DNA of 32,000 nucleotides from Pseudodesulfovibrio piezophilus C1TLV30 (GCF_000341895.1 NC_020409.1:2280001-2312000), one strand, 5' to 3'. Numbered from the stretch's first letter, positions 1-32,000 are shown. The notes: generated from the letters alone by a model not told the origin. Made by a program: numbers and translations.

Positions 1-103
1 GATCGGACAACGTTGTTACGTTGTACCCTTCATCCTCCAGAATGGATTCCAGAATGAGCAGATAGTTTTTCTCGTCATCGAGAACCAGTATATTCGCGGG
101 CAT
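1..103 (-). CDS. response regulator, N-terminus of the receiver domain (partial; the gene continues past the left edge)
   Basis: Reverse-strand ATG at 103-101. Translation is MPANILVLDDEKNYLLILESILEDEGYNVTTLSD, a typical CheY-like receiver start (hydrophobic beta1 followed by a DD acidic pair). It is open to the window edge. Confidence 0.6.
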   Translation of the reverse strand, partial: MPANILVLDDEKNYLLILESILEDEGYNVTTLSD

Positions 104-149
104 GCTTTCCAGCCTTGGTTGTCATTTCACGGGCACGAAGGGTGCCCGA

Positions 150-325
150 CCGTCAGGCAGGATAGAACAAGACGGCCTGAAAACCAAGTCTGGATATCGT
201 GGGACAGTGTTCCGCCGAGACTTCAAAGCCTCTCGGGATGGAAGCCCAACGATTCTTTCCCTGATAACCGGAAACGAACCAGCCGGAGAACCGCCCACGC
301 GGTTACGCTGGATTGTCCTGCAGCG
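150..325 (+). ncRNA. ssrS: candidate 6S RNA (boundaries approximate)
   Basis: The 229-nt non-coding gap directly upstream of the 5-FTHF cyclo-ligase gene folds by hand into one long irregular hairpin. Closing stem: 157-162 GCAGGA with 316-321 TCCTGC. Second stem: 173-176 CGGC with 282-285 GCCG. Central bubble: 177-188 CUGAAAACCAAG opposite 273-281 AACGAACCA. Apical-side helix: 189-204 with 258-272, about 13 pairs. Further apical stems: 210-213 with 240-243, and 215-220 CCGAGA with 231-236 UCUCGG. The 3' bubble strand can form its own hairpin (CCGG..GAACCA..CCGG), as in E. coli 6S. ssrS-ygfA synteny is established in proteobacteria. No covariance-model search was run. Confidence 0.4.
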
Positions 326-332
326 CCGTGCT

Positions 333-926
333 ATGCTCATCAGCATGGTTGATGTCGATAAAAAAGAACTCCGCAAGAAGCTCCTGACCAAAAGAAGCTC
401 TCTGCCGCAGAAAACGATCCTTGACGCAAGCAACGCGGCCATGGAACTGCTTCGGCAGATTCCCGAGTGGAAAACAGCCAGGGAAATTCTGGTCTACTGG
501 CCTATCCGGGGAGAGCTTGACGTGCGGCCTCTTATCACGGAACTCTGGCAGCGTCAGGTTTCTGTGCTGATGCCGCGCTGTCGCCCTGATGCGTACGGAG
601 AAATGGACCTGGCCTGTGCTTCCTGTGAAGACGACCTGACCCCCGGTCCCTTTTCGATCATGGAACCCGATGCCCACAAATGCCCGTCTGTGCAGGAATG
701 CAGCCCTGATCTGGCCATTATCCCCGGAGTCTGTTTTGATCGGCGCGGCTATCGACTCGGTTTCGGCGGCGGCTATTACGATCGTCTGCTGGCCACACCC
801 GACATGCAGCTCGCGCTTAAAATCGGCGTCGGCTATACCTTTCAACTTATTGAAGAATTGCCAATCCAACCCTGGGACATGCCTGTAGACATTGTCTGTA
901 CCGAAGAGGAATTATGGCGTCCATAG
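333..926 (+). CDS. ygfA: 5-formyltetrahydrofolate cyclo-ligase (MTHFS)
   Basis: Has the LRKKLLTKRSSL N-terminal helix, ILVYWPIRGELD, and the C-terminal GYRLGFGGGYYDR motif typical of the family. ATG at 333 (alternative ATG at 345). I treat the in-frame ORF extension back to 102 as non-coding. Confidence 0.85.
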   Translation: MLISMVDVDKKELRKKLLTKRSSLPQKTILDASNAAMELLRQIPEWKTAREILVYWPIRGELDVRPLITELWQRQVSVLMPRCRPDAYGEMDLACASCEDDLTPGPFSIMEPDAHKCPSVQECSPDLAIIPGVCFDRRGYRLGFGGGYYDRLLATPDMQLALKIGVGYTFQLIEELPIQPWDMPVDIVCTEEELWRP

Positions 927-1678
927 CTTTTTTCCCCTTTGAATTCCTGGGCATTCCTTCGGTCCAGTGCGCCTTCACCTCCCGTCGGGGCGGGGTTTCG
1001 GAACCACCGCACGATTCAGCCAACCTGTCCTTCGAGGTCGGTGACGATGACCATGCCGTCCGCCAAAACAGGCGGATGCTTTTCAAGCGTTTCGAGCTGA
1101 CCGCCTGGTGCGAATGCAGACAGGTCCATGGTGACACCCTGCATGTGGAGCCCTCTCCCATCGCCCCGGAAGACATGGCAACCCTGGAAGGTGATGGTCT
1201 TGCCACTGCTTTGCCCGGCACGGGACTGGTCATCAAGACCGCAGACTGTCAGCCTATCCTGATGGCACATCGTTCAGGCCGGTATGTGGCCGGTCTTCAC
1301 GTCGGATGGCGGGGCAACAAACTCAATTTTCCCAAAACAGGAGTACGGCGATTCTGTGAGACATACGGGCTTGACCCGAAGGATATCTTTGCCGTCCGTG
1401 GCCCCAGCCTCAGCCCAGCGTCTGCGGAATTCATCAATTTCGAGACTGACTTCGGCCCTGCATTCGCTCCTTACTTTGACCCCGACTCCAAACACATGGA
1501 CCTCTGGCGACTGACCCGGGACCAGCTCATGGACGCCGGATTGCCCAGTGAACACATCCATTCCATGGACCTCTGCACCATGGGGCGGGATGACACCTTC
1601 TTCTCACACCGCAAAGCCTGTGCCTCCCCAGCCGGGACAACAGGCCGCCAAGCGGGATTCATCTGGATCAAACCGTAA
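914..1678 (+). CDS. pgeF: peptidoglycan editing factor PgeF / YfiH (DUF152, laccase-domain protein)
   Basis: Contains KTADCQPILMAH and GLHVGWRGN (the His/Cys/His metal-site motifs of the YfiH family) and a C-terminal FFSHRK. The GAGG Shine-Dalgarno lies 5 nt upstream. It overlaps the preceding gene by 13 nt. Confidence 0.85.
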   Translation: MASIAFFPFEFLGIPSVQCAFTSRRGGVSEPPHDSANLSFEVGDDDHAVRQNRRMLFKRFELTAWCECRQVHGDTLHVEPSPIAPEDMATLEGDGLATALPGTGLVIKTADCQPILMAHRSGRYVAGLHVGWRGNKLNFPKTGVRRFCETYGLDPKDIFAVRGPSLSPASAEFINFETDFGPAFAPYFDPDSKHMDLWRLTRDQLMDAGLPSEHIHSMDLCTMGRDDTFFSHRKACASPAGTTGRQAGFIWIKP

Positions 1679-1686
1679 TCGGACAT

Positions 1687-1863
1687 ATGGGCATACTCTT
1701 CAAACTGATCATCATTCTCGGTCTCGTCTTCTTCATCACCGGAATGTTCACCAAGTCCAAAGCCGAACGGATCGAACGGCGCAACAGGACCACGAACATA
1801 CTGCTGGTGGCCATTGTCGTGCTGCTCGCCATTTCCATAGGCCTCAATCTCCTGCATCGGTAG
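1687..1863 (+). CDS. 58-aa predicted two-TM membrane microprotein (below the ORF-track cutoff)
   Basis: ATG at 1687, TAG at 1861-1863. Translation is MGILFKLIIILGLVFFITGMFTKSKAERIERRNRTTNILLVAIVVLLAISIGLNLLHR: two hydrophobic helices separated by a K/R-rich loop. It sits 8 nt after the pgeF stop and 7 nt before the rSAM start. There is no clear Shine-Dalgarno. Confidence 0.5.
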   Translation: MGILFKLIIILGLVFFITGMFTKSKAERIERRNRTTNILLVAIVVLLAISIGLNLLHR

Positions 1864-1870
1864 ACTCGGC

Positions 1871-3232
1871 ATGCGCCGCCTTTCCCATCCACATATCTGT
1901 TGGACCGACAATGACGGTCCCCGCATCCTCGGTATCAACCCATGGATAACCGACTTTGCGGCCTTCAATGTCTGGTCGCGCCCGGTGGGGCTGCTGGCCT
2001 GTCTGGATATGCTCCGAAATGCCGGGGCATCGGTTGCGCTCCTGGACTGCATGGACCGCACATGGGAAGATGTGGCATGGCCGACACCCGGTCAATATGC
2101 CACTGGCCGATATCCCAAGGAAACCCTACCGCTGCCGCCAGCCATGGCTTCCATGGAAAGACGATATTCCCGTTACGGCCTGCCGCATGATCATGTCCGG
2201 CAGGCTTTGGCCGCCCTTGACCCACCGCCGGAAGCGATCCTGGTGACGTCCATCATGACTTATTGGTATCCCGGCTCACTGCATATGCTGGACCTGGCTG
2301 CCGAATTGTGGCCCGATGTTCCCCGCCTCCTTGGCGGCACTTATGCCACTTTGTGCGCAGATCATGCCCGAATCCATGCCGATGCCGACCTGATCATGCA
2401 GGGAAGCATGGAAAAACGGACAAACTGGGACACCCTGTGGAACCTGTTGCACCGCCCCGCCCCACCTCTCCCGGACAATGCGGGATTGGGACTGGCCCTG
2501 GACCTATACAATGAGCCGAACTACGCACCTATCCTCGGTTCCCGAGGCTGCCCCTTCACCTGCGACTACTGCGCAAGTCATGCCTTGTACCCGAAATTCA
2601 CCCAGGGAGAACCGGACCGGATTTTCGCTTCCATCGCATCGGAATACGAACGAGGCGTACGGGACTTCGCTTTTTATGATGATGCCCTGCTGGTCAACCC
2701 GGATCAATGGCTCTGGCCGCTTCTGACCCGTATAACCGAAGCAGGACTGGACCTGCGACTGCATACACCCAACGCCATGCATGTCCGCAGCCTGACCCGT
2801 GATGTCTGCCATCGCCTCAAGCAAGCGGGATTGCACACAGTACGACTGGGGCTGGAAACCACGGATTTCGAGAACCGTCATGATGTGAAGCTGACCGAAC
2901 AGGAGTGGAAGGACGGCGCGAACACGCTGCTGGAAGCCGGATTCGATCTGGACGACATCGGCGTCTACATTCTCTTCGGGCTGCCGAATCAGAATCCTGC
3001 CAATGTGGAAGACGCCATCAGGCACGTCCAGGCCTTTGGCTTTCGCCCTCATCTGGCACACTACACACCCATTCCCGGCAGTCCCATGTTTCATGAAGCG
3101 GTCGCGGCAAGCCCCTACCCTCTGGAGCAGGAACCGCTCTTCCAGAACAACTCCATCTGGCCCTGCGTGCCCGGCGGATTCAACTGGGAAGATGCCCGCC
3201 GCTGGAAATCACTCCTGCACGGAACAGGATAG
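1871..3232 (+). CDS. radical SAM protein with an N-terminal B12-binding-like (Rossmann) domain
   Basis: CxxxCxxC cluster motif in GSRGCPFTCDYCAS. The downstream TIM-barrel-like segments (RLGLETTD, VYILFGLP) are typical of radical SAM enzymes. The N-terminal domain of about 200 aa resembles the cobalamin-binding domain of class B rSAM enzymes. No SPASM Cys cluster is present. Confidence 0.8.
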   Translation: MRRLSHPHICWTDNDGPRILGINPWITDFAAFNVWSRPVGLLACLDMLRNAGASVALLDCMDRTWEDVAWPTPGQYATGRYPKETLPLPPAMASMERRYSRYGLPHDHVRQALAALDPPPEAILVTSIMTYWYPGSLHMLDLAAELWPDVPRLLGGTYATLCADHARIHADADLIMQGSMEKRTNWDTLWNLLHRPAPPLPDNAGLGLALDLYNEPNYAPILGSRGCPFTCDYCASHALYPKFTQGEPDRIFASIASEYERGVRDFAFYDDALLVNPDQWLWPLLTRITEAGLDLRLHTPNAMHVRSLTRDVCHRLKQAGLHTVRLGLETTDFENRHDVKLTEQEWKDGANTLLEAGFDLDDIGVYILFGLPNQNPANVEDAIRHVQAFGFRPHLAHYTPIPGSPMFHEAVAASPYPLEQEPLFQNNSIWPCVPGGFNWEDARRWKSLLHGTG

Positions 3233-3328
3233 ACACCAACTCAGCCTGCTTCCCTGAAAAAGGAGAAAAACCGCGCAAGACGAAACCATTCTACAGACGT
3301 GTCATCAAATGCCGGAAAACCGGACGGA

Positions 3329-4093
3329 TCAGACACCCATGATATTATAGCCTGAATCGACGAAAAGCACGTCTCCCGTGGTACCGGACGACAGGTCCGA
3401 GGCAAGATAAAGGGCTGCCTTGCCCACATCGTCAATGGTGATATTGCGATGCAGGGGCGCTTTTTTCTCAATCGTGTCGAGAATGGTCGAAAAGCCCGAG
3501 ATACCTTTGGCCGCCATGGTCTTGACCGGTCCGGCCGAAATGGAATTAATCCGCACATCCCGTGCTCCCAAATCCACGGACAAATACCGAACGCACGCCT
3601 CAAGGGCCGCTTTGGCAACACCCATGGCATTGTAATTGGCTACAACCTTGCCCGCTCCATAGTAGGAAAGGGTCAGGACTGAACCGCCCGGATTGAGCAT
3701 CTGCTCGTACGCACGACATAAGGCCACCAGCGAGTAGGAAGAGACATCGAGCGCCACGCCGTAGCCTTCTCGGCTGGTATCGATGAACCGCCCCTTGAGA
3801 TCGTCTCGATTGGCATAGGCGATGGAATGGACCAGGATATCCACATCTCCCCATTGGCGACTGACCAGATCAACACCGGACTGAATATCCTGGTCGTCCG
3901 TGACATCGCACTTGAACAGGAATTCACCGCCCAGTTCCTCGCAAAGAGGGTCAAGTCGCCGCTTGATAGGCTCAGCCGCATAGCTGAAGGCGAGTCGTGC
4001 CCCGTGTTCCCTGAATTGCCGCGCTATGCCATAGGCGATGGAACGGTCATTGACCACCCCGAAAACAAGCGCTTTCTTTCCTTTCAGAAGCAT
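3329..4093 (-). CDS. fabI: enoyl-[acyl-carrier-protein] reductase (NADH), FabI
   Basis: MLLKGKKALVFGVVNDRSIAYGIA N-terminus and a YNAMGVAKAALE Tyr/Lys catalytic segment. Length is 254 aa. AAGGAG Shine-Dalgarno upstream. Confidence 0.9.
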   Translation of the reverse strand: MLLKGKKALVFGVVNDRSIAYGIARQFREHGARLAFSYAAEPIKRRLDPLCEELGGEFLFKCDVTDDQDIQSGVDLVSRQWGDVDILVHSIAYANRDDLKGRFIDTSREGYGVALDVSSYSLVALCRAYEQMLNPGGSVLTLSYYGAGKVVANYNAMGVAKAALEACVRYLSVDLGARDVRINSISAGPVKTMAAKGISGFSTILDTIEKKAPLHRNITIDDVGKAALYLASDLSSGTTGDVLFVDSGYNIMGV

Positions 4094-4211
4094 ATGATCT
4101 CCTTGTTCTCAAATGACATCGTAAAAATGCCTGACAATCGTTGCAACATCAACTGTCTTCCGCTACTCTCCCTGCCTGTAACCGACACCACCATCAGAGG
4201 GAGGCTTTATT

Positions 4212-5324
4212 ATGGCATCAAACGTTTATTTCTGGAACCTGCGTGCATCGCACAAGGCTCCGTTTCACACTCGACTGAGGAGCCTGCTCAAGGCTGCTGG
4301 TGTTGATAAAACTATTACCGAAGGCGACCTTGCCGCCATCAAGATCCACTTTGGAGAACAGGGGACCACCGGATTCCTCCGCCCCCTGTGGGTCAAGCCC
4401 ATCGCGGACTTCATCACCGAATTCGGCGGCAAGCCGTTTCTCACCGACGCATCAACCCTGTATGTCGGCCAACGGGGTGAGGCCGTTTCCCACCATCTCT
4501 GTGCAGCACGGCACGGCTGGGACCCTCTCGTGATGGGTGCTCCGGTTATCATCGCCGATGGCCTCAAGGGAAACGAAGAGGCAGCTGTTCCGGTGGGAGG
4601 CAAGCATATAAATGAAGCCTTCATCGCCAAAGGCATCGCCGACGCCGACTTTCTGGTCTCAGTCAATCACTTCAAGGGACACGAATTGGCGGGATACGGC
4701 GGGGCGCTCAAGAATCTCGGCATGGGATGTGCCAGCAAGATGGGAAAAATGCAACAGCACTTCTCCACTGGTCCAGCGGTCGATCCTGACAAATGCGCGG
4801 CCTGCGGTTCCTGTGTCAAGGTCTGCCGAACCGAAGCGCTCTACATTGATGAAGAAACCGGCGTGATCGCACTCAATGCGGAAAAATGTGTGGGCTGTGG
4901 CGGATGTTTTGTGGCCTGCCGTCACAGTGCCTTGCAGGTCAACTGGCAAATCGGCATCCAGGAATTCCTGGAGCGAATGATGGAGTACACGGTGGGCGTT
5001 CTCAAAACCAAAACAAAACCATGCCTGCATGTAAATTTTGTCATGGACGTGGTCCCGGACTGCGATTGCGTCGGATTTACCGATGCCCCCATCTGTCCGG
5101 ATATCGGTATCCTGGTCAGCTTCGACCCCGTGGCCGTGGACCAAGCATCCATGGACCTGGTGGACAATGCCCCGGCTCTGTATCCAAGCCAACTGCCCTT
5201 CGGAGTCCTGCCCGGACAGTCAAAATTCGCAGCCATTCATGAACATGTGCCCGAACACATGGGGCTGGATTACGCCGAAGCCATCGGGCTTGGCTCCAGA
5301 GAATACACCCTGATCAATCTTTAG
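4212..5324 (+). CDS. DUF362 domain protein with an inserted 2x[4Fe-4S] ferredoxin domain
   Basis: N-terminal DUF362-like region (AIKIHFGEQGTTGFLRP, HFKGHELAGYGGALKNLGMG) and two CxxCxxCxxxC motifs (CAACGSCVKVC, CVGCGGCFVAC). GGGAGG Shine-Dalgarno upstream. Confidence 0.75.
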   Translation: MASNVYFWNLRASHKAPFHTRLRSLLKAAGVDKTITEGDLAAIKIHFGEQGTTGFLRPLWVKPIADFITEFGGKPFLTDASTLYVGQRGEAVSHHLCAARHGWDPLVMGAPVIIADGLKGNEEAAVPVGGKHINEAFIAKGIADADFLVSVNHFKGHELAGYGGALKNLGMGCASKMGKMQQHFSTGPAVDPDKCAACGSCVKVCRTEALYIDEETGVIALNAEKCVGCGGCFVACRHSALQVNWQIGIQEFLERMMEYTVGVLKTKTKPCLHVNFVMDVVPDCDCVGFTDAPICPDIGILVSFDPVAVDQASMDLVDNAPALYPSQLPFGVLPGQSKFAAIHEHVPEHMGLDYAEAIGLGSREYTLINL

Positions 5325-5337
5325 CCGCAACAAAAAC

Positions 5338-5362
5338 GGCGAGGCGGAATCCCCGCCTCGCC
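5338..5362 (-). terminator. intrinsic terminator between convergent genes (best orientation: MCP strand)
   Basis: Perfect 10-bp GC-rich stem GGCGAGGCGG / CCGCCTCGCC with a 5-nt loop. On the minus strand it is followed by GTTTTTG. Confidence 0.7.
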
Positions 5363-5369
5363 GCCTCGC

Positions 5370-7412
5370 TTAAAACCGTTCGAATTCTCCATCATCACGA
5401 GTGCCCATATCCAGATCAATCCCCTTGACCCGGCTCTTCGGAAGTTCCTTTCCCCGCTGGGACTGGACTGAGACCGATTTTCCGCCACTCCGGGGACGCG
5501 CGGCCTTTTCCGGTGCGTACCCAAGGTTGAAGAAGCTGATGGATTGGTGCAGCTGCGCTCCTTCCATGGCCAGAGATTCCGATGTAGAAGCAACTTCTTC
5601 AGAAACTGCCGCATTTTGCTGGATGACATTGTCAAGTTGCTGAATCGCCTGGTTGATCTGGTTGACTCCTGCGGTCTGCTCATTACTCGCCGTGGCGATT
5701 TCCTGAATAAGCCGGGCGGTCTGCTGAATGTCCGGGACCAATTGTCCGAGCCGTTCTCCAGCCTCTTGAGCCACCTTGACCGTAGCCGTGGATAACTCGC
5801 TGATTTCTCCCGCCGCATGACCGCTTCGCTCGGCCAGCTTGCGAACTTCGGCCGCAACCACCGCAAATCCCTTGCCATGTTCCCCCGCCCGAGCAGCCTC
5901 GATAGCCGCATTCAACGCCAAAAGATTTGTCTGGCGTGCGATCTCCTCAATGACCGAGATTCTGCTGGCGATGTCAGTCATGGCACTCATGGCCTGAGCG
6001 ACGGACTTGCCACTTTCCTCGGCACTTCGAGCGGCGTGCCGGGCTATCTTTTCCGTCTTGACGGCGTTCTCCGCATTCCCGTGAATATTGGCGGCCATCT
6101 GCTCCATGGAGGAAGAAACCTCCTCGACACTGGCAGCCTGTTCCGTGGCTCCTTGTGACATGCTTTGCGATGATGCGGCCAATTGTTCGCTGCCGGACGC
6201 CACATTCTCCGTGGCGGCCTGCACACCGCCGATGACTGCCTTGAGCTGGTGTGACATACTCCGCAAAGACTCGGCCAGTACGCCGACCTCATCGGCCTGA
6301 TGCACATCAATATCCTGTGTCAGATCGCCCCTGGCGAGCCCCCTTGCCAACACCGTTCCCTTAACAATGGGACCGGTAATGACGCGGGCTATGACCATAA
6401 GGACACCAAAGAGCACAAGAATAGCTCCCAATCCCATAAGTGAAGAAATCCAGGCAAAGGAATCCGCCTGCTCATTGACCTTGTCCATGGGAACGACCAC
6501 AGCCAGGCTCCATGGGGTTGTGGTACGGCCCACGGCAATGGGTTCGAGCGTGATATAGAATTCCTCTCCCGTGTCGGGGGATCGGGTCACGTAGGAGTAT
6601 TCATGCGCGCTCGTGATGGCCCTGAGCACTGCATCTCGATGATCCGAGTCCAGAAATTCCCTGATATTCCTGCCCATCCTATCACCATCAGGATGCGCCA
6701 CGACCATACCGGAGTTGGTGACCAGATACGCATAGCCGGTCCCGAACGGCTTGATCGCATTGACCGCTTTCTGTAAATCGTTGAGATAAAAATCAACCCC
6801 GACGACACCGATATTCCTGCCGTTCTTCTTGACCGGAAATCCAGTGGAAGCGATCCAGAAAGTCTTATCGCCGACCTTCCAGGGGTATGGCTCGGTGATG
6901 GTCTCTCCATTGCCCGCCATGGGGGTTTCAAACCATGCCTGTCCTTCGAGATTTTCCTCACCCACATAGCTGGCCGCTATGGACCCGCCGTCGCGATAAT
7001 ACCAGTTGCGATACGCCCCCTTGTAGGTGTCGCGGTATTCTTCTTCCCGGTCATCAAATCGTCCGCCGGGGAATGTACACCATGCCCCGGCCAGTTCTTC
7101 ATGCCTTTTTAGTGTCTCGACCAGCATGGAATCCAACAGCTCCCTGTCCGGGATGACCTGATAATTGGTTGCCTTCTCAAAGACTGCGCCCAAAGTACGG
7201 GTCACGGCCATGGCCAGACTCATCGTCTTGCCGACTTCCAAACTGTGACTGATGGCTTTTTCCCGTGCCATATCCTCTGCCTGGGACACCGCAAGGCTCC
7301 GGGCTTTCATGGTCATGACAAGCGTACTGGTTGTGAGAATGATCACCACCAGCACGAATGTGGGAATCAATATCTTGAGTCTGAGACTCCAATCTCTGAA
7401 ACGCATTTGCAT
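5370..7412 (-). CDS. methyl-accepting chemotaxis protein (double-Cache sensor, HAMP, MA domain)
   Basis: Domain order is TM1, a periplasmic region of about 290 aa with Cache-like segments, TM2, HAMP, then the signalling hairpin IARQTNLLALNAAIEAARAGEHGKGFAVVAAEVRKLAERS. GAGGA Shine-Dalgarno upstream. Confidence 0.9.
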   Translation of the reverse strand: MQMRFRDWSLRLKILIPTFVLVVIILTTSTLVMTMKARSLAVSQAEDMAREKAISHSLEVGKTMSLAMAVTRTLGAVFEKATNYQVIPDRELLDSMLVETLKRHEELAGAWCTFPGGRFDDREEEYRDTYKGAYRNWYYRDGGSIAASYVGEENLEGQAWFETPMAGNGETITEPYPWKVGDKTFWIASTGFPVKKNGRNIGVVGVDFYLNDLQKAVNAIKPFGTGYAYLVTNSGMVVAHPDGDRMGRNIREFLDSDHRDAVLRAITSAHEYSYVTRSPDTGEEFYITLEPIAVGRTTTPWSLAVVVPMDKVNEQADSFAWISSLMGLGAILVLFGVLMVIARVITGPIVKGTVLARGLARGDLTQDIDVHQADEVGVLAESLRSMSHQLKAVIGGVQAATENVASGSEQLAASSQSMSQGATEQAASVEEVSSSMEQMAANIHGNAENAVKTEKIARHAARSAEESGKSVAQAMSAMTDIASRISVIEEIARQTNLLALNAAIEAARAGEHGKGFAVVAAEVRKLAERSGHAAGEISELSTATVKVAQEAGERLGQLVPDIQQTARLIQEIATASNEQTAGVNQINQAIQQLDNVIQQNAAVSEEVASTSESLAMEGAQLHQSISFFNLGYAPEKAARPRSGGKSVSVQSQRGKELPKSRVKGIDLDMGTRDDGEFERF

Positions 7413-7573
7413 TCTTTATCCTCTGGATAGGTTTGCCGCATTCCCTGAAGGGCCTGCGGCATGATGGTATGGTGTCCGGTCAAGTCCGACGTTAGCCACA
7501 CGAAGAGTACCATTCCATGACAATATCGTGACTATCTGAACAAAATATCAGTCGTTGTGTTCGGTCTGAAGGC

Positions 7574-7598
7574 TGTGGCCCCCTCCGGAGCGGCCACA
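7574..7598 (-). other. stem-loop immediately after the HD-GYP stop codon
   Basis: TGTGGCC ... GGCCACA 7-bp stem, with inner CTCC/GGAG pairing possible. No T-run follows on either strand, so it may be an attenuating or processing structure rather than a full terminator. Confidence 0.35.
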
Positions 7599-8660
7599 TC
7601 AGTGAATCAACGTGAAGACGTCAATGCCGTATTCATCGGGATTGATCACATCCGCCACCTGAAGCTTCTCGCTTCGGGAAAGCTCCACGGTCCTCATGGT
7701 GATGGCTCGCATACGGCTGTCAAATGCCACACGGACCGACGGATTCAGCGGATTGCCGGGACAATGGTCCAGCACCACTCCGTACTCTCCCGATGTCAGC
7801 CGGACAAAGCTGCCCACGGGATAAACACCCATGCTCTTGATGAACTGCTCAACAATATTGGGATGATAGTCTGTGACCCGCCACTGGTACATCATGCCAA
7901 GCACCTGCCCCGGCGGCAGGGGAGCCTTGTACACCCGTTTGCTGGTCAGGGCGTCGTAGACATCCACAACTGCCAGCAACCGTGCCGTATCGCTGATCTC
8001 ATCCCCTTCCAGTCCTCGAGGATACCCGCTGCCATCATGCTTTTCGTGGTGCTCCAGAGCACCACGCAAAACCGCTTCGGGAATCCCCTTCTGCTCCTTG
8101 AGAATCCGGTAGCCGTGCAGGGGATGGGTACGCATGATGTTCATCTCCTGTTCACTGAGCTTGCCCGGCTTGTTCAAAATGCATCCGGGAATGGCGGCCT
8201 TGCCCAGGTCGTGAAACATCCCGGCTATGCCCACCAACTCCAATTGGGAACGGGAATACCCAAGCTTCCTGCCCAGAATCACGGCCAGAATGGAAACGTT
8301 GATACAGTGGGTATATGTGTATTCGTCAAAAGACCTGAGCTTGCTGATGGCTGCGGCAGCCGAATCATTGCGAAAGACCGAATCAATGAATCCGTTGACC
8401 AGTGGAGCAGCATCATTGAAATCGAACGGTTTACCTTCCCTGACATCCTTCATGAACTCATGGGCGTAGTTGACGGCCTCACCATAGAGAGTAGCCGCTT
8501 CGCGAAGCTCTACCCGGATCGGAACCTGCTTAATGTCAGCCGGGAGTGGCAGCTCTACAGGCAACTCCACCGGTGTGGTTTCCCGAATAACTTCAGGATC
8601 CTTCACCATTGCCTGTCGCGCCTCTTCCGCAGTCATCGCCTTGCCGTACTCAGGGGTCAT
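7599..8660 (-). CDS. HD-GYP domain protein (putative c-di-GMP phosphodiesterase)
   Basis: Contains HCINV, FHDLGK and HHEKHDGSGYPRGL (HD...HHE..DGSGYP signature). The N-terminal region of about 110 aa is unassigned. GGAGGG Shine-Dalgarno upstream. Confidence 0.85.
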   Translation of the reverse strand: MTPEYGKAMTAEEARQAMVKDPEVIRETTPVELPVELPLPADIKQVPIRVELREAATLYGEAVNYAHEFMKDVREGKPFDFNDAAPLVNGFIDSVFRNDSAAAAISKLRSFDEYTYTHCINVSILAVILGRKLGYSRSQLELVGIAGMFHDLGKAAIPGCILNKPGKLSEQEMNIMRTHPLHGYRILKEQKGIPEAVLRGALEHHEKHDGSGYPRGLEGDEISDTARLLAVVDVYDALTSKRVYKAPLPPGQVLGMMYQWRVTDYHPNIVEQFIKSMGVYPVGSFVRLTSGEYGVVLDHCPGNPLNPSVRVAFDSRMRAITMRTVELSRSEKLQVADVINPDEYGIDVFTLIH

Positions 8661-8736
8661 GATTCTCCCTCCACGATCTAAACAGGAAATATTCTCAGTT
8701 AAAGGCTAGCTGTTCTCATTCCTTTCTGCAAGATAT

Positions 8737-9408
8737 TTAGAGGAATCCCTGCTGGTTGAGCTGCTCAATGAGGACACCGACATCATCGGCAATGAAGTTT
8801 GGTGAGAGCGGGGCAAAGACATCTGCCGCAACGGTGCCGCTTGTAACGGCCCCGGAGAGCGTGCCTGCATTGATGGCGGTCTGGATATCCATGGGATGAT
8901 CCCCCACCATCAATGTCCGAGCCGGATCGGCACCAAGACAGTCCAGGGCCTGAAAGAGGTGCACCGGATCAGGTTTGACGCGAACTGCGATTTCACGGGG
9001 AATAAAGGCTTGTGTGAGGCTTTCTATATCGGGAAAAACCTGCCGGACGGCAGCGGAAATATTCCGGGTAATGACTCCTGCCCCGATCCCCCGTTCCCGA
9101 AGCAGCGCCAGCGAAGGTCTGGTGAAATCAAAAAGAGCGCCCTGCCGGGCAGCGTCCAACTCCATGGCCGTGATGACCAGATGACCGCGAGTACGAAATT
9201 CCTTGCCCTCCGCTTCATCGCGAAGCATCACCGTCTGGACCAATTCTTCCAGCCACTCAAGGGCCGGGGTCGGGCCGGGAACAGGACGCTGGTCCATGAA
9301 CGCCTCACCAAGGGCTGCAATACGTGTCTTCATGGACTCCAGATCAAGAGGGACGTCGGCCAGCGTGCCGTCAAAGTCGAAAATGATAGCGTCAAGCCTT
9401 GTTGGCAT
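8737..9408 (-). CDS. HAD-superfamily hydrolase (phosphoglycolate-phosphatase-like)
   Basis: Motif I is IIFDFDGTLAD. It also has the later VITRN and KPDP motifs, and VGDHPMDI as motif IV. Confidence 0.75.
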   Translation of the reverse strand: MPTRLDAIIFDFDGTLADVPLDLESMKTRIAALGEAFMDQRPVPGPTPALEWLEELVQTVMLRDEAEGKEFRTRGHLVITAMELDAARQGALFDFTRPSLALLRERGIGAGVITRNISAAVRQVFPDIESLTQAFIPREIAVRVKPDPVHLFQALDCLGADPARTLMVGDHPMDIQTAINAGTLSGAVTSGTVAADVFAPLSPNFIADDVGVLIEQLNQQGFL

Positions 9409-9425
9409 GTCGTTCTTCTCCCGGA

Positions 9426-10277
9426 TCAGCCCTTGCCCGCCAGTTCTCGCAGGGTATTCAAATTACGCACGTCATCCTTGAGATCCTTTTCCTTGGGCGT
9501 CTCCAGGGTCTTGGGAATATCCGCAAAACGCTCGTCACGCATCAGATTTCGGAACCCGTCCAGCCCGATTTCGCCCTTTCCGATGTGTTCATGGCGATCC
9601 TTTCGGGAATCAAAGGCGTTCTTGGTGTCATTGACATGAAAGAAACGGAGACGGTCCAGGCCGATGATTCGATCAAAGGCCTCGAAAGTCGCGGCATAGG
9701 CTGCCGGGGTGCGAAGGTCGTACCCTGCGGCAAAGGTATGGCAGGTATCGTAACAGACTCCCAACCGATCAGCATGCGCAGAGGCTGCGATGATGGCGGC
9801 CAGCTCTTCGAAAGTGGAACCGAGGTTTGTTCCCTGTCCGGCCGTTGTCTCCAGCAGGACCAGGGCCTCATCTGTACCGGAATCCTCTATGGCACGATCC
9901 AGTGCGGCAGCATAGCGCTCGATACCCGCATAAACCCCCTCTCCCAGGTGCGAACCGGGATGGGTGACCAAAAAAGGGATTTTCAACGCTTCCACACGCT
10001 GTAATTCCTTGGCAAAACCGATACGGGACCGCTCTGCCTGCTCTTCCTTGGGAGAAGCGAGATTGATCAGATAGGAATCATGGGCTGCAAGTGGGTAGTC
10101 ACCCCACTGCTCTCGGGCCACGGCAAAAAGGTCAAGATCATACTTGGTGAGAGGCGGAATTTTCCACTGACGCTGGTTGCGTGTGAAAATCTGGAGAGCA
10201 GTGCCGTCAACGGCACGAATGTGCTCGAAGGCCATGTGCAGGCCTCCGGCAATGGACATGTGCGAACCGAGAAACAT
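9426..10277 (-). CDS. nfo: endonuclease IV (deoxyribonuclease IV)
   Basis: MFLGSHMSIAGGLHMAFEHIRAVDGTALQIFTRNQRQW aligns by eye with the E. coli Nfo N-terminus. It also has the VTHPGSH, CYDTCH and FHVND metal-ligand motifs. I chose the ATG at 10277 (GAGG Shine-Dalgarno) over the longer ORF start at 10346. Confidence 0.9.
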   Translation of the reverse strand: MFLGSHMSIAGGLHMAFEHIRAVDGTALQIFTRNQRQWKIPPLTKYDLDLFAVAREQWGDYPLAAHDSYLINLASPKEEQAERSRIGFAKELQRVEALKIPFLVTHPGSHLGEGVYAGIERYAAALDRAIEDSGTDEALVLLETTAGQGTNLGSTFEELAAIIAASAHADRLGVCYDTCHTFAAGYDLRTPAAYAATFEAFDRIIGLDRLRFFHVNDTKNAFDSRKDRHEHIGKGEIGLDGFRNLMRDERFADIPKTLETPKEKDLKDDVRNLNTLRELAGKG

Positions 10278-10418
10278 GAGTACCTCGTGAGTCTGTCGCG
10301 TGCCGATTTTCCTCGTGCCCAGAGCGACGAGGCTGCGGTGGGACAATCAATCCCGGACAATCGAATGAAGAACGCGCACGACATGATCCATGCGACGCGT
10401 TCCTTCCGACTTCGGCTG

Positions 10419-10700
10419 TTAGCCTATCCAGCCATGCAGCGCATCGACAATCTTCTGTGCCTGGGCCTGACTGGAGATATTGAACTTCGACTTGGGGCGA
10501 TATGTTCCGTCCACCTTCTGATAGCGGCGGATGGTGAACTTCTCCGGGCCGTATTCACCCTTGGCGCGGTTCAGTTCCTGGTAGCGAAAAATGATGGTGG
10601 TCCATGCGCCCTTGGACAGGATGACTTTGTCCAGCTCCTTGACAATGAGCTGGTTCTCTTCGGAATAGTTGATCGTGATCTCGTCAACATTGGTAGCCAT
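10419..10700 (-). CDS. hypothetical 93-aa basic protein, family not recognised
   Basis: ATG at 10700, preceded by a GGAG Shine-Dalgarno at 6-nt spacing. Translation is MATNVDEITINYSEENQLIVKELDKVILSKGAWTTIIFRYQELNRAKGEYGPEKFTIRRYQKVDGTYRPKSKFNISSQAQAQKIVDALHGWIG. No TM segment or signal peptide. Confidence 0.6.
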   Translation of the reverse strand: MATNVDEITINYSEENQLIVKELDKVILSKGAWTTIIFRYQELNRAKGEYGPEKFTIRRYQKVDGTYRPKSKFNISSQAQAQKIVDALHGWIG

Positions 10701-10754
10701 GTATTGCTCCTTGCATATATATTCTCCGCGAAAGCAGCGGTAAGGGCTTTCCAT

Positions 10755-10766
10755 TTACATATGTAA
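10755..10766. promoter_or_regulatory. perfect 12-bp palindrome TTACATATGTAA (candidate operator) upstream of the 93-aa gene
   Basis: TTACAT|ATGTAA at 10755-10766, flanked by CCA..TGG (10751-10769, with a one-base offset). It lies about 55-65 nt upstream of the ATG at 10700 and overlaps a weak TTGCCC-N16-TAAATG promoter-like pair on the minus strand. Confidence 0.35.
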
Positions 10767-10831
10767 TGGCAAAGGGCAAGCGTGACGTTCCCTGCAAGAC
10801 GGGGTTTTTCACCGTGCGAGCCATAAGATCA

Positions 10832-10860
10832 CGCCCCCGGCAGACATGCTGTCGGGGGCG
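10832..10860 (-). terminator. GC-rich hairpin downstream of the peroxiredoxin gene
   Basis: CGCCCCCGGCAG acatg CTGTCGGGGGCG, a 12-bp stem with one G-U pair. It lies about 40 nt after the prx stop. The U-tract is weak on the minus strand; TTT follows on the plus strand. Confidence 0.5.
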
Positions 10861-10900
10861 TTTACAAGCAACAGGAGCTACGAGAGTGTGACGTTCGTAA

Positions 10901-11536
10901 CTAGTCGTTGAGAGCTTCGTAGACCTTGCCGACCAGCTTTTCGCTCGGGGTCAGGGTCTTGCTTCCCGGAGTCCATTTGGCCGGGCAGGCTTCATCCGGG
11001 TGATCCTTGAGGTAGTTGTTCGCATCCATCTTGCGGAATAATTCATCGGCGTTACGTCCGACATTGTAGAAATTGACCTCCGAGGAAACCAGCAGTCCTT
11101 CCGGATTGATGACAAAGGTTCCGCGCAGAGCCTGTCCGGTGTCATAATCCCAGACATCAAAGAAGCGGGAGACTTCCCCAGTGGGATCGGCGGCCATTTT
11201 GAATGTGACGTCCGCAAGCAGACGTTCATCATTCTTCCATGCGAGATGGGTGAATTTGGTATCCGTTGAAACGGATATGACTTCTGCGCCAAGATCGGCG
11301 AGTTCTTTATGCTTGGTGGCGAGGTCTGCCAGTTCCGTGGGGCAGACAAAAGTAAAGTCCGCTGGATAGAAAAAGAGAATGGCCCATTTTCCTTCCTTTC
11401 TCAAAGCGCCCAGGTCCACCTCACAAAAGCCACCTTCGGTGGGATCAAAGGCCTCCAGCGTAAACTCGGGTACTTTCTGACCGACTTTGGCAAATTCGGG
11501 CAGCACTTCTTCGTGTTCATGTTCGCAGCAACTCAT
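10901..11536 (-). CDS. ahpC: typical 2-Cys peroxiredoxin (AhpC/Prx1 family)
   Basis: FFYPADFTFVCPTELADL holds the peroxidatic Cys and DEACPAKWTPG holds the resolving Cys. GGAG Shine-Dalgarno upstream. The N-terminus MSCCEHEHEE is unusual. Confidence 0.85.
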   Translation of the reverse strand: MSCCEHEHEEVLPEFAKVGQKVPEFTLEAFDPTEGGFCEVDLGALRKEGKWAILFFYPADFTFVCPTELADLATKHKELADLGAEVISVSTDTKFTHLAWKNDERLLADVTFKMAADPTGEVSRFFDVWDYDTGQALRGTFVINPEGLLVSSEVNFYNVGRNADELFRKMDANNYLKDHPDEACPAKWTPGSKTLTPSEKLVGKVYEALND

Positions 11537-11557
11537 GATGACTCCTTTATTGAAAAT

Positions 11558-11586
11558 AGAATGATTTTTAATCTAGGAATGATTCC
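11558..11586. promoter_or_regulatory. two Fur/PerR-family-like inverted repeats in the peroxiredoxin promoter
   Basis: On the minus strand, GGAATcATTCC (11576-11586) is a perfect 5-1-5 palindrome sitting in the spacer of a TTGAAA-N17-ATTAAA promoter-like pair. AAAATcATTCT (11558-11568) is a 4/5 repeat and matches the TTATAATnATTATAA PerR box at 10 of 14 positions. An outer ATTGAAAA / TTTTCAAT inverted repeat lies at 11549-11556 and 11589-11596. Confidence 0.35.
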
Positions 11587-11756
11587 CGTTTTCAATTGTT
11601 TTAATCTTGCGTTTCTTCATCGTCAAGGAGAAAATATATTTTACCCACCCTTTGAAGACACGGCCATGTCGTGTATACAATTGGACTTGCCCATGTCGCC
11701 ATCCGTCCTTATCTTTGACGGATGACCCGTACGCAAACCAACAAAGAGAGATATGC

Positions 11757-14666
11757 ATGAGCCACGGCTTTACCAAAATACAGGAAATGGAAATCACGGA
11801 GATGGGGTCTCTTGCCCATGTCTACCGTCACGACAAAACCGGCGCGCGCGTCCTGTCAGTCATCAATGATGATGAGAACAAGGTTTTCGGCATCTCATTT
11901 CGCACCCCACCGGAAGACTCCACAGGCGTGGCTCACATTCTGGAGCATTCAGTCCTCTGCGGATCCGACAAATACCCGATCAAGGAGCCGTTCGTGGAAC
12001 TGCTCAAAGGCTCGCTTCAGACGTTTCTCAACGCCCTGACTTTTCCTGACAAGACCTGCTACCCCGTCGCCAGTGCCAATGTGCAGGATTTCTACAATCT
12101 CATAGACGTCTACCTTGACGCGGTCTTCCATCCCCGCCTCACGCCCAATACGCTCAAGCAGGAGGGCTGGCACTATGAACTGGAAGGAACGGACAAGCCC
12201 ATAACGTACAAAGGTGTGGTCTATAATGAAATGAAGGGTGCCTACTCTTCTCCTGACTCCCTGCTTTATGAACATTCCCAGCAATCGCTTTTCCCGGACA
12301 CGACCTACGGCATCGACTCCGGCGGCGATCCCTTTGTCATCCCGGACCTGACCTTTGACCAGTTCATGGCCTTTCACCGTGACCACTACCATCCTTCCAA
12401 TGGCTACGCTTATTTCTATGGCAATGACGACCCGGAAAAACGACTGGAGATTCTCGATAAAGTCTTTTCACACTATGAGGCCATTGACGTCACCACCACA
12501 CAGGTACCTCTTCAGAAACGGTTTACCGAAGCCGTCCAGGTACGTAAGCCCTACCCGGCCTCCGAGCGGCTCGCCAAAGGCATGTTCACTGTCAACTGGC
12601 TGTTGGCAGAAACCGCTGACCCGAACTTGAATCTTGCCCTTCATGTGCTGGAACATATCCTTATTGGACTGCCGTCTTCACCCCTGAAAAAGGCACTCAT
12701 GGACTCGGGACTCGGTGATGATCTCGCCGGGGTCGGTCTGGAAGCGGACATGCGCCAGATGTTCTTCTCCATCGGTCTCAAAGGTATCCACCCGTCCAAT
12801 GCCATCAAGGCTGAATCCGTTATCTTCCATACCATTAAGGAACTGGTGGAAAGCGGCATCGATCAAGCCGATATTGAAGCAGCCGTCAACTCTGTTGAAT
12901 TCAGCCTGCGAGAGAACAACACAGGCTCTTACCCACGCGGCCTGTCACTCATGTTCCAGGCGCTCTCCACCTGGCTCTACGATGATGACGGCACAGAAGG
13001 CGACCCCCTCGCTCTCCTGCCCTTTGAAAAGCCCCTGGACCATATCAAGGGCTGGATCAACGGTGGCGACAAGATTTTCGAGGAACTGCTGGCTCGCTTG
13101 TTCCTCCACAATCCGCATCGCTCAACCGTGCTGCTGGAGCCGGATCACACCTTGTCTGCCACAATGGCAAAAAAAGAAGCAGGCCGTCTCAAAAAGGTCA
13201 AGGATTCGATGACTGAAGCACAGCTTGAAAAGGTCATGGCTGATGCTGAGGAACTCTCCCGGCTTCAGGCCGCTCCCGACTCACCGGAGGCACTGGCGAC
13301 CATCCCGCGTCTTTCCGTGAGCGACCTGCCTGATGAAAACAGGATCATCCCGACGGAAGTACGTGACGTGGCCGGAGCGTCGTTGCTCTACCATGATCTG
13401 CCTACCAACGGGATTGCCTACCTCGATTTCGGTTTCGATCTTTCAGTCCTGCCCGATACACTGCTCCCATACGCGGGCATTTTCGGACGCGCCCTGACCG
13501 AATCCGGCACTGACAAGCATACCTTTGTTGACCTTTCCCAGTGGATAGCCCGGACTTCCGGCGGCATCTGGGCCCACCCCTTTGCCTCTCCCATCCGGGA
13601 TTCCAGGGACGCTGCCGCCCAGCTTTTCCTGCGCGCCAAAGCCACGGGTGACAAGATAGCCGAAACAACAGAAATCATCCGTGAAATTCTGACCTCGGCC
13701 AAACTCGACAACAAGGAACGTCTTTCGCAGATTGTTTCCGAGGCACGCGCTCGGGCCGAACAACGTCTTGTCCCATCAGGACACCAGGTTGTCGCGACAC
13801 GACTGCGTGCGCGGACTCATGTGGGCCATGCCATGGAAGAAGCCATGTCCGGTCTCTCCAATCTCGATTTCCTGCGTCGTCTCGAAACCCGCATCGAACA
13901 GGACTTCCGAGGTGTTGCAAAAGATCTCGAAGCCATGCGCACCCTGCTGCTCTCGCGTAACGGTGTCATCTGCAACGTGACAGCGGACAACGACCTGCTG
14001 CCCATTGTCGAGCCGGAGATCATCGCCCTTGTCGAAGGATTGCCCAATGCGGAAGCAGCTCCGGTCACACGTGCCCTGCTTGATCTACCCAAGGCCGAAG
14101 GCCTCGCCATTCCGGCCCAGGTCAACTATGTGGGCAAGGGCGTCAGTCTCGCTGACCATGGATTCATCCCCAAAGGATCGGCACTGGTGGTCAACAAGAT
14201 CATCCGCACCGGCTACCTCTGGGAAAAAGTTCGCGTTCAGGGCGGAGCCTATGGCGCATTCTGCATCATTGACCGTCTCGCCGGAGCACTGGCCATGGTC
14301 TCCTACCGTGACCCGAATGTCGCCGCGACCATCAAGGCCTTTGACGCAGCAGCCGACTACCTCGACTCAGTGAGCATCACCACTGATGAACTGGAAAAAT
14401 CGATCATCGGGGCCATCGGAGAAATCGATTCCTACCAGTTGCCCGATGCCAAGGGATTCACAGCTCTGACCCGTCATCTGACCAACCTTGATGACGCCTA
14501 TCTGCAAACTGTCAGGGAACAAGCCCTTGCTACCACCGAAAAAGACTTCCGCGACTTTGCCGAAGCCATTCGCATTAATGCCGCGCACGGCGATATCTGC
14601 ATCCTCGGCGATCAGGTCGCCATGGAAAACTCCGGGCTGGAACTGGACATGCAGCAAGTCCTGTAA
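11757..14666 (+). CDS. M16C-family zinc metallopeptidase (presequence-protease / PreP-like insulinase)
   Basis: Inverted zinc motif HILEHSVLCGS (HxxEH). It has the four-domain length of about 970 aa typical of M16C. I chose the ATG at 11757, preceded by AAGAGAG, over the ORF start at 11607. Confidence 0.85.
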   Translation: MSHGFTKIQEMEITEMGSLAHVYRHDKTGARVLSVINDDENKVFGISFRTPPEDSTGVAHILEHSVLCGSDKYPIKEPFVELLKGSLQTFLNALTFPDKTCYPVASANVQDFYNLIDVYLDAVFHPRLTPNTLKQEGWHYELEGTDKPITYKGVVYNEMKGAYSSPDSLLYEHSQQSLFPDTTYGIDSGGDPFVIPDLTFDQFMAFHRDHYHPSNGYAYFYGNDDPEKRLEILDKVFSHYEAIDVTTTQVPLQKRFTEAVQVRKPYPASERLAKGMFTVNWLLAETADPNLNLALHVLEHILIGLPSSPLKKALMDSGLGDDLAGVGLEADMRQMFFSIGLKGIHPSNAIKAESVIFHTIKELVESGIDQADIEAAVNSVEFSLRENNTGSYPRGLSLMFQALSTWLYDDDGTEGDPLALLPFEKPLDHIKGWINGGDKIFEELLARLFLHNPHRSTVLLEPDHTLSATMAKKEAGRLKKVKDSMTEAQLEKVMADAEELSRLQAAPDSPEALATIPRLSVSDLPDENRIIPTEVRDVAGASLLYHDLPTNGIAYLDFGFDLSVLPDTLLPYAGIFGRALTESGTDKHTFVDLSQWIARTSGGIWAHPFASPIRDSRDAAAQLFLRAKATGDKIAETTEIIREILTSAKLDNKERLSQIVSEARARAEQRLVPSGHQVVATRLRARTHVGHAMEEAMSGLSNLDFLRRLETRIEQDFRGVAKDLEAMRTLLLSRNGVICNVTADNDLLPIVEPEIIALVEGLPNAEAAPVTRALLDLPKAEGLAIPAQVNYVGKGVSLADHGFIPKGSALVVNKIIRTGYLWEKVRVQGGAYGAFCIIDRLAGALAMVSYRDPNVAATIKAFDAAADYLDSVSITTDELEKSIIGAIGEIDSYQLPDAKGFTALTRHLTNLDDAYLQTVREQALATTEKDFRDFAEAIRINAAHGDICILGDQVAMENSGLELDMQQVL

Positions 14667-14850
14667 GAAGCCGCCCCTCATGAAGGGAGACTGCCCTCAC
14701 GGTATTCGATTCATTCCCGTTCCGAGCTTCCCGGTAAGCCGGTTCGCGGAGACCCCCGGCCAGGGCCGCCCGGCCCAGAAAAGGACAGCAATACCACAGG
14801 CCACTCTTGGAACTGTTGAGAAACAGTTCCTCATCGGACCTGAAAAGAAC

Positions 14851-14881
14851 AGCCCCTCACGTTCCCAAGACGTGAGGGGCT
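14851..14881 (-). terminator. GC-rich hairpin in the convergent intergenic region
   Basis: AGCCCCTCACG ttcccaaga CGTGAGGGGCT, an 11-bp stem. On the minus strand it is followed by GTTCTTTTC. Confidence 0.45.
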
Positions 14882-14916
14882 GACTATATGGCCCTTGAAG
14901 TGGGTGGATGAATTTC

Positions 14917-14957
14917 AAAAGGAGAAATAACCTGACGTTCAGATTATTTCTCCTTTT
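14917..14957. terminator. bidirectional A/T-flanked hairpin downstream of the amidase gene
   Basis: AAAAGGAGAAATAA (14917-14930) and TTATTTCTCCTTTT (14944-14957) are perfect 14-nt complements with a 13-nt loop. It lies 37 nt after the amidase stop. Confidence 0.6.
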
Positions 14958-14993
14958 GGAAAGTATCAAGAAGATCGTTGGCGGAAAACGGGT

Positions 14994-16802
14994 TTAGCGC
15001 GTGGCGTACCGTTCGATTTTAGACTTGTAGGCAAGGATGCCATCCACGATACCACGAGCGAGGTACTCCTGGTACGCCTTGCTGTTGAGCCGTTTGGCCT
15101 CGGTAGGGTTGGTGATATAGCCCAGTTCCACCAACACGGAAGGCATCTTCGCGCCCATAAGGACATAAAAAGGTGCTTCTCGGGTTCCCATGTTCTTGAG
15201 TTGCCATTTACGACGAACACGGGAAATCGTGTTGCTCTGCACATCCGAGGCAAGGTCGCGACTTTCCTTGATCTTGGAATTGACCATCAGGTCGGTCAGG
15301 ATAAACTGAAGGTCGGAAATGGAGCGCGGGTCAACGGCATTCTCTCGGGCTGCGATACGCACGGCATCCTTGCTCTTGGCAAGGTTGAGGCTATACGTTT
15401 CAAGCCCATGCGCTTTGCTGGTTCGGCTGGCATTACAATGGATGGAGACGAACAGGTCCGCTTTCTTGACGTTGGCGATGGCTGTGCGTTGTTCAAGGGG
15501 GATGAAGACATCCGTTGTCCGGGTATAATGAATTGTGAACCCTTTTTCCTTGAGCTTGGAACCGAGGAGCTTTGCGAAGCGGAGATTGAGATCCTTCTCA
15601 CGCAAACCATTGGCCACAGCGCCAGGGTCCTTGCCGCCGTGACCTGCGTCGATCATGATGGTCTTAACCGTCAGGCCCAGCTGTTCCAGCAAATCTCCGG
15701 CCTGGCTTTTACTGCCCTTCGGCGGGCGGTATTTGCTGTTTTGCGTGGTCACCTTATGTGAAGTCGAGGATTGGGCCTTCCTCGCCGTAACGGTTCCCTC
15801 TTCCGGTGAATAGACGTCGATGACGATGCGGTAGGGATTATCCAGTGGAAAAATCTTGTATTCCTGCATGGACAGGAAATCGAGGACAACACGAGTGGTG
15901 TCGGCATTGTACTGCCCGGTACGAATGGACCGCAAAATACCATCCGAAACTTCCGTGGAGGCGGTGACATCATGCCCCAGGCGTGACCCTTGTATATCGA
16001 CATACAGACGGTGAGGACGGCCGACAGCAGGGTTGGGAGCAAGGACTTGATAGCGATATTTGACCCGGCCATCGAGTTCGAGCACCACACGGGTGTACTC
16101 GTCACTGGACTTGAAACGAACAGTGTCCAGATGAGCCAGACCACTCGGATCTTTCACCGGAGTAATGCTTTTCCCGCCACTGGAGTGACTGCTTTTCTTT
16201 CTGGTCGATCTGGAAGCACTGGCCGAGGAGATTTTGGTTTTTTTCCCACTGACCTTGGCAATGGCTTTCTCATACCCGCCAAGCTTTCTGAGATATTCCT
16301 TGGCCTTTCCATGCATATCGGAACGGGGGAAATCCACAATGATCTTGGCAAGATCAAGTCGGGCGTTGCCCTTCTCCCCGAGACGGCGGGCATAAATATC
16401 GGCTCGGCGGTACAGGCAATCATCTGCCCAACCATGACGGGGGTAGCGAGCCTCCACACGGCCGAAGTAATCCACGGCCCGGCGAAAATCAGACTTGAGT
16501 CCGCTCTGTTTTCCCAGTTCCTCATAGACCCGCCCTATGTAATAGAGAGATTTGGGCGCATAGGAACCATTGGGATCAGCCTTGAGGCATCGGGAAAATT
16601 TTCTTTCAACCTTCTCCCAATTGGAGCGGTATTTTTTTTTGGTACGGGTTTTGAGGAGCGAATGAAAATCGGAATGGCCGTCGAGAAAATAGGATTTCGC
16701 AGACAAGGCCAAGGCATCTGTCGCGCACAGGGAAAGAGCCGCGAGCGCCAGAAGCAACAAAACGGGGGCAGTATGGTGTCGTAATAAATAAAGCGGTTTC
16801 AT
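14994..16802 (-). CDS. N-acetylmuramoyl-L-alanine amidase (AmiC-like) with signal peptide, N-terminal TPR/YbgF-like domain and AMIN domain
   Basis: Signal peptide ends in ALSLCATDALA. The TPR-like region contains YYIGRVYEELGK and RADIYARRLGEKGNA. An S/K-rich linker follows. The AMIN-like segment is VRFKSSDEYTRVVLELDG. Amidase_3 motifs are MIDAGHGGKDPGA, SIHCNA and VLVELGYITN. Confidence 0.85.
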   Translation of the reverse strand: MKPLYLLRHHTAPVLLLLALAALSLCATDALALSAKSYFLDGHSDFHSLLKTRTKKKYRSNWEKVERKFSRCLKADPNGSYAPKSLYYIGRVYEELGKQSGLKSDFRRAVDYFGRVEARYPRHGWADDCLYRRADIYARRLGEKGNARLDLAKIIVDFPRSDMHGKAKEYLRKLGGYEKAIAKVSGKKTKISSASASRSTRKKSSHSSGGKSITPVKDPSGLAHLDTVRFKSSDEYTRVVLELDGRVKYRYQVLAPNPAVGRPHRLYVDIQGSRLGHDVTASTEVSDGILRSIRTGQYNADTTRVVLDFLSMQEYKIFPLDNPYRIVIDVYSPEEGTVTARKAQSSTSHKVTTQNSKYRPPKGSKSQAGDLLEQLGLTVKTIMIDAGHGGKDPGAVANGLREKDLNLRFAKLLGSKLKEKGFTIHYTRTTDVFIPLEQRTAIANVKKADLFVSIHCNASRTSKAHGLETYSLNLAKSKDAVRIAARENAVDPRSISDLQFILTDLMVNSKIKESRDLASDVQSNTISRVRRKWQLKNMGTREAPFYVLMGAKMPSVLVELGYITNPTEAKRLNSKAYQEYLARGIVDGILAYKSKIERYATR

Positions 16803-17039
16803 GACTCGGCGTTACCGGGGCTTCTTTTTCTTCTCCCCTGGCTTCTCCGATCAGCACAGGGACAAACGTCCAAAGACTTACAGTTTCGACCCATTCTCAT
16901 GAAAAATCTAAAAAAAGTCCAGAGAAGAATCGCGAAGTCACAAAACCGAACACCATGACACGCCTCGATTCCGATCTTCTCCCAAGCCTCTTGATTCGTA
17001 TCCTGCGCGTTGCACCGCGAAAATCCACATCTCCAAGGA

Positions 17040-17789
17040 TCAGGCCACTCCGGTCAAAAGCCATCTGGCCCAATCGTCGCGTCCATTTTGACGAGCCAGT
17101 TCAGAGGCCGCCAGCCAATCATATTCAACAGCATGAAACGAGATGTCCCACCCAAAATCGACCTGCAGGACTACGGCATACCGGGCATGGGGGGAGCCGG
17201 ACTCCATGGCATGAGGCGGTATTGCATCCTGATAGGCCGGTAAACCGACGCTTCCGGGATTGAGCAGAGTCCGCCCACCACAAATGAGACTGCCGGGAAA
17301 GTGGCTGTGCCCGGCGAGAACCAGAGAACAGTCCCCGGCGAGAGGCAGGATGTCTTTCAAAATATCACGGCATTCCCGCATGACAGGATGCCCTGAAGAC
17401 ACTTCTTCGAGCAGATAGAGACAGTCGTTTCCAGGCGTACCATGGCAGAGCAGGACATCCCCATCCAGAAGACGAGTAGCCGGAAGCGTCCGTAACCAGC
17501 TCATTCCCTTTTTCCCCAGAGCAGAGACCGAGGCGCGAAATGCTGGGACATTCTGCCATTCAACACCACTCTCCAACAAGAGACGATCCTGATTCCCAAG
17601 AATGGTTGGTATGTCCCTATGCTCAAGCATCTGCCATGTGCTCCCGGGGTCCAGTGGACCGTAAAAAGAATCTCCCAGATTCACGAATTGATCGATCCCC
17701 TGTGCCTGGGCATGGGCAAAAACGGCTTCGAGGGCGTAGGCATTGCCATGTATGTCGGCAAGAACAGCCACTGGTTCAGAAAAATTCAT
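17040..17789 (-). CDS. metallophosphoesterase (calcineurin-like phosphoesterase family)
   Basis: Has VAVLADIHGN, NLGDSFYGP, LGNQD, LLCHGTP and LAGHSH, the canonical MPE motif series. I chose the ATG at 17789 (MNFSEPVAVLADIHGN) over the longer ORF start at 17948. Confidence 0.8.
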   Translation of the reverse strand: MNFSEPVAVLADIHGNAYALEAVFAHAQAQGIDQFVNLGDSFYGPLDPGSTWQMLEHRDIPTILGNQDRLLLESGVEWQNVPAFRASVSALGKKGMSWLRTLPATRLLDGDVLLCHGTPGNDCLYLLEEVSSGHPVMRECRDILKDILPLAGDCSLVLAGHSHFPGSLICGGRTLLNPGSVGLPAYQDAIPPHAMESGSPHARYAVVLQVDFGWDISFHAVEYDWLAASELARQNGRDDWARWLLTGVA

Positions 17790-17937
17790 CTGGTGAGTAT
17801 TGGACAAAATGCCCCTCAAGGCAAGAAATTCAACAGGACGCGGAGAGAGGGCAGGCTTTACTCTCGGCCCACAACTCTTTACAGAAGGCATGGCACCAAG
17901 CGAAGATTCGAATCCGCCGCCATTCAAAGGAGATATT

Positions 17938-19704
17938 TTGGCCCGCAATCAGAAACTGCATTACATGGGAAATCGGTACCTGCTTAAGCGCAGTATCAGC
18001 TATTTTTCTTCTTACAAGCTTCGGGTGGTGATCGCCACCGTCGCCATGCTTCTCTATGCTCCTATTGCCCCTGCCTTGGGTTGGTTGACAAAATACGTCA
18101 CCGATGAAGTGCTCATTGCCCGCGACATAGAGACCCTCAAGCTGTGTATTTTCGGCCTGCTTTTTCTGATAATCACGAAAGGCATTCTCCAGTTTTTTCA
18201 AGTCTACGTCATGAACTCAACAGGTATCCTGGTGCTCAAGGACATGCGCCGGGATCTCTTTGACAAGATCATCCGCCTCCCCATGCCCTTTTTTGCCGAA
18301 AGTGAAATAGGCATGCTCATGAGCCGTGTCGTCAGTGATGTGGTCGCCGTTCGCCAATGCCTGCCAAGCGTGATCATGTTCGTGCGCCAGGTCTTTACTC
18401 TTCTTGGGCTTATCGGGACAGTCATCTATCTGGATGCCTACCTTGCTTTCTGGAGCCTTGTGGTCATGCCCATCGCCATGTACCCGATCATTTTCTTCGG
18501 CAAGAAGGTCAGGAAATACGGCCGAAAAATGCAGTCGGAATTATCCGGGGTCAACGTGGTCCTGGAAGAATCGTTCTCCGGTATCAAGGTCATCAAGGCC
18601 TTTGCCAACGAGTGCCGCGAAAGTTTCCGATTCAATGTGGAAAACAAAAAACTCTGCAATGCCATCATCCGGCAGATATTCTACAGCGAAAGCTCCTCGC
18701 GCGTCATGGATTTCGTCTCTGCCGGAGCCGGGGCCGCCGTACTCTGGATCGGCGGTTCCCGTGTCATAGCGGGGATTATCACTCCCGGAGACCTGACCGC
18801 ATTTCTGGTCTGCCTGGTCCAACTGTATGAACCTGTCAAAAAAATAAACATGTCAAACAACCAGATCCAACAGGGTCTGGCCGGAGCCGAACGCGTCTTC
18901 GACATCTTCGACTCCCCGGAGATTCTCATGGAAGAATCCGGGAATATCGAATTCAACGGCACGCTTGCAGAACTCAAATTCGACAACATCCACTTTTCCT
19001 ACCCCAACGCCCAGAAAGCCGCGCTCGACGGAGTTTCCCTCTCCATCGAAGCAGGGCAGCGTGTAGCCGTTGTCGGCCCGAGCGGGTCAGGCAAGACGAC
19101 CCTGGTCAATCTCCTGCCCCGTTTCTATTCCCCGCAGCAGGGGGACATTACCCTCAATGGGGTGCCTTTGCAGGATTATACTCTGCCAAGCCTGCGCCTT
19201 GGCCTCGGCCTGGTATCCCAGGACACGTTCCTGTTTAATGACACCATCAAGGCCAACATCGCCTATGCTCGCGAAGAGTATGACCAGGCTGAAGTCGAAA
19301 AAGCGGCCAAAGCGGCCTTTGCCCATGATTTCATCATGGAAATGCCTGAAGGGTACGACACCATCGTCGGAGAGGGCGGAGTCAAAATTTCCGGCGGACA
19401 GAAGCAGCGCCTGACCATTGCCCGCGCCATCATGAAAAATCCGCCCCTGCTTATTCTCGACGAAGCCACAAGCGCTCTGGACACCGAATCGGAACGAGTG
19501 GTCCAGGAAGCATTGGAAAACCTCATGCAGGGCCGGACATCCATTGTCATTGCGCACCGACTGTCCACTATCCTGACGGCCGATGTCATCGTCGTCATGG
19601 AACACGGACGCATCATTGCCACGGGAACCCATACCGAGCTACTCGCTGCATGTCCGCTCTATGACCGTCTCTACAAGATGCAATTTGACGATATTACGGA
19701 ATAA
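17938..19704 (+). CDS. ABC transporter, fused permease/ATPase (MsbA-like exporter)
   Basis: Six-TM N-terminal half. Walker A is GPSGSGKTT, the signature is ISGGQKQRLTIARA, and Walker B is LLILDEATSALD. The start is uncertain: an in-frame TTG at 17938 has AAAGGAG 5 nt upstream, while the ATG at 17965 has no Shine-Dalgarno. The ORF-track start at 17800 is unlikely. Confidence 0.85.
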   Translation: MARNQKLHYMGNRYLLKRSISYFSSYKLRVVIATVAMLLYAPIAPALGWLTKYVTDEVLIARDIETLKLCIFGLLFLIITKGILQFFQVYVMNSTGILVLKDMRRDLFDKIIRLPMPFFAESEIGMLMSRVVSDVVAVRQCLPSVIMFVRQVFTLLGLIGTVIYLDAYLAFWSLVVMPIAMYPIIFFGKKVRKYGRKMQSELSGVNVVLEESFSGIKVIKAFANECRESFRFNVENKKLCNAIIRQIFYSESSSRVMDFVSAGAGAAVLWIGGSRVIAGIITPGDLTAFLVCLVQLYEPVKKINMSNNQIQQGLAGAERVFDIFDSPEILMEESGNIEFNGTLAELKFDNIHFSYPNAQKAALDGVSLSIEAGQRVAVVGPSGSGKTTLVNLLPRFYSPQQGDITLNGVPLQDYTLPSLRLGLGLVSQDTFLFNDTIKANIAYAREEYDQAEVEKAAKAAFAHDFIMEMPEGYDTIVGEGGVKISGGQKQRLTIARAIMKNPPLLILDEATSALDTESERVVQEALENLMQGRTSIVIAHRLSTILTADVIVVMEHGRIIATGTHTELLAACPLYDRLYKMQFDDITE

Positions 19705-19818
19705 GCTCCCCGGAGACTTGCACAATCACGTTGAATAAGACTGGCGCATTTTGATTCCGGCATGTAGGGTGAAGGCACTTAACAGTGTATAGTATAGACA
19801 ATACCGACATCAGAGATC

Positions 19819-20295
19819 ATGCAGCCCCTTGTCGTCAACATATCAGACATGAAGTTCTCGACCAATCCCGAGGACATCATTATCACCTATTCCCTGGGGT
19901 CTTGCCTCGGTGTCACCGCCTATGACCCCAAGGCCAGAATCGGAGGCATGGTACACTGTCTGCTTCCCACATCCAATACGGCCAGGGAAAAAGCCCGAGA
20001 CAATCCATTCATGTTCGTCAACACAGGCGTGGTGATGATGGTCCAGCAGCTTATCAGCGCCGGAGCAGCAAAGAACCGGTTGATCTTCAAGGCCGCTGGC
20101 GGGGCGAACATGCGCAACGACAACCTGTTCAACACCGGCGCGCGAAACTTCGCCGCCCTTGAAAAACTTTTCCAGCGCAATGAAGTCAGACTGACAGCCA
20201 ACAATGTCGGCGGGACAATTCCAAGAACATTGCTCCTGCACCTTGACACCGGCCGAGTGATCGTCCGTTCATTTGGGGAGGATGTGGAGATATGA
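19819..20295 (+). CDS. cheD: chemoreceptor glutamine deamidase CheD
   Basis: Length is 158 aa. TYSLGSCLGVTAYD carries the catalytic Cys region and GGMVHCLLP carries the catalytic His region. The C-terminal NVGGTIPRTL segment is typical of CheD. Confidence 0.85.
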   Translation: MQPLVVNISDMKFSTNPEDIIITYSLGSCLGVTAYDPKARIGGMVHCLLPTSNTAREKARDNPFMFVNTGVVMMVQQLISAGAAKNRLIFKAAGGANMRNDNLFNTGARNFAALEKLFQRNEVRLTANNVGGTIPRTLLLHLDTGRVIVRSFGEDVEI

Positions 20296-21164
20296 CAAGA
20301 CGCGATGAAATACTTGAACGCATTTCCGAGGTCGTGGCCATTCCGTCCTGTGCCCAGAAAGCCGCTGCCCTGCTCGGTGATCCCGATGCCGACTTCGATG
20401 AATTGGCTCGGATTATCGAATACGATCCCGGCCTGACCGCCAATCTGCTCAAGGTGGTCAACGCTTCATTCTTCAGCGGCGGCACCAGTGCCATGCGGAC
20501 CAGCCAGGAAGCCATCAAGCGACTCGGAACGACCCAGGTGCTTCAATTTGTTATCTCCACAGGAGTCGCTCCGTCCTTTGTCAGGAAGATAGAAGGCTAT
20601 GACCTCTCTCCCACCATGCATCTGCAACATTCCGTTACCGTGGCTCTCTCTGCTCAGGAACTGGGCACAGTTCTCGGTCTCAATCCACCGGATTATACCT
20701 TCACTGCCGGGTTGCTTTCAGGTATCGGGAAGACATTGCTGGGAGCCTATGTTCAGGTCAATGCCCACCCCATTCTGGATCTCGCCATGGAGCACGGCCT
20801 GAGTTTTGATCAGGCCGAAGACAAGATTCTCGGTATCAATCATGCGGAGCTTGGCGGCCTTGTTCTCGAATCCTGGGGGCTTCCCAAAGAAATCACCGAT
20901 GTTGTGCGTCACCATCTCCGCCCTGATGAATTCGGGCAGGAAAGCCTGGTGCTTGACCTGGTTCACATCGGCAATGTTCTGGCAAAAATGATCGGTGTCG
21001 GCCTTGGCGTGGATGGACTGAATTACGCGCCTTCCCATATCGTGGCGGAAAGACTCAAGCTCACCCCTGAAATCCTGGATATTGTCTCGGCCAATGTCGT
21101 CAGCAGTCTTGACAGCCTCTGGGACCTTTTTCTCGAATGCGCCGAGGAAGCCTGCCCCATCTAA
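20292..21164 (+). CDS. stand-alone HDOD domain protein
   Basis: LARIIEYDPGLTANLLKVVNASFF and GINHAELGGLVLESWGLPKEITDVVRHHL match the HDOD (HD-related output domain) pattern. Its ATG overlaps the cheD TGA (ATGA at 20292-20295). Confidence 0.8.
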   Translation: MTRRDEILERISEVVAIPSCAQKAAALLGDPDADFDELARIIEYDPGLTANLLKVVNASFFSGGTSAMRTSQEAIKRLGTTQVLQFVISTGVAPSFVRKIEGYDLSPTMHLQHSVTVALSAQELGTVLGLNPPDYTFTAGLLSGIGKTLLGAYVQVNAHPILDLAMEHGLSFDQAEDKILGINHAELGGLVLESWGLPKEITDVVRHHLRPDEFGQESLVLDLVHIGNVLAKMIGVGLGVDGLNYAPSHIVAERLKLTPEILDIVSANVVSSLDSLWDLFLECAEEACPI

Positions 21165-21192
21165 CTTCTCCCTCGTGCCTGAAAACGAAAAA

Positions 21193-21232
21193 ATCAGTTC
21201 CGGCGCACATCTTCATGAACGCAGGAACTGAT
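21193..21232 (-). terminator. hairpin with U-tract downstream of the cyclophilin gene
   Basis: ATCAGTTCC ... GGAACTGAT, a 9-bp stem with a 22-nt partly self-pairing loop. On the minus strand it is followed by TTTTTCGTTTTC. Confidence 0.5.
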
Positions 21233-21313
21233 ATACTATGCAGCGTACGGGGAGATGGGCCGAGACCGGATCAGAAACATCTCGCTCCTGCTCCGAACCA
21301 ATCCCCGTCCACG

Positions 21314-21994
21314 CTATTTGGCGCGATAGATTTTCTTGATATAGACGGGATTGACGGGCACATCGGTGTATCTTCCCATTTGCGTAGTTTTGGCGCTTTG
21401 AATCTTGACCAGTGTATCCCACCCGCGAATGACTTTACCAAAAGCACAATATCCCCTGCGGGTTTTGGTGTTGTTCCTTCGTTCAATATATTTTTTATTC
21501 ATGGTTGACGGGTTCAACGCCGGGTTATCTTCCATATTGAAAAAGAACTGACAGGTTGCCGAATCAGGGTCATTGGCACGGGCCATGGCAATGGTTCCCT
21601 TGTCATTTTGCAAACCCAACATGTCCTCATTTTCAATAGGTGCCCAAAGTGGATACTTTAAACGCAAAGGAGGAAAGGTAAATCCGCCGCCCTGGACAAT
21701 ATTGATCACATTGGCTTTGGCAGCCTTTCCCTTGACCTCCTCAATATCCTCCTTGATGACCCTGTGGAAAATGGTCCCCTCATAGAAACCGGCGTCCACA
21801 TAGCGCAGGAAATTCTCTACTGTTATCGGCGCTTCGCTGGGATAAAGCATGACAATGACCCTGCCCGCCGTGGTATCCATGATAACGACAGGATTCGGTC
21901 CGGCGGCAACGGCTTTTGACAGGGACATGCCCGGTCCGAAAAGAAACGCCGCCAGCAGCAGTGTGAAAGAAAGAACGAATTTGAACGATTTCAT
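21314..21994 (-). CDS. periplasmic cyclophilin-type peptidyl-prolyl cis-trans isomerase
   Basis: The signal peptide is MKSFKFVLSFTLLLAAFLFGPGMSLSKAVA. Cyclophilin motifs are APITVENFLRYVDAGFYEGTIFHRVI, VQGGGF and GTIAMARANDPDSATCQFFF. The ATG at 21994 has an AAGGTGA Shine-Dalgarno; the alternative ATG at 22009 does not. Confidence 0.8.
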   Translation of the reverse strand: MKSFKFVLSFTLLLAAFLFGPGMSLSKAVAAGPNPVVIMDTTAGRVIVMLYPSEAPITVENFLRYVDAGFYEGTIFHRVIKEDIEEVKGKAAKANVINIVQGGGFTFPPLRLKYPLWAPIENEDMLGLQNDKGTIAMARANDPDSATCQFFFNMEDNPALNPSTMNKKYIERRNNTKTRRGYCAFGKVIRGWDTLVKIQSAKTTQMGRYTDVPVNPVYIKKIYRAK

Positions 21995-22108
21995 ACCAAT
22001 CACCTTCATTATTACTGTTTCAGCAAGTCATACAAAAGACTGTCCATCTCTTCAAGAAAGAGACGCTGCCAGGAAGAAAAAGAGTTGCGTCTTCCCACAC
22101 TGTTTCGA

Positions 22109-22927
22109 TCAGGCCGGAGCCTGACCGAGGGCACAGAGCAAGAGCGCCCTGGCTCCGGCTTCATCCATGTCTTTTCCCGTCCAGAGACGGAACTGGGCCA
22201 ATCCCTGATGCAGAAACATTTCCAGCCCGGACACTGTGCCGCATCCGACTGCAGCAGCCTCTCTGAGGAGCCTCGTTTCCAATGGATTATAAACAATGTC
22301 ATACACTGTGCATCCGGCAGGAAAACGTTTCGCATCCCACGGTGAAAACGTTTCCATAGTCCCGGACATACCAAGCGGCGTGGTATTGCAAATCAGGGCG
22401 GGTTCTTCTTCCATACGGGATTCCCAGGCAACGGCACGGATGGAAAATTCCTCGGCAAGCGCCTCGGCTTTCTCCCCTGTCCGGTTGGCGATGGCGATAT
22501 CCGCAATGCCCAATTCCTTGAAGCCGACAACAGCCGCCCGAGCAGCCCCCCCTGCTCCCAGTATCATGGCCGAGGCTGGCAACGGCTGCATGTGACGCAG
22601 AGGAGCAATAAGGCCGAGGACATCCGTGTTCTCGCCACACAGCTTGCCCTCATCCCAATACAGAGTATTCACGGCACCGACACGCACGGCTCGATCAGTC
22701 ATGTGGTCGAGAAATTCCATCACCGTCCGCTTGTGCGGGATGGTCACACTCAGCCCGAGGAAAGGTTCATCCCGAACCCGTCGCATGAAATCAGGGATTT
22801 GATCCGGCTCCAGAGGGTAGGCTGCATATGCCGCGTCTGCCCCTGATTGCCTGAACCCCCAGTTATGCAAAGTCGGACTCATCGTATGCCCCAGAGGCCA
22901 GCCGATAATACCGTAAAGACCGCTCAT
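22109..22927 (-). CDS. aroE: shikimate dehydrogenase
   Basis: The N-terminus is YGIIGWPLGHTMSPTLHNWGF. It also has a LGAGGAARA Rossmann motif and NTTPLGM. AGGAG Shine-Dalgarno upstream. Confidence 0.9.
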   Translation of the reverse strand: MSGLYGIIGWPLGHTMSPTLHNWGFRQSGADAAYAAYPLEPDQIPDFMRRVRDEPFLGLSVTIPHKRTVMEFLDHMTDRAVRVGAVNTLYWDEGKLCGENTDVLGLIAPLRHMQPLPASAMILGAGGAARAAVVGFKELGIADIAIANRTGEKAEALAEEFSIRAVAWESRMEEEPALICNTTPLGMSGTMETFSPWDAKRFPAGCTVYDIVYNPLETRLLREAAAVGCGTVSGLEMFLHQGLAQFRLWTGKDMDEAGARALLLCALGQAPA

Positions 22928-22942
22928 GATATGCTCTCCTGA

Positions 22943-23869
22943 CTAAAGCGCTTCACTCTTTTCGAGAGACCCTACTGCCACGCCGGTCCAGTCATCGCCC
23001 ATTTCCTTGAGATTGGGCTTGAGCATCTTGGAGAGCACACCCTTGGGACCGACTTCGATGAACTCGCGTACGCCGGTGCCATACATGGCCTGAAGAGTCT
23101 GAATCCAGAGCACCGACGAGGTCATCTGCCGCTGCATGACGTCCATGACCCTGTCCGCGTCAGGCTCAGGAAGGGCAGTGGCATTGTGAAAAACAGGAAA
23201 GGCGGGTGCTTCCCAGGCAAGCCCCTCGAGGAAACAGGCAAAATCATCAGCCGCCTCCTGAATGAGCGGGCTGTGAAACGCACCGGAAACAGCAAGGGCT
23301 ATGGCACGTCCCTTGGATTCTTTGACCTGGGCTGAAGCAATGTCCAGGGCTTCCTTCTCGCCGCTGATAACAAACTGGGCAGGGGTATTGTAGTTGGCCA
23401 CACGCAATTCCCTACCGGTCTCCCGGATGGCGGATTCAACGATGGTTTCAACCGTCCCCTGGGGAAGCTTGACAATGGCGACCATACCATGCCCGGATTG
23501 ACCCGCCTCGGCCATGAGACGGCCGCGAAGGGTCACTGCCTTGATCGCGTCCTCCATGCCGAGTACACCGGCAGCGGCCAGAGCAGCGAATTCTCCCAGA
23601 CTGTGACCGGCTGTTGCCACGGGCGTCACCTTGTTACGAACAGTCAGCCACAGGGAAAGGTTGGCCACGGTCAGGGCGGGTTGCAAGGCTCGTGTGTCGG
23701 CCATATCTTCAGCTTCCCCATCCCAGTAGATTTCACGCAACGGCAGGCAGGATTCGGACTCGGCCAACTTCCAGAGCGCGAGAGCTTCTGCATTGTGCTC
23801 CGCCACATCCTTGCCCATGCCTTTTTCCTGAGACCCCTGTCCCGGAAACAATATCGCTTTTCCAGTCAT
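22943..23869 (-). CDS. fabD: malonyl-CoA:ACP transacylase
   Basis: Has FPGQGSQEKGMG, the AGHSLGEFAAL active-site Ser, and SGAFHSPL. I chose the ATG at 23869, preceded by an AAGGAG Shine-Dalgarno, over the ORF start at 23950. Confidence 0.9.
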   Translation of the reverse strand: MTGKAILFPGQGSQEKGMGKDVAEHNAEALALWKLAESESCLPLREIYWDGEAEDMADTRALQPALTVANLSLWLTVRNKVTPVATAGHSLGEFAALAAAGVLGMEDAIKAVTLRGRLMAEAGQSGHGMVAIVKLPQGTVETIVESAIRETGRELRVANYNTPAQFVISGEKEALDIASAQVKESKGRAIALAVSGAFHSPLIQEAADDFACFLEGLAWEAPAFPVFHNATALPEPDADRVMDVMQRQMTSSVLWIQTLQAMYGTGVREFIEVGPKGVLSKMLKPNLKEMGDDWTGVAVGSLEKSEAL

Positions 23870-24119
23870 TGTTTTCTCCTTGAAAAATAAGAATCCGGCG
23901 GGCTGATACCGGGCCTGTTCATGACCAACAACGAAATCGCTCTTTGCCACAACACCCGAAAGACCGCACGGCGCGTGAGGAAACTACCCATAATCAGCCA
24001 ATGCCGCAAGTCATGGGAAGCCAAGGGAGTCCCGCATTGTACCGACCGGCAAAGTCTGGTAATTCTCAATTCGAACGCTGCCCGAAAATACTCTGGCGCA
24101 TCAAAACCTTGGACAGACG

Positions 24120-25082
24120 ATGAATATACTCATGACATCAGCCGGACGGCGCACTTCGCTTTTGCGCTTCTTTCAGGAAGCCGCCCATGCTCGCGGAGGT
24201 TCGGTCCACGCCGGGGATATGGACGGATTGGCCCCGGCGCTCTATCTGGCCGACCATGCAATCCGCCTGCCGCGTGTGACGGACACGAACTATATTCCTT
24301 TTCTACTCGACTCTGTTGAAAAACATGCTGTTTCGCTCGTGGTCCCGACCATTGATACCGAACTGACTGTTTTTGCCGAGTCCGCACCACTCTTTGCCGC
24401 CAAGGGATGCCGTCTGTTGATCTCCTCTCCCAGACTGATTTCCGCCTGCCGCGATAAATGGAACACCTCGCGGGTCTTCGGCGATCTGGGCGTGCGTGTT
24501 CCCCGCTCTTGGCTACCCGGCCAAATCGACAATGCCGACCTGCCGGAAAAGCTCTTTATCAAACCACGCGACGGCAGTGCCAGTCTCGATGCCTACCCCG
24601 TGGAGAAGAAAGACCTCTCCACCATGCTGGACCAAGTGCCAAACGCCATCATCCAGGAGCGGATCACAGGGCGTGAAATTACCATCGACGCCCTCCTCGA
24701 TTTTGACGGTCGCCCCATTCACTTTGTCCCACGCATTCGCGTCAAGACCGTGGGTGGGGAATCTGTCCAGGGCACGACCATCAAGGAACCCGGCCTCAAT
24801 GAATGGTTGGAATCCCTGCTCCGCATCATCGGTGACATGGGCGGGATCGGTCCCATGACCATGCAGGCCTTTCTCACGGATGACGAATTCGTCCTCTTCG
24901 AGATCAACCCGCGCTTCGGCGGGGGCTTTCCGCTGGGACACGCAGCAGGGGGACTATACCCGCACTGGCTGATGCAAATGGTGGCAGGGGAGCCTGTCGC
25001 CCCACGATTGGGCGAATACACCGTTGGCCTGTCCATGACCCGTTCCTATACAGAAGTTTTCACACAGGAGCCTCAGTGGTGA
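24120..25082 (+). CDS. ATP-grasp family ligase (carboxylate-amine ligase type), sugar-operon associated
   Basis: Has a pre-ATP-grasp N-terminus (MNILMTSAGRR), a KPRDGSASLD nucleotide-binding loop, and LFEINPRFGGGFPL (the EINPR-type Mg/ATP motif). It is the first gene of a four-gene tightly coupled operon. Confidence 0.75.
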   Translation: MNILMTSAGRRTSLLRFFQEAAHARGGSVHAGDMDGLAPALYLADHAIRLPRVTDTNYIPFLLDSVEKHAVSLVVPTIDTELTVFAESAPLFAAKGCRLLISSPRLISACRDKWNTSRVFGDLGVRVPRSWLPGQIDNADLPEKLFIKPRDGSASLDAYPVEKKDLSTMLDQVPNAIIQERITGREITIDALLDFDGRPIHFVPRIRVKTVGGESVQGTTIKEPGLNEWLESLLRIIGDMGGIGPMTMQAFLTDDEFVLFEINPRFGGGFPLGHAAGGLYPHWLMQMVAGEPVAPRLGEYTVGLSMTRSYTEVFTQEPQW

Positions 25083-25762
25083 TCAAGGGCGTTGTTTTTG
25101 ATATGGACGACACACTCTATCTGGAACGGGATTACGTCCGAAGCGGCTTCCAGGCCGTGGCAACCCATGTCAGCGACATGGCGGATGAATCCACTGTATT
25201 TCAGACCTTGTGGACCCTGTTTCAAGAAGGAATCCGAGGCAATACCTTCAACCTTCTGATGGAAACCATGCCCGGTCTGGCCGAAAGAACATCCATCCCG
25301 CAACTGGTTTCCATTTACCGAAACCATATACCGGATATAGCCATTCTTCCGGCCATGCGAACGCTGCTTATCGACCTGCGGAACCAAGGATTGCCCCTTG
25401 GTCTGCTCTCCGACGGTCCCCTTGCTGCCCAGCAAGCCAAGGTGGATGCTCTGGGTCTCGAAACATTGGTGGATTCCATCGTCCTGACCGATGCTTTGGG
25501 GCGCGATAAATGGAAGCCGAATCCCGCCGGATTCGAAAGACTTGCTCAAACCATGGATGTTGAACACAAATTTCTTGTTTACATCGGCGACAATCCAGTC
25601 AAAGACTTCATCGCACCCAGAACGCTCGGCTGGCGAACCATCAGGCTTCGCATGCCCGGCCAATTGCGCGAAACAGACGAACCGACCAGCGAGGCGGCAA
25701 CTCCGGACAATGTTGTTTCCACTATGGAAGCCCTCCGAACAGTGCTCCACTCCGACCATTAA
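25076..25762 (+). CDS. HAD-superfamily phosphatase/hydrolase
   Basis: Starts at a GTG that overlaps the ATP-grasp stop (GTGGTGA), with AGGAG 6 nt upstream. Motif I is VVFDMDDTLY. It also has LLSDGP and KPNP, and GDNPVKD as motif IV. Confidence 0.75.
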   Translation: MVIKGVVFDMDDTLYLERDYVRSGFQAVATHVSDMADESTVFQTLWTLFQEGIRGNTFNLLMETMPGLAERTSIPQLVSIYRNHIPDIAILPAMRTLLIDLRNQGLPLGLLSDGPLAAQQAKVDALGLETLVDSIVLTDALGRDKWKPNPAGFERLAQTMDVEHKFLVYIGDNPVKDFIAPRTLGWRTIRLRMPGQLRETDEPTSEAATPDNVVSTMEALRTVLHSDH

Positions 25763-25771
25763 CAAGGACCC

Positions 25772-26905
25772 ATGACCGTGACCAAGGACCGCATATTTCT
25801 CTCCCCACCGCACATGAGCGGCCAGGAGTTGGAGTTCATCAAAGAGGCGTTCGCATCCAATTATATCGCTCCGGTCGGCCCACAGCTGACCCGATTTGAA
25901 AAGGAATTCTGTCGTTTGACCGGATTTGCCCACTGTCTGGGCGTCTCCAGTGGGACCGCTGCCATTCACCTGGCACTCCGGTTAATGGGAGTCGGTCCCG
26001 GAGATGTGGTCATCGCCTCCACGCTGACTTTTATCGGTTCGGTGACCCCTGTGACCTTTGTGGGAGCGGATCTTCATTTCGTGGACTGTGATCCCGCCAC
26101 CTGGAACATGGACCCCGCCCTGCTCAGGGAAGCAATCAACACCGTGCATGCCTCGGGAAAACGGGTGGGAGCGGTCATCCCCACCGACTTGTACGGCCAG
26201 TGCTCGGATTATGACGCCCTACGAACCATCTGCAACAACCACCAGATTCCCTTGCTTATCGACGCAGCCGAAGCCGTGGGTGCGACATACAAGGGCAACC
26301 ATGCCGGACGCGGTGGTGATGCGGCAGTCTATTCTTTCAACGGCAACAAGATCATCACCACCAGCGGCGGCGGCATGCTTGCCAGTGACAACCTTGATTT
26401 CATTGAAGAAGCGCGCCGCCTTTCCCAGCAGGCGCGGGATGACGCCCCCCACTACGAACACACGACGATCGGATACAATTATCGCATGAGCAATGTTGCG
26501 GCCGCCATCGGCCTTGGCCAAATGACCGTGGTGGATTCTTTCGTGACCCGACTGCGCGAAATATACCGTTTTTATCAAAAGGAATTCGAATCTCTCCCCG
26601 GCTTCTCGCTCATGCCTGAAGCCGAATATGGAGAGTCCACCCATTGGCTGACCGTCATGCTGGTGGATGAAACAAGCGGCACGGACCCCGAAACCATTCG
26701 CCTTGCCCTTGAAGCCGAAAACATTGAGTCACGTCCGGTCTGGAAGCCCATGCACCTGCAACCGGTTTTCACCAACGTCCCGTGTACCGGAGGCCCGGTA
26801 AGTGAAAAATTATTTGAGCAGGGGCTTTGCCTGCCGTCGGGATCAGCCTTGACCGAAGCAGACCTCGAACGAATCGTACGGGTCATAAAGAGTGTGGCGC
26901 GATGA
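25772..26905 (+). CDS. pglE: DegT/PglE-type PLP aminotransferase (UDP-4-keto-6-deoxy-GlcNAc 4-aminotransferase-like)
   Basis: Collinear by eye with Campylobacter PglE. Matching segments are FLSPPHMSGQELEFIKEAFASNYIAPVGP, YSFNGNKIITTSGGGML (PLP lysine), YEHTTIGYNYRMSNVAAAIGLGQM, RPVWKPMHLQPVF and GLCLPSGSALT. Confidence 0.8.
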   Translation: MTVTKDRIFLSPPHMSGQELEFIKEAFASNYIAPVGPQLTRFEKEFCRLTGFAHCLGVSSGTAAIHLALRLMGVGPGDVVIASTLTFIGSVTPVTFVGADLHFVDCDPATWNMDPALLREAINTVHASGKRVGAVIPTDLYGQCSDYDALRTICNNHQIPLLIDAAEAVGATYKGNHAGRGGDAAVYSFNGNKIITTSGGGMLASDNLDFIEEARRLSQQARDDAPHYEHTTIGYNYRMSNVAAAIGLGQMTVVDSFVTRLREIYRFYQKEFESLPGFSLMPEAEYGESTHWLTVMLVDETSGTDPETIRLALEAENIESRPVWKPMHLQPVFTNVPCTGGPVSEKLFEQGLCLPSGSALTEADLERIVRVIKSVAR

Positions 26906-28770
26906 AACTGAAACCGAGTCTCCCGAATTTCAGGAATGCCAATTTCTATGTCATGTTCCTCGCAGACCTTGTCATTTTCACTCTCGCGCTTTTCATGGCG
27001 TATTCCTTTCGCTTCGACTTTGATATCCCACCGGATTTCTTTCATCAATTTACAGGATTGCTCAAGTATGTCCTGATTTTCAAATCAGTGGTTTTCGTTA
27101 CCTTCGGCCTGTACCGGGGCATGTGGCGCTATACCAGCCTGGACGACTATTGGAAAATGCTCCGGGTCACGACCCTGCAAAACCTTCTGCTGATCTCGTT
27201 TGTCGTGCTCCGCTTTTCCTTTGCAGGAGTCCCGCGCTCCATTTTCGTTATCGACTGGATACTGACTCTGGTCCTGTGCAGCGGAGTCCGTCTCTCCATC
27301 CGTGCCTTCTATGCTCAGGCTGAATCCATGACCGCTCCCAGTGCAGAACGGAAAACCATTCTCGTGGTCGGCACCGGGAGTCTGGCTGAAAAGATAGGTC
27401 GGGAACTGGTCGGCAATCCGGCCCAGTACACGCTGGTTGGTTTTCTGGATGAAGACCCTGGGAAAAGAGGAAGAACCATTCACGGAAAGCCGGTCCTCGG
27501 TAATATCGCCCTTATGAAAACCCTTGTTGAACGGGACGAGGTCGATGAGATCTTCATCGCGGTATCCCGCGCTTCCGGCGAGGAAATGCGCCTCATTGCC
27601 GAAGCTTGCAAGACCACAGGGGTTCCCTTCAAAATTCTGCCAGCCATGACGGAAATCATGGACGGTAAAGTGGGTATCAAGGCTCTGCGCGACGTCGATT
27701 ACCTTGACCTGCTAGGCCGGTCTCCGGTTACGCTTGATACAGACCGCATCCTGGCGTACCTGTCCGGTCAGACCGTCCTGGTCACCGGCTGCGGGGGGTC
27801 CATCGGGTCGGAGCTCTGTCGACAAATCGTCCGTTTCAAGCCAAGCCATATCGTGCTGGTGGATTCCAGCGAATACAATCTTTACCAGATGCAAATGGAG
27901 CTGCACCATGGCCTCGGCTTCACCGGTTACACCACAGTGCTCGGCTCGATCACCGATACCGATCTCATGACACGCACCTTTGCAGCCCACACTCCATCCA
28001 CCGTCTTCCACGCCGCGGCCTATAAGCATGTGCCCATGCTGGAACGAAATCCATGGCAGGCTGTCCGCAATAATATCCTCGGCTCGCAGACGATCATGCA
28101 TGCTGCTGTGGAAAGCGGGGTGGAGCGATTCGTGGTCGTCTCCACTGACAAGGCTGTTCGCCCCACCAATGTCATGGGTGCCTCCAAACGTGTCACTGAA
28201 CTGCTCATGCAATCCCTGCATGGCAGAGGCACTCGTTTCATGGCGGTCCGTTTCGGCAATGTCGTCGGTTCCAGCGGCTCGGTGGTGCCGTTATTCAGAC
28301 GACAAATCGAAACAGGCGGCCCGGTCACGGTCACCCATCCTGATGTCACCCGCTATTTCATGTCTATTTCAGAAGCGTCCCAACTCATTCTCCAGGCAGG
28401 AAGCATGGGGGAGACAGGGACTGGCGGAGAAATCTTTGTGCTCGACATGGGCGTCCCGGTCAAAATAGCCGACATGGCCCGTGACCTCATCAGACTCTCC
28501 GGCAAAAAACCAGATGTGGATATTCAGATAATCTTCACCGGTCTGCGGGAAGGCGAAAAGCTTTTTGAGGAACTGATTACGGAAGGAGAGGGGATTGTTC
28601 GCACCGAACATGAAAAAATCCTTGTCCTCGGAACAGATTGCTGCGCCGACCAGCAAACCCTGAGCAAAGAAGTGGATGCCCTTGTCAAAGCCTCGGAAGA
28701 CTATGATGGCACCGCCATACGCTCACTGCTCATGCGCCTTGTTCCCGAATATACCCCCTCGGACAACTAG
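26902..28770 (+). CDS. pglF: membrane-anchored UDP-GlcNAc 4,6-dehydratase (PglF/CapD/WbpM family)
   Basis: Its ATG overlaps the pglE stop (ATGA at 26902-26905). It has four N-terminal TM helices, a VLVTGCGGSIGSEL Rossmann motif, AAAYKHVP (YxxxK) and VVVSTDKAVRPTNVMGASKR. Confidence 0.85.
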   Translation: MKLKPSLPNFRNANFYVMFLADLVIFTLALFMAYSFRFDFDIPPDFFHQFTGLLKYVLIFKSVVFVTFGLYRGMWRYTSLDDYWKMLRVTTLQNLLLISFVVLRFSFAGVPRSIFVIDWILTLVLCSGVRLSIRAFYAQAESMTAPSAERKTILVVGTGSLAEKIGRELVGNPAQYTLVGFLDEDPGKRGRTIHGKPVLGNIALMKTLVERDEVDEIFIAVSRASGEEMRLIAEACKTTGVPFKILPAMTEIMDGKVGIKALRDVDYLDLLGRSPVTLDTDRILAYLSGQTVLVTGCGGSIGSELCRQIVRFKPSHIVLVDSSEYNLYQMQMELHHGLGFTGYTTVLGSITDTDLMTRTFAAHTPSTVFHAAAYKHVPMLERNPWQAVRNNILGSQTIMHAAVESGVERFVVVSTDKAVRPTNVMGASKRVTELLMQSLHGRGTRFMAVRFGNVVGSSGSVVPLFRRQIETGGPVTVTHPDVTRYFMSISEASQLILQAGSMGETGTGGEIFVLDMGVPVKIADMARDLIRLSGKKPDVDIQIIFTGLREGEKLFEELITEGEGIVRTEHEKILVLGTDCCADQQTLSKEVDALVKASEDYDGTAIRSLLMRLVPEYTPSDN

Positions 28771-28800
28771 TTGATTTTTTTGTCTAATCAACTTATTTTT
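28769..28800 (+). terminator. AT-rich intrinsic terminator closing the sugar operon
   Basis: AGTTGATT tttttgtct AATCAACT, an 8-bp stem followed by TATTTTT. It overlaps the pglF stop codon. Confidence 0.5.
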
Positions 28801-29019
28801 CATTTACAATAAAGAGGCTTTAAGGCCAACATCCCGATTTTCAAGAGGAATTCTAGACTTTTCTCGCCCACCTCATTAGGGAATATTATAGAAAAATGAA
28901 CCAACCGACTTGATTTAACTGAATTTCCCGGTTATTACTCAGGCTAACGATCGGAAAGTCTTTGCTCGCTGCTCCGCATCGAATGATATGGAAAGGCAAG
29001 AGCAGAGAAAGGAGAGACG

Positions 29020-29445
29020 ATGATACCAAAGGACCCAGATTGCATTTTCTGCAAGATCATCAGTGGCGATATACCAAGCGCCAAGGTCTATGAAACGGAA
29101 ACCTGCCTGGCCTTTCTGGACATCGCACCCGTGAACGAAGGCCACGCTCTGGTGGTTGTCAAGGGGCACTACCCCACGCTCATGGATCTCCCGGCTGATC
29201 TGGGAAACGATTTGACCCAGGCCCTGTCCAAGGTAGGCAAAGCGGTTATGGAAGCCACTGGAGCCGACGGTCTCAATCTCATGCAGAACAATCATGAGGC
29301 TGCCGGACAACTGGTTCATCATGTGCATTTTCATCTCATTCCGAGGCATAAGGAAGACGGCCTGAAACTCTGGCCCCAGTCCGGTTATGAAAGCCCGGAT
29401 GAAATGAGCAGGCTTGCGGAAACCATCGCAGGTCTCCTGAAATAA
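29020..29445 (+). CDS. HIT-family (histidine triad) nucleotide hydrolase
   Basis: CIFCKIISGDIP N-terminus and the histidine triad HHVHFHLIPR. AGGAG Shine-Dalgarno upstream. Confidence 0.85.
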   Translation: MIPKDPDCIFCKIISGDIPSAKVYETETCLAFLDIAPVNEGHALVVVKGHYPTLMDLPADLGNDLTQALSKVGKAVMEATGADGLNLMQNNHEAAGQLVHHVHFHLIPRHKEDGLKLWPQSGYESPDEMSRLAETIAGLLK

Positions 29446-29473
29446 GTTTTGAAACCCTTTTTGGAGGCGATCA

Positions 29474-29761
29474 ATGAGCACCCTCACCAAAGCTGGCATC
29501 GTAGACTACATTTACGAACGCACTGACAGAAATCGCGCCGAGATCAAAGATCTGGTCGAGTCCATCCTCGAGGTCATGAAGACCGCTGTGAAGAAGGATC
29601 ACGCTCTTCTCATCAGCGGTTTCGGCAAATTCGAAGCCTACGACAAGCGCGCTCGCAAGGGACGCAACCCGCAGACAAGCCAGACCATTACCCTGCCTCC
29701 GCGCAAGGTTGTCGTCTTCCGCCTGTCCCGGAAGTTCCGCGCTGAACTGAATCCCGCATAG
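29474..29761 (+). CDS. ihfA: integration host factor / HU-family DNA-binding protein (IHF-alpha-like)
   Basis: Length is 95 aa. GFGKFEAYDKRARKGRNPQTSQTITLPPRKVVVFRLSRKF matches the IHF-alpha arm pattern (GRNPKTGE..RRVVTFRPG). GGAGG Shine-Dalgarno upstream. Confidence 0.75.
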   Translation: MSTLTKAGIVDYIYERTDRNRAEIKDLVESILEVMKTAVKKDHALLISGFGKFEAYDKRARKGRNPQTSQTITLPPRKVVVFRLSRKFRAELNPA

Positions 29762-29844
29762 GGGTTCTGGACATACCGCGCTGTGGCGCATCGTCCGTCT
29801 TGACCGGCTTCGGTGAACGGCGATGTGTCGTGGGCACAGAAAAG

Positions 29845-29894
29845 AAAAGATCAATCCGCCACTGGCTCAGGCCTGTGACGGGATTGATCTTTTT
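29845..29894. terminator. bidirectional intrinsic terminator (ihfA-like gene / SPOR gene)
   Basis: AAAAGATCAATCC (29845-29857) pairs with GGATTGATCTTTT (29881-29893). The loop has further imperfect pairing (CGCCACTGG / CCTGTGACG). There is an A-run on the left and a T-run on the right. Confidence 0.7.
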
Positions 29895-29930
29895 TTATGC
29901 CTCTTCAAAAAGGCACAATAAAATACTGAT

Positions 29931-30578
29931 TTATTCCGATGTGTTTTGAAGTACAAACCCTTTTGGATAGCTCGAAAGCAATTCCATCAGCGCATCTTCG
30001 GCTTCCTCTTGAGTTGAAAAGGCTCCGGCCTGGACACGAAAAAGCCCTGTATCCGTCCTGACTAATTGGGACCCCTTGTACCCAGCCGCAATAAGCTTGG
30101 ACAGGGCTTTATTGGCATTTTCCAAATCGGAAAAAGCACCCACCTGGATATAATATGCGCCACCGGTCATGACTGTGGAGGTCTCTTCCATCGCCTCACT
30201 GACAGCAGCGAGAGTCTCTTTTTCCTCACGAACCTCAGCCGTGATTTCGGCTTTGGCCGGGGCAGCTTCCGCTGCCGAAGCTGTCACTTTTTCCTCGACT
30301 TTGCCCACAGACTCTTCAGCCAGATCACTCTCTTCCACCTTGGGAGCCGGAGCATTGGCCTCGGTCGGAGCATCCACAACATATGTTTCTTCGATGACCT
30401 CGGGTGTCTCTTCCACCACTTCAGGTCGTACAGCCTGTTGAGGAGCGGCCTTGACGGACTGGGCCGGTCGTTGGGCCGGAGGTGATGAAACTATATGCTT
30501 GCGGAAGCACCCCCCCAGGGAAAACACGACCATAACCGCGGCCACGGTCGAGAGAAGCGTACAAAGATGTTTTTTCAT
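29931..30578 (-). CDS. SPOR-domain lipoprotein
   Basis: The lipobox is VFSLGGC. A long acidic Ala/Glu/Pro-rich linker follows. The C-terminal SPOR repeat is YYIQVGAFSDLENANKALSKL...LFRVQAGAFSTQEEAEDAL. AAGGAGG Shine-Dalgarno upstream. Confidence 0.8.
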   Translation of the reverse strand: MKKHLCTLLSTVAAVMVVFSLGGCFRKHIVSSPPAQRPAQSVKAAPQQAVRPEVVEETPEVIEETYVVDAPTEANAPAPKVEESDLAEESVGKVEEKVTASAAEAAPAKAEITAEVREEKETLAAVSEAMEETSTVMTGGAYYIQVGAFSDLENANKALSKLIAAGYKGSQLVRTDTGLFRVQAGAFSTQEEAEDALMELLSSYPKGFVLQNTSE

Positions 30579-30757
30579 GAAATATTCCTCCTTGCGATCA
30601 TCAGATGCGTGGGAACGGAAGTAGCACGCAGCAATTCACCAAGTCTAGAGTTAATCTAAATTACAAGACAATTGCCTTACTTGGCAAGAGAAGGAATAAA
30701 AAGGTGTCACTCATGATGAAGGGGAGCACCATTGATCCGCCCGATATGCTGAAGAGT

Positions 30758-31504
30758 CTACCAGACTGCGTCCGCCAGTGAGCCTTTCATATCATAAGGG
30801 AACGTTTTCTTGCCCACTGTCATCTGCCCCTTGAGATCAAAAGACGTCTGGTACAAATCGACCGGATTGAGCAGCCCTCTTCCTGAAGCCTTGACTGATA
30901 AGGGTTTTCCCATGGAAAAATCACGGATAGTCATATCCTGTCCCTTGATCTCGGAAGTGAACGCGAGATCCTCAACAACCTTTTCATCAGGAAGAATGAG
31001 ATGCTGCGAGCGGATATCCACCCAGCCATTCCGGGGAAGTATAGCACCTTCGGGCATGAAAAGATTTCCGGCCACATGCAGAATACCCTTGAGATCCGCT
31101 CCCCCCAAAAGCGCGGTCAGGTTAAGGTCGCCTTCAAAGTCGAAGGTGCCATTCTGAAAGAGGTTCAATTCGCATTCGGAACTGCCGGTATCGAGTCGGA
31201 CCTTGGCCAGAGGCGAAAAACCAATGGAAACATAGGCTTGATGAAACGCCAGATTTCCCGGAGTATCGGCTAGAGTGACCTTGAGTTCGCGAACACGAAA
31301 TCCAAAGGGACCATCCTTGTCAATGGAATCCCACCGCAGTCCCACGGTCGGAAGCCTTTCGTCCAACGAGGCAAGGGCTGACGACCAGAGCTTGTTCCAC
31401 GGCGTAAAAAGCGCGATGCCCAGAGCAAAACCGAAGAACATGAGAAAAAATCGGGCGAGAATTCGACCGGGAAGCGAGGATGTTTTCTTGAAAGGAGATG
31501 CCAT
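30758..31504 (-). CDS. putative type II secretion system protein N (GspN-like)
   Basis: Has a single N-terminal TM anchor (ILARFFLMFFGFALGIALF) followed by a beta-rich periplasmic domain of about 210 aa. It lies immediately downstream of a GspM-like gene. The ATG at 31504 has GAGGA 7 nt upstream; the ORF-track start at 31510 is a TTG. The family call rests on gene order plus architecture only. Confidence 0.4.
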   Translation of the reverse strand: MASPFKKTSSLPGRILARFFLMFFGFALGIALFTPWNKLWSSALASLDERLPTVGLRWDSIDKDGPFGFRVRELKVTLADTPGNLAFHQAYVSIGFSPLAKVRLDTGSSECELNLFQNGTFDFEGDLNLTALLGGADLKGILHVAGNLFMPEGAILPRNGWVDIRSQHLILPDEKVVEDLAFTSEIKGQDMTIRDFSMGKPLSVKASGRGLLNPVDLYQTSFDLKGQMTVGKKTFPYDMKGSLADAVW

Positions 31505-31513
31505 GATCAATCC

Positions 31514-32000
31514 TCAACGGGCCAAGACGAAATGCGCGTCAGCAAGACGCGGATCATCCGGGTTGCGAGTCAGAATACAACTGGGCGTTTGCAAGCTCGC
31601 CCTGTCGCGCAGGGCAACCATGAAAGAGGTCAGTTTATTGAGAGAAAGCCCCGAGAATGTCACCTGAATGCCTTTTATATCATCATCTACAACTGTTGAG
31701 CGAATGGAGGTCAGATTCTTCTCAATGACCAAATCATCAATGATGGCCCAGGTCGCATCTTCCACACTCAAATGTGTCAGCGCACCCTGTTGGGCGCGTA
31801 ATGCTTTGATATCCTGTACGATAGGAACGACACGGCCATACTGTTCCTTGCTCTCAGCAATACGCTGTTCCAAAGAACCGGAAAAAAGCTTGAGGCCTAT
31901 AGAAATGGACAGGACACTCACTATGGTCCCCAAAAGAATCATCCGAAAAAATCGCTTTTGCGATTCTCTGGGCCAGAAGCTCCAGAAATATACCGGAGGC
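31514..32000 (-). CDS. putative type II secretion system protein M (GspM/PilO-like), open at the right edge
   Basis: The reading frame stays open upstream of the ATG at 31942 to the window end (..PPVYFWSFWPRESQKRFFRMILLG..). It has a TM helix, then a coiled segment, then a C-terminal IQVTFSGLSLNKLTSFMVALRDRASLQ...HFVLAR pattern reminiscent of GspM. Confidence 0.5.
   Translation of the reverse strand, partial: PPVYFWSFWPRESQKRFFRMILLGTIVSVLSISIGLKLFSGSLEQRIAESKEQYGRVVPIVQDIKALRAQQGALTHLSVEDATWAIIDDLVIEKNLTSIRSTVVDDDIKGIQVTFSGLSLNKLTSFMVALRDRASLQTPSCILTRNPDDPRLADAHFVLAR

Follow-up and report, generated by a model that had tools for sequence, protein, structure and literature searches.

PglF and PglE of Campylobacter jejuni are characterised enzymes of the UDP-diNAcBac pathway, the third step of which is carried out by PglD, a left-handed beta-helix acetyl-CoA transferase. 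In Neisseria, pglB2 has been linked to the replacement of diNAcBac by glyceramido-acetamido-trideoxyhexose (GATDH) (PMC11130364, PMC6959607, PMC4569582), and the view that a glyceroyl group is transferred to N4 in GATDH is based on genetics and mass spectrometry (PMC11130364, PMC4569582). The pglB2 gene arrives together with one additional ORF (PMC11130364, PMC3338715, PMC7643975), known only as a conserved hypothetical or 'ORF8' (PMC3338715, PMC11130364), which sequence analysis in the current study identified as a HAD. No published report was found on the biochemistry of the PglB2 ATP-grasp domain or of its HAD partner. In the synthesis of the C. jejuni capsule, the C-terminal domain of the amidoligase Cj1438 has been proven to ligate a phosphorylated partner, after which the HAD enzyme Cj1435 removes the phosphate (PMC11800397). 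Bacillus cereus Pyl, as cited in PMC11626204, is a characterised free-standing ATP-grasp enzyme that N4-acylates a UDP-4-amino sugar in the synthesis of UDP-Yelosamine.

The 32,000-nt stretch of DNA analysed in the current study (the window) carries four translationally coupled genes on the + strand (24120-28770), encoding an ATP-grasp ligase, a HAD phosphatase, a PglE-like aminotransferase and a PglF-like dehydratase (Table 1). All four ORFs were found where the original prediction had placed them, as were the junctions it described: the sequence GTGGTGA, which is a 7-nt overlap of the ATP-grasp stop and the HAD GTG start, a gap of 9 nt after the HAD gene, and an ATGA overlap joining the aminotransferase and dehydratase genes. 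The 7-nt overlap is identical in Pseudodesulfovibrio sp. zrk46, and the ATG at nt 24120 is backed by homologues as the start of the ATP-grasp gene. The hairpin said to end the operon is real and is followed by a U-rich tail, but it is weak: past the dehydratase stop codon lies an AT-rich stem of 8 bp (about nt 28769-28793; -6.3 kcal/mol, z = -2.18; 3 of 200 shuffles equally stable), on which a consensus terminator scan that demands three G-C pairs was silent. The operon is flanked by housekeeping genes and lies outside any pgl island. Pfam scans of the larger ORFs of the window detected no phosphoglycosyltransferase (PGT), glycosyltransferase or oligosaccharyltransferase, and these scans, together with a phmmer search using a PglD-type query, bore out the claim that the window has no hexapeptide or PglD-type acetyltransferase.

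Table 1. Features of the operon, with coordinates counted from the first nucleotide of the window.
Feature	Coordinates	Strand	Basis and remarks
ATP-grasp amide ligase, predicted to acylate N4 of a UDP-4-amino sugar	24120..25082	+	320 aa; homologous to the ATP-grasp domain at the C-terminus of PglB2
HAD-IA family phosphatase	25076..25762	+	228 aa; GTG start; homologous to the HAD encoded directly after Neisseria pglB2
PglE-like PLP-dependent UDP-4-keto-6-deoxy-HexNAc C4 aminotransferase (DegT)	25772..26905	+	377 aa; Pfam, PDB relatives
PglF-like UDP-GlcNAc 4,6-dehydratase	26902..28770	+	622 aa counted from ATG; Pfam, PDB relative
AT-rich weak hairpin and U-rich tail, possible intrinsic terminator at operon end	28769..28800	+	folding compared with shuffles

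The domain assignments of all four proteins lie far above chance. The ATP-grasp protein carries the Pfam domains PylC-like_N, ATP-grasp_3 and ATPgrasp_Ter and belongs to NCBIfam family NF009405 (PRK12767.1-4), which it matches from residue 1 to 320 of 320 with 398.7 bits (cut-off 390). The same model is also the top ATP-grasp match of N. meningitidis PglB2 (370.9 bits), so that each of the two proteins has it as its best NCBIfam model. The direct comparison suggested by the original prediction was positive, residues 2-317 aligning with PglB2 residues 206-523 at 33% identity (E 2e-46), i.e. homology from end to end. Residues K148, E261, N263 and R265 are of catalytic type and invariant across the family, in keeping with an ATP-grasp fold, and the AF2 model (pLDDT 91.7) lies nearest to PDB 2PN1 (Foldseek, TM 0.83-0.86, 26% identity), followed by PurK, biotin carboxylase and PurT. 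The protein in 2PN1, a structural genomics entry for an Exiguobacterium 'carbamoylphosphate synthase large subunit', is also the sole solved sequence relative (E 7.5e-34) and, to our knowledge, has no assigned function. Like the window ligase it is associated with glycan genes, its own gene lying within a Wzx/Wzy/PglF-like polysaccharide cluster, but no HAD gene occurs within 8 kb of it. A search seeded with 2PN1 gave no B. cereus protein among the 120 matches listed. The window protein has no Bac_transf domain and hence not the PGT fusion architecture of PglB2; such fusion is not universal, however, most family members being unfused. In the family tree the window protein and PglB2 fall into different clades, and a search of HAD-associated ATP-grasps for specific residues found no additional basic, potentially phosphate-binding ones. 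From its sequence, the protein is predicted to acylate a UDP-4-amino sugar at N4, and by analogy with PglB2 its activity may be the transfer of a glyceroyl group to N4, giving GATDH.

The HAD protein matches Pfam Hydrolase and HAD_2, scores above the cut-off of NCBIfam TIGR01549, and is of the HAD-IA type by its NCBIfam matches. Over its full length it can be aligned with the HAD directly downstream of Neisseria pglB2 (L087:3347-4024; 32% identity, E 2e-24). Motifs I-IV (D9-x-D11-x-T13, K147, D172...D177), which include the DxD nucleophile and acid/base pair, make up a complete phosphatase-type catalytic set, as in subfamily IA; among 37 HADs from such cassettes, D9, D11, K147 and D172 are invariant, while T13 and D177 are each present in 36. 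A cap motif, Y81-R82-x-H84-x-P86, is near-invariant in the same set from the window through Neisseria, as are Q119 and K122.

The last two genes encode PglE-like and PglF-like proteins, as had been predicted. The aminotransferase matches Pfam DegT_DnrJ_EryC1 (2.8e-94), and its top solved relatives are PDB 1O61/4ZTC (304.6 bits, residues 7-374), which we take to be C. jejuni PglE. By sequence, the amine it forms may be of gluco or galacto configuration. The dehydratase matches Polysacc_synt_2 (2.2e-115) and CoA_binding_3, with PDB 5BJU ('WlaL protein'; 315.6 bits), presumably C. jejuni PglF, as its top solved relative, and its N-terminal region, the translation of which shows hydrophobic segments, looks membrane-anchored. 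Identities to the corresponding proteins of the Neisseria pgl locus are 30% over 256 aa for the aminotransferase and 39% end to end for the dehydratase (E 9e-133). While these two enzymes are, among solved structures, closest to those of the C. jejuni pathway, the third step in the window would be served by an ATP-dependent ligase and a phosphatase rather than by an acetyl-CoA transferase of the PglD type.

All four window proteins have homologues, 30-39% identical, in the core pglB2 locus of N. meningitidis, with which the window is colinear (PglB2, HAD, aminotransferase, dehydratase). The window resembles the pglB2 GATDH branch of O-linked protein glycosylation in having four homologous activities in identical order, no acetyltransferase domain, and overlapping ATP-grasp and HAD genes. 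It differs in that its ATP-grasp protein is encoded by a separate gene, with neither a PGT domain nor a PGT gene nearby, and branches elsewhere in the family tree; in the low identities; and in that the host is Desulfovibrionaceae-like and carries the operon among housekeeping genes rather than in a pgl island. By homology and gene order, the operon corresponds, in free-standing form, to the sugar-building locus of Neisseria pglB2. The four-gene order is also kept among relatives, where the original prediction had proposed to look for it, namely in Pseudodesulfovibrio and in one Desulfovibrio MAG.

The ATP-grasp family comprises several thousand proteins and was tied to sugar-nucleotide genes at every locus examined, its linkage to PGT, DegT and PglF-like genes recurring across phyla. 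Two members (P0135/P0199) of the family clusters are named 'protein Pglb2 [Neisseria meningitidis]'. Of the ortholog-like loci, 13 of 17 have a HAD gene immediately downstream of the ATP-grasp gene and 9 of 13 a PglC-type PGT gene immediately upstream; for distant loci the corresponding counts are 26 of 52 and 19 of 54. Most of the deep clades in the family tree show the HAD association; the ATP-grasp and HAD genes overlap in locus L002 as well, and fusions occur as PGT::ATP-grasp (about 30 clusters), ATP-grasp::HAD and PGT::ATP-grasp::HAD. Since some members, including the 2PN1-type protein and one large clade, have no HAD neighbour and yet sit in glycan clusters, HAD is not required by the ATP-grasp fold. 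Acetyltransferases of the PglD type seldom occur close to the cassette: in a phmmer scan of 90 sources (89 fetched loci, many of them short, plus the window) one was clear in L089, with weak matches in L048 and L052. In L089 it adjoins a PGT::ATP-grasp::HAD triple fusion, so the ATP-grasp enzyme is not always a simple replacement for PglD. The original prediction had regarded a free-standing ATP-grasp and HAD pair as uncharacterised and, by implication, new. This is not supported, as a HAD gene already adjoins pglB2 in Neisseria, N. meningitidis assemblies commonly carry free-standing forms of the PglB2 ATP-grasp, split forms of 333 aa among them, the pair turns up again in many of the metagenomic loci that were fetched, and Pyl, as cited in PMC11626204, is a characterised free-standing enzyme. 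The pair is not unusual.

The operon is probably a self-contained unit that makes a bacillosamine-type nucleotide sugar acylated at N4, by ligation of a phospho-acid followed by HAD dephosphorylation. The likely product, from the enzymes encoded, is a UDP-2-acetamido-4-acylamido-2,4,6-trideoxyhexose; the part of the original prediction that named this product and its ATP-dependent ligation is largely supported by the PglB2 homology, the colinearity and the sugar-gene linkage, whereas the novelty it attached to the pair is not. The PglF-like dehydratase would convert UDP-GlcNAc to the UDP-4-keto-6-deoxy sugar and the PglE-like aminotransferase would convert this to UDP-2-acetamido-4-amino-2,4,6-trideoxyhexose, steps that are proposed because of strong homology to C. 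jejuni PglF and PglE. The ATP-grasp enzyme would then form the acyl phosphate of a small carboxylic acid and pass the acyl group to the C4 amine. It would thereby stand in for the acetyltransferase (PglD or PglB), a role also ascribed to the PglB2 ATP-grasp domain in the making of GATDH. The acid is most likely itself phosphorylated, with 3- or 2-phosphoglycerate the lead candidate, and the HAD would act as the pathway phosphatase that strips the phosphate from the new amide. Because no more than an ATP-grasp domain and a HAD are added with pglB2, central metabolism is the expected source of the acyl donor; given only 30-39% identity and a clade different from that of PglB2, the acid may differ in the window, and the sequences hold no feature identifying it. 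The finished UDP-sugar would pass to a PglC-type PGT encoded elsewhere in the genome. Points that weigh against this reading are the lack of any PGT, glycosyltransferase or oligosaccharyltransferase among the window's scanned ORFs and the finding that the sole N-glycan linkage described for Desulfovibrio in the literature consulted is GlcNAc-Asn (PMC12229607).

The proposed order, ligation before dephosphorylation, is modelled on Cj1438/Cj1435, where the same order is proven; the likeness is in reaction logic only, that is, an ATP-dependent sugar amide formed with a phosphorylated small partner and a dedicated HAD acting afterwards (PMC11800397). The polarity of Cj1438 is opposite, as its amine comes from the small molecule (serinol-P or ethanolamine-P) and its carboxylate from the sugar (GlcA C6), and Cj1438 works on a growing polysaccharide while the window ligase is proposed to act on a UDP-sugar. 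It is possible, but rather unlikely, that the same pathway runs with the HAD first, dephosphorylating phosphoglycerate or another phospho-acid so that the ATP-grasp enzyme ligates the free acid to the C4 amine. HAD-IA enzymes act mostly on small substrates, the window HAD has weak NCBIfam similarity to phosphoglycolate phosphatase and pyrimidine 5'-nucleotidases, and such an order would explain co-inheritance too. The HAD fusions to ATP-grasp and to a membrane PGT, however, fit a channelled, sugar-linked intermediate better than a diffusible acid, and the sole proven analogous system dephosphorylates after ligation (PMC11800397).

A second alternative, judged unlikely, is that the acid which the ATP-grasp enzyme adds to N4 of the same sugar is unphosphorylated, for instance an amino acid or 2-oxoglutarate, and that the HAD acts elsewhere, e.g. 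in dephosphorylating another sugar or intermediate. Pyl is the model here: by the account in PMC11626204, this free-standing ATP-grasp places its acyl group on N4 of a UDP-4-amino-4,6-dideoxy-HexNAc, as proposed for the window, and its gene adjoins a small PGT; it differs in adding 2-oxoglutarate, to the galacto-configured UDP-FucNAc4N, without a phosphatase, and no HAD partner is mentioned in that account. The HAD-less family members in glycan clusters point the same way, as does the separate branch of the window clade, about 33% identical to PglB2. Against this stand the tight coupling of the ATP-grasp and HAD genes (the 7-nt overlap here and in Pseudodesulfovibrio, and the overlaps in Neisseria and L002), the existence of ATP-grasp::HAD fusions, and the cap motif kept across clades, which suggests that the HADs have a single, pathway-specific class of substrate in common. 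That the two genes are unrelated to the sugar genes with which they share an operon, and encode, for example, a ligase for peptides or nucleotides and a phosphatase with a housekeeping role, is highly improbable, as the source annotation 'carbamoyl phosphate synthase-like' and the structural neighbours after 2PN1 (PurK, biotin carboxylase, PurT) are outweighed by the full-length homology to PglB2, the linkage to PGT, DegT and PglF-like genes across phyla together with the PGT fusions, and the glycan-cluster setting of even the HAD-less clades.

Beyond the preferred reading of the operon as a ligation-then-dephosphorylation module, a broader and more tentative proposal is that ATP-grasp and HAD form a general two-step device by which many genomes N-acylate amino sugars with glycolysis-derived hydroxy acids, the device sometimes being fused to the initiating PGT. 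The ligase would turn 3-phosphoglycerate into an acyl phosphate resembling 1,3-bisphosphoglycerate and pass it to the sugar amine, and the HAD would remove the remaining phosphate. The amide-forming ligase of pglB2-type loci is nearly always accompanied by a phosphatase; if such a device exists, it would explain the synthesis of GATDH by Neisseria PglB2 and account for the 'conserved hypothetical' gene that adjoins pglB2 by assigning it a function.

The operon in the window belongs, as a free-standing member, to the PglB2-type pathway, known from Neisseria genetics and common in metagenomes. The four coupled + strand ORFs of the original prediction are all present (Table), and its reading, that they may make a UDP-2-acetamido-4-acylamido-2,4,6-trideoxyhexose, describes a real finding and is essentially right. 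The novelty implied for a free-standing pair of ATP-grasp and HAD proteins is not supported, the system being of a known kind.

Table. Genes of the operon, with positions in the window
Gene product	Position	Strand	Type
ATP-grasp protein, 320 aa	24120-25082	+	ORF
HAD hydrolase, 228 aa, GTG start	25076-25762	+	ORF
DegT-family aminotransferase, 377 aa	25772-26905	+	ORF
PglF-like dehydratase, 622 aa counted from ATG	26902-28770	+	ORF

The junctions are as first described: a 7-nt overlap (GTGGTGA) between the first two genes, a 9-nt gap after the HAD gene, and an ATGA overlap between the last two. The hairpin said to end the operon exists past the dehydratase stop codon, but it is weak (AT-rich 8-bp stem, -6.3 kcal/mol, z = -2.18) and was not reported by a consensus terminator scan. 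Some 250 nt (28771-29019), with no + strand ORF of at least 60 aa, separate the stop codon from a HIT-family gene. At the other end, a promoter scan gave no sigma-70-like promoter upstream of 24120, where a gap of 170 nt (23951-24119) follows a divergent fabD-like gene. The public gene call for an identical ATP-grasp protein (P0001, 316 aa) apparently begins four codons later, at the second Met (24120-24134); homologues with the N-terminus MNxLxTSAGRR support the ATG at 24120 as the probable start. The operon lies between fabD/aroE/PPIase-type genes and HIT/HU/SPOR-type genes, and the window contains no PGT (PglC-type phosphoglycosyltransferase), glycosyltransferase or oligosaccharyltransferase genes and, as first described, no PglD-type acetyltransferase. 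Far from the operon, a second HAD-family hydrolase (223 aa) adjoins a xylose-isomerase-like TIM-barrel protein on the - strand (8740-10346). The region 1871-5324 carries a B12-binding radical SAM protein (453 aa), an enoyl-ACP-reductase-like SDR and a DUF362 protein with 4Fe-4S motifs, for which no link to the operon was seen.

The Pfam and NCBIfam assignments of all four operon proteins are unambiguous. The best solved relatives of the aminotransferase are PDB 1O61/4ZTC (304.6 bits) and that of the dehydratase is 5BJU, named 'WlaL protein' (315.6 bits); we take these to be C. jejuni PglE and PglF, both characterised enzymes. The ATP-grasp protein belongs to NF009405 (398.7 bits, curated cut-off 390), a model that bears the mere placeholder name 'carbamoyl phosphate synthase-like protein'. 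Its sole solved relative by sequence is a structural-genomics entry, 2PN1, which is also the structure nearest (TM 0.83-0.86) to its confident AF2 model (pLDDT 91.7). The next matches in the fold search were the generic ATP-grasp ligases PurK, biotin carboxylase and PurT, and apart from such ligases this search returned no functionally characterised close neighbour.

A more specific placement comes from Neisseria PglB2, a PGT domain with a C-terminal ATP-grasp domain, which is represented in cluster P0135 (525 aa, 570 members) by a protein that NCBI calls 'protein Pglb2 [Neisseria meningitidis]'. The comparison proposed with the original prediction gave an end-to-end alignment of the window ATP-grasp to residues 206-523 of PglB2 (33% identity, E 2e-46), and the PglB2 domain itself scores 370.9 bits on NF009405, with the next ATP-grasp sub-model at 172. 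On Neisseria contigs a gene for a HAD hydrolase of 226-228 aa overlaps the 3' end of pglB2, and the window HAD aligns with it end to end (32% identity, E 2e-24). A 27-kb N. meningitidis contig carries PglB2, HAD, a 35-aa remnant, a DegT aminotransferase and a PglF-like dehydratase, the same gene order as in the window; identity is 39% along the whole dehydratase and 30% over 256 residues of the aminotransferase. In the published accounts found, the gene beside pglB2 figures only as 'ORF8' of a 'pglB2-ORF8 insertion' (PMC11130364), as a conserved hypothetical whose function is unknown and which comes directly after PglB2 (PMC3338715), and as a CDS inserted between pglB2 and pglC (PMC7643975); a figure legend (S2 Fig) on the N. 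oralis pgl locus annotates a HAD hydrolase (PMC6959607). The searchable literature yielded no description of the glyceroyl donor or of PglB2 chemistry, and no paper joining pglB2 to ATP-grasp or ATP-grasp to glyceramido. The PglB2 cluster also holds many N. meningitidis ATP-grasp-only proteins of 333 aa (P0195-P0198; P0195 occurs on at least 1,000 contigs), which fit the split pglB2 alleles known from the literature (PMC4569582), so that a free-standing form exists in Neisseria too.

All 37 HADs compared that are partnered with an ATP-grasp protein have D9, D11, K147 and D172, while T13 and D177 are each kept in 36; the window HAD has a complete phosphatase-type catalytic set. From the window to Neisseria these proteins also keep, almost without change, a cap motif of Y81-R82-x-H84-x-P86 plus Q119 and K122. 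This suggests one shared substrate class, even though identity between the ligases is down to about 33%. Taken with the window, the comparative data show the Neisseria gene beside pglB2 to be a predicted HAD phosphatase, conserved, coupled to ATP-grasp across many phyla and sometimes fused to it.

The ATP-grasp family is large (4,437 matches at E <= 1e-5). The best 120 of these are each at least 54% identical, and those with a named source come from, among others, Deinococcus and MAGs carrying the labels Actinobacteria, Verrucomicrobiae, Bacteroidota, Firmicutes and Terracidiphilus. Eighty metagenomic loci were fetched with the family alignment and scored by phmmer along with the other fetched loci, the queries being the window proteins and a PGT domain; loci of at least 280 bits were taken as ortholog-like. 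Of the 17 ortholog-like loci with enough flanking DNA, 13 have a HAD gene directly downstream in the same orientation. A PGT gene lies directly upstream in 9 of 13, and a DegT gene occurs within 8 kb in 7 of the 8 with long flanks. The proportions for more distant members are 26/52 (HAD) and 19/54 (PGT). HAD association is scattered over most deep branches of a neighbour-joining tree, including both the window and PglB2 clades. One large derived clade has neither HAD nor PGT neighbours, yet sits among sugar genes, and so does the Exiguobacterium gene of the 2PN1 type. At one locus of this clade (L085:3831-12634) the ATP-grasp gene is flanked by a divergently oriented DegT gene, a NusG-like gene and genes that encode a UDP-sugar dehydrogenase, an epimerase/dehydratase and a PMT/TMEM260-like glycosyltransferase, which, with HAD and PGT missing, suggests a different sugar amide chemistry.

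The synteny expected in relatives was found in Pseudodesulfovibrio sp. zrk46, which has the same operon and flanking genes (ATP-grasp 77% identical) and whose sequence, CP051216.1, is the nearest complete genome found. A single-protein search of genome contigs returned one locus, from a Desulfovibrio MAG, in which the four-gene set is enlarged by one more aminotransferase gene and one more HAD gene; there (L001:8833-12373) an ArnB/PseC-like DegT gene precedes the ATP-grasp gene, and two tandem paralogous HAD genes follow it, then PglE-like and PglF-like genes. Gene fusions of PGT and ATP-grasp also occur, and a profile combining the two domains recovered about 30 clusters of true fusions. ATP-grasp::HAD fusions of about 547 aa are found at L063:575-2215 and L048:8971-10614, and a PGT::ATP-grasp::HAD triple fusion of 748 aa is represented by P0145 and P0225, the latter on at least 52 contigs. 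P0151, of 876 aa and from a source labelled as a eukaryote, has GT2 domains in addition to all three. At L089:8001-10860 the P0225 fusion lies between DegT and PglD-type acetyltransferase genes, followed by seven glycosyltransferase genes. Because of this clear PglD-type match and weak ones near the ATP-grasp::HAD fusion at L048/L052, replacement of PglD by ATP-grasp is the common pattern, though no rule.

In the pathway proposed, the PglF-like enzyme would dehydrate UDP-GlcNAc and the PglE-like enzyme would transaminate C4, both steps being assigned because of strong homology to characterised enzymes. ATP-grasp enzymes in general use an acyl-phosphate mechanism; given this, the homology to the pglB2 locus and its matching gene order, and a window lacking an acetyltransferase, the ATP-grasp protein probably acylates N4 at the expense of ATP. 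The Neisseria switch from diNAcBac, the product of PglF, PglE and PglD, to glyceramido-acetamido-trideoxyhexose (GATDH) goes with gain of the ATP-grasp domain and HAD only, and therefore the acyl donor should come from central metabolism. In the simplest scheme 3- or 2-phosphoglycerate would be ligated first and its phosphate then taken off by the HAD. Alternatively, the HAD may free glycerate first and the ATP-grasp protein ligate it afterwards. The near-constant pairing of the two proteins suggests ligation of a phospho-acid, with its dephosphorylation coming second. Experiments on C. jejuni capsule enzymes have established such an order: serinol phosphate or ethanolamine phosphate is joined on by Cj1438C, and the phosphate is subsequently hydrolysed by Cj1435 (PMC11800397). 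When a phosphate-binding signature was sought, ATP-grasp proteins associated with HAD and those of the HAD-less clade were found to have a common conserved core and no group-specific basic residue; nor did this comparison give a signature fixing the window clade's acid, which may differ from that of Neisseria. The synteny, the fusions and the homology to PglB2 led us to reject a reading of the ATP-grasp protein as an unrelated ligase or a piece of carbamoyl-phosphate synthase.

In the papers found, the one N-glycan linkage given for Desulfovibrio is GlcNAc-Asn (PMC12229607). B. cereus Pyl is the one biochemically characterised free-standing ATP-grasp enzyme known to N4-acylate a UDP-4-amino sugar (PMC11626204). 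A search seeded with 2PN1 gave Exiguobacterium, Clostridia and others, with no B. cereus Pyl among the matches listed.

Annotators should be aware that many PRK12767-family 'carbamoyl phosphate synthase-like' proteins appear to be sugar amide ligases. Two points go past the searchable literature: the HAD is a near-constant partner of PglB2-type ATP-grasp proteins, at times fused to them, and this pairing suggests a ligate-then-dephosphorylate route for a phospho-acid, which is open to cheap experiment with soluble, free-standing enzymes of the window type. Neisseria pilin and general O-glycans based on GATDH, not diNAcBac, influence immune recognition; the gene that always accompanies pglB2 is called just a hypothetical ORF in the searchable literature, and the ligate-then-dephosphorylate route, if true, would account for GATDH synthesis.
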